Source of the DNA: a virus
Direction: 5' to 3' (one strand)
DNA: 37,180 nucleotides
IMG/VR virus record: IMGVR_UViG_3300045988_118775
Location: 1 to 37,180 of that record
Part shown: positions 1 through 37,180 of the stretch, one piece after another
How the letters are laid out: each line of letters begins with the position of its first letter
How positions within the stretch are numbered: position 1 is the stretch's first letter
Translations under genes and position numbers: made by a program
The notes under the pieces: model-generated
Databases searched by the model: none
What the model was told of the DNA's origin: nothing
The model's input: only the letters and a program-made list of their open reading frames with translations

Positions 1-55
1 CGTATCGTTCGCGCCCGTGTTTGGCGCAATAACGCGGCTTGCCAACAGTAAGAGC
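1..55. repeat. 55-bp terminal direct repeat identical to 37126..37180 (assembly overlap of a circular contig)
   Basis: First 55 nt (cgtatcgttcgcgcccgtgtttggcgcaataacgcggcttgccaacagtaagagc) are exactly repeated as the last 55 nt of the window; an ORF runs across the junction in frame. Confidence 0.9.
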
Positions 56-1201
56 GTTCAAACGATCGTTGATAACGTATCGACGGCGGTGCAGAGGTTA
101 GCTCCCGTATTCATGGGCGCAGTAACGGCGGTAACGTGGCTGATTGACTTAACGGCCGACGGATTAAACACAATTAACACGGCTTTTGACGAGCATAGCG
201 TATTAGTTAAAGGCGCGCTAACGGCGGTAAGTATGGCGCTTGGACATGTGGCCGGCATGATGTTAGTTACAGCCGGCAGGGCTGGAATATCGGCGGCGGC
301 GTTGGCGTTGCATACGGTTCATACGTGGGCAGCAACAGCCGCGACGATTGCGCAAGCGTACGCACAAGGCGGCTTGAACGCGGCAATGTACGCGTGCCCG
401 ATTACGTGGCTTGTCGGCGCGGTGGTCGGTTTGGTTGCGGTATTCTATGGCGCGATTGCGGCGGTGAATCACTTCGCCGGAACGAGCGTCTCGGCTACCG
501 GATTGATTTTCAACGTGTTTAGTTTTGTGTTTGCCGGGATTTACAATTTGCTTGCGGTTGTGTGGAACAGGTTTATTATTTTTGCAAACTTTTTAGGCGA
601 GGTTTTCGTCGATCCGGGGTGGGCTATCTATAATCTGTTCGTCGAGATCTGGAACGGAGTTGTGGGAACAGTTGCCAACGCGGTAAATGATATTGTCGGC
701 TTGATTAATAAGCTTCCGGGCATGAACGTCGGAACGGTAAGCGCGCCGACATTAGCGCGTAAAGAAATTGCCGGCGTAGTTCCTTTTAGGCGGGCAAGCT
801 ATATGAACATGACAGACGCAGCCCGCGCTGGCTACTTTGCCGGTAAACGTTTTGAGGACTTTCTCGGCAACATCGGTAGCCCGAACGGCGCGTTTGGCAC
901 GCCACCCAAGGACGGCGCTAGTGATGTTGAAAACGCGATCGCCGATAATACGGCGGAAGGTGCGAAACAAGGTAAACGCGCAGCCGACGCGCTCGATAGT
1001 ACGGTAAGCGACCTGAAATATTTACGCGACGCGGCAGAGCGTGAGGCGATCAACCGTTACGTGAATGCGACTGTTAAAGTCGACGCGGGCGGTTTGCACG
1101 TCACGAGCGGCGGCGAACGTAACTTTGACGGCATGATGAGGGCGTTCTGTGAAAATATCGCGGAGGCGCTGGAAACGGGAGCGGAGGGAGTTCTGCAATG
1201 A
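1..1201 (+). CDS. tail tape measure protein, 3' portion (wrap-around gene; 5' portion at 36335..37180; unique continuation starts at 56)
   Basis: The ORF open from 17 reads ...AVVSFAPVFGAITRLANSKS, continuing the reading frame that leaves the window at 37180. Long Ala/Gly-rich protein placed immediately after the tail chaperone. The 5' part carries the LQGDEFRSISENAPM TMP signature. Confidence 0.85.
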   Translation, partial: VSFAPVFGAITRLANSKSVQTIVDNVSTAVQRLAPVFMGAVTAVTWLIDLTADGLNTINTAFDEHSVLVKGALTAVSMALGHVAGMMLVTAGRAGISAAALALHTVHTWAATAATIAQAYAQGGLNAAMYACPITWLVGAVVGLVAVFYGAIAAVNHFAGTSVSATGLIFNVFSFVFAGIYNLLAVVWNRFIIFANFLGEVFVDPGWAIYNLFVEIWNGVVGTVANAVNDIVGLINKLPGMNVGTVSAPTLARKEIAGVVPFRRASYMNMTDAARAGYFAGKRFEDFLGNIGSPNGAFGTPPKDGASDVENAIADNTAEGAKQGKRAADALDSTVSDLKYLRDAAEREAINRYVNATVKVDAGGLHVTSGGERNFDGMMRAFCENIAEALETGAEGVLQ

Positions 1202-1944
1202 GCTACTATTTCTATTTAGGCGAGACCCTGCTCCCCGTCGCGCCGACGGCGATTGATACGACGATCAACGGCAAAAATACGACTATCAATCTGATAGACG
1301 AGGGCGAAGCGACGATCATCAAGTCGCCCGGACTTACCGATATATCGTTCAAATTCATGTTGCCAAACCGTGAATATCCGTTCGCTAATTATGACACTTC
1401 ACTACGTCGCGGACTGATTGATTACGCGGTGGGTGAGGTGGCGAAACGGTTCGGCGCGCGGCGACTTTTCGGAAATTCATTCTCATACAAGCCGGCGGCG
1501 ACGTTTTTAGACGCGATCAAAGACGCGAAAGAAAACGTTAATCCGATGAGATTTATTGTTACACGTATGAATTTTGACGGCGCGATGTTATGGAACACTA
1601 ACATGTTGACCACGATTGAGGATTACACGATCTCGGAAAACGCCAACAACGCGACGGGTATTGAGGTAGCGATCAAACTGCGTGAATACGTTCCTTTTGG
1701 TACTCAAGAGGTCGAGGTCGTGAAAGACAAAGACGGCAAAGAGACGTTAAAAGTAAAAGAGCGGCGCTATACGCCCGATGAAAAATATCCGGCGGCGGTA
1801 AAGATAACAAATCAATTATCGGTACTGGAAACGGTGAAAGGGGTCGGGAGCGGCACGCTTGACTGGAGAGCGGCGGCACGGCGCAGCGGGCTTGAAAATC
1901 CGCTTACAAAAAACTTGAAGGGCAAGGTGGTTAAACTTGGATAG
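1198..1944 (+). CDS. phage tail protein, XkdP-like (first gene of PBSX-type baseplate block)
   Basis: 248-aa ORF overlapping the TMP stop (ATGA). N-terminus YFYLGETLLPVAPTAI...INLIDEGEATIIKSPGLTDISF...YPFANY resembles the XkdP/YqbP family as recalled from memory. Its position between TMP and the late-control-D-like gene matches PBSX order. Confidence 0.6.
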   Translation: MSYYFYLGETLLPVAPTAIDTTINGKNTTINLIDEGEATIIKSPGLTDISFKFMLPNREYPFANYDTSLRRGLIDYAVGEVAKRFGARRLFGNSFSYKPAATFLDAIKDAKENVNPMRFIVTRMNFDGAMLWNTNMLTTIEDYTISENANNATGIEVAIKLREYVPFGTQEVEVVKDKDGKETLKVKERRYTPDEKYPAAVKITNQLSVLETVKGVGSGTLDWRAAARRSGLENPLTKNLKGKVVKLG

Positions 1945-2932
1945 CTTCAAAATTATTATTCACAACAAAGAAGCCGACAAGTACTTTGCCCCCGCCGTGC
2001 TTGACGGAGCGGAGTTGTCGCTCGAATTAACCGGAACGCCCGGGAAACTTGTTTTTTCGGCTCACAAAGACGAAATATTGGATTTTAAAGAAGGCGACAC
2101 GGTGCAGTTGGTAGTTGACAACGCACCGTGTTTTTTTGGATATGTGTTTAAGAAAAAGCGTAACCGTGAACAGCACATCGAGGTCACGGCGTACGACCAA
2201 CTCCGATATTTGAAAAACAAGGACAGTATCACGTACAAGGGCAAAAAAGCAAGCGAATTGATTACGATGCTTGCGGAGGATTTTCAACTGAAAGTCGGCG
2301 ACATATCCGATACGGGCTTTGTGATTGACAAGCGGACAGAGGATAACGTGACGCTTGCCGACATGATCCAAACGGCGCTAGACATAACGATGATGCATAC
2401 AAAAAAGCTATTCGTACTTTTCGACGACTTCGGAAAGCTGACGCTAAAAGAGCCGACGGCGCTATGGGTGCCGATCCTGATCAATAACCGAACGGCGCAG
2501 AATTTCGCCTATGAAAGCGGCATTGATAACGATACCTACAACTTGGTTAAGTTGGTCACGGAAGATAAGGAAAGCGGCGAACATAAAGCCTTTTACGCGC
2601 CGATGACGCCTGATGAGTTCGCAAAATCTGACGCAAAAAAGCAATGGGGCGTACTGCAGATGTACGAAAAGCTGGATCGGAATGCGCAGAGCCCGCAAGA
2701 GCTCGCGAAACAGTTACTCACGCAACATAACGTCGTCCGGCGGAAATTATCCATCGACGGCGCGGCGGGTGACATCCGCGTTCGCGCCGGATCTCTTATA
2801 GCCGTTTCGCTTGAATTGGGCGACGTGGAGATCGCGCAAAAAATGTTAGTAACAAAGGTAACGCACAGCTTTTATCATCGTGACCATCAAATGAATTTAA
2901 CGTTGAGAGGGGGCGTTATTAATGCTGAATGA
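1937..2932 (+). CDS. tail protein, XkdQ / late control gene D-like (baseplate hub)
   Basis: 331-aa ORF with start overlapping the previous stop. Sequence similarity recalled for XkdQ/YqbQ family. Conserved position in XkdP-Q-R-S-T-U order. Confidence 0.65.
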   Translation: MDSFKIIIHNKEADKYFAPAVLDGAELSLELTGTPGKLVFSAHKDEILDFKEGDTVQLVVDNAPCFFGYVFKKKRNREQHIEVTAYDQLRYLKNKDSITYKGKKASELITMLAEDFQLKVGDISDTGFVIDKRTEDNVTLADMIQTALDITMMHTKKLFVLFDDFGKLTLKEPTALWVPILINNRTAQNFAYESGIDNDTYNLVKLVTEDKESGEHKAFYAPMTPDEFAKSDAKKQWGVLQMYEKLDRNAQSPQELAKQLLTQHNVVRRKLSIDGAAGDIRVRAGSLIAVSLELGDVEIAQKMLVTKVTHSFYHRDHQMNLTLRGGVINAE

Positions 2933-3332
2933 ATCCCCCGCGAATTTGATTCGGGCAATGGTTGCACAGACGACGGCGGCGGGTAAGCCGTCGGATCTTG
3001 TTTTTGGCGTGGTTACGTCTGGCGATCCGCTCGAGATTAAGATTGACGATAAACGAACGTTAGACGCTGATTTTATTATGTTGTCCGATATGGTCAGAGA
3101 TTATGAGGTGGACATTTCCGTATCACATATGACGGAAACGAAAGGCGGCGGCAGCGGTGACGCGTCATATGAAAGCCACGCGCACGCTTACCGCGGCAGA
3201 AAGAAAATCACCGTGCATAACGGATTGAAAAACGGCGAAAAGGTCATCATGTTACGGCAAGCCGGCGGACAGCTTTTTTATGTTCTTTGCCGCGTGGCGG
3301 AGCATGCGGAACTGACGGGAGAGTGGTCATAA
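2922..3332 (+). CDS. small baseplate protein, XkdR-like (DUF2577-type)
   Basis: 136-aa ORF in operon order between the D-like gene and the XkdS-like gene. Start ATG overlaps the previous gene. Confidence 0.55.
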   Translation: MLNESPANLIRAMVAQTTAAGKPSDLVFGVVTSGDPLEIKIDDKRTLDADFIMLSDMVRDYEVDISVSHMTETKGGGSGDASYESHAHAYRGRKKITVHNGLKNGEKVIMLRQAGGQLFYVLCRVAEHAELTGEWS

Positions 3333-3754
3333 TGGGGCTTTTACCCGATGAATTTAACAACATATCAGTCGCGCGCGGCATTGACGCCACTCCGCCGCAT
3401 GCGACGTACAGAATGCAGATCGAGGCGGAACGGGTCGACGGCGCATTGACTGACGAAGTCGAGGCGGTAAAGCAAGCGGTTTACAAGATCCTGAACACGG
3501 AGCGCTACAAGCACATTATTTACTCGCCGGATTACGGTCACGAATTAACGGGCTTATTCGGCTTGCCCTTACCGTATGTATTGCCGGAGATCCCCCGACG
3601 CATTCGGGAGGCGTTAATGGTCGATGACCGGATCACCGATGTTGACCGTTTCGACCTAAAACATGATAAGTCCGGCAATGTAACGGCGAAATTCGTCGTA
3701 CATACCATTTACGGCGCATTTGACGCAGACAAGGAGGTGATCGTCGGTGTATGA
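3332..3754 (+). CDS. baseplate protein, XkdS-like (DUF2634-type)
   Basis: Track ORF 3287..3754. The likely real start is the ATG at 3332, overlapping the TAA of the upstream gene (TAATGG); it reads MGLLPDEFNN... Confidence 0.55.
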   Translation: MGLLPDEFNNISVARGIDATPPHATYRMQIEAERVDGALTDEVEAVKQAVYKILNTERYKHIIYSPDYGHELTGLFGLPLPYVLPEIPRRIREALMVDDRITDVDRFDLKHDKSGNVTAKFVVHTIYGAFDADKEVIVGV

Positions 3755-4844
3755 AAAACAAACGGCGGAAACCGTCAGAAAACGCATGTTAGACGCGGTA
3801 AAAGCCGGCATTGATAAGCGGGAAGGCAGCATTATTTTTGACGCAACGGCGCCCGTTTCAATCGAAATTGAGTTATTGTACGCGGCGCTTGATTACTACT
3901 TAAAAAACACGTTCGCGGATACGGCAGATCGTGAATTTCTGATTGAGCGCGCAAAGGAGCGGGGCGTTATCCCTCATAAGGCGACGAAAGCGGTCGTTAA
4001 AGGGAAATATGAGCCGGTCACGGCGCGTGTTGTTGTGGGTGCGCGCTTCTCGTGTGATGAATTGAATTACAGAGTTATTGAGGTTAAAAAAGACGGTTAC
4101 ATGCTGCTTGAATGCGAAACGGCAGGGCGTGACGGCAACCGGCAAGACGGGCGACTGATCCCGATTGACTTCAACATGGGGCTACGGGTAGCGGAAATAA
4201 CGGAGGTAACCGTGCCCGCCGTCGACGATGAGGACACGGAGGTTTTCCGCGAGCGCTTTTTGGCGTCTTTTGACCTTCAATCTTACGGCGGAAATATATC
4301 TGATTACAAAGAAAAGGTCGGCGCGATCTCGGGCGTTGGCGGCGTTAAGGTTTATCCGGTATGGAACGGTGGCGGCACGGTTAAAATCGTATTTTGCACA
4401 TCGGAAAACAAAACGCCAACAGCTGAATTTATTTCGCAGGTACAAGAAAAAATTGATCCCGAACCGTACCGACAAAAAGGCGTTGGCATTGCGCCGATAG
4501 GCCACTATGTGACCGTGGCGGGAACGACCGACAAGGCGATCAATATCAATATTAAAATATCCCCCCGCGATGGGGTGGCGCTGGAAGAGTTAAAGCCGAC
4601 AGTTGAGAGCGCGATCCGCGATTATTTAGCGGGCTTAAATAAGGGCTGGCGGAACACGCAGACAGTAACGACAAAACGCTTTGAAAATACGGGTTTAGTC
4701 GTGCGTATTGCCCACATTGAGAGCGCGATTTTAGACGTGCCGGGCGTGCTCGACGTGGAGGGCACGACGCTAAACGGATCAACGCGTAACCTTGAATTAG
4801 GAACAGATGAGCTCGCCGTGTTGGGGGCGGTCAACTATGGCTGA
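3747..4844 (+). CDS. baseplate J-like protein (XkdT-like)
   Basis: 365-aa ORF with overlapping start (GTGTATGA). Size and position are typical of the baseplate J family in PBSX-like tails. Confidence 0.7.
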   Translation: MYEKQTAETVRKRMLDAVKAGIDKREGSIIFDATAPVSIEIELLYAALDYYLKNTFADTADREFLIERAKERGVIPHKATKAVVKGKYEPVTARVVVGARFSCDELNYRVIEVKKDGYMLLECETAGRDGNRQDGRLIPIDFNMGLRVAEITEVTVPAVDDEDTEVFRERFLASFDLQSYGGNISDYKEKVGAISGVGGVKVYPVWNGGGTVKIVFCTSENKTPTAEFISQVQEKIDPEPYRQKGVGIAPIGHYVTVAGTTDKAININIKISPRDGVALEELKPTVESAIRDYLAGLNKGWRNTQTVTTKRFENTGLVVRIAHIESAILDVPGVLDVEGTTLNGSTRNLELGTDELAVLGAVNYG

Positions 4845-5394
4845 TACACTTCGCAAGTCGCTTGATTTACGGGCGGCATGTATTCGGCGATACTTCCCCG
4901 ACGTACTCGCTAACGCGGCGGAGTTTATCGCCTATGCGGACATAGTCGAGCCGGAGCTGGATATTGTTATTCAAAATCTGGTTGGTAACGCCTTGAATAC
5001 GTTCGTTTACGATATCGACGATCGCGGCGCGCGGCGTTGGGAAGAGATGTTACATATTACGCCCGCCGTCGGGGCAACGCTTGAGGAACGGCGGCAGCAG
5101 ATTTTAGCGAAAATCAACGCGCAGTTACCGTATACGATCCGCAACTTTCAAAAAATGCTAAACGCCACTTTCGGCGAAGGCGTGGTTACCGTAAGCGTCG
5201 ATCATGACAATTACGCGGAGTGGCTGAGTATCGCGCCGGGCGAAAATATCGACCAGGACTTTTTAACGACGTATGCGCGGCAGGTTACGCCCGCTAATTT
5301 AACGCTTAACTTACGTACCGATCACGCGGTCACAACGGCGATCAGGCACGGCGGGGCGGCTATAACTTACGAATATATCACGATAGGAGGCTGA
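4837..5394 (+). CDS. tail protein, XkdU/YmfQ-like (DUF2313)
   Basis: Track ORF 4807..5394. The likely start is ATG 4837 (ATGGCTGA overlapping the upstream stop), reading MADTLRKSLDLRAACIRRYFPDVL...; fold and position fit DUF2313 tail proteins. Confidence 0.6.
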   Translation: MADTLRKSLDLRAACIRRYFPDVLANAAEFIAYADIVEPELDIVIQNLVGNALNTFVYDIDDRGARRWEEMLHITPAVGATLEERRQQILAKINAQLPYTIRNFQKMLNATFGEGVVTVSVDHDNYAEWLSIAPGENIDQDFLTTYARQVTPANLTLNLRTDHAVTTAIRHGGAAITYEYITIGG

Positions 5395-5396
5395 AC

Positions 5397-6494
5397 ATGG
5401 CGACATGGAGTAAAACGCGCGTTACCGATGATGGCTTAAAGCTAAACGCGGAGGCGGTGGCGGCTAAAAAGCGCATTGATATTTGGGCGGCTAAAGGCGG
5501 CACGGGCGACAATTTAACATTAGACAATATGCCCGTAACCTTTGATATTGCGGGCGTTAAACAAAAGGACAAAGCGGTTATCGTCACTTTGCAGATCGAC
5601 AACAAGGGCGCGCAGAGCGAACAAACGTTCAATAGAATTGCGCTTTTTGGCCGCCTTGACGCGGGCGCGGAAATTAAAACACCGTATGCTGTCGTTGAAA
5701 GCGACACGCTGGAAAATATCCCCGCACAGTCGGCACAGTACAAGGTTTTGCGTGTTGACGTTATTTTGGCGTACACGGGCGCGGAAAATGTAACGGTTAC
5801 ACCGACGATCCAACTCGGCATTACGGAAGAGCAAGCGCGCGTCATCGTAACGTCTTCCATCGGCGACCATGATGGCGATCCGGCGGCGCACCAAGTTATG
5901 GCGCACAATGTAACCGACGATACGCCACCAAAAGGCAACAACGGCACGATCCGCGGGCTTTTAGACGGCTTGGCTAACAGAATTAAGGCGATCACGGGTC
6001 GGGCGCGCTGGTTTGATGACCCTGACATTACGCTAGCGACAACAAAAAAACGGCTCGACGATCTAAACACGCGCGTTGGCTTGTTAGACTTTATCCCGAA
6101 TAGCCGGATCGGCACGACGCAAAGCAAAATCGCGACGCTTGGCTATAATGGCCGATTTGACAAAGAGCGGCTACCGTCTGGAATTGTTTATGAAGATGAT
6201 TTCGATATTTATGCTGGGTGGTCGAGCGGATATGCTAAACAGCCGGGCGGCTTTCTTATTCAATGGGGCGAAATTCCGCAAGTTGGGCGGCAAGGGAGCA
6301 CAACCGTGAGCTATCCCCGCAGTTTTTCGTCTGTTTTTACGGTTATTGCTTGCCCGGCTGGAACACCTAACGTAATAGAAGATAACGGCACCTTTCATGT
6401 AGTGAGTTTTTCGACCTACAACTTTAAGGTTCAATACAGCGGCGATAATAATCCCGGTCCTAGCGGAAACTGGATCGCACTCGGAAGAGACTAG
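5397..6494 (+). CDS. tail fibre protein (XkdV-like position)
   Basis: 365-aa ORF directly after the baseplate genes. RBS GGAGG upstream (ATAGGAGGCTGAACATGG). Ser/Thr/Gly-rich C-terminus typical of fibre proteins. Confidence 0.65.
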
Positions 6495-6506
6495 AAGGGG
6501 GTCATT

Positions 6507-6725
6507 ATGGGCGATATCTTAAACGAAAGGCTGACGGTTGATGTTGACATCACTCGCCCGCTGGTTATGGGGCTTGGCGAGCGCGGCGCGAAAGGTGAAC
6601 GGGGGCCGCAAGGACCAGCAGGACCACAAGGACCGGCAGGACCGGCAGGTCCACAAGGACCTATCGGGAAAACTCCTGAATTTTATTTAGAAAAAAGCGG
6701 CGATTTATACGTTGATGAATATTGA
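6507..6725 (+). CDS. small collagen-like (Gly-X-Y repeat) protein
   Basis: 72 aa. [31 protein letters not shown] is an uninterrupted G-X-Y run. Own RBS (GAAGGGGG). C-terminal ...SGDLYVDEY. Confidence 0.7.
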
Positions 6726-6738
6726 GGGGGCGTAAAAA

Positions 6739-7386
6739 ATGGCTAGAAAGCATTTAGGCAATATCAAAGGACCGAAAGGCGACAAGGGCGATCAAGGGCC
6801 GCAGGGGCTGCAAGGTATTCAAGGCATACCCGGACCGAAAGGTGAGACCGGACCGAAAGGCGACAGAGGCCCACAAGGAGATCAAGGTCCGCAAGGGCTG
6901 CAAGGTCCGCAAGGTGAACGAGGCTTACAGGGGCCGGCGGGCAAAGACGGCCAACAGGGCATTCAAGGCGTTAAGGGTGATCCGGGTAAGCCGTTCCGCT
7001 TTTCAAAAGTATATTCAAGCGTTAGCGAAATGAACGCGGCTTTTACGAGTGACGGGTTAGAAGAGGGCGCTGTCGTTTTAATTTCAACAAAAAACGTCGA
7101 TGATCCGGATAACTCCAAAATGTATGCGAAAGGCAAAACGGCTTATACGTTTCTAACTGACCTAAGCGGCGCGAAAGGTATTCAAGGGCCACGCGGCGAG
7201 CAAGGCAAACAAGGCATTCAAGGCCCGGCGGGTAATGATGGGGCGCAGGGTCCGGCTGGCGAGCGTGGCCCGCAAGGTCCGGCAGGTCCGAAAGGCGAGC
7301 AGGGCGTGAAAGGCGATAAAGGCGACGCTCCGCAAGTAACGTTTACTTTGGATAGCGACGGCAACCTTTATTATGAAGTCGTTTAG
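6739..7386 (+). CDS. collagen-like tail fibre component (two G-X-Y blocks flanking a globular insert)
   Basis: 215 aa. G-X-Y repeats at residues about 10-85 and 150-200. RBS GAGGGGG. C-terminus ...[11 protein letters not shown] resembles the C-terminus of the previous ORF. Confidence 0.7.
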
Positions 7387-7397
7387 GAGGAGATTTA

Positions 7398-8147
7398 ATG
7401 CGTATACTTTTAGGTCGAGTAAAGGGAGATAAAGGCGAACGGGGGGCGCAAGGACCGAGAGGCCCGCAAGGTGAACGTGGTCCGCAAGGTCCGCCGGGCG
7501 AACCTGGGCAAACGGACATATATACAAGGGCGGAAAGCGATGCGAGATATCAACTTAAGGGCGAAAGCGTTGACTTTCAAGAATTGGCGCGGCGCATACC
7601 GACTTGGCAATGGAAAGTGACCATGCCGAGAACGGCTCATCAAACAGTCACGGCAACGGTCGGAAGTCAAACATACACAAGCGATTTTTACGCACCACAA
7701 GGCAGTAATGTTACGTTTAGCGCACGGGGAGCAACTGGTTATATTGAGGGCGCGGTTTCGCCAACAAGCGCAACGCTTACAGGGGACTTGGCGGTAACCG
7801 TCACGGCGGCAACGGAGAGTAAAAACGTTGAGGCTGGAACGCAAACGTTTGATAGCGGGCAAAACGACTTTCTTATCCCGCTAAACGCACAGACGTTAAA
7901 ATTAACGTGGAACGGAAAAGATACATACGCAAGGGTGACTCCTGGGTGGCATCTTTACATTACGATAGAAAAGTATGCCAACGAAAAACATATGAGTATA
8001 TTTTATATAGAGAGTATGCAAGGTGACCTGGGTGCTCAAGTTTTAAGTAGCGAAAGGCTTTACACGTCTGTAGTCATATCTTGGTCAACTGAAATCAATG
8101 CACATGCTATCGACATAGACTATACGACATTGCCGAATAATTTTTAA
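7398..8147 (+). CDS. collagen-like tail fibre / receptor-binding protein (N-terminal G-X-Y repeat, globular C-terminal domain)
   Basis: 249 aa. [37 protein letters not shown] repeat block followed by a Thr/Ser-rich domain. The last ~150 nt are markedly AT-rich compared with the upstream sequence. Confidence 0.65.
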   Translation: MRILLGRVKGDKGERGAQGPRGPQGERGPQGPPGEPGQTDIYTRAESDARYQLKGESVDFQELARRIPTWQWKVTMPRTAHQTVTATVGSQTYTSDFYAPQGSNVTFSARGATGYIEGAVSPTSATLTGDLAVTVTAATESKNVEAGTQTFDSGQNDFLIPLNAQTLKLTWNGKDTYARVTPGWHLYITIEKYANEKHMSIFYIESMQGDLGAQVLSSERLYTSVVISWSTEINAHAIDIDYTTLPNNF

Positions 8148-8167
8148 TGACTAAATAAATTTTATTT

Positions 8168-8190
8168 AGCACCTTTGGGGTGCTTTTTTA
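8168..8190 (+). terminator. rho-independent terminator after the tail-fibre genes
   Basis: agcacc-tttg-ggtgct stem-loop followed by TTTTTTA. Confidence 0.6.
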
Positions 8191-8742
8191 ATGGGGCGAA
8201 TTATGGTTAAAGAGATGAATGAAATAATCCAAGGCGTAGCGGAGGCAATGACGCGCTTAGCTGACGCGTGGTGGGTGAAGTCCTTTTTTTCCGCCTTAGG
8301 TAGCGGCGCTATTTGGTTGATTCACTTAAAACACGTTCAAGTGCTGGGCGTGTTTATTTTATTAGTACTGATCGATCTCACTACTAAATGGAGCGCGATC
8401 ACATATCAAATGCTCATTGAAAAAGGGGCGAAGCCGGAGAACATATCCGGATTTGATAAGTGGATAGCTATTCCGGTCGCGTTCGCCGAGGGGCGTGTGT
8501 CATCACGCTTTTGTCGGAACGGCTTTTTTTATAAGCTGTTGACCTACACGATAGCCACGGCGGCTGGTTTCTGCTGGGACTTTATGACGGGCGCAGGATT
8601 CGCCGTTAATCTCGTGTGGATGTATTTAGGCGCGTCTGAGTTTTTATCTATTCTTGAAAACATGAGAGACGGCGGCAACGTTGCTATGGGTCGTTTTCTG
8701 GAACTTGTGAAAGATAAAGTCGAGAAGAAAATAAAAATGTGA
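8191..8742 (+). CDS. holin (toxin-secretion / phage-lysis holin family, TcdE/phi105-like)
   Basis: Several predicted TM segments. C-terminal GASEFLSILENMRDGG matches the SEFxSILEN motif recalled for the TIGR01593 holin family. Lies immediately upstream of the amidase. The start could be 8191, 8203 or 8215. Confidence 0.7.
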   Translation: MGRIMVKEMNEIIQGVAEAMTRLADAWWVKSFFSALGSGAIWLIHLKHVQVLGVFILLVLIDLTTKWSAITYQMLIEKGAKPENISGFDKWIAIPVAFAEGRVSSRFCRNGFFYKLLTYTIATAAGFCWDFMTGAGFAVNLVWMYLGASEFLSILENMRDGGNVAMGRFLELVKDKVEKKIKM

Positions 8743-8756
8743 AAGGAGAATGAACG

Positions 8757-9278
8757 ATGAAAGTATTTATTAATCCGGGTCATGCTCCGAACGGCGTGCC
8801 GGATCCGGGTGCGGTCAATCCGGTTACTGGTGATCGCGAATGTGATTATGCGTTGACCTGCGGCGAGCAGGTAAGAGATTATCTCATCGCCGCCGGGTGC
8901 AAAGCTGCCATGCTCCAGTCGGACAGCTTAAGCGAAATATGCGAAACGTCCAACGCGTGGGAAGCGGATGTTTTTATTTCTATTCACTGCAACTCGTTTA
9001 ACACGATGGCGCGCGGAACGGAAACGCTTTACAAGTCGGAAGCGGGAAAAGTATTAGCCGACTGTATCCAATCTCAGATTATTAATTCGATTGATACGCT
9101 TGACCGTGGAATTAAGCAAAGAGACCGCCTTTGGGTGCTGAACGGAACCAATGCGCCAGCCGTTTTAGTCGAATTAGCGTTCATCGACAACGCAAACGAC
9201 CTCGAACTTCTGAAAACGCAGTTAAACGCCTTTTCTGCGGCGATTGCGCGCGGCGTGACTGATTATGCCAAGCGGTGA
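8757..9278 (+). CDS. N-acetylmuramoyl-L-alanine amidase endolysin (Amidase_3 catalytic domain only, no wall-binding domain)
   Basis: MKVFINPGHAPNGVPDPGAVNP... plus the ...ELAFIDNANDLE Amidase_3 signature. RBS AAAGGAGAATGAACGATG. Confidence 0.85.
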   Translation: MKVFINPGHAPNGVPDPGAVNPVTGDRECDYALTCGEQVRDYLIAAGCKAAMLQSDSLSEICETSNAWEADVFISIHCNSFNTMARGTETLYKSEAGKVLADCIQSQIINSIDTLDRGIKQRDRLWVLNGTNAPAVLVELAFIDNANDLELLKTQLNAFSAAIARGVTDYAKR

Positions 9279-9445
9279 ATAAAAGCCTGTAAAACACGCC
9301 TATTTTGGTGACGTTTTTAAGCGAATGAGCAACAAAAACATTAATCAGGAAAAATCATGTATTTTTCGTTGGCGAAATTGTATTTTTGATTTAGGGCATC
9401 GCTTTTTCAAAGTGTGTTAAAATGTGAGCAGGTGAAAGCGACAAG

Positions 9446-9503
9446 TCTACGCGAGGAGTCGCGAAGACCTTGCTTATCTACGCGAGCGGCAAGGTCTTTT
9501 TTG
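9446..9503 (+). terminator. pair of overlapping, mutually exclusive hairpins; the second is an intrinsic terminator (aagaccttgc...gcaaggtctt + T7)
   Basis: Hairpin 1 is gtctacgcga-ggag-tcgcgaagac (9446..9469). Hairpin 2 is aagaccttgc-14 nt-gcaaggtctt followed by TTTTTTG (9464..9503). They share 9464..9469. Confidence 0.55.
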
Positions 9504-9512
9504 TGCGTAATA

Positions 9513-9521
9513 TGCTATAAT
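9513..9521 (+). promoter_or_regulatory. extended -10 promoter element TGcTATAAT
   Basis: TGCTATAAT directly downstream of the terminator T-run. No good -35, which is typical of extended -10 promoters. Would initiate near 9528. Confidence 0.4.
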
Positions 9522-9527
9522 GTAATT

Positions 9528-9600
9528 GAACAGCGGTAAACCTACGGGAGAGCCGCGGGGACTTGCCTACATGGATGAGTACGCAAGTCCTTTTAATTTG
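9528..9600 (+). ncRNA. candidate short structured transcript / leader ending in terminator hairpin ggacttgc-16 nt-gcaagtcc + TTTTAATTT
   Basis: Perfect 8-bp stem at 9559..9566 / 9583..9590 followed by a T-rich tract. No ORF. Confidence 0.3.
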
Positions 9601-9607
9601 CAAATGT

Positions 9608-9690
9608 TTAACTTCGTCAAAATTGGTGTTTTCACGAAGCTAAAGTATTGAACTTCGTAAAAAGTAGCATTTTCACGAAGTTAGGCTAGG
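9608..9690 (+). repeat. two tandem ~32-bp imperfect palindromes (aacttcgtcaaaattggtgttttcacgaagct / aacttcgtaaaaagtagcattttcacgaagtt)
   Basis: Each unit has arms cttcgtNaaa / tttcacgaag (10/11 complementary). The two units are direct repeats of each other. Located in the leader of the 9761 gene. Confidence 0.6.
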
Positions 9691-9710
9691 TATCTTTTTT
9701 GCTTTTATCT

Positions 9711-9741
9711 ATATATAGTATGTGAATAAATTACACATACT
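9711..9741 (+). promoter_or_regulatory. perfect 11-bp inverted repeat with 9-bp spacer (tatagtatgtg-aataaatta-cacatactata) just upstream of the RBS
   Basis: Seen directly in the sequence. Ends 4 nt before the AAAGGGGTGAG Shine-Dalgarno. Confidence 0.6.
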
Positions 9742-9760
9742 ATAAAAGGGGTGAGAACGA

Positions 9761-10189
9761 TTGCAAAGAAAAAGGTTATTTTTATTCTTATTGCCGCTAT
9801 TATTGGCGGCATTTTTATTTGGTGGCTTTTCAGTGAAAGCGGCTCCGGTGACGTTAACGGAGACGGAATGGCAGACACTAACGTCAGAATTGAACGCGCT
9901 CGAACAGAGAACGAACGAGCGGCAGAAGCTAATAAACGAATTGAAGAAAGCGTCAACCGGCTTGAACACGAGCAACAACGAATTGAAAGCGGAAATAAAT
10001 CAGTTGAAGATGTTGCAGATCGAGCAGCGGCGATCCTTAACGCGGACAGAGCAAGCCTTGAAAGAATCAGAGCAGTCGTTGATGCGGTGGAAAAAAGAAG
10101 AGTTGAAAAAGCGAACGAGCCTTGAACGAAAAAAACGCGCGTGGCAGATTATAGCAGTAGCCGCGGTAATTGCGGCGGCGGTAAAATAG
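9761..10189 (+). CDS. moron: secreted coiled-coil protein with Sec signal peptide and C-terminal transmembrane anchor
   Basis: TTG start 6 nt after a strong SD (AAAGGGGTGA). N-terminus MQRKRLFLFLLPLLLAAFLFGGFSVKA|AP is a signal peptide. Heptad-rich middle (LTSELNALEQRTNERQKLINELKK...). C-terminus AWQIIAVAAVIAAAVK is hydrophobic. An alternative frame (9751..10125, GTG start) is also open. Confidence 0.5.
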   Translation: MQRKRLFLFLLPLLLAAFLFGGFSVKAAPVTLTETEWQTLTSELNALEQRTNERQKLINELKKASTGLNTSNNELKAEINQLKMLQIEQRRSLTRTEQALKESEQSLMRWKKEELKKRTSLERKKRAWQIIAVAAVIAAAVK

Positions 10190-10245
10190 CTTTCGAGTAG
10201 CTTTCGAGTAGCTTTCGAGTAGCTTTCGAGTAGCTTTCAAGTAGC
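10190..10245 (+). repeat. 11-bp tandem repeat (gctttcgagta) x5 immediately after the stop codon
   Basis: agctttcgagt agctttcgagt agctttcgagt agctttcgagt agctttcaagt; the last copy is degenerate. Confidence 0.85.
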
Positions 10246-10270
10246 GTTTGATTTAGAGATGTGTTAAATG

Positions 10271-10310
10271 AAAAAGGAGCAGGCATTTTGCCCGCTCCGC
10301 TTTTTTTTTA
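10271..10310. terminator. bidirectional intrinsic terminator (A5-ggagcaggc...gcccgctcc-T10)
   Basis: GC stem flanked by an A-run upstream and a T-run downstream. Sits between convergent genes 9761..10189 (+) and 10308..10508 (-). Confidence 0.7.
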
Positions 10311-10508
10311 TTGTTCCGGTTCTTTGCCGAAATGCCTCACCATGGCGTCTCTTGTAATTAGCCAGATACGGCTTGATTTTCTGATTTCACCTTTCATAAA
10401 TCTGTCCGGCGTTTGAAAGATCAGTTGCCGGATTTGCCCCGGCGCTAATTTCCAGCGATCCTCCGCTTCTTTAGCGGTCAATACCTCATCAATCAACATG
10501 GCGATCAA
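10308..10508 (-). CDS. small HTH DNA-binding protein (excisionase/MerR-type HTH_17-like); candidate Xis
   Basis: 66 aa. LTAKEAEDRWKLAPGQIRQL...GEIRKSSRIWLITRDAMVRHFG resembles excisionase-type HTH proteins (LTxxEAA...G.WR.....L). Start ATGG overlaps the stop of the upstream gene. About 0.9 kb from int on the same strand. Confidence 0.4.
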   Translation of the reverse strand: MIAMLIDEVLTAKEAEDRWKLAPGQIRQLIFQTPDRFMKGEIRKSSRIWLITRDAMVRHFGKEPEQ

Positions 10509-10972
10509 CGATTCAAGAATAACGCGCCGAGCGGACTATAAATATACTGATCGCCGAACTCTTTCAAGTGTTCATCAACATCTCCGGTGACGAATTCATC
10601 TTCTAAATATCTGCGCAATTCTTTTTCGTTCGTTGCGAACGGGTAAAAGGTCATCGGCTCTCCGCTTTTCAGCGAACGGTTATATTCGTCGATATATTTC
10701 GGCAGCTTATCGAGGTCATCTACCTTTTTATAATCCATGAGTGCTAACGCTTGCATAATTTGAATGTTCGTGTGGCGTTCGCAAATATCGGCAGCGATTT
10801 CTTGCTCCGTCTTAACTTGGTCGGTATCTTCAACGTCATAATCAAATTTGATGGTTGCAAAGCCGCTAACCGTGGCGGTCGTTTCATCAATCATTTTGAA
10901 CTCCGCGTGCATTTGATTAAAAAATGGTTTTTTCTGTTCGTTTGCTTGTTCGTTAATTTTAATGGTCGTCAT
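10505..10972 (-). CDS. hypothetical acidic protein (about 20% Asp/Glu), first gene of a 2-gene minus-strand operon
   Basis: 155 aa. Strong RBS (AGGAGG, 8-nt spacing). Sigma-A promoter upstream. No recognisable catalytic motif. Confidence 0.55.
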   Translation of the reverse strand: MTTIKINEQANEQKKPFFNQMHAEFKMIDETTATVSGFATIKFDYDVEDTDQVKTEQEIAADICERHTNIQIMQALALMDYKKVDDLDKLPKYIDEYNRSLKSGEPMTFYPFATNEKELRRYLEDEFVTGDVDEHLKEFGDQYIYSPLGALFLNR

Positions 10973-11030
10973 TTTCTGTTCCTCCTAAATTTTTTACTCT
11001 AGCGTGTCTCTCTCCCCGCTTTCTGATTAA

Positions 11031-11059
11031 AGTATAACGCAGTCGTTATGACTTGTCAA
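11031..11059 (-). promoter_or_regulatory. sigma-A promoter for the 10972..10308 operon (TTGACA-17-TATACT on minus strand)
   Basis: Minus-strand -35 TTGACA (complement of 11054..11059) and -10 TATACT (complement of 11031..11036) with a 17-nt spacer. cgttatgac direct repeats at 11044 and 11113 flank it. Confidence 0.55.
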
Positions 11060-11155
11060 GCGAAAAGTCAAAGAAAATGAAAGATTTTTCAAAAAACTTT
11101 TTAACGTGTTCGTTATGACGCATAAAGCCTATTGTTGTCGGCTTGAATTGAAATG

Positions 11156-11181
11156 ATTTTCCCCCATTGTTCCCCCACGGC
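11156..11181. repeat. 26-bp direct repeat copy A (attttcccccattgttcccccacggc); candidate integrase arm-type site / attP region
   Basis: Identical 26-mer at 11363..11388. The intervening ~180 bp is AT-rich with ttcatcgtt repeats. Confidence 0.6.
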
Positions 11182-11362
11182 GGCATGATAACTGCAACAA
11201 ACGCCTATTTACGGGCGTTCTTTTGTCTGTGTTTTATATATTTAATATATAAACACTGCCGTTTTTGTTCTCATCGTACAAGATCTATAATCGTCGCAAT
11301 GCCCGCCGTTATAGGCTTTTGTGTTTTCGCTTTCATCGTTGCAGTTTCGTTTTCATCGTTAA

Positions 11363-11388
11363 ATTTTCCCCCATTGTTCCCCCACGGC
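11363..11388. repeat. 26-bp direct repeat copy B, abutting the integrase stop codon
   Basis: Ends 1 nt into the int stop codon (11388..11390). Confidence 0.6.
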
Positions 11389-12533
11389 TACATTGATATC
11401 TCGTCGAGCTTGTCGGCAGCGTCGCGGTGCATTTTTTCGCTGGCGTGCGAATAAACGGCTAGCGTCGTTTTCGGATTGATATGCCCGACGCGTTCCATGA
11501 TCGTTTTTAGTGGAACGCCTAACTCCGCCAATAAAAATATATGCGTATGCCGAAATACGTGCGTCGTGACATGGCGCGGCAATTTAAGCGAGCGAAGCGT
11601 GTGGTTTATGTCGGAAAAGCGGATAGGGTTGCCCGTCGACGATGTAAAGAAGTAGCCTTTTTCCGTATATTTTCGTCTCCCCCATGCGGCCGCCGATTTC
11701 ATGTTTTCAATCCGGACTTGCTTTAGAATTTCAATGGCTCGATTATTGAGGGCGACAGTCCGGAACGACGACAGCGTTTTGGGTGGCGTTTTTATTTCTT
11801 TGTCAGAAAACGGGATGGAGTGGGTGATCGTGCCGTTAATATCAATATTTCGCCCGTCAAAATCTTGATAACGCAAACCGGAGCATTCGCCGGCGCGTAA
11901 GCCGGTAAGCGCTATAAATTCAAGCATGAGGGCGTATCTCGGCTTTACTTCGTTCACCTTTTGAAGTACTTCCGCCAATTCTTCCCGCGTCAAAAACTTT
12001 TCCCGCGCGCGTTTCACATCGTCAACGGTTTTAGCGCGTCCGGAAACCGTCATTTCATGAATAAAACTTATATCTTCAATATACTTCATGCGTTTAGCGT
12101 ACTTCATGGACTGCTTAAAAAATGAGGCGGTCATGCTGACAGTGACGCCGGACAGGTCGCGCATTTTAAGAAAAGACCTTTGCACAACGGACAGGGTAAT
12201 GGCGGATATTAAAAGCCCGTCGGGAAATATCTTAACAAGCCGCTTAATCGAATCCGCATGCGCGCGCTGTGTTGACGGTCTAACATCGGGGCGGCGGTAC
12301 TCCGCATGCTCTTTTAATAACTCCGCAAGCGTGATATTTTTCACCGTTTTCGTTTCTTGCGCCTCATCAATCTTCTTTTGTAATTCGGCGGTTGCCCATT
12401 TCATGGTCGCATTCGTCTTTTTATCCATGGTGACCGACACGCGCCGACGCGTTCCGGTTAGTCGGTCAATGTACGTTTCGACGGCACGATACGACGTGCG
12501 GCCGCTTTTCGTTTTCCGTTCCTCGATATACAT
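11388..12533 (-). CDS. int: tyrosine site-specific integrase
   Basis: 381 aa. C-terminal catalytic region ...HVFRHTHIFLLAELGVPLKTIMERVGHINPKTTLAVYSH (R..H..R..Y signature) and SAM-like N-domain. RBS AGGAGG. Confidence 0.9.
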   Translation of the reverse strand: MYIEERKTKSGRTSYRAVETYIDRLTGTRRRVSVTMDKKTNATMKWATAELQKKIDEAQETKTVKNITLAELLKEHAEYRRPDVRPSTQRAHADSIKRLVKIFPDGLLISAITLSVVQRSFLKMRDLSGVTVSMTASFFKQSMKYAKRMKYIEDISFIHEMTVSGRAKTVDDVKRAREKFLTREELAEVLQKVNEVKPRYALMLEFIALTGLRAGECSGLRYQDFDGRNIDINGTITHSIPFSDKEIKTPPKTLSSFRTVALNNRAIEILKQVRIENMKSAAAWGRRKYTEKGYFFTSSTGNPIRFSDINHTLRSLKLPRHVTTHVFRHTHIFLLAELGVPLKTIMERVGHINPKTTLAVYSHASEKMHRDAADKLDEISM

Positions 12534-12692
12534 GGCTTTTCCTCCTTATTATGATATAATTAAACATACAGAAAACAGCCCTTTTCGGGCGTGTTTTACT
12601 GTCCGCGTCGCCGTTATGGTCATCTCCTAATGCCACGGTGGGCGCGTCTCTCTGCGGGGCGTTACCAGCGCTCCGCTTTTAATTTATGTAAT

Positions 12693-13376
12693 TTATTGAA
12701 TAATACTCTGCTTGATGACGGCAATACCTAATATACGGAAATCATCACAGTTGTTAGCGTTGAAAATCATAGGCGGATAAGCGGGATTTTCTGACTGTAA
12801 AATAACGCTTCCGGCGTGGCGATAGAAACGTTTAAGAGTAACGGCGTCGCCGTCGATGCGCACGACTACCACTTGGCCGGATTCCGCCTCATTTTGCGAC
12901 TTAACAAAAACTATATCGCCGTCGTAAATGCCTATGCCGGTCATGCTGTCGCCGTGAACGCGCAAGCAAAAATCGGCGTTTGCCGTTGTTCCGACATAGC
13001 CTTCAAAATATTCATCCGACAATATCGGTTCGCCGGCAGCAGTTGTCCCCAATAAGGGGACTTTTTTTAATTTAGGAACGAAAACATTAGGGTCGTCTGG
13101 AATTGATGACGCTTTGTGGCTACCGGTATTTTCTTTGAATGTGATTGTTTGATCGTCATCAAGCATATCAAACAGATCGCTAGTACTTATTTCCATTGCC
13201 TGCGCAAGCGCCTGCAGCGTATCAGCTGTAGGACTGATCGGTTGACCGGAGCGGGGGTTAATGCCACGCTCGATATATGAAATATATCCTTTGGAGCGCC
13301 CTGATAATTTCGCGAAGTCGTCCAGAGAAAGGCCGCGCGCTTCCCGAAATATTTTAATAATCTCTCCTAGTTTCAT
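12693..13376 (-). CDS. cI: CI-like prophage repressor (XRE HTH + LexA/S24 peptidase domain)
   Basis: N-terminal HTH LSLDDFAKLSGRSKGYISYIERG. C-terminal GDSMTGIGIYDGDIVFV...LKRF (Ser/Lys dyad). Divergent from the cro-like gene. Confidence 0.9.
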   Translation of the reverse strand: MKLGEIIKIFREARGLSLDDFAKLSGRSKGYISYIERGINPRSGQPISPTADTLQALAQAMEISTSDLFDMLDDDQTITFKENTGSHKASSIPDDPNVFVPKLKKVPLLGTTAAGEPILSDEYFEGYVGTTANADFCLRVHGDSMTGIGIYDGDIVFVKSQNEAESGQVVVVRIDGDAVTLKRFYRHAGSVILQSENPAYPPMIFNANNCDDFRILGIAVIKQSIIQ

Positions 13377-13404
13377 GCCGTTTTCCTTTCTTGCTATTTA
13401 TGTA

Positions 13405-13510
13405 TATTCCTTTGACATGTACATTGTACAACATAACGAACAAAAAAATCAACTTTTTGTTCAACATGCTTGACACGATAAAAAATGCATTGTATAATTC
13501 AACATGTAAG
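13405..13510. promoter_or_regulatory. immunity-region divergent promoters and operators: consensus sigma-A promoter TTGACA-17-TATAAT (13470..13498) and repeated TTCAACATG(T) operator motifs
   Basis: TTGACAcgataaaaaatgcattgTATAAT reads rightward. Operator copies at 13459..13468 and 13497..13507, and a variant ttgacatgtacattgtacaacat at 13413..13434, all with an ACATGT palindromic core. Confidence 0.7.
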
Positions 13511-13535
13511 ACAAAACAGGAGAGGGGGTGAGAAC

Positions 13536-13724
13536 ATGTTTTCGATTAAAGAATTACGAGAGCAGTTTAACTTGACACAAGAAGAATTAGCGCGCCGCTC
13601 GCAAGTGTCGCGCACAACAATCGCAAAGCTTGAGAGCGGCGAAGAGGTAGTTACAACAACAAAGACGCTGAACAAAATTGCGCAAGCCTTGCATCCGCAT
13701 TCGAGGGATATTTTTTTACCCTGA
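13536..13724 (+). CDS. cro: Cro-like XRE-family HTH regulator
   Basis: Track ORF 13485..13724. The real start is ATG 13536 after RBS AGGAGAGGGGGTGAG. 63 aa with LTQEELARRSQVSRTTIAKLESG HTH. Confidence 0.85.
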   Translation: MFSIKELREQFNLTQEELARRSQVSRTTIAKLESGEEVVTTTKTLNKIAQALHPHSRDIFLP

Positions 13725-13726
13725 AC

Positions 13727-13744
13727 GTTCAACATGTAGAACAA
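13727..13744. promoter_or_regulatory. third operator copy (gttcaacatgtagaacaa), 16/18 identical to the copy at 13497..13514, upstream of the second early gene
   Basis: Near-palindrome GTTCAACATGTAGAAC. Confidence 0.55.
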
Positions 13745-13760
13745 ATAAAGGAGACGAGAC

Positions 13761-13943
13761 ATGAACGAGAAAGTAATTGCGCTGGAACGTATACGCAAAC
13801 TGCTTACGTTTTGGCATGAAGCGGGGGCGGGACTTAAGCCCTTGTGCAAGTCGGAGGAGATACGCAAGATGTACGCCGAGCTGGATGAAACAATTGCTCG
13901 GGTTGTGGCAAAAGAACTTAAATTCCTAAAACAGCACGAGTAA
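13761..13943 (+). CDS. hypothetical early protein (60 aa)
   Basis: RBS AAAGGAGA at 6-nt spacing. Overlaps the 3' end of the convergent DUF2513 gene by 26 nt. Confidence 0.5.
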   Translation: MNEKVIALERIRKLLTFWHEAGAGLKPLCKSEEIRKMYAELDETIARVVAKELKFLKQHE

Positions 13944-14292
13944 GGTTATTTGCAAGGCTTTTTACAACTTCGAGACCTGCAGAAGAACCGACGGTTTTCA
14001 GGCGTTCTGTGGTGGCGTGCCAAATATTGTCATCGCGGACGGCATCGAGGTAGTCACAACCTGTAAAGGTAAGGCGTTCAACACGGTAGTCGTGAATACC
14101 GAGCGCCGATATAGGGATAGCTTCTATCATGCCTGATTCATATAGCAGTTCCAAATGGAAACAGATGGCCGCGGTGTCATCATTCAGGCTTGCAAAATCA
14201 GCAACGCACATACCGCTGCCGTTGGGGAGCTGTTCCTCTATAAGTAGTAGCATTTGACGAATTAAATCTAAATCACGCCTCATAGTTTGCAC
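13918..14292 (-). CDS. DUF2513-family phage protein, antisense to the early operon
   Basis: 124 aa. DLDLIRQMLLLIEE...FHLELLYESGMIEA...LTFTGCDYLDAVRDDNIW matches the DUF2513 pattern as recalled. Confidence 0.6.
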   Translation of the reverse strand: MQTMRRDLDLIRQMLLLIEEQLPNGSGMCVADFASLNDDTAAICFHLELLYESGMIEAIPISALGIHDYRVERLTFTGCDYLDAVRDDNIWHATTERLKTVGSSAGLEVVKSLANNLTRAVLGI

Positions 14293-14397
14293 ACCCTTTC
14301 TGAAAAAAATGATTTGTAAACCTATCCAAGGCGATTATAACTCAAAATAGTTTAATAGTCAAACAAATTACACAAGATATGGGGGCGATAGTGTTAT

Positions 14398-14598
14398 ATG
14401 GCACAACATTTTGTAGACGTGATGAAAAAGGCGCGAAATGAAAAAGGGTGGACACAGTACAGGCTGGCGAAAGAATGCGGCCTATCAAGGGAGATGATTT
14501 CAAAGTTGGAGCTGGAAATGCACTCTCCTATGATCAGCACGGTAGAGCGGATATGTTCAGCACTGGGGATTGAGGTTGTGTTTAAGAAAAAGAGTTGA
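14398..14598 (+). CDS. XRE-family HTH protein (second small regulator)
   Basis: 66 aa. GWTQYRLAKECGLSREMISKLE HTH. Divergent from the DUF2513 gene. Putative -35 TTGTAA / -10 TATAAC upstream. Confidence 0.65.
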   Translation: MAQHFVDVMKKARNEKGWTQYRLAKECGLSREMISKLELEMHSPMISTVERICSALGIEVVFKKKS

Positions 14599-14613
14599 GG
14601 GGGCGAAAAACAA

Positions 14614-14988
14614 ATGACGGCAGCAGCCGAACAATGGAAGATGTATCAAGCTGTGAAAGCGTCGCTCCGGGAAGATCAGCAGAACGTGTTGTCGGAGATT
14701 GAACGGCGTATAGCGCAAGCGGGACCAGGGACGCTCGTAGGAATTGATGTTTTTAACGAGGAAGTGAACGCTTGGCGCGGGGGAGAATATACTCGGGCTG
14801 AAAACAGGCGTTTTTTGAAGGAACTGGCGGAAGTTAATATCTGCGCTAAAGATAAACTTACCATTCGAAAGCCATTCAACAGCGTGAAATCACATCATAG
14901 GCGCGGCGATAATACATTTTCGATTTGGTTTTCTAATTACTTCTCAAAGGTAATCGGCGCGTACATTCGCGATAGAAAGGAGGCGTAA
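14614..14988 (+). CDS. hypothetical early protein
   Basis: 124-aa ORF. GGGGG-containing RBS (TGAGGGGGCGAAAAACAAATG). Confidence 0.5.
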   Translation: MTAAAEQWKMYQAVKASLREDQQNVLSEIERRIAQAGPGTLVGIDVFNEEVNAWRGGEYTRAENRRFLKELAEVNICAKDKLTIRKPFNSVKSHHRRGDNTFSIWFSNYFSKVIGAYIRDRKEA

Positions 14989-14992
14989 AAAA

Positions 14993-15250
14993 ATGGCAGA
15001 TGTTCAACTGATAGATGGTCCGGTGCTTATTTCCGCAAGCGATACATGGTGCAAGACTAGCGGGCTAAAAAAATTCGTAGGCCTCGGCGATACAAAGATC
15101 CGAGAACATGCGGCAATGATGGAAGCGAGCGGGAAATATGACGATATGATCATCAGCTATCCGGGCATGCGGCTTATCAACGCGGGCGCGTTCATCGAAT
15201 ACCTGCAAGCGACGCAAAGTCTAAAGGCTAAAAAGAGGCTGGAAAAATGA
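14993..15250 (+). CDS. hypothetical early protein
   Basis: 85-aa ORF. RBS AAGGAGG (GAAAGGAGGCGTAAAAAAATG). Confidence 0.5.
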   Translation: MADVQLIDGPVLISASDTWCKTSGLKKFVGLGDTKIREHAAMMEASGKYDDMIISYPGMRLINAGAFIEYLQATQSLKAKKRLEK

Positions 15251-15399
15251 CGCTGTCGCTACTGGATCTGATTTTTATTCTGCTTGTCTTTGGCGCGTTT
15301 TTCATCGGCGCGGTGACTTCCGTAATGCTGGTGATAAAAAGCGAATGCGAACGCCGTGGGATCTCGTATAAAGGCGATGAAAGAGGTGAAAAGAAATGA
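15247..15399 (+). CDS. small hydrophobic membrane protein (50 aa; not in ORF track)
   Basis: ATGA overlap with the upstream gene. MTLSLLDLIFILLVFGAFFIGAVTSVMLVI is a single TM segment followed by a charged tail. Translationally coupled to the next gene. Confidence 0.4.
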   Translation: MTLSLLDLIFILLVFGAFFIGAVTSVMLVIKSECERRGISYKGDERGEKK

Positions 15400-15656
15400 A
15401 AAGGCGTAGAAAATTGACCGCCGTTCAAAAGCTAATATGCGTGCTGCTTTTCCTTCATGAAAACTGGCGGGCTATCGGGGCAACTATCGGCGGGGCGCTT
15501 ATGCTGATAGGCGCGGTGAATTTAATCACGGCTGACGTAGCGTTATACGTCGATTATTCGGTGGCGTTGAAGTATCTAGCTAAAAGCTGGGGCGCGATTA
15601 TCGGTGGGGGCGTGCTGATGAGCCTGTGTGTTGACCTTGAGGAGGTGACGAGATGA
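15396..15656 (+). CDS. small two-TM membrane protein
   Basis: 86 aa. ATGA overlap. Two hydrophobic segments. Confidence 0.5.
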   Translation: MKRRRKLTAVQKLICVLLFLHENWRAIGATIGGALMLIGAVNLITADVALYVDYSVALKYLAKSWGAIIGGGVLMSLCVDLEEVTR

Positions 15657-15744
15657 ATTGCGAGCATAAAAAAGGCGCCCGCGGCAACGGGCGCTAAGAA
15701 AAACACTTCATAGTTAGTTTACCACTTTTAGGAGGAAATGACCA

Positions 15745-16131
15745 ATGATTGAAATTAAAATCACAGGCGCTAACGCCTTCGAGGTTGTAGCAGAAATGCA
15801 AGGGCTGTTATACGGCGCGTGGCTGAACGCCCAACAGGCAAAGCAATCGACGCGCGAAGCAGTCGCGATTGATACCGCGGTAAAAGCAGCCGCCAATGGC
15901 GCGGAAGTGCCGAGGACGTTGGAAGAGATAAAAGCCGCTGAAAAAGCGCTTAAAAAAGCTTCTGAACCAGCCGCCACCGCCGAGGACGTGAGATCGGCGT
16001 TCGGCGCGGCAATGGATCGCGTCGGCAAAGATAAAGTACAGGCTTTACTCGAAGAGTACGCGCCGAAGCTGTCACAAGTTAAGCCGAAAGATTACGCGGC
16101 ATTAATCGAACGAGCCGAGGCGCTGGCATGA
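15745..16131 (+). CDS. hypothetical Ala-rich early protein
   Basis: 128-aa ORF. RBS TAGGAGGAAATGACCAATG. Stop overlaps the next start (ATGA). Confidence 0.5.
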   Translation: MIEIKITGANAFEVVAEMQGLLYGAWLNAQQAKQSTREAVAIDTAVKAAANGAEVPRTLEEIKAAEKALKKASEPAATAEDVRSAFGAAMDRVGKDKVQALLEEYAPKLSQVKPKDYAALIERAEALA

Positions 16132-17282
16132 GCGGCCCCGGAGCGCACGCGGCGCTATCCGCATCGGGCAGCGCACGCTGGCTTGCCTGTACAGCCGCGC
16201 CGGAGCTTGAAGCGCAGTATCCGGAAGAGCCCGCCTCGGAGTATGCGGCAGAAGGAACAGCCGCCCACGCGCTGGCGGAATACAAACTAAACGCGCGGCT
16301 GCTGGATAACGACGACTCGGACGAACTCGCCCGGATTAAAGAGTCGGAGTATTACGGGGCGGAGATGGAGCGCTGCACCGACGCTTACGCGGATTTTGTC
16401 GCAGAAACGTTTCACGCGATGAGCAAGAACGACGCGGCGACGAAACTGTTTACCGAGACCCGCGTTGACTTTTCAAAGTACGTGCCGGACGGTTTCGGCA
16501 CCGCCGATACTGTCATCACGAACGCGGATACCTTGACGATTATTGACTTGAAATATGGTAAGGGCGTAGCCGTTTCGGCGGAAAACAACAGCCAGCTAAG
16601 GCTGTACGCGCTGGGCGCATACGAAGAGTACGGCTGGCTGTACGAGCCGGAAAAAATCCGCATGGTAATATTCCAGCCGCGCCTGGATCGGATCAGTGAG
16701 GAGACCGTGACGGTAAAAGACCTGATCGCCTGGGGGCGCGATTATGTGGCCCCGCGCGCTAAAGCAGCCGCCACCGGCACAGGCGAATTTGCCCCCGGTG
16801 ATCATTGCCGCTGGTGCAAAGCCCGGGTGCAGTGCCGGGCACGGGCGGAGGCGTACAAAAAGCTACTCGTACATGAATTTGACGATCCGTCGCTGCTGAC
16901 TGATGAAGAGATCGCGGAGATTATCCCACTAGCCGATAAGTTGGCACAATGGGCTAAAGATGTCTACACCTGGGCCCAGGAAGAAGCCGTTAAGGGTAAG
17001 AAATGGCCCGGTTATAAATTGGTCGAAGGCCAACGGCGCCGGAAGATCACCGACGAGGAAGGCCTACTCGCCGAATTGCGCCGCCACCGGCAAAAGCTCG
17101 ACGATATCGCGCCGCGTAAGCTGCTGACTATCGGAAAGCTTGAAAAAGTAGTTGGGAAAAAGAATTTTGCCGCATGGGCCGACGCCTACGTGGAAACACC
17201 GGCAGGGGCGCCGACACTAGTGCCCGAAAGCGATAAGCGGCCGGAATGGAAAAGTATAGAAGATATTATTGATGAATTTTAA
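16128..17282 (+). CDS. PD-(D/E)XK nuclease, DUF2800 / Cas4-like exonuclease
   Basis: 384 aa. C-terminal Cys cluster CRWCKARVQC typical of Cas4/DUF2800 proteins. Conserved partner of phage family-A polymerase modules. Confidence 0.7.
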   Translation: MSGPGAHAALSASGSARWLACTAAPELEAQYPEEPASEYAAEGTAAHALAEYKLNARLLDNDDSDELARIKESEYYGAEMERCTDAYADFVAETFHAMSKNDAATKLFTETRVDFSKYVPDGFGTADTVITNADTLTIIDLKYGKGVAVSAENNSQLRLYALGAYEEYGWLYEPEKIRMVIFQPRLDRISEETVTVKDLIAWGRDYVAPRAKAAATGTGEFAPGDHCRWCKARVQCRARAEAYKKLLVHEFDDPSLLTDEEIAEIIPLADKLAQWAKDVYTWAQEEAVKGKKWPGYKLVEGQRRRKITDEEGLLAELRRHRQKLDDIAPRKLLTIGKLEKVVGKKNFAAWADAYVETPAGAPTLVPESDKRPEWKSIEDIIDEF

Positions 17283-17295
17283 GGAGGATATTCAA

Positions 17296-17844
17296 ATGTC
17301 AAAAAGCACACGTTTAACTACCGGAGAAGTTCGTTTTAATTTCGTTCACGTTTTCGAGCCGCACTCTTTCGAAAATAACCCGCCGAAATACTCGGTAATG
17401 GTATTAGTGCCGAAAAGCGACACAAAGACCCTGGCGGAAATCGCAAAGGCGATTGAAGCCGTCAAGCGTAGCGACAAGGGCAAACAGAATCTGAAAGGCG
17501 TACGCGGCGAAGTGACCTTTTTACGCGACGGCGACGAGGAAAAGGCCGATCAGTACCCGGAATTTGCGGGGCACTACTTCTTTAACGCCTCGTCCAAGGA
17601 TCCGGTTATCGTCGTCGACCGAAATAAACAGGAGATCCTGGATCCGCGCGCGATTTATAGCGGCTGCTATGGTCGTGTTTCCATTGATGTATTTTCGTAT
17701 AATTCGCACGGCAACCGCGGCGTGACAACCGGACTGCGGGCCGTTCAATTACTGCGTGACGGCGAACCGTTGAGCGGCGTCTCGCCGGTGAACGTGGAAG
17801 CCGAATTTGACGACCTCGACGATGCCGACGATATGTGGGGCTAA
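17296..17844 (+). CDS. DUF2815-family protein (putative ssDNA-binding protein of the PolA module)
   Basis: Track ORF 17269..17844. Start ATG 17296 after AAGGAGG. MSKSTRLTTGEVRFNFVHVFEPH... is typical of DUF2815 as recalled. Confidence 0.6.
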   Translation: MSKSTRLTTGEVRFNFVHVFEPHSFENNPPKYSVMVLVPKSDTKTLAEIAKAIEAVKRSDKGKQNLKGVRGEVTFLRDGDEEKADQYPEFAGHYFFNASSKDPVIVVDRNKQEILDPRAIYSGCYGRVSIDVFSYNSHGNRGVTTGLRAVQLLRDGEPLSGVSPVNVEAEFDDLDDADDMWG

Positions 17845-17901
17845 TGAAGATTACAGGGGCGGGCACTGCGCCCGTCCCTTTTTATACGCAAGGGAGAAAC
17901 G

Positions 17902-19857
17902 ATGAAGCAATTATCAATTGATATTGAGACCTTCTCCGGCGCGGACTTGGGAAAGGTCGGCGTATACAAGTATGCGGAAAGCCCCGATTTTGAAGTGTTA
18001 TTATTCGCGTACGCCTGGGGAAGTGATCCGGTTAAAATAATAGACTTTACCGCCGGCGAAGCTTTGCCCGGTGACGTGTTCAACGCGTTAACGGATCCGG
18101 AAGTCGTAAAAGCCGCGTTTAATGCTAATTTTGAGCGCGTATGCCTATCGCATTTCTTTCATCTGTCGCTAACCGCGGAGCAGTGGGATTGTACACGGGT
18201 GCGCGCATTAACGGCGGGGCTACCGTCATCACTGAAAGGGGCGGGCGCGGCGCTCGGTATCGCTAAAGAGAAAATGGACGAGGGAGCGGGGCTAATTCGT
18301 AAGTTCTGTATGCCTTGTAAGCCGAGCCGGGCGAACGGAGAGCGGACGCGCTGGCGGCCCGCTGACGCGCCGGAGGATTGGGCGATGTTTAAGAAGTACT
18401 GCGCCCGTGACGTCGAGGCGGAGCGGGAAATTCGCGAACGCTTGGACTACATCGAATATACGCAAGCGGAGCGGGAGCTGTACGTGCTGGATCAAAAAAT
18501 AAACGATACGGGCGTTCGCATTGATCGCGGCTTTGTGGAGGCGGCGATCGCCGACGATACGGCATCGGCCGCGGCGACACTTGCGAAAGCGCAGCAGCTA
18601 ACCGGGCTTTCTAACCCGGGGTCGGTATCGCAGATGAAAGAGTGGCTAAAAGAGCAATTAGGGCGCGCTGTTCCGTCGCTTACCAAAGCCGTGGTGGCGG
18701 AACTGATCCACGATGACGCGACGCCCGCGCCGGTAAAAGAAGCCCTGCAATATCGGCAGCGTCTCGGTAAAACGAGCGTTGCGAAGTACCAAAAAATGAA
18801 AGATGTCGCGGGTGAGGGCGATAGGATCCGGGGGCTGTTCCAATTTTACGGAGCGAACCGGACGGGGCGCTTTGCCGGTCGCCTGGTACAATTACAAAAT
18901 TTGCCGCGCAATTCGATCGAGCCCTTAGATCTATTGCGCCGATTAGTGCGGCAAGGTGACGCGGATATGGTCGAGGCGTGGTTTATGCCATTGCCGGTGG
19001 CGCTGTCGCAGCTGGTACGCACGGCGCTAGTCGCGTCACCGGGTAACGTCTTGACCGTGTCTGACTTTTCCGCGATTGAGGCGCGCGTCATTGCCTGGTT
19101 AGCCGGGGAGACCTGGCGAAATGAGGTATTTGCGACGCACGGAAAAATTTATGAAGCGTCCGCGGCGCAAATGTTTCATGTACCGATGGAATCTATTACG
19201 AAGGGCAGCGAACTTCGCCAAAAAGGCAAGGTCGCGGAGCTGGCCTGTGGGTACGGCGGCGGCGTCGGCGCGTTAAAGGCGATGGGCGCCGACAAAATGG
19301 GCTTAAGCGATAGTGAGCTACAAGATATTATCACGCGCTGGCGGGCGAAATCGCCCCGTATCGTGCGACTGTGGTCGGCGTTGGAAGACGCCGCGAAAAT
19401 GGCGATTAAAACGCGCGACACGGTGCGGATCAGACAAGGTATAACAATGTCCGCAACAGACAATTTTTTGCGGGTGTTTTTGCCGTCTGGGCGGTGTTTG
19501 TACTATGCCGAGCCAACAGTTGAGCCGGTGGCGAAATTCGGTAAGTTTATTGACACGGTTACGTACATGGGCGTTAATCAGGCGACGAATAAGTGGGAGC
19601 GGCAGGACACGTACGGCGGTAAGCTTACCGAGAACGTGGTCCAGGCCATCGCGCGCGACTGCTTGGGCGAGGCGATGCGCAGAGTGGATCGCCAAGGATA
19701 CCGGATCGTGGCGCATGTCCACGATGAAATCATCATCGACGGGCCGCGCGGAATTTTGGGAAAGGTGAACGAGATCATGGCGGAACCGATTGACTGGGCG
19801 CCGGGATTACGATTGCGAGGTGATGGCTATGAGACCGAATACTACCGCAAAGATTGA
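17902..19857 (+). CDS. family A DNA polymerase (3'-5' exonuclease + polymerase domains)
   Basis: Exo motif IDIETFS. Motif B region RQKGKVAELACGYGGG. Motif C VAHVHDEIIID. 651 aa. Confidence 0.9.
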   Translation: MKQLSIDIETFSGADLGKVGVYKYAESPDFEVLLFAYAWGSDPVKIIDFTAGEALPGDVFNALTDPEVVKAAFNANFERVCLSHFFHLSLTAEQWDCTRVRALTAGLPSSLKGAGAALGIAKEKMDEGAGLIRKFCMPCKPSRANGERTRWRPADAPEDWAMFKKYCARDVEAEREIRERLDYIEYTQAERELYVLDQKINDTGVRIDRGFVEAAIADDTASAAATLAKAQQLTGLSNPGSVSQMKEWLKEQLGRAVPSLTKAVVAELIHDDATPAPVKEALQYRQRLGKTSVAKYQKMKDVAGEGDRIRGLFQFYGANRTGRFAGRLVQLQNLPRNSIEPLDLLRRLVRQGDADMVEAWFMPLPVALSQLVRTALVASPGNVLTVSDFSAIEARVIAWLAGETWRNEVFATHGKIYEASAAQMFHVPMESITKGSELRQKGKVAELACGYGGGVGALKAMGADKMGLSDSELQDIITRWRAKSPRIVRLWSALEDAAKMAIKTRDTVRIRQGITMSATDNFLRVFLPSGRCLYYAEPTVEPVAKFGKFIDTVTYMGVNQATNKWERQDTYGGKLTENVVQAIARDCLGEAMRRVDRQGYRIVAHVHDEIIIDGPRGILGKVNEIMAEPIDWAPGLRLRGDGYETEYYRKD

Positions 19858-22240
19858 CCCGGCGGCCGCGTATACCGTACGTATTAGCGTAGGCTCTAAC
19901 CGTCAATCGAAAGCGTGGCGCGGGCGCGACTTCACCTGGGGCGAGCTCGCCGAACGGCTGGCCGCGCCAACGCGAACGGCGGAGACGATCGGCGCGTACC
20001 TTAAAATGAGCCGCGCCGAACAGGGCGACATTAAAGACGTTGGCGGCTATGTCGGCGGCGTCATTCGCGGCAGCCGCCGCAAAAAAGGCGCGATGGCGTG
20101 GCGAACACTCGTGACGCTTGACGCGGACTTTGCCGATGATACCTTTTTACCCACGGTAAGAGAACATTTAGTCTGTGCGTGGGTGGCGCACACGACGCAT
20201 AAACACACGGCGCAGTCGCAGCGGTACCGCTTAATCATTCCGACGAGCCGCCCGATGCAGATTGACGAGTTCGCGTTTATTTCGCGCCGGATCGCGGCGG
20301 ATATCGGCGTAGGGTATTTCGATAAGACGACGCACGCCCCGGAGCGGCTGATGTATTGGCCATCGGTCGCAAGCGACGGCGTGTGGGATTACCAGCGGCG
20401 CGCTGGCGAGCTCTTGGACGTTGACGCGTTTCTCGCCGCCAACCCGGGCTGGGAAGATATGAGCGAATGGCGAAGCGAAGACGAGGTTAATTTTAAGCGC
20501 TTAACGCAAAAGCAGCAGGACCCGATCGAAAAGCGCGGGATCGTCGGCGTATTTTGCCGCGAGTATTCGATCACCGAGGCGATGGAGGTATTCTTGCCGG
20601 GCGTATACGCGCCGACAACGCAAGAAAACCGCTTCACGTATACCGACGGCTCGACCGCCGGTGGCGCGCTGTTGTTTGAGAATAAATTTTTATACTCGTT
20701 CCACGCCACGGATCCATGCAGTGAGCACCTGGTCAACGCGTTTGATATGGTCAGGCTGCATAAATTCGGCGCGCTTGACGAGGACGCCAAGGACGGCACG
20801 GTAACAACGAAATTACCGTCATTTTTGGCGATGCAGGACATGGCGCGCGAAGATGGCCGGATCAAGGTCCGGCTACACAAAGAGCAACTGGCCAATGTTG
20901 ATGATGAATTTAGCGACGACGAAGACTGGTCCTGGGCAAAAAAATTGACACTTGACCGCCAGGCCCGAGTGTTACCGACGGCCGCCAACTTCAAGTTGAT
21001 TATGGAACATCACCCGCACGTGCGCGGCATGCTGATCTATAACGATTTTTCATCGCGCTTTGAAGTACTTCGGCGGCCACCATGGCGGCCCGCGGCCGGC
21101 GTCGGCACGGAGCACTGGGGCGAGGCTGACGACGCGGGGCTGACAAATTGGCTTGAAGAGACTTACCAGGTACGAAAGCCAAGCGTTCTAAAAGACGTAC
21201 TGGCGGAGTACCGGTATATTCACCACTACCACCCTGTACGCGACTATTTGCGGGGGCTCGAGTGGGACGGCGAACCGCGCGCCGATACGGTCTTAATCGA
21301 CTTTTTAGGCGCGGAAGATTCGGCCTACGTCCGGACGGTGACGCGAAAAATGCTTCTTGCCGCTGTCGCGCGCGTATTTCAACCGGGGGTCAAGTTTGAT
21401 TACATGTTGGTATTCGTCGGCGGGCAGGGGATCGGTAAATCGTACTTCATTAAGCGATTAGGCGGTAAATGGGCCTCGGATTCGGCTACCAGCATGAGCG
21501 GCAAAGAAAGCTTTGAGCAACTACAGGGTAAGTGGATTCTGGAGTTCGGCGAGCTTGCCGCCATGCGGAAAATGGAGATCGAGCAGGTCAAGTTTTACAT
21601 CTCTAAAGATACCGACAGCTTCCGCCCGGCGTACGGTTACCGCGTGGAAGATTACCCGCGGCAGTGCGTCTTTTTCGGCAGTACGAATAATCAATATTTT
21701 CTAAAAGACCCGACCGGCAACCGGCGCTTTTGGCCGGTGGAAGTAAACGAAGGACATACGCGTAAACTGTTTGATGACTTTAACCAGGAGTACATCGACC
21801 AAGTATGGGCCGAGATGGTCCGCGCCTGGGATAGCGGCGAGCGGCGGCTCTACTTGACGGAAGACGAGGAAAAAGAAGCCTTCGCGCGGCAACAGGCGCA
21901 CCGTGAAATAAGCGACAAAGCGGGCATGGTTGAGGTTTACCTGGATACGCCATTACCGGAGAAATGGAACGACTGGAGCATTGAACAGCGGCAGACGCAG
22001 TTTGACAGCGCGTCGGACGTGAAGGTGGAAGGAAAGATCAGGCGCGATCGCGTTTGCGTCGCGGAGATCTGGACGGAGTGCTTCCAGGGCGCACAGGGTA
22101 AAATGCAACGCCGAGACGCTAACGAAATTCACGAGATCATGATGACGATGCCCGGCTGGGAGCGGTACGCGGAAGGCGGCGGTAAGTTGGATTTTGGGCC
22201 GTACGGAAAACAAAGATCCTATGTCCGTATTGAGAAATAA
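19829..22240 (+). CDS. primase / helicase-like protein, virulence-associated E (VirE) family with P-loop
   Basis: Track ORF 19790..22240. The best start is ATG 19829, 5 nt after GAGGTGA. Walker A GGQGIGKS. Large N-terminal domain consistent with a primase-polymerase. Follows the polymerase. Confidence 0.65.
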   Translation: MRPNTTAKIDPAAAYTVRISVGSNRQSKAWRGRDFTWGELAERLAAPTRTAETIGAYLKMSRAEQGDIKDVGGYVGGVIRGSRRKKGAMAWRTLVTLDADFADDTFLPTVREHLVCAWVAHTTHKHTAQSQRYRLIIPTSRPMQIDEFAFISRRIAADIGVGYFDKTTHAPERLMYWPSVASDGVWDYQRRAGELLDVDAFLAANPGWEDMSEWRSEDEVNFKRLTQKQQDPIEKRGIVGVFCREYSITEAMEVFLPGVYAPTTQENRFTYTDGSTAGGALLFENKFLYSFHATDPCSEHLVNAFDMVRLHKFGALDEDAKDGTVTTKLPSFLAMQDMAREDGRIKVRLHKEQLANVDDEFSDDEDWSWAKKLTLDRQARVLPTAANFKLIMEHHPHVRGMLIYNDFSSRFEVLRRPPWRPAAGVGTEHWGEADDAGLTNWLEETYQVRKPSVLKDVLAEYRYIHHYHPVRDYLRGLEWDGEPRADTVLIDFLGAEDSAYVRTVTRKMLLAAVARVFQPGVKFDYMLVFVGGQGIGKSYFIKRLGGKWASDSATSMSGKESFEQLQGKWILEFGELAAMRKMEIEQVKFYISKDTDSFRPAYGYRVEDYPRQCVFFGSTNNQYFLKDPTGNRRFWPVEVNEGHTRKLFDDFNQEYIDQVWAEMVRAWDSGERRLYLTEDEEKEAFARQQAHREISDKAGMVEVYLDTPLPEKWNDWSIEQRQTQFDSASDVKVEGKIRRDRVCVAEIWTECFQGAQGKMQRRDANEIHEIMMTMPGWERYAEGGGKLDFGPYGKQRSYVRIEK

Positions 22241-22400
22241 TCGGTTGCCGATGACGGCAACGAAAAAGCGATCGGCAATGGCGTCGGCAACGAGATTGAC
22301 AAAAAGTCGTTGCCGATGGTTGCCGTCGTTGCCGATGACGGCAACGGATAAAACCTTTGTATTATATGGTCTAATATATCGTCGTTGCCATCGTTGCCGA
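22241..22400. repeat. iteron-like array: about 10 copies of GTTGCCG / CGGCAAC in both orientations, including two perfect palindromes gttgccg-atga-cggcaac
   Basis: Palindromes at 22245..22262 and 22323..22340. Further copies at 22270..22290, 22300..22320, 22384..22400 and 22516..22532. Confidence 0.8.
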
Positions 22401-22515
22401 TAAATACCCTAAAAAGTTTTTTTATGAATTATGAAGGCATATGTAAACAAAAGCATGAATATCGTATAAGTTTGCCGTCATAAACCGTAAATAATATTTA
22501 TCGTCGATTTTATGG
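22401..22515. promoter_or_regulatory. AT-rich tract adjacent to the iterons (candidate DNA-unwinding element of a replication origin)
   Basis: Strongly AT-rich (aaaaagtttttttatgaattatgaaggcatatgtaaacaaaagcatgaatatcgtataag...) between two iteron clusters. Confidence 0.45.
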
Positions 22516-22561
22516 CAACGACGGCAACGAGACAAATGTAATTGAGAATGGGGCGGTTTTG

Positions 22562-22852
22562 ATGATTGACGAAAGAGACGTTGAACGATACTTGATCAAG
22601 GAGTGCGAAAAGCGCGGCTGGCTGTGTTGGAAGTTTGTATCACCGGGGCGCCGAGGCGTTCCGGATCGGATTGTCATTCGCCCCGGCGGCGTGGCTTTTG
22701 TAGAAGTGAAGCGAAAAGGTGGGCGCGTATCGCCTTTACAGATCCGGCGGATTGAGGAGCTGACCCGGCTGGTGATACCGGCCCGTGTGGTCAAGACGAA
22801 AGGAGAGATCGACGAAATGATCAGAGAGTGGGAGGGGCGCGATGAAGTATGA
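22562..22852 (+). CDS. VRR-NUC domain nuclease
   Basis: 97 aa. GVPDRIVIRPGGVAFVEVKRKGGRVSPLQ carries the D...EVK PD-(D/E)XK signature typical of VRR-NUC. Followed by the SNF2 helicase as usual. Confidence 0.75.
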   Translation: MIDERDVERYLIKECEKRGWLCWKFVSPGRRGVPDRIVIRPGGVAFVEVKRKGGRVSPLQIRRIEELTRLVIPARVVKTKGEIDEMIREWEGRDEV

Positions 22853-24185
22853 TCCGCACGCGTACCAGGAGTACGCTACACAGCGCATAATAGACACGCC
22901 AAAGGTTGGGCTCTTCCTGGATATGGGATTAGGTAAAACGGTATCGACGCTGACGGCTGTCGAGGAGTTGATAAACGACCGTTTCGCCGTGCGTAAGTGT
23001 TTAGTCATTGCCCCGCTGCGCGTGGCCAAGATGACGTGGACGGACGAGGCGGCGAAATGGGATCATCTTCATCTGCGTATTTCGCGCATATTGGGAAGTG
23101 AGGCGGAGCGTAAGCGGGCGCTTGCGACGGACGCTGATGTGTATACGATCAATCGCGAAAACGTGCCCTGGCTGGTTAAGCTGTACGGGCGGCGTTGGCC
23201 GTTCGATATGGTCGTAGTAGATGAATCGTCAAGCTTCAAAAATCATCGTGCTAAACGCTTTCGCGCGCTGCGTCAAGTGCTGGGATTGATCGACCGGCTG
23301 GTACTTTTAACCGGAACGCCAAGCCCGCGTAGTCTGATGGACTTGTGGGCGCAGATGTACCTGTTGGATCAAGGCGCGCGGCTGGGAAAAACCATCGGCG
23401 CGTATCGTGACGCGTATTTTAAGCCGGGTAAGCGTAACGGCTATGTCGTTTATGATTGGATCCTGCGCGACGGAGCGGACGAGGCGATTTACCGGCATAT
23501 CGGCGATGTATGCGTATCGATGACGGCGGACGACTGGTTGACGCTACCGGAACGAGTGACGAACCGGGTCGAGGTGGAATTGCCGCCGGCCGCCCGACGT
23601 ACGTATGACCGACTGTTGCGCGACTTTGTGGCGGAGATTGACGGTAACGAGGTAACGGCGGCGAATGCTGCGGTGCTTACCGGAAAGCTGTTACAGGTGG
23701 CCAACGGCGCGGTATATGACGAAGACGGTGCCGTGCATGAAGTCCACCGGGCGAAACTTGACGCCCTGGCGGAAATCCGCGAAGAGTGCAACGAGCCTAT
23801 GATTGTTTTTTACTGGTACCAACACGACGCGGAGCGGTTACAGAAAGCCTTTCCGGACGCCCGTTTTTTGGAAACCGAGGCGGACCTGGCCGCCTGGAAC
23901 CGCGGCGAGATACCGATGTTATTGTTGCACCCGGCCAGCGCCGGGCACGGCTTGAACCTGCAAGAGGGCGGCCACGTGATCGTCTGGTACGGTCTGACGT
24001 GGAGCCTGGAATTGTACCAACAGGCCAATGCCCGTCTTTACCGTCAAGGGCAAACTAAACCCGTGATCGTGCACCATCTTGTAGCAAAAAACACAATGGA
24101 CAGTCGAGTATTAAATGCCCTTGCCGGTAAATCTATCGGGCAGGACGCGTTAATTGCCGCTGTAAAAGCGGAGATTGGAGCATAA
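22842..24185 (+). CDS. SNF2-family DNA helicase
   Basis: Motif I GLGKT. Motif II VVDESSSFKN (DExx). C-terminal helicase motifs (...YRQGQTKPVIVHHLV). 447 aa. Confidence 0.85.
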   Translation: MKYDPHAYQEYATQRIIDTPKVGLFLDMGLGKTVSTLTAVEELINDRFAVRKCLVIAPLRVAKMTWTDEAAKWDHLHLRISRILGSEAERKRALATDADVYTINRENVPWLVKLYGRRWPFDMVVVDESSSFKNHRAKRFRALRQVLGLIDRLVLLTGTPSPRSLMDLWAQMYLLDQGARLGKTIGAYRDAYFKPGKRNGYVVYDWILRDGADEAIYRHIGDVCVSMTADDWLTLPERVTNRVEVELPPAARRTYDRLLRDFVAEIDGNEVTAANAAVLTGKLLQVANGAVYDEDGAVHEVHRAKLDALAEIREECNEPMIVFYWYQHDAERLQKAFPDARFLETEADLAAWNRGEIPMLLLHPASAGHGLNLQEGGHVIVWYGLTWSLELYQQANARLYRQGQTKPVIVHHLVAKNTMDSRVLNALAGKSIGQDALIAAVKAEIGA

Positions 24186-24186
24186 C

Positions 24187-24609
24187 ATGAGCAAAGATCA
24201 GGTTAATGATGTAGTCAACCACCCGGCGCATTATACGGACGGGAAATTTGAAACGATTGACGCTATCGAATCATGGCGGCTGGGGTATCATCTGGGCAAT
24301 GCGGTCAAGTATATTTCTCGTGCTGGTAAAAAGTCTAAAGATACGGAGCTCGAGGACCTGCAAAAGGCTCGTTGGTACATTAAGCGGTATCTCGATTACC
24401 ACCACAAGGAAGTCGAAAGCCTTAGAGCGATAGAGTACGCGGCGGATAAGGGGCTTGATCAGGATCTTGCCGGGGCGGTATTGTGTTTGTCCGTGACGGC
24501 GATACTGTCTGATATACTGTCTGACGAGCCGCAAGACCTATCCGTGCGTGAAGCATTGGCGGCGCTGGAGCGCGCAATCGGTGCCAGAGAGGCCCGGGCG
24601 AATGAGTAA
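24187..24609 (+). CDS. DUF3310-family phage protein
   Basis: VNHPAHYTDGKFETIDAIE...GNAVKYISRAGKK...DLQKARWYI matches the DUF3310 consensus as recalled. Start ATG 24187 after GGAG. Confidence 0.65.
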   Translation: MSKDQVNDVVNHPAHYTDGKFETIDAIESWRLGYHLGNAVKYISRAGKKSKDTELEDLQKARWYIKRYLDYHHKEVESLRAIEYAADKGLDQDLAGAVLCLSVTAILSDILSDEPQDLSVREALAALERAIGAREARANE

Positions 24610-25024
24610 CCGTCAAGCGCGGGCGGAGCTTGAGGGACTGCGCGAAATGAACGCGCGTATCGACGCGTTAATCATGGAAAAAGAGAAACTAGCCGCCCGC
24701 GTGACAAGTCTCGCCCGCCCACTTTCCGAGCCCGTATCCGGTACCCGTCAATCGGACATCGCCAACGCGGCCGCTAAATTGGTCGATATGGGAAGAGAGA
24801 TTGATAGCACAATAGATGAATACTATGAGCGGAAAGACCGAATTTTAGCGAAAATAAACGCGCTTTCTGATGATCGTTATAGACTTCTTTTAATCTGGTA
24901 TTACGTACACACGGAGCGGCTAACCTTGGAAGAGGTCGCCGATAAGATGGGATATCATCATCAATCTCTGCGTCGGTTGCACGTTTTAGCGCTTGACGCG
25001 TACCAGAAAAAGCACTTTTCATAA
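24602..25024 (+). CDS. late-gene transcriptional activator, ArpU / sigma-70 region-4-like
   Basis: Start ATG 24602 (ATGA overlap). C-terminal LSDDRYRLLLIWYYVHTERLTLEEVADKMGYHHQSLRRL is a region-4-type HTH. Immediately upstream of the packaging genes. Confidence 0.55.
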   Translation: MSNRQARAELEGLREMNARIDALIMEKEKLAARVTSLARPLSEPVSGTRQSDIANAAAKLVDMGREIDSTIDEYYERKDRILAKINALSDDRYRLLLIWYYVHTERLTLEEVADKMGYHHQSLRRLHVLALDAYQKKHFS

Positions 25025-25112
25025 AACCTGCTACAAAATGCTACATTAGAACGTGTTATTATGATAGTGTGAGAAATTTGAGAACAGTATTGTTCACGGT
25101 TTCCTCCTTAAG

Positions 25113-25137
25113 AGCCGCCCGGTTGGACGGCTTTTTT
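25113..25137 (+). terminator. intrinsic terminator (agccgccc-ggtt-ggacggct + T6)
   Basis: Stem-loop plus T-run after the early/replication operon. Confidence 0.55.
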
Positions 25138-25154
25138 ATTGCAAGGGGTATAAC

Positions 25155-25322
25155 ATGAATCATGAACATTATCCGGACCCGACGGCCGACAAAGCGTGCG
25201 CGCGAGTGGATCGGGAAAAAAGAGAAATAGCCCGGCTGATCAGAATAGCAAAAGAGATCTGCGCATTAGCCGGTTACGAGATCACCGGAGACATTAATAT
25301 AAGAAAGCGGGAGCGCCAATAG
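25155..25322 (+). CDS. small hypothetical protein (55 aa; below ORF-track cutoff)
   Basis: ATG after AAGGGG. Followed by a short GC hairpin + T-run (gcgcc-aatagag-ggcgc-TTTTTT). Confidence 0.3.
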   Translation: MNHEHYPDPTADKACARVDREKREIARLIRIAKEICALAGYEITGDINIRKRERQ

Positions 25323-25353
25323 AGGGCGCTTTTTTAATGGAAAGGAGTTGCCC

Positions 25354-25785
25354 GTGGCGAAGTTGACAAGAAAACAAGAGCTATTCGCGGTTGAATACGT
25401 ACGCCTTAAGGGCAACGGTACACAGGCGGCCATTGCGGCCGGTTACAGCAAAAAAACAGCCGCGGCAATAGCAAGAGAAAACCTTAGAAAACTATATATA
25501 AAAAATCGTATTGAAGAGCTGACAGAAAAGGCAGACGCGGAGAAAGTCGCCGACGCGAAAGAAGTGCTGCAACTGTTGACGGAAATAGTCCGCGGTGAGA
25601 TGAGCGAAGAGGTCGTCGCGCTGAACCCGCAAGGCGAGGAAAGCCGGACAAATAGAAAGCCGACAATTAAAGACCGGAGTAAAGCGCTTGAAATTCTTTC
25701 TCGGTGTCTTGGAATGACATTGCCCGAGACACAGGTAAACGTTACTCCGGTCATCATCACCGGAGAGGACAAGCTCGATGAATGA
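25354..25785 (+). CDS. terS: terminase small subunit (Terminase_2 / XtmA-like)
   Basis: GTG 25354 is 7 nt after GAAAGGAG. ...KQELFAVEYVRLKGNGTQAAIAAGYSKKTAAAIARENLRK... is the typical terS HTH region. Confidence 0.8.
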   Translation: MAKLTRKQELFAVEYVRLKGNGTQAAIAAGYSKKTAAAIARENLRKLYIKNRIEELTEKADAEKVADAKEVLQLLTEIVRGEMSEEVVALNPQGEESRTNRKPTIKDRSKALEILSRCLGMTLPETQVNVTPVIITGEDKLDE

Positions 25786-27022
25786 GCGGCGCGTTTATCT
25801 TCCGGACGTAGTTGGTAAAGGCTACGGGGCTTTTTGGAAGTGGCGCGGGCGCTATCGGGTAGTCAAGGGCAGCCGTGCCAGCAAAAAATCGAAAACAACG
25901 GCGCTTTGGTACATTTATAACTTGATGAAGCACCCGGCGGCGAATTTGGTTGTTGTCCGGAAAGTCTTTAGAACACTTCAAAATTCGTGTTTTTCCGACT
26001 TATGCTGGGCGATTGACCGTCTGGGCGTTAGTCCGTACTGGAAAGCGACTAAAAGCCCGCTTGAAATCGTCTACATACCGACAGGGCAAAAAATATTATT
26101 CGTCGGGCTCGATGATCCGTTAAAAATAACGTCGTTATCCGTTCCGCGCGGCGTGCTTTGCTGGGCGTGGATAGAAGAGGCTTACGAAGTTACATCAGAA
26201 GAGGCTTTTAACAGGCTAGATGAATCGATCCGCGGACGGTTGCCGAAAGGCCTATTTACACAGTTAACGCTGACCTTTAACCCGTGGAGTAGCCGCCACT
26301 GGCTGAAAAAGCGCTTTTTCGACGAGGAAAGCCCTCAGGTATTGGCGCTTACCACTGATTACCGATGCAATGAGTTTTTGAGCCCGTCGGATTTGGCGCT
26401 ATTTGAGGAAATGAAAAAGAATAAAAAGCGCTACCGGGTGGCGGGGCTCGGTGACTGGGGCATTGTCGAAGGGCTTATTTATGATAACTGGACTGAAAAA
26501 GCCTTTGATATTGACGCGCTGAGAAATCAGGAAGGAATCAACGCGGCGTTCGGGCTTGACTTCGGTTTTACCACCGACCCGGCGGCGCTATGGTGCGGGC
26601 TAGTGGATAAGGGAAAGCGCCTAATATACGTATTTGATGAACTTTACGAAAAAGGGCTGACGAATCAGGAGCTTTACAAGGCGATCGAGGCGCGCGGCTA
26701 CGCGAAAGAACAGATCACAGCGGACAGCGCAGAGCCTAAATCCATCGAGGAGCTGCGCCGGGCGGGATTGACGAGAGTGCGGAAAAGCCGCAAAGGCCCG
26801 GACAGCATCCGGCACGGCATTCAACAGATACAAAACTTTCAAATTATCGTTCACCCGCGCTGCGTGAATACCTTGCGCGAGTTGTCGTTGTACGCGTGGG
26901 CAAAAGATAAATTCGACGATTACACGGGTAAGCCGGAAGATGACAACAACCACTTAATGGACGCTATGCGTTACGCGCTGGCGGGCGCGCTCGGAAAAGA
27001 GCTAGTCGGCTTTGGAGGTTAA
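25778..27022 (+). CDS. terL: terminase large subunit (PBSX/XtmB family)
   Basis: 414 aa. N-terminal ATPase and C-terminal nuclease. Overlaps the terS stop. Confidence 0.85.
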   Translation: MNERRVYLPDVVGKGYGAFWKWRGRYRVVKGSRASKKSKTTALWYIYNLMKHPAANLVVVRKVFRTLQNSCFSDLCWAIDRLGVSPYWKATKSPLEIVYIPTGQKILFVGLDDPLKITSLSVPRGVLCWAWIEEAYEVTSEEAFNRLDESIRGRLPKGLFTQLTLTFNPWSSRHWLKKRFFDEESPQVLALTTDYRCNEFLSPSDLALFEEMKKNKKRYRVAGLGDWGIVEGLIYDNWTEKAFDIDALRNQEGINAAFGLDFGFTTDPAALWCGLVDKGKRLIYVFDELYEKGLTNQELYKAIEARGYAKEQITADSAEPKSIEELRRAGLTRVRKSRKGPDSIRHGIQQIQNFQIIVHPRCVNTLRELSLYAWAKDKFDDYTGKPEDDNNHLMDAMRYALAGALGKELVGFGG

Positions 27023-27023
27023 A

Positions 27024-28511
27024 TTGAGTATTTTAGAAACGTTGCGAAACTTCGGGCGCGGGCAGTCGCTCGTCAGGGAGGAGAAAACGGTGCTTTTCAA
27101 CGACGCAATGACCGAAGTTGAATTTTTAGAGAAAGAGATAAAAGCCTTTTTGACATCGGACAAGCGGCGGCAGATGATCGAGGGCGAAGCCTACTATCAG
27201 GGCGCGCACGATGTCGCGGAAAAAGTCCGCACGGCGATCGGCGAAAACGGGCAGCCGGAGGCAATTCACAATTTACCAAATAACCGGGTGACGTATAACA
27301 CGTACGCGAATTTAGTCGATCAAAAGGCTAACTACCTTTTAGCGAATCCGATTGAGCCGCAGACGGAAGAGGCGGAATTTAAGGAGAAAGTCGCGGCGAT
27401 CCTCGACACGGCTTTTGACAAGCGTATACGGGCGATCGGTGTCGACGCGCTGAATTGCGGTATCGGCTATTTGCTCGTCTACGTTGCCGACGGCGAATTG
27501 AAATATAAGCGGCTTAAACCTTACGAGGTATTGCCATTTTGGAAAGATGAAGAGCACGAAGAGCTGGACGCGTTTATACGTATCTACGGGGTAGAAGAGT
27601 ATAGAGGGCGTGAAAAAAAGACCGTTCAACATGTGGAATATTACACGCTTGACGGCGTTAAATACTTCATCTACACGGACGCTGGCAAACTTGAGCCGGA
27701 TATTACCCGCGAAGATGAAACCTACTTGACGTATAGGAGCGCGGAGGGGGTAAAGGGCTTTAACTGGGCGCGGTTGCCCTTGATAGCGTTTAAGTATAAC
27801 GCCAACGAACAGCCGCTATTGGCGCGCGTGAAGTCGTTGCAGGACGCGTTAAACGACATGATGAGCGGCGTGTTGGATAGAATCCAGGAAGATAGCCGCA
27901 ACACGATTTTAGTCGTTAAAAACTACGACGGCACAAAGGCCGACGAGTTTCGGCACAATCTTTCGCAGTACGGGGTGGTATTTGTCCGGACGGAAGACGG
28001 CGCGGAGGGCGGCGTTGATACGCTCCAGATTGAAGTCAATCCGGGTAATTATGAAATCGTTATCAAGCTATTGAAAAAAGCGATTATCGAATGCGGACGC
28101 GGCTATGACGCAAAAGACGACCGACTCGGCGGCAATGCTAACCAACTGAACATTAAAAGCATGTATAGCGACATTGACCTAGACGCGGACAGCATGCAGC
28201 TTGAATTTTCGGTTTCACTTGATCGGCTTTTATACTTCGTCGGTTTAGTCGCTGATGGCTTCCGCGTCGTTAAACATAAGCCGGTTTTGTGGAAGTTTAA
28301 CCGCGACATCATCATCAACGAGGCGGACACGATCGCCAACGCCCGCGACAGTGTGGGCATTTTGTCCATGCGCACCATTGTCGCCAACCACCCGTGGACG
28401 GTCGACGCGAACGACGAGCTGCGGCAGATCGAAAAAGAAAGATCAGAGGCAATACCCGCCCTTGAAGACTATGCTAAACCGACGGAAACGGGCGAAAATA
28501 CAGAGGAATAG
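27024..28511 (+). CDS. portal protein (SPP1 gp6 family)
   Basis: TTG 27024 is 5 nt after GGAGG. About 495 aa. Acidic C-terminus. Position after terL. Confidence 0.8.
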   Translation: MSILETLRNFGRGQSLVREEKTVLFNDAMTEVEFLEKEIKAFLTSDKRRQMIEGEAYYQGAHDVAEKVRTAIGENGQPEAIHNLPNNRVTYNTYANLVDQKANYLLANPIEPQTEEAEFKEKVAAILDTAFDKRIRAIGVDALNCGIGYLLVYVADGELKYKRLKPYEVLPFWKDEEHEELDAFIRIYGVEEYRGREKKTVQHVEYYTLDGVKYFIYTDAGKLEPDITREDETYLTYRSAEGVKGFNWARLPLIAFKYNANEQPLLARVKSLQDALNDMMSGVLDRIQEDSRNTILVVKNYDGTKADEFRHNLSQYGVVFVRTEDGAEGGVDTLQIEVNPGNYEIVIKLLKKAIIECGRGYDAKDDRLGGNANQLNIKSMYSDIDLDADSMQLEFSVSLDRLLYFVGLVADGFRVVKHKPVLWKFNRDIIINEADTIANARDSVGILSMRTIVANHPWTVDANDELRQIEKERSEAIPALEDYAKPTETGENTEE

Positions 28512-28515
28512 CTAA

Positions 28516-29934
28516 ATGGCTTATAACTACTGGGAAGAGCGTTTCAAGCGACTAAAAACGGCAGAAATGGGAAAGGCTGAACAGGCTAACGCGGATCTTG
28601 CCCGCGTATATCGTGAAACGCTTCGCCAACTTCGGGCAGAGGTCGAGCAGTGGTACGACCGATTTGCGAAAGAAAATAAAATAAGCCTTGCGGAAGCGCG
28701 GCGGATTTTAGACAATCGAGAGCTAAAAGAGTTCAAAATGACGCTGGCGGACTTTATCAAGGAGGCAAAGCGGCTTGACCTTGACCCGGCACATATCCGA
28801 ATGTTAGAGAACGCGTCTATGCGCGTGAGATTGACGAGATCACAAGAGATTTACTTAAAAACGGCTCAATACGTCGAAAAACTGGCAAAATCGCACGGCT
28901 GGCAACTTAGCGGCCTAATGCGTGAAGTTTACACGGATAGCGTCTATAAAACGGCGTACGAGACGCAGAAGGTAACGGGTTTTGAAAACTTTCGAGCGGT
29001 ACGGGAGCGGCAAATTGAGGCGGCGATCTCGAAACCGTGGGCGCCCGATGGAGCGGACTTTTCGTCGCGGATCTGGAAAAACAAAACGCAGCTAATAAAT
29101 TCACTACAAACGGACATCACGCAGTCGCTGATGACCGGATCAAGCACGGCGCAGTTATCGGAAAAGATCGCGGCGCGGTTCAATACTTCTTATAATCAAG
29201 CTTACCGGCTCGTCGAAACGGAAACGGCGTACATACAAGAGCGGGCAATGCTCGATACGTACGATGAGCTCGGGCTGGAGCAATACCAGATCTGCGCGGT
29301 TTTGGACAGCAAAACAAGCGAAATATGCCAAGATCTCGACGGAAAGGTATTTGACCGGAAAGACGCAAAGCCGGGAATAACAATGCCGCCTTTTCATTGT
29401 CATTGCCGATCAACGACCGTACCGTACATTGAGGGCTTGCTCGATGACGGCGGCAGAGTAGCGCGAGATCCGGAGACGGGCAAGACGGTCGAGATACCGG
29501 ACATGACCTATAAGGAGTGGAAAGAGAAATATGTAGTTAAAATTGATGGAAATGAAGAGTATAATGTAATTAGGGAGATAAAAGGCAGACCGAATAAGTA
29601 CGCCGTAGATAAAATATCGAGCGGCGCATATGGGGCAAAAATTAACGAAGAAAAGCAAAAACCGCATATGGAATCGACAGCAGGGAAAGGAAAGAGTTAT
29701 TTGTTTGATACCGTAGACCCGCAGGAACTGTTTAATAAATATGCGGGAACGGGGACAATAGTAAAAACACGTAATGGAAATAACACAAATAAAGAAGAAT
29801 GCGTTGCCAATAAATACATAGGAATAGATGTTTCCAGTGGATTAAAGACAAGAAAGTTTAAGATTCATCATTCAAAAAGTAGAACGCATATTGTACCCAA
29901 GAGGGAGAGGGAAAATGGTAGAGATAAAAAATAA
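28516..29934 (+). CDS. head morphogenesis protein (MuF / SPP1 gp7 family) with about 150-aa low-GC basic C-terminal extension (candidate toxin domain)
   Basis: MuF core ends near ...MPPFHCHCRSTTVPYI. From about residue 310 the coding DNA turns AT-rich and encodes a K-rich domain (...KGKSYLFDTVDPQELFNKYAGTGTIVKTRNGNN...KIHHSKSRTHIVPKRE). Confidence 0.8.
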   Translation: MAYNYWEERFKRLKTAEMGKAEQANADLARVYRETLRQLRAEVEQWYDRFAKENKISLAEARRILDNRELKEFKMTLADFIKEAKRLDLDPAHIRMLENASMRVRLTRSQEIYLKTAQYVEKLAKSHGWQLSGLMREVYTDSVYKTAYETQKVTGFENFRAVRERQIEAAISKPWAPDGADFSSRIWKNKTQLINSLQTDITQSLMTGSSTAQLSEKIAARFNTSYNQAYRLVETETAYIQERAMLDTYDELGLEQYQICAVLDSKTSEICQDLDGKVFDRKDAKPGITMPPFHCHCRSTTVPYIEGLLDDGGRVARDPETGKTVEIPDMTYKEWKEKYVVKIDGNEEYNVIREIKGRPNKYAVDKISSGAYGAKINEEKQKPHMESTAGKGKSYLFDTVDPQELFNKYAGTGTIVKTRNGNNTNKEECVANKYIGIDVSSGLKTRKFKIHHSKSRTHIVPKRERENGRDKK

Positions 29935-30121
29935 GTGGTTTGGAAAGAAAGTAAGAATTATTGATATAGATAGCAAAGAATTTATCGGAATTGTAGATGG
30001 AATTACTGGGGCGGCAGATAACGACGAAACCGGAAGAGATTCATTGGATTTAGACGACGGTAAAAACATAATTTTCTTTAGCGATAATGAGATAGCAAGC
30101 GTTGAGATTATAGAAGAATAA
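29915..30121 (+). CDS. small acidic protein overlapping the MuF gene end; candidate immunity protein
   Basis: Track ORF 29891..30121. Start ATG 29915 after GGGAGAGGG. 68 aa, acidic (DNDETGRDSLDLDD...EIIEE). Low GC like the MuF C-terminal extension. Followed by two terminators. Confidence 0.5.
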   Translation: MVEIKNKWFGKKVRIIDIDSKEFIGIVDGITGAADNDETGRDSLDLDDGKNIIFFSDNEIASVEIIEE

Positions 30122-30148
30122 AACCACGGTATAAAAGCCGTGGTTTTT
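30120..30148 (+). terminator. intrinsic terminator (aaccacgg-tataaaag-ccgtggtt + T6)
   Basis: Perfect 8-bp stem directly after the stop codon. Confidence 0.75.
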
Positions 30149-30167
30149 TAGTGAGATTTTAGGTAAT

Positions 30168-30193
30168 AAGCACTCGCAAGGGTGCTTTTTATA
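30168..30193 (+). terminator. second intrinsic terminator (aagcac-tcgcaagg-gtgctt + T5)
   Basis: Stem-loop + T-run 20 nt after the first. Confidence 0.55.
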
Positions 30194-30283
30194 TTGCCTT
30201 TTTAGCATTGTAGGCGTAAAAGAACAAGACCGGAAACGGCGGGAGTGGCCGCCGAATAACAAGCGAAACGGGAGGAGTTAATT

Positions 30284-30829
30284 ATGACCAAAGAAGAATT
30301 GAAAGCGCTCGGCTTGAACGATGAGCAAGCCGAAAAGATCGTTGAGGACTACGGCAAAAATTTTGTTGCCAAGTCGCAATTCAACGCAAAAAATGACGAG
30401 TTAAAAGCATTAAAGGCAGAACGGCAGACGGCACAGGCTGAATTGGACAAATTGAAAGCCGATAACGCCAATAATGCGGATCTCGTCAAACAATTAGACG
30501 AGTTGAAGGCGGCACAAGCGAAGAGAGAGAAAGAGTACGCGGCGCAAGTGGAACAGATGAAACTTGACGCGGCGGTGGATCGGTCGCTCGTGGCGGCAAA
30601 AGTGAAAAACGCAAAAGCCGTGCGTGCCCTCTTAGATATGGGCGCGGTAAAACTCGACGGCGAAACGATTAGCGGATTAGAGGAGCAGATCGAGGCGCTA
30701 AAAACTTCTGACGGCTATTTGTTTGAGGAGGACGCGCAGATCACGGGAATTATCCCGCAAAGCGGCGCAGATCCGGCACCGAAAAACAGCATTGAACAAA
30801 TTATTGACGGCGCAATCGCCAACATTTGA
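30284..30829 (+). CDS. scaffolding protein (coiled-coil, GP20-like)
   Basis: 181 aa, highly alpha-helical, Ala/Lys/Glu-rich. RBS GGGAGGAG. Precedes the capsid gene. Confidence 0.75.
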   Translation: MTKEELKALGLNDEQAEKIVEDYGKNFVAKSQFNAKNDELKALKAERQTAQAELDKLKADNANNADLVKQLDELKAAQAKREKEYAAQVEQMKLDAAVDRSLVAAKVKNAKAVRALLDMGAVKLDGETISGLEEQIEALKTSDGYLFEEDAQITGIIPQSGADPAPKNSIEQIIDGAIANI

Positions 30830-30844
30830 AAGGGGTAAAACAGA

Positions 30845-31765
30845 ATGAAACCTAACACACTTGAATTTGTTTCGATTTTTCAACAGAAATTAGACCAAAA
30901 AATGATGCAGGACGCGACGAGCGGCTGGATGGAAGCAAACGCAACGCAGGTTAAATATACCGGCGGCGACACGGTAAAAATGCCGACAATCGAGCTCGAC
31001 GGCTTGGCGGACTATGACCGAGTAGGCGGTTACACGGCGGGCAGCGTTAGCCTGAAATTTGAAGATTACAAGCTGACGCAGGATCGCGGGCGCGCGTTTC
31101 AACTGGATATCCGCGACGTCGACGAAACGGGCTTTATCGCAAGCGCGGCGAACGTTGTCGCTACTTTCCAAAAAGAGCACGTCGTGCCGGAAGTCGACGC
31201 TTACCGCTATTCCAAAATTGCCGCCTTAGCAAAAGCGGCAGGAAACGAAACGGCAGCATTCACTCCGACGGCGGAGAACGTTCTCGAACAGCTCGACAAA
31301 GACATCGCGGCCGTTCAAGACGTGGTCGGCGATAGCATGCAATTCGTAATCGCGATGCCGATGTCGACGCGCGCGATTTTGAGCAAGGCTAGCGGCGTAC
31401 AGCATATGCTCGATGTCGGCGACTTCAAAGCGGGCGAATTTAATAACCGCGTGAAACTGTATAACGGAATCCCGATTATCACGGTACCGTCGGCACGCAT
31501 GCAGACGGCGTACAAGTTCAATGACGGCGTAACGAGCGGCCAAGAAAAAGGCGGCTTTGGAAAAGATAGCACGGCGAAAGCGATCAACTGGATCATCATG
31601 TTACAAAGCGCGCCGATTGCGGTTTCCAAAACGGACACGCTCCGCATTTTCGATCCTATGACCAACCAACTCGCGACGGCTTGGCGGATTGATTATCGCA
31701 AGTTCCATGACGTATGGGTACCGAAACATCGCCTCGCGGGCGTTTGGGTGAACACCGGAGCATAA
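30845..31765 (+). CDS. major capsid protein
   Basis: 306 aa immediately after the scaffold. RBS AAAGGGG. Sequence resembles the SPP1 gp13-like capsid family as recalled. Confidence 0.75.
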   Translation: MKPNTLEFVSIFQQKLDQKMMQDATSGWMEANATQVKYTGGDTVKMPTIELDGLADYDRVGGYTAGSVSLKFEDYKLTQDRGRAFQLDIRDVDETGFIASAANVVATFQKEHVVPEVDAYRYSKIAALAKAAGNETAAFTPTAENVLEQLDKDIAAVQDVVGDSMQFVIAMPMSTRAILSKASGVQHMLDVGDFKAGEFNNRVKLYNGIPIITVPSARMQTAYKFNDGVTSGQEKGGFGKDSTAKAINWIIMLQSAPIAVSKTDTLRIFDPMTNQLATAWRIDYRKFHDVWVPKHRLAGVWVNTGA

Positions 31766-31790
31766 GGGTTTAGAGGGGGTGGAGTTGAAC

Positions 31791-31928
31791 ATGTATAAAT
31801 TACAAAACTTGAACGTGATCAAAGTAGTAGAAACGAAAAGCGCGCGCGATTATTTGCTGGCGCGGGGCTATGTTGAAATCGCCGCCCCCGCACCTAAACC
31901 GGCAGCGCGTAAAAAGGCTGAAAAATGA
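31791..31928 (+). CDS. small hypothetical protein (45 aa; not in ORF track)
   Basis: ATG after GAGGGGGTGGAG. Stop overlaps the next start (ATGA). Confidence 0.3.
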   Translation: MYKLQNLNVIKVVETKSARDYLLARGYVEIAAPAPKPAARKKAEK

Positions 31929-32302
31929 CCTTTTTAGAGGCGTTGGGGCTTGTCGTTAAGGAAATGACCGGGAAAGGCGTTCCGGAGAGCGATTTTAACT
32001 TGATCCGGCTTTTAGCCGATGACGCAAAAACGCACTTGATGAGCGCGACGAACCGGTCAAGCGTTCCGGTCGGGCTTCAATACGTATGGGTAAATCAGAC
32101 GGCGGGGCGCTACATCAACATGAAATTATCGGCGAAAGCGTGGAGCGCGCAGGATTTACGCGTACCGAAAACGATCAAAGAGGGCGACACGACGGTCGAC
32201 TTTGGCGATGGCGAGGCGGACGCAAAAGCGCGCGTCGGCGCAATGCTCGATTATCTGATGAAAGATCGTGATATAGCATGCTACCGACGGCTGAAATGGT
32301 AA
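31925..32302 (+). CDS. head-tail connector protein (gp6/gp15-like)
   Basis: 125 aa. Position after the capsid. Confidence 0.5.
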   Translation: MTFLEALGLVVKEMTGKGVPESDFNLIRLLADDAKTHLMSATNRSSVPVGLQYVWVNQTAGRYINMKLSAKAWSAQDLRVPKTIKEGDTTVDFGDGEADAKARVGAMLDYLMKDRDIACYRRLKW

Positions 32303-32652
32303 GAGCGGCGATTGAAAGCCTATACGACGGCGTGGCTACTGCAAAAGTGCTTGAAACGGCGAAAATTGACACCAAAACGGGGCGACCGACAACAACGGAG
32401 AGAACGATAGCCCCGTTCCCGTGTCGGCTTTCCTATGGGCAATTACCGACGACGGATAGAGCGACGGGGGTGGCGGAGATGGCGCAGACGGTAAAACTGT
32501 TTTGCGCGCCTGAGCTTGTGATTCCCGCCGGCTCGGATATCGAGGTTAAACATCGCGGACGCGTGCTGACGTTTCGGGCGTCGGGCGTTCCGGCGATTTA
32601 CGACAGTCATCAGGAGATCCCGCTTGAGCATAAGGAGCGCCACCATGGCTGA
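32278..32652 (+). CDS. head closure / head-tail adaptor protein
   Basis: 124 aa. Overlaps the upstream gene. Conserved order. Confidence 0.5.
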   Translation: MLPTAEMVRAAIESLYDGVATAKVLETAKIDTKTGRPTTTERTIAPFPCRLSYGQLPTTDRATGVAEMAQTVKLFCAPELVIPAGSDIEVKHRGRVLTFRASGVPAIYDSHQEIPLEHKERHHG

Positions 32653-33232
32653 CGTTAAGTTGAACATTGACCAATGGAAACAGTTTGCGGAGGCGGTCGC
32701 AGTGTCAACCGATCAAAAACGGATTGACGAGGCTAAATCAAACGCGTTGCGGCAAATGGCGGCGGCGTATTTGCGGGCGGCGATCAAAAAAACACCAAAA
32801 GGACTGGGCGGCACGGTTGAAATCGGCGGCGAAAAGAAACGTCTGAAAAAAGTCGACAAAGGCAAGACGTGGAAAGCCGGCGAAGTTGATGAGCGTTACG
32901 TTTCACTTGGCGAAGGCGATAAAAAACGAGTGATACATATCAACTCGGAGCACATGATGAGGTCATGGGACGCGGGCAAGATTGAAAAGACATCACGCGC
33001 GCACCGGATCGCGATCACCAACTCCGCGTCGTATGCTTCTTTCGTGAATGACGGGCACAGGCAAACGCCCGGGCGGTTTATCCCGATTATCGGCAAAAAG
33101 CTTGTGAGTAATTTCGTTGAGGGCAAACACATCACAGAAATTGCGCAAGCCTACACCGAAAGCAAAGCGGGCGGAATTATCCGGCGGCAAACGTCGGAAT
33201 TATTGAAAGGATTGAAAAATGGCGGGAAATAG
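32645..33232 (+). CDS. HK97 gp10-family tail-component protein
   Basis: Track ORF 32624..33232. Likely start ATG 32645 (ATGGCTGA overlap). Confidence 0.5.
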   Translation: MADVKLNIDQWKQFAEAVAVSTDQKRIDEAKSNALRQMAAAYLRAAIKKTPKGLGGTVEIGGEKKRLKKVDKGKTWKAGEVDERYVSLGEGDKKRVIHINSEHMMRSWDAGKIEKTSRAHRIAITNSASYASFVNDGHRQTPGRFIPIIGKKLVSNFVEGKHITEIAQAYTESKAGGIIRRQTSELLKGLKNGGK

Positions 33233-33668
33233 AGATTTAATCGACGGAGTATCGGCGGCATTGTATAACGCGTTCGGCGTTCCCGTGTATGCTGATTTTC
33301 AAAGACAAAACGCTATTTTCCCGTGCTTTTTCATCGAAAGGATCACGCACGGCGAAGAGCAGGAGCTCGACCGTCGCTATTGGCGAACGAATCACTTCGA
33401 CATTCACTATTTCGCAACGCGCGACGGGGTGGATATCGACACGCTGGAGCTGACCGACATAGCGGATACGATGACGCTCGTACTGGAGTATATCGACGTA
33501 GGCGGCGCATTAGTACGTGGCGAGCGTATGGAATGGCGGGAGACAGATGGGGTGCTGCACTTTTACATTTCATACGATTTTCACATCATGCGGCCGCGCG
33601 AACGGGTCGAGGAAATGCAAACACTAGATGCGAAAGGGCGGGTGAACGATGGCAACGAAAAAAGCTAA
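33219..33668 (+). CDS. tail completion protein (XkdH/I-like position)
   Basis: 149 aa. Overlapping start. Confidence 0.45.
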   Translation: MAGNRDLIDGVSAALYNAFGVPVYADFQRQNAIFPCFFIERITHGEEQELDRRYWRTNHFDIHYFATRDGVDIDTLELTDIADTMTLVLEYIDVGGALVRGERMEWRETDGVLHFYISYDFHIMRPRERVEEMQTLDAKGRVNDGNEKS

Positions 33669-33849
33669 AGACGCGGAAATGTTTATCGGCGCAGACATTC
33701 TAAAGTCGGCGCGGTGGCGTGAGTTCCGCGACCTTTTGACTATGGTATTAAAAGACGATGAATTTTACACGGCGGACGAGGTAGATCGGAAATTGAATGA
33801 ACTGCTTAATGCGTCTGTCCGGAAAGATATTAATAAGGGGGTCGAGTAA
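33649..33849 (+). CDS. small hypothetical structural-module protein
   Basis: 66 aa. Overlaps the upstream stop. Directly precedes the sheath gene. Confidence 0.4.
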   Translation: MATKKAKDAEMFIGADILKSARWREFRDLLTMVLKDDEFYTADEVDRKLNELLNASVRKDINKGVE

Positions 33850-35205
33850 ATGGCACTTGGCGGCGGAAAGTGGATCTTTCAGAATAAAAAAATGCCCGGA
33901 ACTTACATCAATTTTGTAAGTAAGGATCGGGCTATGACCGACATCGCCGATCGCGGCTTTGCGGCGTTAGCGCTTGAGCTGGATTGGGGCAAAGTCGGCG
34001 AAATTTTTCGGGTAGATGCGGAGGACTTTCAAAAGCGCTCGCTCGAGATTTTCGGTTATGACTTCGGCGATCCGAAAATGAAAGGGTTGCGCGAACTGTT
34101 TCGCAACCTTAAAACGGGTTACTTCTACCGTCTTAACGGCGGCGGGGTGGCAGCAAAAAACAGTTTAGCGACGGCGAAATACGCGGGCACGCGCGGAAAT
34201 GATTTAGTTATCGCGGTACAAAACGATCCGGATCACTCCGGTAATTTCATCGTTAAAACGCTGATCAAGTCGGGTGGCGGCTTGCGTACTGTTGATGAAC
34301 AAACGAACATTGCCGGATTTAAGGATTTGAAAGAAAACGCCTATGTCACGTTCGCGAAAACCGGCACATTGTCGGTAACAGCGGGCGAAGCATTGGCGGG
34401 CGGCACGGCGGGCGACGCAGTAACCGTCGGCGATTATCAAAAGTTTGTAGGGCTTATCGAACCCTACTATTTCAACATTTTAGCTTACGCGGGCGCCGAT
34501 GAAGCGGTTAAAACGTTACTTGTAAACTTCACGAAACGTTGCCGCGAAGAGACGGGCGCGAAGTTCCAGCTCGTCGTTCACGGCTTGGAACGCGCCAACT
34601 ATGAGGGCGTTATTTCCGTTAAAAACGACGTAAAAGACGAAGGCGCGGAAAAGGGTTCGCTCGTTTACTGGCTCGCCGGTAAAGAGGCATCGTGCCCGAT
34701 TAACGCGTCCTGCACTAATGCACTGTATGACGGCGAATATACGGTTGATACGGCGCTTAAACAATTTGAGCTCGAAAAAGCGATTACCGACGGCATGCTG
34801 ACGTTCCACAACGTAACGGACAGCGTTAGTGGCAATGTTGTTGGCGACGTTCGGGTACTTTCCGACATCAACACATTTACCGAATTTACGAAAGATAAAA
34901 ACCGTGATTTCGCGCTTAATCAAACTGTCCGCGTACTGGATAACGCGGCGCTTGATATTGCCCGACTTTTTAATCGGTTGTATTTAGGCAAAGTGCAAAA
35001 TGACGAATCCGGTCGCATTTCTCTTTGGAAAGACGGCGTCGCGCTTTTTGAAGAGTATCAACGCGTGCGCGCAATTCAAAACTTCCGTGAGCAGGACTTG
35101 CCGATCCCCACTCAGGGCGAAGAAAAAACGGCCGTTTTATGGACTTTTGAGATCCAGCCGACGGCATGCATGGAAAAACTGTATTGTACCGTTGTCGTGG
35201 CATAA
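33850..35205 (+). CDS. contractile tail sheath protein (XkdK-like)
   Basis: 451 aa. RBS AAGGGGG. Followed by tube and chaperone genes in PBSX order. Confidence 0.8.
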   Translation: MALGGGKWIFQNKKMPGTYINFVSKDRAMTDIADRGFAALALELDWGKVGEIFRVDAEDFQKRSLEIFGYDFGDPKMKGLRELFRNLKTGYFYRLNGGGVAAKNSLATAKYAGTRGNDLVIAVQNDPDHSGNFIVKTLIKSGGGLRTVDEQTNIAGFKDLKENAYVTFAKTGTLSVTAGEALAGGTAGDAVTVGDYQKFVGLIEPYYFNILAYAGADEAVKTLLVNFTKRCREETGAKFQLVVHGLERANYEGVISVKNDVKDEGAEKGSLVYWLAGKEASCPINASCTNALYDGEYTVDTALKQFELEKAITDGMLTFHNVTDSVSGNVVGDVRVLSDINTFTEFTKDKNRDFALNQTVRVLDNAALDIARLFNRLYLGKVQNDESGRISLWKDGVALFEEYQRVRAIQNFREQDLPIPTQGEEKTAVLWTFEIQPTACMEKLYCTVVVA

Positions 35206-35221
35206 AGGGGTGATTTAGAAC

Positions 35222-35704
35222 ATGGATAATCTGCAAACAATGCTTGCGAAAGATACATTATCGGCAAAGATGGCGCGCGCCTTTATCACGACACGAGAAG
35301 GTGAGCGCTACTTGCTTTTTCAAGCGAAAACGCTAGAGGCGACGCTCGAAAAGGAAAAAGAAGAGGTCGCAATTTTAGGCCGCATGCAAAAGGGGCACAA
35401 GTCCGTGAGCATGAAAGGGTCGGGCACTATGACCATCTATAAAAATACGGCGCTTTTCGATGATATGATGTTGCGGCTCGTCAATGAGGGTATCGACACG
35501 TATTTTGACCTGCAAGTGGAAAACGAAGATCCGACGAGCGACGCGGGCGGCCGCGTGGTCATTCTTACCGGATGCAACATCGATAAAACGACGGTTGCAA
35601 GCTATGACGCTGACGGAAAACTGTTAGAAGATGAGATCGGCTTCACGTTTGAAGGGGTCAAGATCCCTAAAAACTTCCGCATGCTCGACGGCATGCAAGC
35701 GTAA
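35222..35704 (+). CDS. tail tube protein (XkdM-like)
   Basis: 160 aa. RBS GGGGTGA. Confidence 0.75.
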   Translation: MDNLQTMLAKDTLSAKMARAFITTREGERYLLFQAKTLEATLEKEKEEVAILGRMQKGHKSVSMKGSGTMTIYKNTALFDDMMLRLVNEGIDTYFDLQVENEDPTSDAGGRVVILTGCNIDKTTVASYDADGKLLEDEIGFTFEGVKIPKNFRMLDGMQA

Positions 35705-35717
35705 GGGGGGGTAGGAC

Positions 35718-36161
35718 ATGGCAGACGAAAAAGCACGCAGCTTAAAGGCGTTTATGCGCGAAGAGTTGTTGCGGCGTGAGCCCGTGAAATACGTCGCTTC
35801 TAAACGGATGAAAGACGACGACGGAAAGCCGATTGAGTGGGAGTTACGCGTTCTTACGAATGATGAGGTTGAGGAAATTGTCGACCGGAATACTAAACGC
35901 GTTCCGGTTAAAGGCACGCGGGAATTTAAGAAAGAGACCGACACAGAGGCGGTATTTCTTGATGTAGCCGTGGCGGCGGTGACGTATCCGAACCTTAACG
36001 ATGGCGAATTGCAGGAGTTTTACGGCGCGGCGGGTGCGGAACATCTTTTGAAAAAGTTGCTTACACCGGGCGAATTAACCGACTTACTCTTGGCGGCGCA
36101 ACAGGCGTGCGGCTACGACATCGGCATGGGCGATAAGGTCAAGACGGTAAAAAACTACTAG
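35718..36161 (+). CDS. tail assembly chaperone (XkdN-like), zero-frame product
   Basis: 147 aa. RBS AAGGGGGGG. Ends ...KTVKNY* with the slippery heptamer A_AAA_AAC 7 nt before the stop. Confidence 0.75.
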   Translation: MADEKARSLKAFMREELLRREPVKYVASKRMKDDDGKPIEWELRVLTNDEVEEIVDRNTKRVPVKGTREFKKETDTEAVFLDVAVAAVTYPNLNDGELQEFYGAAGAEHLLKKLLTPGELTDLLLAAQQACGYDIGMGDKVKTVKNY

Positions 36162-36331
36162 CGCAGGGAGACGCGGAAACGTGCGTCGCGTATTTCGCTT
36201 TTATCAAATGCGGACTATTGCCGCATGAGGTTATGAACCTTCCCGACTGGGAACGGGCGGCAGTAGTCGCGTTTGTTGATGAATACGCACGCGCGAAAAA
36301 GAAAGAGGCGGAAAAGCTAAAGAAGGGGTAA
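36149..36331 (+). other. -1 programmed ribosomal frameshift site (A_AAA_AAC at 36149..36155) and the -1 frame extension of the tail chaperone (open to 36331)
   Basis: After slipping at AAAAAAC the -1 frame reads ...KKLLAQGDAETCVAYFAFIKCGLLPHEVMNLPDWERAAVVAFVDEYARAKKKEAEKLKKG* and ends 3 nt before the TMP start. Confidence 0.65.
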
Positions 36332-36334
36332 ATT

Positions 36335-37180
36335 ATGGCGACAATTAAAAACTTCATAATGTTACGCGACGGAATGAGCGCCCCGCTTCTTAAAATTGCA
36401 AACGCAACGGAAAAAGCTTCCGACAAGCTGAATAAGTTCACCGGCTCGACCCGTGCGGCGGGTACGGCAGCGCAGCAGTCGGTAGGTAAATTCAATATGC
36501 TTGGATCCGTATTTGCGGGCGGTTTCCTTGCGGCTGGAGCAATCGCCGGAGCGCGGGCGCTCGGCTCGGCAATAGCGTCGGTGGGCACATCGGCGGAAGA
36601 GTTCGCGGGCATACAAGCGCGGCTCGGACTGGTGGCCAATTCACAAAAAGAGGTAGCCGGACTTAATCAGGCTATTTTCGAGAGTGCGCAACGAGCGCGC
36701 GGCAGTTATTTTGACATGGCAAACGCCGTTTCAAAATTGGCAATTAACGCCCGTGACGCGTTCCCCGATCCGGCGGAAGTAGTCGGATTTACGGAAGGCA
36801 TTCAAAAGCTTTTCGCGGTCGGCGGCGCAAGCGTCGCGGAACAAAAAAGCGCCATGCTTCAATTAACGCAAGCGCTCGGCAGCGGCAGGTTACAAGGCGA
36901 CGAATTTAGGTCAATTTCCGAAAACGCGCCTATGCTCCTAAACATGATCTCGAAAGAGCTCGGAGTGACGCGCGGCGAAGTAAAGGCGCTTGCGGCAGAG
37001 GGCAAAATCACATCTGCGGTCATTAAAGACTCCATACTTAAGCATATGGGAGATATTGATGACGCGTTCGCGAAAGTACCGAAACGCTGGGGCGACCACT
37101 TCAAAAAGATTGGTAATATGGCGGTCGTATCGTTCGCGCCCGTGTTTGGCGCAATAACGCGGCTTGCCAACAGTAAGAGC
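36335..37180 (+). CDS. tail tape measure protein, 5' portion (continues at 56..1201)
   Basis: ATG 36335 after AAGAAGGGG. No stop before the window end. Contains ...LQGDEFRSISENAPMLLNMISKELGV..., the classic TMP motif. Confidence 0.85.
   Translation, partial: MATIKNFIMLRDGMSAPLLKIANATEKASDKLNKFTGSTRAAGTAAQQSVGKFNMLGSVFAGGFLAAGAIAGARALGSAIASVGTSAEEFAGIQARLGLVANSQKEVAGLNQAIFESAQRARGSYFDMANAVSKLAINARDAFPDPAEVVGFTEGIQKLFAVGGASVAEQKSAMLQLTQALGSGRLQGDEFRSISENAPMLLNMISKELGVTRGEVKALAAEGKITSAVIKDSILKHMGDIDDAFAKVPKRWGDHFKKIGNMAVVSFAPVFGAITRLANSKS

Follow-up and report, generated by a model that had tools for sequence, protein, structure and literature searches.

A pair of overlapping genes behind the endolysin as a candidate lysis component in a phage of a double-membraned Firmicute

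The lysis cassette and its surroundings

The window, which is the whole stretch of 37,180 nucleotides that was analysed (IMG/VR record IMGVR_UViG_3300045988_118775), contains a lysis cassette in which a holin gene is followed by an endolysin gene and then by a pair of overlapping genes, designated here A and B, to which xis/int adjoins (Table 1). The endolysin is a single-domain N-acetylmuramoyl-L-alanine amidase without a wall-binding domain. The host of the phage is Negativicoccus succinicivorans, which as a Negativicute possesses an outer membrane.

Table 1. Features of the lysis cassette and of the DNA around genes A and B, in window coordinates
Feature	Coordinates	Strand	Evidence
Holin, first gene of the lysis cassette	8191..8742	+	PF05105 Phage_holin_4_1, E 9e-7; phrog_199 holin
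Endolysin, 173 aa	8757..9278	+	PF01520 Amidase_3, E 1e-36; phrog_435 endolysin, E 5e-60
Small-RNA-like unit u1 (predicted)	9405..9506	+	Extended -10 TGTTAAAAT at 9415-9423; hairpin 1; terminator hairpin 9464-9498, then T6
Small-RNA-like unit u2 (predicted)	9505..9600	+	Extended -10 TGCTATAAT at 9513-9521; hairpin 1; terminator hairpin 9559-9590, then TTTT
Tandem pair of 41-nt repeats, both imperfectly palindromic (AACTTCGT...ACGAAGTT)	9602..9683	+	Repeat finding, families D1, I1 and I2
Perfect 11-bp palindrome TATAGTATGTG / CACATACTATA	9714..9744	+	Abuts the Shine-Dalgarno sequence; within conserved motif TCTATATATAGTATGTG
Ribosome-binding site common to A and B, AAAGGGGTGA	9745..9754	+	Read from the sequence; GTG of A lies within it
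Gene A, GTG start, 124 aa	9751..10125	+	JGI-called frame (P0039); dNN/dNS 0.49; profile matches at distant loci
Gene B, TTG start, 142 aa, +1 relative to A	9761..10189	+	dNN/dSN 0.30; family profile; AlphaFold2
11-bp tandem repeat, TAGCTTTCGAG x 5.4	10187..10245	+	Tandem Repeats Finder score 111, 97% matches
Terminator hairpin, possibly bidirectional	10276..10310	.	10-pair stem with 7 G-C pairs; T9 run follows on + strand

The DNA between the endolysin gene and the pair is more complex than was supposed in a preliminary description of this region, according to which an endolysin terminator bounds a cassette with its own extended -10 promoter and a structured leader of about 230 nt. No terminator lies directly 3' of the endolysin stop codon in the window, and the first one occurs at 9464-9504. 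The extended -10 promoter was found as described, but a terminator hairpin with its own T-run follows about 40 nt 3' of it, and the notion of a simple leader was abandoned. The promoter is predicted to be part of a small-RNA-like unit with its own terminator (u2), which is preceded by a second unit of the same type (u1). There are 13 copies of such units in nine sources (the window and eight other loci); in the alignment of the 13 copies the motif TGnTAnAAT was unvarying and compensatory changes were present in 5 of the 15 predicted pairs. Rfam gave no credible match for the upstream 'leader' region at either gathering or permissive thresholds. It is the unit with this promoter, and not the gene pair, that looks like an insertion.

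The 41-nt repeats that follow the units were also present at four related loci (L013, L014, L018, and L020). The conserved motif that contains the 11-bp palindrome occurs a single time in the window, where 0.02 chance matches are expected; the idea that this motif (9708-9724) is a late promoter which the phage uses at other sites too was rejected on account of this single occurrence. Downstream, the 11-bp tandem repeat begins at the stop codon of B and was not seen among the related loci. The bidirectional terminator proposed 3' of the gene is borne out by a hairpin (10276-10298) flanked by an A run and a T run, which makes termination possible in both directions. This hairpin could end the late operon from one side and the xis/int operon from the other.

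Coding in the overlapping frames

The 142-aa open reading frame with a TTG start that was previously taken as the gene is present (gene B), and its start codon lies 6 nt downstream of the Shine-Dalgarno sequence. A second frame with a GTG start, noted as open and protein-like in the preliminary description, is the frame called in the JGI annotation of the contig (gene A). The two start codons are 10 nt apart and 365 nt are common to both frames, which corresponds to 97% of A and 85% of B; in the window, B extends 64 nt beyond the stop codon of A. The GTG of A sits inside the Shine-Dalgarno sequence and A has no properly spaced sequence of its own. An ATT at 9760 was set aside as the start of A, GTG at 9751 being likelier since it aligns with an ATG at locus L025. 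The layout RTG-AGR-RCG-ATTG is kept as far as this locus, at which the RTG reads ATG and shares nucleotides with the stop codon of the endolysin gene (ATGA). Paired starts of the form ATGNATG were found at six loci (L006, L007, L023, L026, L027, and L030).

The arrangement of the two frames was conserved. In every one of the 32 sequences compared (the window and 31 loci) B was read in the +1 frame of A, and both frames were open in 23 of the 24 closer loci and in all seven distant loci, where the identity of B was 20-46%. Thus the homologues do not keep the alternative frame only, an outcome that had been named in advance as telling against B. B has a nonsense codon at L022. The third forward frame contained 12-21 stops. 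The sole long indel seen, at L007, was 21 nt in length and removes or adds seven codons in either frame. There are sites at which a stop codon can be placed in one frame without altering the protein encoded by the other.

Substitution patterns indicated constraint on both proteins. The substitution rates, classified by effect on B and then on A, were 0.088 (NN), 0.18 (NS), 0.29 (SN), and 0.68 (SS). The dN/dS of B (dNN/dSN) was 0.30 (95% interval, 0.21-0.41) and that of A (dNN/dNS) was 0.49 (95% interval, 0.34-0.71), while the holin and amidase genes, used as controls in the same frame relation, gave values of 1.56 and 2.17. The comparison of substitutions that had been suggested for deciding which frame is selected did identify the TTG frame, but not that frame alone, as the GTG frame is under purifying selection too. 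Diversity by codon position was 0.113, 0.140, and 0.230 in the overlap, a flatter profile than that of the 20-codon tail belonging to B only (0.070, 0.054, and 0.357), where the classic coding pattern was observed.

Were only one frame to encode a protein, the other might stay open simply because the codons of a coiled-coil gene are T-poor and purine-rich. Synonymous shuffles within the gene fairly often left the alternative frame open in an individual sequence (P up to 0.29-0.68), the reverse-strand frames were rather open as well, and the context of the start codon of A is poor in the window. Under synonymous recoding with the codon usage of the genome, the probability that the other frame stayed open in a given sequence was 2e-4 to 1e-2. 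Conservative shuffles within the gene gave joint probabilities of 3.5e-12 and 2.8e-11 for the seven distant loci, which argues against composition as the explanation, as do the dN/dS values below 1 in both A and B when those of the controls are at least 1. The profile of A recovered the same frame in the seven distant loci (E 2e-9 to 9e-3) despite the low identity of B there; the A and B profiles each matched their own frame only, and neither the wrong frame nor shuffled sequences scored. An N-terminal transmembrane helix was kept in seven of seven distant A frames, many loci have ATG starts for both frames, and the tail of B has its own coding signature. We regard a single coding frame as highly improbable, and both frames of 9751-10189, each of them under purifying selection, are very probably genes. 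Production of an A-B fusion by +1 programmed frameshifting was also considered. One protein, P0029, is such a fusion, but it comes from one contig only, and two independent products are the simpler explanation because separate paired starts exist at all loci.

Linkage to the endolysin and distribution of the pair

The pair follows endolysins of four families (Amidase_3, Amidase_2, GH25, and VgrG3-like hydrolases) and was present at every related locus, these loci having been retrieved through their similarity to the pair; at one of them, L030, no endolysin was adjacent. The region was previously described as a self-contained moron. The pair could accordingly be expressed from the prophage and encode envelope proteins that function in lysogenic conversion, superinfection exclusion or altered adsorption, and not in lysis. 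The site beside xis/int is a classic moron position in Firmicute prophages, and this is where the pair lies. Intrinsic terminators (9464-9504 and 9559-9594) separate the endolysin from the pair in the window and in most close relatives, a hairpin follows the endolysin at L002, L003, and L015, and a conserved AT-rich palindromic motif is located directly 5' of the pair. Since terminators and inserted elements part the endolysin from the pair in the window and in most N. succinicivorans prophages, and the palindromic motif lies just upstream, transcription independent of the lysis genes is possible, as is prophage expression of the pair in the window's own lineage. The divergent relatives, however, argue against a self-contained element. 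At L021, L025-L029, and L031 the pair is translationally coupled to the endolysin or close to it, overlapping the endolysin gene by up to 13 nt or starting no more than 27 nt beyond it, and the endolysins that the pair accompanies belong to four unrelated families. At other loci the interval between endolysin and pair is occupied by recognizable morons (HicB, SocA/Panacea, DUF3800, and Abi_2), which marks the pair as belonging to the backbone. Nothing specific was detected among the defence and exclusion families of PADLOC, in which JetC and LmuB gave weak coiled-coil matches. Given this conserved linkage, a function in the lysogen in place of lysis is unlikely.

Both frames are conserved in a broad family. 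Searches of 50,697 deposited phage genomes at the DNA and protein levels, conducted with the sequences of the window and two distant B proteins, gave no match, and neither A nor B of the window had an identical sequence on record. Matches in Pfam, NCBIfam, and PADLOC were generic coiled-coil matches, all under the cut-offs, and the names 'EnvC' and 'small-conductance mechanosensitive channel' carried by source records are explained by the same generic similarity. A profile search with B recovered 43 representative proteins that share its architecture. The distant B family has no stretch conserved enough for alignment-based scans of viral contigs.

Homologues of A and B were traced to N. succinicivorans, to Veillonellaceae metagenome-assembled genomes, and to one Succiniclasticum prophage, all of them Negativicutes; two hosts could be named, both Negativicutes, and five of the seven distant loci have no host name. 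Negativicutes have an outer membrane with LPS (PMC5007114), and the earlier assumption of a Gram-positive host that needs no spanins was incorrect. They also lack LolA and LolB, so the canonical route of a lipoprotein o-spanin should fail in these bacteria (PMC5007114). The only study to compare prophages of Negativicutes (bioRxiv 10.1101/606087) named no gene for passage of the outer membrane, and our search of the literature for spanins in Negativicutes found nothing. In the window, no open reading frame has a canonical lipobox, a third, o-spanin-like reading frame was sought and none was found, and the scan of open reading frames disclosed no rival candidate for breaching the outer membrane elsewhere in the phage.

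Architecture of the products and a proposed role in lysis

The predicted A protein has an N-terminal transmembrane helix (approximately residues 9-27), a Gly/Ser/Asp linker and an 80-residue coiled coil; the AlphaFold2 model contains helices at residues 2-28 and 41-121. B was previously described as a signal peptide, a coiled coil, and a C-terminal anchor, and our analysis agrees with this. At its N-terminus the n-region MQRKR precedes a hydrophobic core and the sequence VKA|A, which is probably the cleavage site of the signal peptide. AlphaFold2 predicted one helix of about 108 residues (34-141) with pLDDT above 94, which runs into the hydrophobic C-terminus (mean pLDDT for the protein, 87). 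Further predicted features are a basic patch and, at the C-terminus, a membrane anchor (WQIIAVAAVIAAAVK); this transmembrane helix is the most conserved part of B. Both proteins show the 3.5-residue hydrophobic periodicity of heptad repeats, and their net charges are opposite (-5 for A and +6 for B). Neither protein has a cysteine in the window, which leaves no periplasmic cysteines for covalent homodimers. No viral structure matched the model of B in Foldseek at E <= 0.001; for a lone long helix this was to be expected. A canonical lipobox was detected in one of 35 members of the B family and a relaxed pattern in 13 of 35. B as an obligate lipoprotein was rejected; at the equivalent site Cys, Phe, and Tyr alternate among relatives, and these changes are synonymous in A. 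The homologues at L006, L021, and L025 have the Cys.

The pair resembles the embedded two-component spanin of lambda, Rz/Rz1 (Kongari et al., 2018; PMC6139136), in following the holin and endolysin genes, in having the second gene within the first in the +1 frame, and in belonging to a phage of a diderm host. In the case of A and B the overlap is nearly total. A itself, encoded beside the lysis cassette, has a predicted i-spanin-like architecture, namely a type II N-terminal transmembrane helix that leads to a coiled coil in the periplasm, and like Rz it has a central break in this coiled coil. The six best PHROG matches of A were all to Rz-like spanin families but were weak (E 7e-5 to 4e-3), and they may reflect merely the combination of a transmembrane helix and a coiled coil. 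The differences from Rz/Rz1 concern mainly the second gene. B starts 4-10 nt after the start of A and not in the middle of the gene, and its length equals or exceeds that of A. Rz1-type o-spanins are short, proline-rich lipoproteins whose lipobox has an invariant cysteine and whose periplasmic domain, of about 40-60 aa, is without a transmembrane helix, whereas mature B comprises about 114 aa, is all alpha-helical and C-terminally anchored, and lacks a lipobox in the window. Unlike Rz and Rz1, A and B have no periplasmic cysteine, and sequence homology to Rz/Rz1 was not significant, with weak matches that may be driven by architecture only.

B also has features of the unimolecular spanin gp11 of phage T1 (PMC6139136), including an export signal at the N-terminus and a transmembrane helix at the C-terminus by which one chain could span the periplasm, the absence of periplasmic cysteine and a gene located beside that of the endolysin. 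However, gp11 depends on a lipoprotein signal for the outer membrane and is mostly beta-strand in its periplasmic domain (PMC6139136), while B is a single long helix that has no lipoprotein signal in the window and an inconsistent one in the family, usually without a canonical lipobox, and that is always encoded together with an overlapping A. Compressed coding with close starts behind one ribosome-binding site, by which the ratio of lysis proteins is set, is also known from lambda S105/S107 and P2 lysB/lysC; A and B differ from these in using different frames over about 120 codons, so that the products share no sequence. SNARE-type tail-anchored fusogens offer an analogy only. The helix of B is continuous into its C-terminal transmembrane segment and its putative membrane partner is a coiled coil of opposite charge, but there is no homology and both A and B are predicted in the inner membrane and not in the target (outer) membrane.

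We propose that 9751-10189 is a dual-coding pair that forms the third component of the lysis cassette, after holin and endolysin, and performs the job of a spanin; we assign this reading a probability of roughly 0.55. One ribosome-binding site would serve both start codons. A would be a type II inner-membrane protein whose acidic coiled coil reaches into the periplasm, and B would be exported by its signal peptide and retained in the inner membrane by its C-terminal helix, forming a basic alpha-helical rod of about 14-16 nm with a conserved N-terminal tip (TVTLTxxEW) that faces the outer membrane. After the holin and the amidase had destroyed the peptidoglycan, A and B together would disrupt the outer membrane of the host, a diderm Firmicute, presumably by interacting with each other and bridging or fusing both membranes. 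Such a design would be free of the Lol sorting of a lipoprotein. No outer-membrane anchor is evident in A or B.

This last observation also suits a different role within the lysis cassette, one confined to the inner membrane or to the timing of lysis, such as that of a holin accessory, an antiholin, a holin component like XhlA or SPP1 gp24.1, or a factor for the release or positioning of the endolysin. Both proteins appear to be anchored in the inner membrane without a signal for outer-membrane targeting, and one family member weakly matched a hemolysin (XhlA-type) PHROG and another, also weakly, a holin PHROG. Lysis cassettes of phages of monoderm Firmicutes include coiled-coil proteins with a C-terminal transmembrane helix. 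On the other hand, the signal peptide of B places the rod outside the cytoplasm, which is not the case for tail-anchored XhlA-type proteins. The phage genomes in which the family was absent include thousands from monoderm Firmicutes, all hosts that could be named are diderm, and the phage has no other candidate for outer-membrane breaching. We consider an inner-membrane role quite improbable. A function of the pair in lysis is likely, and the odds of a spanin-like action on the outer membrane are about even. It is a tentative suggestion, and a doubtful one, that A and B are a new kind of envelope breacher specific to diderm Firmicutes, which would be free of Lol and of lipoproteins and would consist of two coiled-coil rods of opposite charge and polarity, both anchored in the inner membrane, that assemble across the periplasm and rupture the outer membrane or fuse with it.

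Gene callers report one frame only, the matching protein clusters numbering 107 for A and 38 for B, and databases carry spurious names for these proteins that are based on their coiled coils, for example 'mechanosensitive channel' and 'EnvC'. The overlap extends over about 120 codons in two frames with purifying selection on both, and it survives, with paired starts, to 20-30% protein identity. Overlaps of this sort are rare, and A and B could be used as a model of overlapping-gene evolution; if the dual coding is true, few same-strand dual-coding pairs known from bacteria or from viruses of bacteria would be longer or more deeply conserved. As the best candidates yet for breakage of the outer membrane by viruses of double-membraned Firmicutes, they provide a directly testable candidate for the means by which phages of Veillonella, Negativicoccus, Megasphaera, Selenomonas, and other Negativicutes may pass the outer membrane.

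Layout of the locus

The window is a temperate phage of Firmicute style. Its features around the overlapping ORFs A and B (hereafter the pair) are listed below together with the genes found beside the pair in related loci (L001-L032). The TTG-started ORF of 142 aa behind its Shine-Dalgarno sequence and the closing hairpin were present as the preliminary description had them. The second open frame that it noted over the same DNA was also present and is judged here to be a real gene, which strengthens the original observation.

Features of the window around ORFs A and B, and genes preceding the pair or inserted before it in related loci
Feature	Location	Description
Tail-fibre genes	before the holin in gene order	
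Holin	8191-8742	PF05105
Endolysin	8757-9278	173 aa, single-domain Amidase_3
Non-coding spacer	between endolysin and A/B ORFs	480 nt
Tandem units	9405-9506 and 9505-9600	about 95 nt each, within the spacer
Tandem 41-nt repeats	9602-9683	two, each an imperfect palindrome AACTTCGT-N-ACGAAGTT
Motif TCTATATATAGTATGTG-N9-CACATACTATA	9708-9744	contains a perfect 11-bp palindrome
Shine-Dalgarno sequence	9745-9754	AAAGGGGTGA
A/B ORFs	after spacer, before opposite-strand genes	
ORF A	GTG 9751 to 10125	124 aa
ORF B	TTG at 9761	142 aa
Closing hairpin	10276-10298	A run on one side, T run on the other
HTH_59 excisionase, 155-aa ORF, tyrosine integrase	beyond A/B	opposite strand
Amidase_3	window, L001, L026	before pair
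Amidase_2	L002-L007, L021, L023, L025, L027, L029	before pair
GH25	L028, L029, L032	before pair
VgrG3-like_C	L031	before pair
HicB antitoxin	L001 3221-3595; also L013	insert
SocA/Panacea antitoxin and partner gene	L004 2908-3781	insert
DUF3800	L007 2979-3770; L032 1959-2654	insert
Abi_2 abortive-infection protein	L023 4086-4949	insert

An 11-bp tandem repeat (TAGCTTTCGAG, 5.4 copies, 97% matches, 10187-10245) starts exactly at the B stop codon. It was not found in the related loci examined and looks like a strain-specific expansion. Upstream of the holin, the tail-fibre genes carry collagen-like Gly-X-Y repeats (6600-7500 and 7398-8147) in arrays with 9- and 18-nt periods, and their C-terminal parts are exchanged among related loci in a mosaic pattern.

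Two genes in one stretch of DNA

Gene callers were split between the two frames, with A called in 107 protein clusters and B in 38; the JGI call on the window's own contig was A (P0039). Among 24 related loci, A and B were both open in 23, and the third forward frame contained 7-21 stops. The sole exception was L022 (1298-1594), where a TGG-to-TGA change stops B prematurely and leaves A unbroken. On one contig, an indel joins the A N-terminus with its transmembrane helix to the C-terminal part of B (protein P0029). This fusion and the L022 stop may reflect errors in sequencing or prophage decay, or may be variants that are tolerated. Only one long indel was seen, a 21-nt change in L007 that amounts to seven codons in either frame.

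Diversity at B codon positions 1, 2 and 3 was 0.113, 0.140 and 0.230 in the overlap and 0.070, 0.054 and 0.357 in the 20-codon tail that encodes B only. In the overlap, position 2 of B, which is position 3 of A, was thus more variable than position 1, whereas a single gene usually shows the opposite. In the manner of OLGenie, substitutions were sorted into four classes, the first letter standing for their effect on B and the second for that on A (N, non-synonymous; S, synonymous), giving rates of 0.088 (NN), 0.18 (NS), 0.29 (SN) and 0.68 (SS). By this simplified pairwise method, bootstrapped over codons and without phylogenetic correction, dN/dS was 0.30 for B (95% bootstrap interval 0.21-0.41) and 0.49 for A (0.34-0.71). 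Mock frames in the matching relation gave 1.56 in the holin and 2.17 in the amidase; only this control was relied upon because the method is biased between frames, as shown by the 0.53 obtained for a +1 mock frame in the holin. Under genome-wide codon usage, the probability of the other frame staying open was 2e-4 to 1e-2 per sequence. These patterns argue that A and B are both real genes.

A search with an A profile reached relatives down to 30-40% identity. Both frames were kept in L023. In L025, the ATG of A shares bases with the stop codon of Amidase_2 (ATGA), and B starts with TTG 10 nt further on. This layout equals the GTG...ATTG of the window and supports GTG 9751 as the start of A. 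A B-profile search of 1.84 billion representative proteins detected 43 proteins of 60-171 aa, most of which had the full B architecture of signal peptide, coiled coil, RQRxxW motif and short C-terminal anchor. DNA was taken for seven of these (L026-L032), whose B proteins were 20-46% identical among themselves and to that of the window. The -1 frame was open across 85-90% of B in all seven and encoded an N-terminal transmembrane helix and a coiled coil, and the +1 frame was open for at most 20 codons. The paired start codons at these distant loci were ATGGATG, ATGAATG, ATGTATG and TTGAATG.

When synonymous codons were shuffled within each gene, which is conservative since the T-poor codon usage of the gene is kept, the joint probability over the seven distant loci that A is open given B was 3.5e-12, and that B is open given A was 2.8e-11. 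The A profile, built solely from the Negativicoccus and Veillonellaceae group, scored all seven distant A frames with E values of 2e-9 to 9e-3, and residue-shuffled copies and B frames scored above 0.2; the B profile likewise picked out B frames. Recognizable protein similarity at such divergence is not expected of a by-product frame, and the dual coding is ancient. Coding in a single frame is highly improbable, given the low dN/dS of both frames, their openness in 23 of 24 closer and 7 of 7 distant loci, and the profile similarity that each retains in the distant loci.

Position beside the endolysin and transcription

A peptidoglycan hydrolase from one of four unrelated families preceded the pair wherever upstream sequence sufficed, with one exception (L030). 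In L021, L025-L029 and L031, hydrolase and pair overlapped by up to 13 nt or lay at most 27 nt apart, as is characteristic of genes in a lysis cassette. Recognizable morons sit between endolysin and pair in other loci, this junction being a hot spot of inserted cargo in related prophages, and the 480-nt spacer of the window resembles a further insertion of this kind. In L026, a reverse transcriptase gene (RVT_1, 2575-3720) lies immediately before the holin; it may be part of a diversity-generating retroelement, or a defence-type reverse transcriptase, beside tail and lysis genes.

Each tandem unit in the spacer combines an extended -10 that does not vary (TGnTAnAAT) with a small hairpin and with a terminator hairpin that carries a T-run. 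Nine sources (the window, L001, L004, L008, L011, L013, L017, L018 and L020) yielded 13 copies, with compensatory changes at five base pairs; an Rfam search of the units gave no match. The units have the look of phage genes for small RNAs of about 75 nt. TGCTATAAT (9513-9521), previously taken as the promoter of a gene leader, is instead the promoter of the second unit, which has its own terminator hairpin and whose product is most probably a small RNA of about 75 nt rather than a leader for A and B. The 41-nt repeats, conserved in L013, L014, L018 and L020, could be protein-binding sites or RNA hairpins. The motif at 9708-9744 occurs once in the window, directly adjoins the ribosome-binding site of the pair, is kept in most N. 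succinicivorans loci and has variant forms elsewhere; it may act as an operator or promoter, or form a hairpin that regulates translation. The pair may be transcribed by late-operon read-through or antitermination, or from a promoter inside this motif.

Protein architecture, host envelope and proposed function

Protein A has a transmembrane helix at about residues 9-27, a Gly/Ser/Asp-rich linker and a helix of about 80 residues broken near ESGNKS, with a net charge of -5 outside the membrane. The anatomy proposed earlier for B (signal peptide, heptad coiled coil, hydrophobic C-terminus) stands on sequence features and AlphaFold2. By simple rules in place of dedicated predictors, its signal peptide consists of an n-region (MQRKR) and a hydrophobic core, with cleavage likely at VKA|A. 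The mature N-terminus carries a conserved tip (TVTLTxxEW; TYxITxEEL in distant members), and the protein shows heptad periodicity. The AlphaFold2 helix (residues 34-141, pLDDT above 94) runs on into the hydrophobic C-terminus. Between the tip and the anchor, B has a helix of about 94 residues, or about 14 nm, and a basic patch (KKEELKKRTSLERKKRA); its net charge is +6, and its short anchor is the most conserved segment. Neither protein contains cysteine.

B homologues were annotated from Negativicoccus succinicivorans and metagenome-assembled Veillonellaceae genomes, and the genes that flank the prophage of one distant member share at least 90% identity with Succiniclasticum proteins. Negativicoccus and Succiniclasticum are both members of the class Negativicutes, whose LPS outer membrane is tethered by OmpM and which lack LolA and LolB (PMC5007114). 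The preliminary description was therefore wrong in assuming a Gram-positive host that needs no spanins; in these hosts the phage has to cross an outer membrane. Its moron interpretation leaned on that view and is probably wrong. The terminators, the conserved upstream motif in the window's lineage and the adjoining xis/int genes favor a moron or exclusion function; a search of defence families gave no match for the pair, and we regard this function as unlikely.

The most likely reading is that the pair would work like a spanin. Relative to A, the frame of B is +1, the relation that Rz1 has to Rz (PMC6139136). A resembles an i-spanin, and its six best PHROG matches were all Rz-like spanin families, but weak. 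Like a unimolecular spanin, B combines an export signal with an inner-membrane anchor at the opposite end of the chain. However, o-spanins and u-spanins are defined by a lipoprotein signal, which B does not have. By simple rules, a canonical lipobox was detected in just 1 of 35 family members, and no other lipobox ORF was found within the window. The site equivalent to the lipobox cysteine is Cys, Phe or Tyr in B relatives, a change that is synonymous in A. We accordingly call the proposed action of the pair spanin-like and assign the pair to no spanin family. An inner-membrane or timing role inside lysis is a little less probable still than a moron or exclusion function.

BLAST found no relative in 50,697 deposited phage genomes, a result in keeping with a family restricted to poorly sampled hosts but also limited by the use of BLAST on coiled-coil sequences. 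A spanin-like device that needs no sorted lipoprotein might be expected in hosts lacking LolA and LolB, and the most likely reading of the pair is a dual-coded module that would take the role of a spanin in phages of diderm Firmicutes.

Follow-up and report, generated by a model that had tools for sequence, protein, structure and literature searches.

A candidate replication origin of SaPI type downstream of the primase-helicase gene in a temperate phage genome

To our knowledge, origins of replication are rarely annotated in phage genomes, and the locus considered here raises the question of whether a short, repeat-filled gap within a phage replication module is such an origin. The gap lies in IMG/VR record IMGVR_UViG_3300045988_118775, of which 37,180 nucleotides were analysed (hereafter, the window), representing a complete temperate genome of siphovirus type with an overall GC content of 51%. 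An original prediction, made from the letters of the sequence, had proposed that this gap is a phage origin, and comparison lends support to that reading through the homology of the neighbouring initiator with Rep1, a layout like that of SaPI origins, the recurrence of similar gaps in other phages, and co-variation between the repeats and the wing of the initiator. We are fairly confident that vegetative replication of this temperate phage starts from the gap (22241-22558), and that the origin is of SaPI type and bound by the initiator. A literature search, the coverage of which was incomplete, found no description of an origin for the phage module that combines PolA, VapE, VRR-NUC and SNF2 genes.

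The replication module of the window runs rightward, and the CI-like repressor and integrase are encoded on the minus strand. The genes that frame the argument are as follows:

8757-9278: amidase endolysin
11388-12533, minus strand: tyrosine integrase
12693-13376, minus strand: CI-like HTH/S24 repressor
16128-17282: DUF2800 PD-(D/E)XK exonuclease, replication module
17269-17844: Gp2.5/Enc34-like single-stranded DNA-binding protein (SSB), replication module
17902-19857: family-A DNA polymerase (PolA), replication module
19790-22240, plus strand: VapE-type primase-helicase (Pfam VapE-like domain, 8.7e-79; PHROG 256)
22563-22852, plus strand: VRR-NUC nuclease (Pfam VRR_NUC, 3.4e-7; PHROG 93), the right boundary of the proposed origin
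22842-24185: SNF2 helicase, after VRR-NUC (SNF2, 1.2e-18)
25348-25785: TerS (Terminase_2-type), packaging module
25778-27022: TerL, packaging module, followed by an SPP1-type portal

The 318-bp gap at 22241-22558 lies between the TAA of the primase-helicase gene (22238-22240) and the ATG of VRR-NUC (22563), and the first repeat begins 4 nt past that TAA; the gene coordinates thus bear out the predicted placement of the block between a VirE-type primase and VRR-NUC, just 3' of the primase. It had also been described as non-coding, and this holds: two small ORFs overlap the gap (22194-22403, plus strand; 22219-22344, minus strand), neither of which matched a PHROG family, and 1-nt indels in close relatives disrupt the frames of both. 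Close relatives of the window were found in two Veillonellaceae MAGs and the host is probably a Veillonellaceae bacterium. Comparison with the DNA of known phages returned only short pieces of 65-75% identity inside helicase genes, and none in the gap.

What distinguishes the gap is the density of a single short repeat. Exact GTTGCCG/CGGCAAC heptamers occur nine times within 22244-22528 against 14 times in the other 36.9 kb, and dinucleotide shuffles of the whole window contain 8.3 +/- 2.8. When the hexamer core GTTGCC/GGCAAC is counted, the gap holds 11 copies in both orientations, with two further copies that carry one mismatch (ATTGCCG at 22273, minus strand, and TTTGCCG at 22471, plus strand). 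These counts confirm the claim of about ten heptamer copies, in both orientations, within 300 bp. Any other 318-bp stretch of the window has at most two cores (Poisson P = 3e-15), and in shuffles of the gap itself any single 6-mer reaches at most five copies. The oriented copies yield the consensus CGTTGCCG, and the tandem iterons are spaced 9-10 bp apart. The parts of the array are these:

22244, 22309, 22319, 22328, 22384 and 22393, plus strand: hexamer cores
22256, 22286, 22340, 22514 and 22523, minus strand: hexamer cores
22244-22345, both orientations: distal (left) iteron array, with seven GTTGCC cores and one ATTGCC
22384-22398, plus strand: inner left tandem pair GTTGCCATCGTTGCC, abutting the AT-rich spacer
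22399-22513: AT-rich spacer of 115 bp, 25% GC and repeat-free, the proposed DNA-unwinding element
22514-22528, minus strand: inner right tandem pair GGCAACGACGGCAAC, in the opposite orientation to the left pair

Within the distal array are two head-to-head pairs, which form the 18-bp palindromes GTTGCCGATGACGGCAAC at 22244-22261 and 22328-22345. Two identical palindromes had indeed been predicted, and they exist, but not at 22245-22262 and 22323-22340 where they had been placed; moreover, each looks like two iterons set head to head and not like a separate element, so that to call them palindromes overstates their role. The repeats that had been seen beyond the spacer as a further inverted pair are likewise real and were misdescribed, being tandem copies of GGCAAC (22514-22528) that are inverted with respect to the GTTGCC pair at 22384-22398; the inverted repeats I3 and I5 take in this inner right pair. 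The iterons are lopsided about the spacer, with approximately ten on the left and two on the right.

The spacer itself agrees with the AT-rich stretch of about 110 bp that had been reported to interrupt the repeats, its 25% GC standing against 51% for the window. Only one 100-bp stretch of the genome is less stable, which puts the spacer at the 99.9th percentile; its sequence is strongly conserved across the eight close relatives, and it contains a degenerate but invariant iteron-like sequence, TTTGCCGTCAT, at 22471-22481. Throughout the relatives the iteron cores are invariant and the flanking bases vary, which amounts to a phylogenetic footprint. A DnaA-dependent origin was considered and rejected because 22200-22600 has no cluster of DnaA boxes (TTATCCACA); no box with one mismatch or fewer was found in that interval, and a single match had two mismatches. 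GC skew stays positive from one side of the gap to the other, which is uninformative here, not contrary.

The gene that ends at the array encodes a protein with an N-terminal AEP primase-polymerase domain, an SF3/VapE helicase and a C-terminal winged helix. Residues 379-738 match residues 16-377 of 7PDS_A, the Rep1 protein of SaPI1, with E=1.1e-76 (phmmer, PDB sequences), and the PDB entry 7PDS was confirmed to be a Rep1-DNA complex. In its N-terminal third, D111, D113, H137 and H139 are shared by all the distant homologues that were aligned, which we read as fitting the AEP DxD and sxH motifs of primase-polymerases. The true start of the initiator is likely to be the ATG at 19829 (residue 14), because P0003, a homologue with 97% identity, has 803 aa. 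Homologues were gathered with the full-length protein, since the C-terminal 117 aa recovered only two fragments when used as a word-indexed protein query. The last of these domains is encoded here:

21992-22237, plus strand: residues 735-816, the C-terminal domain, predicted to form a winged helix and proposed to read the iterons

An AlphaFold2 model of the last 82 residues reached a pLDDT of 84 from an alignment of 42 sequences. When this domain alone was submitted to Foldseek, the top six matches were the six chains of 7PDS (probability 0.94-1.0, TMq 0.52-0.60), followed by the winged helices of forkhead, IRF, PadR and Fur proteins; the E-values were weak (0.025-0.18), though the probabilities were about 1. 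The domain would be the part of the protein that reads the iterons: its predicted fold is matched to that of Rep1, and what speaks for the reading itself is the co-variation described below. The recognition helix would lie at residues 774-786 or thereabouts.

How far the locus resembles an established origin can be judged against the staphylococcal pathogenicity islands. The SaPI origin sits directly after rep (PMC9371898, which cites Ubeda et al. 2007 PNAS, 2012 Plasmid) and consists of six to 12 penta- or hexanucleotide iterons with an AT-rich region near the centre, at least two iterons lying on each side in opposite directions and roughly half of the total on each side (PMC9371898). The C-terminal winged helix of SaPI Rep reads these iterons, and Rep loads itself without accessory factors (PMC9371898). 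All of the positional features recur in the window, which has the gap after the initiator gene, the number of iterons, the AT-rich middle and the opposed pairs, although the AT-rich region is 'central' only loosely, in that iterons occur on both sides but in unequal number. Both in SaPI/PICI elements and here the origin is immediately 3' of the initiator-helicase gene; the iterons are short (5-6 nt there against a core of 6-8 nt here; 6-12 copies against 11-13), specific in sequence to each element, and opposed about an AT-rich centre with at least two per side. SaPI Rep proteins, helicases of the SF3 (or SF6) class that load themselves, carry a winged helix, and the initiator of the window is homologous to them (E=1e-76) with a matching C-terminal fold; the PriRep5 protein of SaPI5 resembles it further in having primase fused to helicase. 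In a replicon of this class the cognate Rep is expected to bind and melt its origin in the absence of ATP, and the origin to sustain autonomous replication together with rep (and pri). The element described here differs in being no satellite island but a whole temperate phage, which encodes a family-A polymerase, SSB, exonuclease, VRR-NUC and SNF2 proteins of its own; its iterons are lopsided and its host is a Negativicute and not Staphylococcus.

The likeness to other systems is looser. In satellite phage P4, from the work of Ziegelin, Lanka and co-workers in the 1990s, the alpha protein carries a Toprim-type primase, an SF3 helicase and a C-terminal origin-binding domain in one polypeptide, and the P4 ori consists of short type I iterons in both orientations that require the crr cluster about 4.5 kb away. 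P4 is therefore alike in its multidomain initiator and in the orientation of its iterons, but the window has a single cluster and no second one resembling crr, the P4 ori is not directly 3' of alpha, and Toprim takes the place of the AEP domain found here. Nor is the arrangement that of lambda, with iterons and AT-rich region inside the initiator gene (O), for the array follows the stop codon and only the heptamers at 21715 and 21887 lie within the gene. The Streptococcus thermophilus phage Sfi21 reportedly has a repeat-bearing, non-coding region 3' of a VirE-like primase gene that acts as an origin and, when cloned, gives phage-encoded resistance; phages of this type resemble the window in having a P4-alpha/VirE-like primase followed by a repeat region, whereas the surrounding module and the organisation of the repeats differ. 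In SV40 and the papillomaviruses, inverted short repeats flank an easily melted segment where two SF3 hexamers, of large T antigen or E1, assemble head-to-head. This likeness is one of mechanism only, homology being confined to the helicase core; in those viral proteins the origin-binding domain is folded differently and lies on the opposite flank of the helicase. Finally, the ORF904 protein of pRN1 fuses a prim-pol to an SF3 helicase, and an essential cis element of 166 bp lies directly 3' of its gene (PMC4234260). The element is a single putative stem-loop region in an archaeal host, without an AT-rich spacer between opposed pairs, and contrasts with the iteron array seen here. The kind of origin proposed is one known from the SaPIs and PICIs, with P4 and pRN1 as looser relatives.

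If the array is tied to the initiator, it should be sought wherever the initiator is found. Full-length homologues with 34-46% identity are present in phages of Staphylococcus (Triavirus), Paenibacillus, Clostridium and Bacteroides, and all four groups keep an unannotated gap of 280-345 bp between the primase-helicase and VRR-NUC. Each gap has its own repeat (TGATGCAACA, TACTGCAACA, GTATCC and GTAAACGG, respectively) in about ten copies and both orientations, together with an AT-rich segment; intermediate relatives (51-57% identity) carry other iterons again, TGTTTACA and ATG[CT]ACA. We scanned 89 sequences, comprising the window and 88 related loci, among them 80 further viral contigs. Loci were anchored on SNF2 and the primase stop codon, the 95-aa VRR-NUC protein being too short or divergent for tblastn at most of them. 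In about 50 of the 89, a single lineage-specific 7-mer occurs five times or more in the 330 bp past the primase stop, and none of the control windows from the same loci attains five copies of one 7-mer. Geometry was measured on 52 non-identical loci with arrays. In 43 of these the longest interval without repeats is 85 bp or more (mostly about 100-130 bp, with 20-35% GC), and the iterons that border this interval are oppositely oriented, again in 43 of 52. The placement is common and not universal, since one clade of the homologues lacks an array in the surrounding +/-2.5 kb; the C-terminal domain of this clade ends ...STKNFP[IL]YGKQKYY, and in part of the clade VRR-NUC directly follows the primase. 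A pattern made from the spacer, when scanned against viral contigs, found again only the contigs of L001 and L002, and six of its nine matches in metagenomes were unrelated coding DNA.

Co-variation among the closest relatives bears on which protein reads the repeats. Eight close loci were aligned, namely the window, L099, L001, L102, L002, L004, L093 and L003. The first five have GTTGCC iterons, and the corresponding positions carry ATAGCC in L004, L093 and L003. Contig JALELM010000007.1 is one of the ATAGCC-type relatives. Initiators of the near-identical relatives are 82-97% identical to that of the window, and the iteron types cut across two backbone lineages, in which the initiators are about 97% and about 82% identical to the window's. 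Only three of 812 initiator columns separate the types (797, 798 and 801), and these read GG..D/R/K in GTTGCC-type loci against NS/NN..W in ATAGCC-type loci. They fall within one short feature:

22178-22192, plus strand: codons 797-801 (GGKLD), with which the beta-hairpin wing begins, where residues 63, 64 and 67 of the model correspond to 797, 798 and 801

Of the columns in neighbouring genes, one of 408 in PolA tracks the iteron type, and none does so in SSB, DUF2800, VRR-NUC or SNF2. The type of the wing agrees with the inner pairs in all eight loci. In the ATAGCC-type relatives the spacer is conserved and the inner right pair has switched, fully or partially, to GGCTAT/GGCAAT: both copies are full switches in L093, L004 has one half and one full switch, and L003 is half-switched throughout (GGCAAT GGCAAT). 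Two further candidates for co-variation did not survive. Residue 745 appeared to be a fourth co-varying residue when five loci were compared and was lost once L093 was added, and Trp at 801 fails as a predictor of an A-containing iteron in the distant locus L095, which has Trp and the iteron ATGTTC.

Part of this co-variation would be hitch-hiking, because the wing codons are about 50-60 nt from the first iteron and a recombination tract in L003, running from approximately codon 795 into the spacer, covers both the wing codons and the first iteron. The right pair of L003 sits past that tract, in L002-type sequence, and yet is half-switched. L102 is a mosaic, in which the wing and first iteron are window-like, the distal array is L004-like, and the inner pair, spacer and right pair are L001-like; its wing and inner pairs therefore match across a segment of foreign ancestry, which argues against simple linkage. 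In its distal array, GTAGCC stands in place of ATAGCC in four copies and the sequence between the iterons is L004-like. About six distal GTAGCC copies disagree with the wing, so that either the wing would read position 3 loosely or the distal copies would be dispensable. The pattern of L102 and of the half-switched L003 is what would be expected of selection that keeps iterons matched to their initiator. From L102 one would further predict that the inner pairs and the spacer are essential and that the distal array merely stimulates, and the distal GTAGCC copies of L102, with the ATTGCC copies in the right pairs of L003 and L004, suggest ongoing selection after recombination to match the iterons once more. 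It is possible, although we hold this only tentatively, that residues 797, 798 and 801 are a recognition switch that takes the origin from GTTGCC to ATAGCC, so that initiators of about 97% identity would have orthogonal origins.

The proposed mechanism, of which we infer the binding, melting, self-loading and firing by analogy with the SaPIs, would proceed as follows. The primase-helicase would recognise GTTGCC, in its extended form CGTTGCCG, via the C-terminal winged helix, and the approximately 13 copies, in tandem 9-10 bp apart and in some cases head to head, would concentrate the protein on the DNA. The opposed tandem pairs (22384-22398 and 22514-22528) would position helicase rings on either side of the 115-bp spacer, which would melt and allow the SF3 helicase to load itself. 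Primers would be laid by the AEP primase domain of the same protein, and would be extended by the phage family-A polymerase with the Gp2.5-like SSB, both of which are encoded just upstream.

Other functions for a repeat array in this position have to be weighed. An operator or promoter region, where a phage transcription factor binds the repeats to control VRR-NUC, SNF2 and the late genes and the AT-rich tract is the promoter, would suit a gap between two co-directional genes, as well as the AT-rich DNA and short inverted repeats that are typical of operators; a predicted transcriptional regulator (PHROG 36) is encoded 2 kb downstream, and L089 has a TTGACT-17-GATAAT-like site just upstream of VRR-NUC. 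We think it decidedly unlikely. A consensus scan of 21800-23000 found no sigma-70-like promoter on the plus strand (three matches fell on the minus strand, where there is no gene), and 13 copies in both orientations, which extend over 290 bp and enclose a spacer of about 115 bp, are not the layout of an operator. Across phyla the layout goes with the primase-helicase gene, irrespective of the genes that come next, and the repeat type tracks residues of the primase-helicase and, in neighbouring genes, a single column in PolA, the regulator being compared with only one ATAGCC-type locus. Still less probable is a pac site at which the small terminase binds the array, a reading to which we give almost no credence. 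Some pac sites have repeated boxes, as in SPP1, and the replication module is directly upstream of the packaging module; against this, five genes and 2.8 kb separate the array from terS downstream of it, phages with another packaging module share the layout (in Staphylococcus Triavirus an HNH endonuclease gene comes after the module, at the place of the Terminase_2-type TerS of the window), and the repeat type tracks the wing of the primase-helicase.

That the gap acts as a folded single strand, with the 'iterons' as arms of stems in a small RNA, an attenuator or a primosome hairpin like ssiA/ssiB of RSF1010, appears very improbable in spite of the numbers that can be cited for it: the plus strand folds at -116 kcal/mol (z = -7.3 against shuffles), RNAalifold finds 18 pairs with two-sided changes among six relatives, and a 67-nt imperfect dyad (inverted repeat I1) spans the spacer. 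Both the z-score and the 'compensatory' pairs are explained by the inverted copies of one motif, because such changes follow automatically when all copies switch. All stems are alike in sequence and are replaced together by a single new one, neither of which structure alone requires; tandem direct copies switch too, and elsewhere the orientations are so unequal (eight against two in L037, 13 against two in L009) that most copies have no partner. A structural element accounts for none of these observations. A permissive Rfam search of 21900-22900 gave two matches at the level of noise only (a microRNA and ureB sRNA, 15-16 bits). No terminator was found on the plus strand, where the first hairpin does not qualify because no T-tract stands behind it, and terminator-like hairpins occur only on the minus strand, which has no gene there. 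Lastly, the gap could be an origin whose iterons are read by a different protein, such as a small early protein or a host factor, with the primase-helicase recruited secondarily. We consider this unlikely. Linkage could account for much of the co-variation with the wing, distal copies that mismatch the wing are tolerated in L102, and several uncharacterised small early ORFs are present upstream (14614-14988 and 15745-16131 among them), which the related loci are too short to reach. Nevertheless, the winged helix of the homologous SaPI Rep reads iterons with no accessory factor (PMC9371898), the C-terminal domain of the initiator has the same predicted fold, its wing matches the inner pairs in eight of eight loci, across the foreign-ancestry segment as well, and co-varying residues do not cluster in PolA, SSB, DUF2800, VRR-NUC or SNF2.

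An origin that is read and opened by the primase-helicase encoded beside it is thus the interpretation that we prefer, and it provides a concrete and testable origin for a prophage of a gut or oral Negativicute. The SaPI-style layout appears to be common in a large family of temperate phages of Bacillota and Bacteroidota that carry the PolA, VapE, VRR-NUC and SNF2 module, and it offers a rule for annotating origins, whereby a fused primase-helicase with a winged-helix tail is directly followed by its own iterons about an AT-rich spacer of some 100-120 bp. It suggests that the replicons of satellite islands may share ancestry with those of true phages. The exchange between GTTGCC and ATAGCC can be regarded as a small natural experiment on the evolution of specificity between initiator and origin. 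If the wing residues are indeed the switch, closely related prophages would gain a replicon 'immunity' from one another, or from satellites that copy their origins, and the switch would lend itself to the engineering of orthogonal phage replicons.

Within the C-terminal domain of the primase-helicase, the proposed initiator, the residue at the [H/N] position of the helix ...EI[H/N]xI[ML]... appears to go with whether the iterons contain GGC/GCC. Comparison of this domain among loci with GGC-containing iterons (the window and the related loci L013, L028, L036, L024, L003 and L004) placed a histidine there in lineages with GGC/GCC-containing iterons, which comprise GGCAAC, GGCTAT, GGCAACA and GGAACC, and most other lineages have an asparagine. 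Judged from these sequences, the pattern may hint at a recognition-helix contact.

The array itself appears, from alignment with close relatives, to be a place of recombination, as seen in one related locus:

OKDJ01000019.1 1227-1619: mosaic candidate origin of L102

Here the wing (the initiator residues that track iteron type) and the first iteron resemble those of the window, the distal array is of ATAGCC ancestry with four sites now GTAGCC, and the inner pair, spacer and right pair resemble those of another relative, L001.

One clade of homologous primase-helicases, with a C-terminal domain ending in ...STKNFP[IL]YGKQKYY, has either the gap or the repeat array missing 3' of the gene, and in some of these loci the SNF2 gene begins only about 260 bp past the primase stop:

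L043, L044, L048, L049, L055, L058, L060, L065 and L081; also L047, L051, L057, L063 and similar loci: array-less clade

A repeat array was sought within 2.5 kb on either side in this clade and none was found; the origin must be elsewhere, or of a different build.

At the edges of the origin candidate in the window, an octamer occurs twice, forming a direct repeat that encloses the entire origin:

22229-22236: ATTGAGAA, copy 1, at the extreme 3' end of the primase-helicase gene (ATTGAGAAATAA)
22541-22548: ATTGAGAA, copy 2, immediately 5' of the VRR-NUC ribosome-binding site

Neither copy varies in the alignment of all eight close relatives, and the pair could represent cassette boundaries, recombination points or chance. 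Two exact iteron heptamers also lie outside the array, at most about 530 bp upstream of it, inside the primase-helicase gene and towards its 3' end:

21715-21721, minus strand: GTTGCCG
21887-21893, minus strand: GTTGCCG

These could be outlying iterons or chance occurrences. The window's least stable 100-bp segment, which is also its most AT-rich, is found at 9640-9706; this non-coding sequence has the lysis genes on one side and the integrase part of the genome on the other, and could be an attachment site or prophage boundary.

The AT-rich spacer of the origin candidate contains two further sequences of note:

22471-22481: iteron-like TTTGCCGTCAT
22463-22469: CGTATAA, a degenerate form of the CGCGTATA/ATACGCG motif

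Across the eight close relatives aligned, TTTGCCGTCAT is nearly constant and keeps its type where other copies switch to ATAGCC; it may be a site for a different reader, or a priming or start site. Loci that are only distantly related and differ in their iterons (L008, L019, L027, L031, L034, L035, L036, L089 and others) repeatedly carry the GC-containing motif CGCGTATA/ATACGCG within the AT-rich spacer. Of 32 non-redundant spacers, 13 contain GCGTATA, where 2.6 would be expected (z of about 7). This motif could be a second element of the origin that is family-wide, for example a site where the primase starts or one for a host factor.

Follow-up and report, generated by a model that had tools for sequence, protein, structure and literature searches.

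We found that the head-morphogenesis operon of a temperate phage of Negativicoccus succinicivorans, a Negativicute, very probably carries a polymorphic toxin-immunity cassette of the MuF family. It comprises a 472-aa open reading frame (28516..29934), encoding a minor head (MuF / SPP1 gp7-like) protein with a predicted C-terminal RNase toxin domain of the Ntox50 family, and a gene for a 68-aa acidic Sm-like protein (29915..30121), the candidate Ntox50 immunity protein. These genes and the cassette elements described below lie on the plus strand of the window, that is, the whole stretch of 37,180 nucleotides analyzed. The original prediction had interpreted the two genes as a MuF polymorphic toxin and immunity pair, and this interpretation appears to be borne out at the level of sequence and structural models by the MuF domain, the temperate phage, the swapped C-termini and the conserved, linked small ORF.

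Negativicoccus is an anaerobe of the gut and skin. The temperate lifestyle of the phage is marked by an integrase (11388-12533) and an S24/HTH repressor (12693-13376), and a contractile-tail sheath gene is present. A DNA similarity search of deposited phages revealed no close relative, the sole match being one of 45 nt to Streptococcus Javan prophages, over the HIVP motif. In the head module, the terminase gene (25778-27022) and the portal gene (27012-28511) are followed by muf and then by the scaffold gene (30284-30829; PF06810, E 1.5e-39). The 472-aa product matched Phage_Mu_F (PF04233; E 7.7e-17, 62.5 bits with the cutoff at 29.6), TIGR01641 (residues 198-304; E 7.8e-25, 87.4 bits against a cutoff of 39.65) and the minor head proteins of phrog_115 (E 7e-116). 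The Phage_Mu_F domain occupies residues 196-301 (29101..29418), and its PPFHCHCRSTT motif shows no variation in the alignment of MuF proteins (A4). PF04233 is among the families by which membership of the MuF superfamily was defined (PF04233, PF06152, MuF3 or MuF4; Jamet 2017, PMC5576092). The last residue of the MuF core motif PPFHCHCRSTTVPYI is residue 305 and about 167 residues lie beyond it, in good agreement with the predicted core end near residue 310 and extension of about 160 residues.

The nature of this extension could be specified. Although its domain had initially been considered unassignable to a known toxin fold, residues 376-461 (29641..29898) matched Ntox50 (PF15542) over the entire profile (positions 1-92 of 92; E 1.2e-22, 80.8 bits versus a gathering cutoff of 22.2). 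Searching PDB sequences with the toxin domain retrieved the MafB2 toxin (1.4e-4) and the YxiD CTD (8.5e-4), and a Foldseek search with the AF2 model of the toxin module (pLDDT 92) gave 8hhj_B (E 9e-6, TMt 0.70) and 9v8i_B (E 2e-5, TMt 0.67) as its sole matches at E<=1e-3. Three putative catalytic histidines, His384 (29665-29667), His451 (29866-29868) and His458 (29887-29889), were found in the pattern KPH...KIHH..THIVP, the last of them within the HxVP motif (HIVP), and were at least 90% conserved among 35 homologues (alignment A6). In the alignment they correspond to H335, H402 and H409 of MafB2, which mutagenesis showed to be needed for toxicity (PMC9970974). Ntox50 had been described as conserving one His near each end together with an HxVP motif (Zhang 2012, PMC3482391). 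On the basis of sequence and modeled fold, the C-terminal domain is thus an Ntox50 domain, a member of a His-dependent BECR/RNase-A-like RNase family with two solved homologues. MafB2-CT degrades RNA (PMC9970974), and YxiD-CTD is a metal-dependent tRNase whose cleavage targets are several tRNAs (PMC12700104); by analogy, cleavage of RNA or tRNA and arrest of translation in unprotected cells would be the likely activity. Genes for tRNAs, which might counter the phage's own putative tRNase, were looked for in the phage and none was found. The combination of MuF and Ntox50 has been reported before (Zhang 2012, PMC3482391; Jamet 2017, PMC5576092).

The base composition changes abruptly along the gene. 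The GC content is 0.501 in the core (28516-29550), compared with 0.365 in the extension (29551-29934) and 0.333 in the small ORF (29915-30121). No other fall in the window is as large as this one of 14 points, and the 571-nt module as a whole (GC 0.359, where the window averages 0.507, sd 0.047) ranks among the bottom 0.2% of sliding windows and includes the GC minimum of the window. The Lys-rich character noted for the extension was confirmed as well, as the C-terminal 127 aa have a pI of 9.8 and 15% Lys. The GC break coincides with the point at which MuF relatives diverge: close relatives match up to ...MTYKEWKEKYV (residue 340) and then differ in their C-terminal domains. In alignment A4, P0135, P0136, P0018 and P0137 were identical or nearly identical through residue 340 and unrelated beyond it; P0135 ends in an ADP-ribosyltransferase (ADPrib_exo_Tox/ART), and P0136, P0018 and P0021, which have the MuF part in common as far as residue 340, end in a Prok-JAB-like domain. 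The same MuF part therefore carries different C-terminal domains, showing that the protein is truly polymorphic, and residues 341-472 (29536..29934) constitute a variable low-GC toxin module. The motif RVARDPETGKTVEIPDMTYKEWKEKYV (residues 314-340; 29455..29535) is the last stretch common to MuF proteins with other C-termini, so that, from sequence comparison, it is a probable recombination handle. DNA homology to chromosomal orphan cassettes starts close by, at 29447.

These observations also bear on the simplest alternative, namely that the extension is an ordinary, non-toxic and integral part of a gp7/MuF head protein whose difference in composition is only apparent. The PHROG 115 'minor head protein' family aligns over residues 4-465, which implies that many of the catalogued minor head proteins include such an extension. 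However, the extension is a separate Pfam toxin domain with intact catalytic residues, near-identical MuF cores bear unrelated C-termini, and the same module also occurs detached from MuF. With the C-termini swapped and the GC content distinct, the extension is not a uniformly conserved part of gp7-type proteins. Within the limits of sequence analysis, the C-terminal divergence and the GC break refute this alternative, to which we assign only a very slight probability.

The second component, the small ORF, starts at ATG 29915, so that its first 20 nt lie within the toxin gene. Its own ribosome-binding site (GGGAGAGGG, 29903..29911) was read from the sequence within the 3' end of the toxin gene, and its product is strongly acidic (pI 4.2; 17 D+E versus 8 K+R; net charge -9), all as originally described. 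An upstream TTG (29891) was ruled out as the start, since homologues begin at the Met equivalent to ATG 29915, which the ribosome-binding site favors as well. The product is a member of a conserved protein family some 65 aa in length (PHROG 1865), and its model (pLDDT 96) shows an Sm/Hfq-like beta-barrel with an acidic loop at approximately residues 32-42 (GAADNDETGRD).

When genome contigs were searched from the toxin side, a member of the 65-aa family was found directly 3' of 25 of the 31 Ntox50 C-termini in 29 other genomes, with -24 to +68 nt between the end of the toxin gene and the start of the family member. Among the six remaining toxin ends, where no family member was detectable, three were followed by a YxxD-like gene (L033, L035 and L037) and two by an 80-aa variant, and one was not assessable. 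Among deposited phages, a family member followed Ntox50 in all six that were checked, including phiC2. The small ORF is thus conserved in syntenic homologues. Since a homologue of YxxD, the proven type of Ntox50 immunity protein, takes the same slot in three loci, the position itself predicts an immunity function, and the YxxD and 65-aa types are alternatives. The two genes also diverge in step. For instance, the toxin of locus L009 is 88.5% identical to that of our phage before residue 413 and 47% identical after it, and its partner is only 35% identical. Across 29 pairs, the identity matrices of toxin and immunity proteins were correlated (r = 0.51, Mantel 0/2000), which could stem from the common ancestry of adjacent genes and not from co-adaptation.

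Searches with the small ORF itself were mostly negative. Neither Pfam nor NCBIfam contained a matching family. Single-sequence and profile searches of PDB sequences gave insignificant matches to a nanobody, Gemin6 and LSm8 only, and no sequence match was found among PDB chains, MafI2 included. A tblastn search of deposited phages detected nothing, the family being too diverged for detection with a single sequence, whereas the family HMM did detect members there; a pattern search of viral contigs returned pattern matches, none of which was confirmed. The alignment of the 65-aa family (A1) against that of YxxD-like proteins reached a probability of 2.5% in hhalign, and 9v8i_A was absent from the top 50-60 structural matches of the small-ORF model. 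The mechanistic analogy to YxxD therefore rests on fold class and the acidic loop. As no sequence homology was detected, we did not file the small ORF in the YxxD family, with which it has fold class and genomic slot in common.

Sm/Hfq folds usually bind RNA, so the 68-aa protein may have a role other than protein inhibition, and it could be argued that it is an Hfq-like RNA-binding or assembly factor, or an unrelated moron inserted after muf. The fold is indeed that of the Hfq and LSm RNA chaperones, no curated family names the protein, and at the level of sequence it cannot be shown to be homologous to a proven immunity protein. On the other hand, the small ORF follows Ntox50 specifically, other MuF C-termini being followed by different small ORFs, and it accompanies toxin fragments in orphan cassettes distant from head genes. 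Its concerted divergence with the toxin tip, the YxxD homologue in the same slot, the pairing of a strongly acidic protein with a strongly basic one and the translational coupling through the 20-nt overlap argue in the same direction. Thus, a function unrelated to immunity seems improbable, and the 68-aa protein, our candidate, is very likely the Ntox50 immunity protein.

Downstream of the small ORF, both of the consecutive terminators expected ahead of the scaffold gene were recovered. The first (30120..30149) has a stem of 11 bp with a U run behind it (-15.8 kcal/mol, z -5.5), and the second (30163..30192) has a GC-rich 8-bp core stem (30168-30187) and a U run (-13.3 kcal/mol, z -5.6); for either hairpin, none of 200 shuffled sequences folded as well. 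The cassette explanation does not account for the presence of two strong terminators ahead of the scaffold and capsid genes, which are essential, and this is a point against it. A promoter-like site was noticed at 29537-29565 (TTAAAA-17-TATAAT), but the scan gave no more such sites than shuffled sequence. The cassette ends in a conserved 3' flank (30185..30245) which is common to chromosomal orphan cassettes, with 92-95% identity in blastn to L001, L002-L005 and L009, and of which some of these cassettes carry a copy at either end.

Copies of the immunity gene were found in the Negativicoccus chromosome, where they lie behind decayed toxin remnants in the gap between lpxA and lpxI of the lipid-A operon; in orphan copies the immunity gene was 100% identical and the toxin was frameshifted. 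Orphan cassettes also lie within a phage, in the interval from muf to the scaffold gene. It is conceivable, although we hold this view tentatively and with less than even confidence, that the Sm-like family of about 65 aa represents a dedicated, as yet unnamed immunity family of phage-borne Ntox50 toxins, and that the lpxA-lpxI copies are 'vaccination' genes retained by the host against virion-delivered toxin. If true, the genomes themselves would attest to an action of MuF toxins on recipient cells and to host and phage exchanging toxin tips via orphan cassettes bounded by the conserved junction and the 3' repeat.

The purpose of such a toxin might also be a different one. The packaged Ntox50 RNase could be a takeover or counter-defence effector injected by the phage, and not a weapon of lysogens against competing bacteria; it would act by early shutdown of host translation or by destroying the RNAs of defence systems or competitor phages, with the small protein silencing the toxin until packaging. 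Iyer (2017) reportedly made a similar argument for MuF-fused effectors. The gene is part of the virion module, and gp7-type MuF proteins travel with the DNA (PMC5576092), both of which fit this possibility. However, a broad tRNase would harm the lysogenising phage itself unless the immunity gene were expressed at once. The immunity-only orphans with decayed toxins in the chromosome suggest that recipients benefit from neutralising the toxin, which fits a harmful toxin under either purpose. A takeover role appears rather unlikely to us.

For the toxin-immunity cassette, the following mechanism can be proposed. The N-terminal 340 residues are an SPP1-gp7-type minor head protein which, by analogy with gp7, may bind the portal, enter each capsid in a few copies and exit with the DNA. 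Residues 341-472, ending in Ntox50, are a low-GC module that was probably gained horizontally. The 68-aa Sm protein is predicted to use its acidic beta2-beta3 loop for 1:1 binding to the toxin on its basic, RNA-binding face and thereby to block substrate access, as YxxD does with YxiD. The immunity gene would presumably protect the producer during virion assembly, as well as lysogens and any other carrier cell. Toxin tip, immunity gene, the two terminators and the 3' flank probably move as one unit, with the conserved RVARDPETGKTV..MTY.EW junction as its site of recombination.

Prophages of the gut and skin commonly encode MuF toxins; to our knowledge, tests have been made on few of these, and what purpose they serve is still a matter of hypothesis. 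The locus offers a compact, well-defined test pair, a basic module of 127 aa, predicted to be an RNase, in which three putative catalytic histidines can be pinpointed, and a 68-aa acidic partner whose Sm fold is modeled with very high confidence, for which natural variants (L009) and immunity-only chromosomal copies are available. It shares with described MuF polymorphic toxins the N-terminal MuF/gp7 domain, the gene position beside the portal, the temperate tailed phage and the small ORF (<150 aa) directly downstream (Jamet 2017, PMC5576092; Zhang 2012, PMC3482391), but differs from them in its Negativicute host and in the contractile-tail sheath gene of the phage. The toxin domain is common to the Maf (MafB2-CT) and LXG/T7SS (YxiD-CTD) families.

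The same gene order, i.e., portal, MuF-type protein with an Ntox50 end, a 62-68-aa ORF of the family and then scaffold or terminase, was present in phiC2 (phiC2p04 and phiC2p05), which had been named as an Ntox50-bearing phage (Zhang 2012, PMC3482391), as well as in Streptococcus Javan prophages, Geobacillus phiOH2, Aeribacillus AP45 and Streptococcus OlisA2. The toxin domains of these loci are, however, only 36-55% identical to ours, and their small ORFs are recognised by the family HMM alone (E 1e-14 to 1e-23). The partner genes are annotated as 'hypothetical protein', and one as 'gemin6 6'. The immunity partner of Ntox50 had been entered as unknown ('-') in an earlier listing (Zhang 2012, PMC3482391), whereas the candidate partner here is a conserved 65-aa Sm-like family; the missing partner of phage Ntox50 would thereby gain a name and a fold.

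With regard to solved complexes, YxiD-CTD / YxxD of Bacillus subtilis 6633 (PDB 9V8I, PMC12700104) has a toxin of the same Pfam family and fold and an immunity protein of the Sm-like fold class with a conserved acidic loop, which plugs the basic active-site face (PMC12700104); binding at nanomolar strength in a 1:1 complex is a mark of the YxxD type. Unlike our toxin, carried by a phage head protein, YxiD is delivered through LXG/T7SS, and YxxD is a 110-aa protein with additional helices, whose profile is not significantly similar to that of the 65-aa family. Together with YxxD, the candidate would make two cases in which an Sm-type barrel is directed against an Ntox50 RNase. MafB2-CT / MafI2 of Neisseria meningitidis B16B6 (PDB 8HHJ, PMC9970974) provided the best toxin match (30% identity, TM 0.70), with the three histidines kept, but MafB2 depends on Maf-type secretion in a Gram-negative host. 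MafI2 inhibits MafB2-CT in a 1:1 complex by charge-complementary occlusion of the RNA site (PMC9970974), and its architecture differs from that of YxxD (PMC12700104).

Finally, the chromosomal copies resemble the orphan cassettes of cdiA-CT/cdiI, rhs-CT and mafB-CT, in which 5'-truncated tips keep the junction, the immunity gene comes next, arrays sometimes form and toxins are often degraded. The classical cassettes are regarded as a store for recombination and a source of additional immunity (Zhang 2012, PMC3482391), whereas those found here derive from a phage head gene and are located in the lpxA-lpxI gap or in the muf-scaffold interval of a phage. The main text of Jamet 2017 (PMC5576092) contains neither 'orphan' nor toxin 'cassette' arrays, yet chromosomal orphan cassettes are present here. 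Taken as a whole, the locus is a clear new example of the already described MuF toxin system and not a new kind of system.

The window is essentially an entire temperate phage. It contains lysis genes (holin, 8191-8742; amidase, 8757-9278), minus-strand lysogeny genes (integrase, 11388-12533; S24/HTH repressor, 12693-13376), replication genes (DUF2800 nuclease, PolA, VapE and SNF2) and structural genes (terminase, SPP1-type portal, muf, scaffold, capsid and tail sheath). A metagenomic contig of 37,410 bp was 100% identical to it across the 8.2 kb compared, and Negativicoccus succinicivorans is indicated as the host by the source names of its closest protein matches.

The muf gene (28516-29934) encodes 472 aa, with a Phage_Mu_F domain (PF04233) at residues 196-301 (E 7.7e-17) and a TIGR01641 'phage SPP1 gp7' match at residues 198-304 (E 7.8e-25). 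Some 167 residues lie beyond the motif PPFHCHCRSTTVPYI, whose last residue is 305. GC content fell from 0.501 at 28516-29550 to 0.365 at 29551-29934 and 0.333 at 29915-30121, and the 571-nt module (0.359 vs 0.507 for the window) was among the lowest 0.2% of sliding windows. With 15% Lys and a pI of 9.8, the C-terminal tail is basic. The small ORF shares 20 nt with the end of the toxin gene and opens at ATG 29915, preceded by GGGAGAGGG; its 68-aa product is acidic (pI 4.2). Two strong intrinsic terminators, hairpins with U tails at 30120-30149 (z -5.5) and 30163-30192 (z -5.6), each with 0/200 shuffles folding as well, separate this immunity gene from the essential scaffold/capsid genes of the late operon, the scaffold gene starting at 30284. 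Because the ORF, composition, overlap, terminator and scaffold data all agree, the original prediction was accurate throughout in describing a MuF core with an AT-rich, Lys-rich extension of about 160 residues, an overlapping acidic ORF with its own RBS and two consecutive terminators before the scaffold gene. A sigma-70-like site (TTAAAA-17-TATAAT, 29537-29565) lies exactly where the variable module starts and might give the immunity gene a promoter of its own; this is a lead only, as the scan total was no higher than chance. The lysis genes and the integrase are separated by the window's second low-GC stretch (9200-11400, 0.375-0.40), a probable cargo (moron) region in which ORFs 9761-10189 (+) and 10505-10972 (-) gave no meaningful family match.

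The C-terminal domain, which had been considered not assignable to a known toxin fold, proved to be Ntox50: Pfam PF15542 matched residues 376-461 across its full profile (E 1.2e-22; 80.8 bits vs a cutoff of 22.2). PDB sequence search matched the Neisseria meningitidis MafB2 toxin (8HHJ_B, 1.4e-4) and Bacillus subtilis 6633 YxiD-CTD (9V8I_B, 8.5e-4). The structural search proposed for this region led to the same family, since Foldseek against PDB with the AlphaFold model of residues 346-472 (pLDDT 92) returned exactly two significant matches, the Ntox50 toxins 8HHJ_B and 9V8I_B (E 9e-6 and 2e-5, TM 0.70 and 0.67, respectively; identity 30-32%). Zhang et al. (2012; PMC3482391) described Ntox50 as a predicted RNase of the BECR fold, in which H, S, K, T, H, K and an HxVP motif are conserved; that motif reads HIVP here. 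MafB2-CT has RNase activity and needs His335, His402 and His409 for toxicity (PMC9970974); these align with H384, H451 and H458 of the phage toxin, whose conservation was at least 90% among 35 homologues. YxiD-CTD is a metal-dependent tRNase (PMC12700104).

Among MuF relatives retrieved with the C-terminal query, several show identity or near-identity as far as ...DMTYKEWKEKYV (residue 340), beyond which they are unrelated. One ends in an ADP-ribosyltransferase (P0135), three in a domain that has an HNHP motif and matches Prok-JAB weakly (P0136, P0018 and P0021; E 3.8e-4), and P0137 in yet another domain. The near-identical MuF cores of the three correspond to 28516-29535 of the window. The motif RVARDPETGKTV.IP.MTY.EW was invariant across these relatives and recognisable in distant MuF-Ntox50 proteins, and the GC break falls at it. 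A shared MuF part, unrelated C-termini and a coincident GC break together fit what defines a polymorphic toxin, as had been predicted from the architecture, and the sequence pattern points to the junction motif as a putative recombination handle. The HNHP/Prok-JAB-like domain was not found listed as a MuF toxin type.

The small ORF had no match in Pfam, NCBIfam or PDB sequences, and matched PHROG 1865, where function is unassigned (E 4.6e-15). At E<=1e-3, an exhaustive phmmer search identified 30 family members among 1.84 billion representatives; almost all are 63-73 aa long, and their consensus is Y.GKKV.IIDIDGKEF.G.V...T.A.D...G.DSI.I..G...I.F.E.EI.SIEII. The AlphaFold model of the small-ORF product is very confident (pLDDT 96) and consists of five strands and a short helix at the N-terminus. 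In Streptococcus phage OlisA2, the family member (OlisA2_0028, L044:2330-2521) carries the annotation 'gemin6 6', next to an upstream gene annotated 'bacterial toxin'; the former label independently reflects the Sm-fold similarity of the small ORF. Two proteins 97% identical to 29915-30121 (P0005, P0006) carry the source names Anaerococcus hydrogenalis and 'Escherichia coli' MAG, indicating either cross-genus transfer or mis-binning/contamination.

To examine linkage, the small-ORF family HMM was run over 29 loci from distinct genomes that the toxin alignment had retrieved. A member began within -24 to +68 nt of the end of the toxin in 25/31 Ntox50 C-termini, one locus stopping too early for a call. 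In three loci a 106-aa YxxD homologue (E 7e-6 to 9v8i_A) fills the downstream slot instead. The remaining ends are two in L022, one being an upstream 79-aa remnant segment, and one in L020; in both loci the main toxin ORF is followed directly by an 80-aa ORF resembling an Sm variant. Ntox50 was present in 35/35 toxin ORFs examined, PF04233 in 16 and PF06152 in 2. In all six deposited phages checked (Javan94, phiC2, Javan5, phiOH2, OlisA2 and AP45), a 62-68-aa member comes next after the Ntox50-bearing head protein (E 1e-14 to 1e-23). The small ORF is conserved in syntenic homologues, as expected of an immunity gene in the original prediction. Toxin and partner identity matrices were correlated over 29 distinct pairs (r = 0.51, reached in 0/2000 permutations), which could be partly due to shared ancestry.

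The chromosomal lpxA-lpxI gap of N. succinicivorans holds a 68-aa gene 100% identical to the phage copy. Orphan cassettes occupy this gap in several loci (L002-L005, L007 and L008 at about 3480-4330; L009:4797-6020), and their DNA homology to the window spans 29447, at the junction motif, to 30245. Because the orphan copies have them too, the terminators (30120-30192) are part of the mobile cassette. A frameshifted Ntox50 remnant precedes the 68-aa gene in L002, L003, L005, L007 and L008, the called product in L003 (97 aa) beginning just past the N-terminal catalytic His; the remnant in L004 is shorter still. At the same site, L009 has an intact 152-aa Ntox50 variant, 88.5% identical to the window toxin up to residue 413 vs 47% beyond, and its 65-aa partner is just 35% identical to the small ORF; judged by sequence, toxin variant and partner are a co-diversifying unit. 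Upstream in the L004 island, the 65-aa family is represented a second time, by a lone member (1950-2153; about 60% identical, like P0023) that has no recognisable toxin ahead of it and looks like an immunity-only orphan. Fragments of the HNHP/Prok-JAB-like domain also occur in that island. In L001 and L009, cassettes carry a 37-nt stretch at both ends, the core of the 3' flank (30194-30230). The exact immunity sequence was indexed in 52 blocks vs 5 for the exact full-length toxin, a comparison biased by protein length. In the phage fragment L047, the interval between muf and scaffold contains a 5'-truncated MuF-JAB-like gene together with further small ORFs. Small ORFs recur beside truncated MuF fragments (L047:240-2927, L001:2150-3129): one of 59 aa, one of 130 aa and a family of 79-84 aa whose members end in ...NTPPNPDMPEII(V)Y. 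All lack a Pfam match and are probably further toxin-tip/immunity cassettes in arrays, some of them within a phage between muf and scaffold.

The sequence analysis shows the domain identities, folds, catalytic-residue conservation, putative recombination junction, two-gene linkage and co-variation; a mechanism is proposed by analogy. The MuF part would, like SPP1 gp7 (cited in PMC5576092), bind the portal, be packaged in 1-2 copies and exit the capsid with the DNA. The Ntox50 domain, like MafB2 and YxiD, would cut RNA or tRNA and arrest translation. The acidic Sm-like protein may bind the basic catalytic face 1:1 and deny substrate access, as YxxD, MafI2 and charge complementarity suggest; producers, lysogens and cells that retain an orphan copy would all be protected in this way. 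Lysogens could use the toxin against their competitors (Jamet et al., 2017; PMC5576092), or it could be injected as a takeover or counter-defence effector (Zhang et al., 2012).

MuF-Ntox50 with a small downstream ORF is an already documented architecture, found in phiC2 and many streptococcal prophages. Modestly new are the placing of the partner in a conserved, uncurated Sm-fold family that covers most sampled phage-borne Ntox50 domains, the sub-domain co-diversification of toxin and partner, and the chromosomal orphan cassettes within the lipid-A operon. Neither 'orphan' nor toxin cassettes are mentioned in the main text of Jamet et al. (2017). The arrangement of these Negativicoccus cassettes is the well-known one of orphan toxin-tip/immunity modules in CDI, Rhs and Maf loci.
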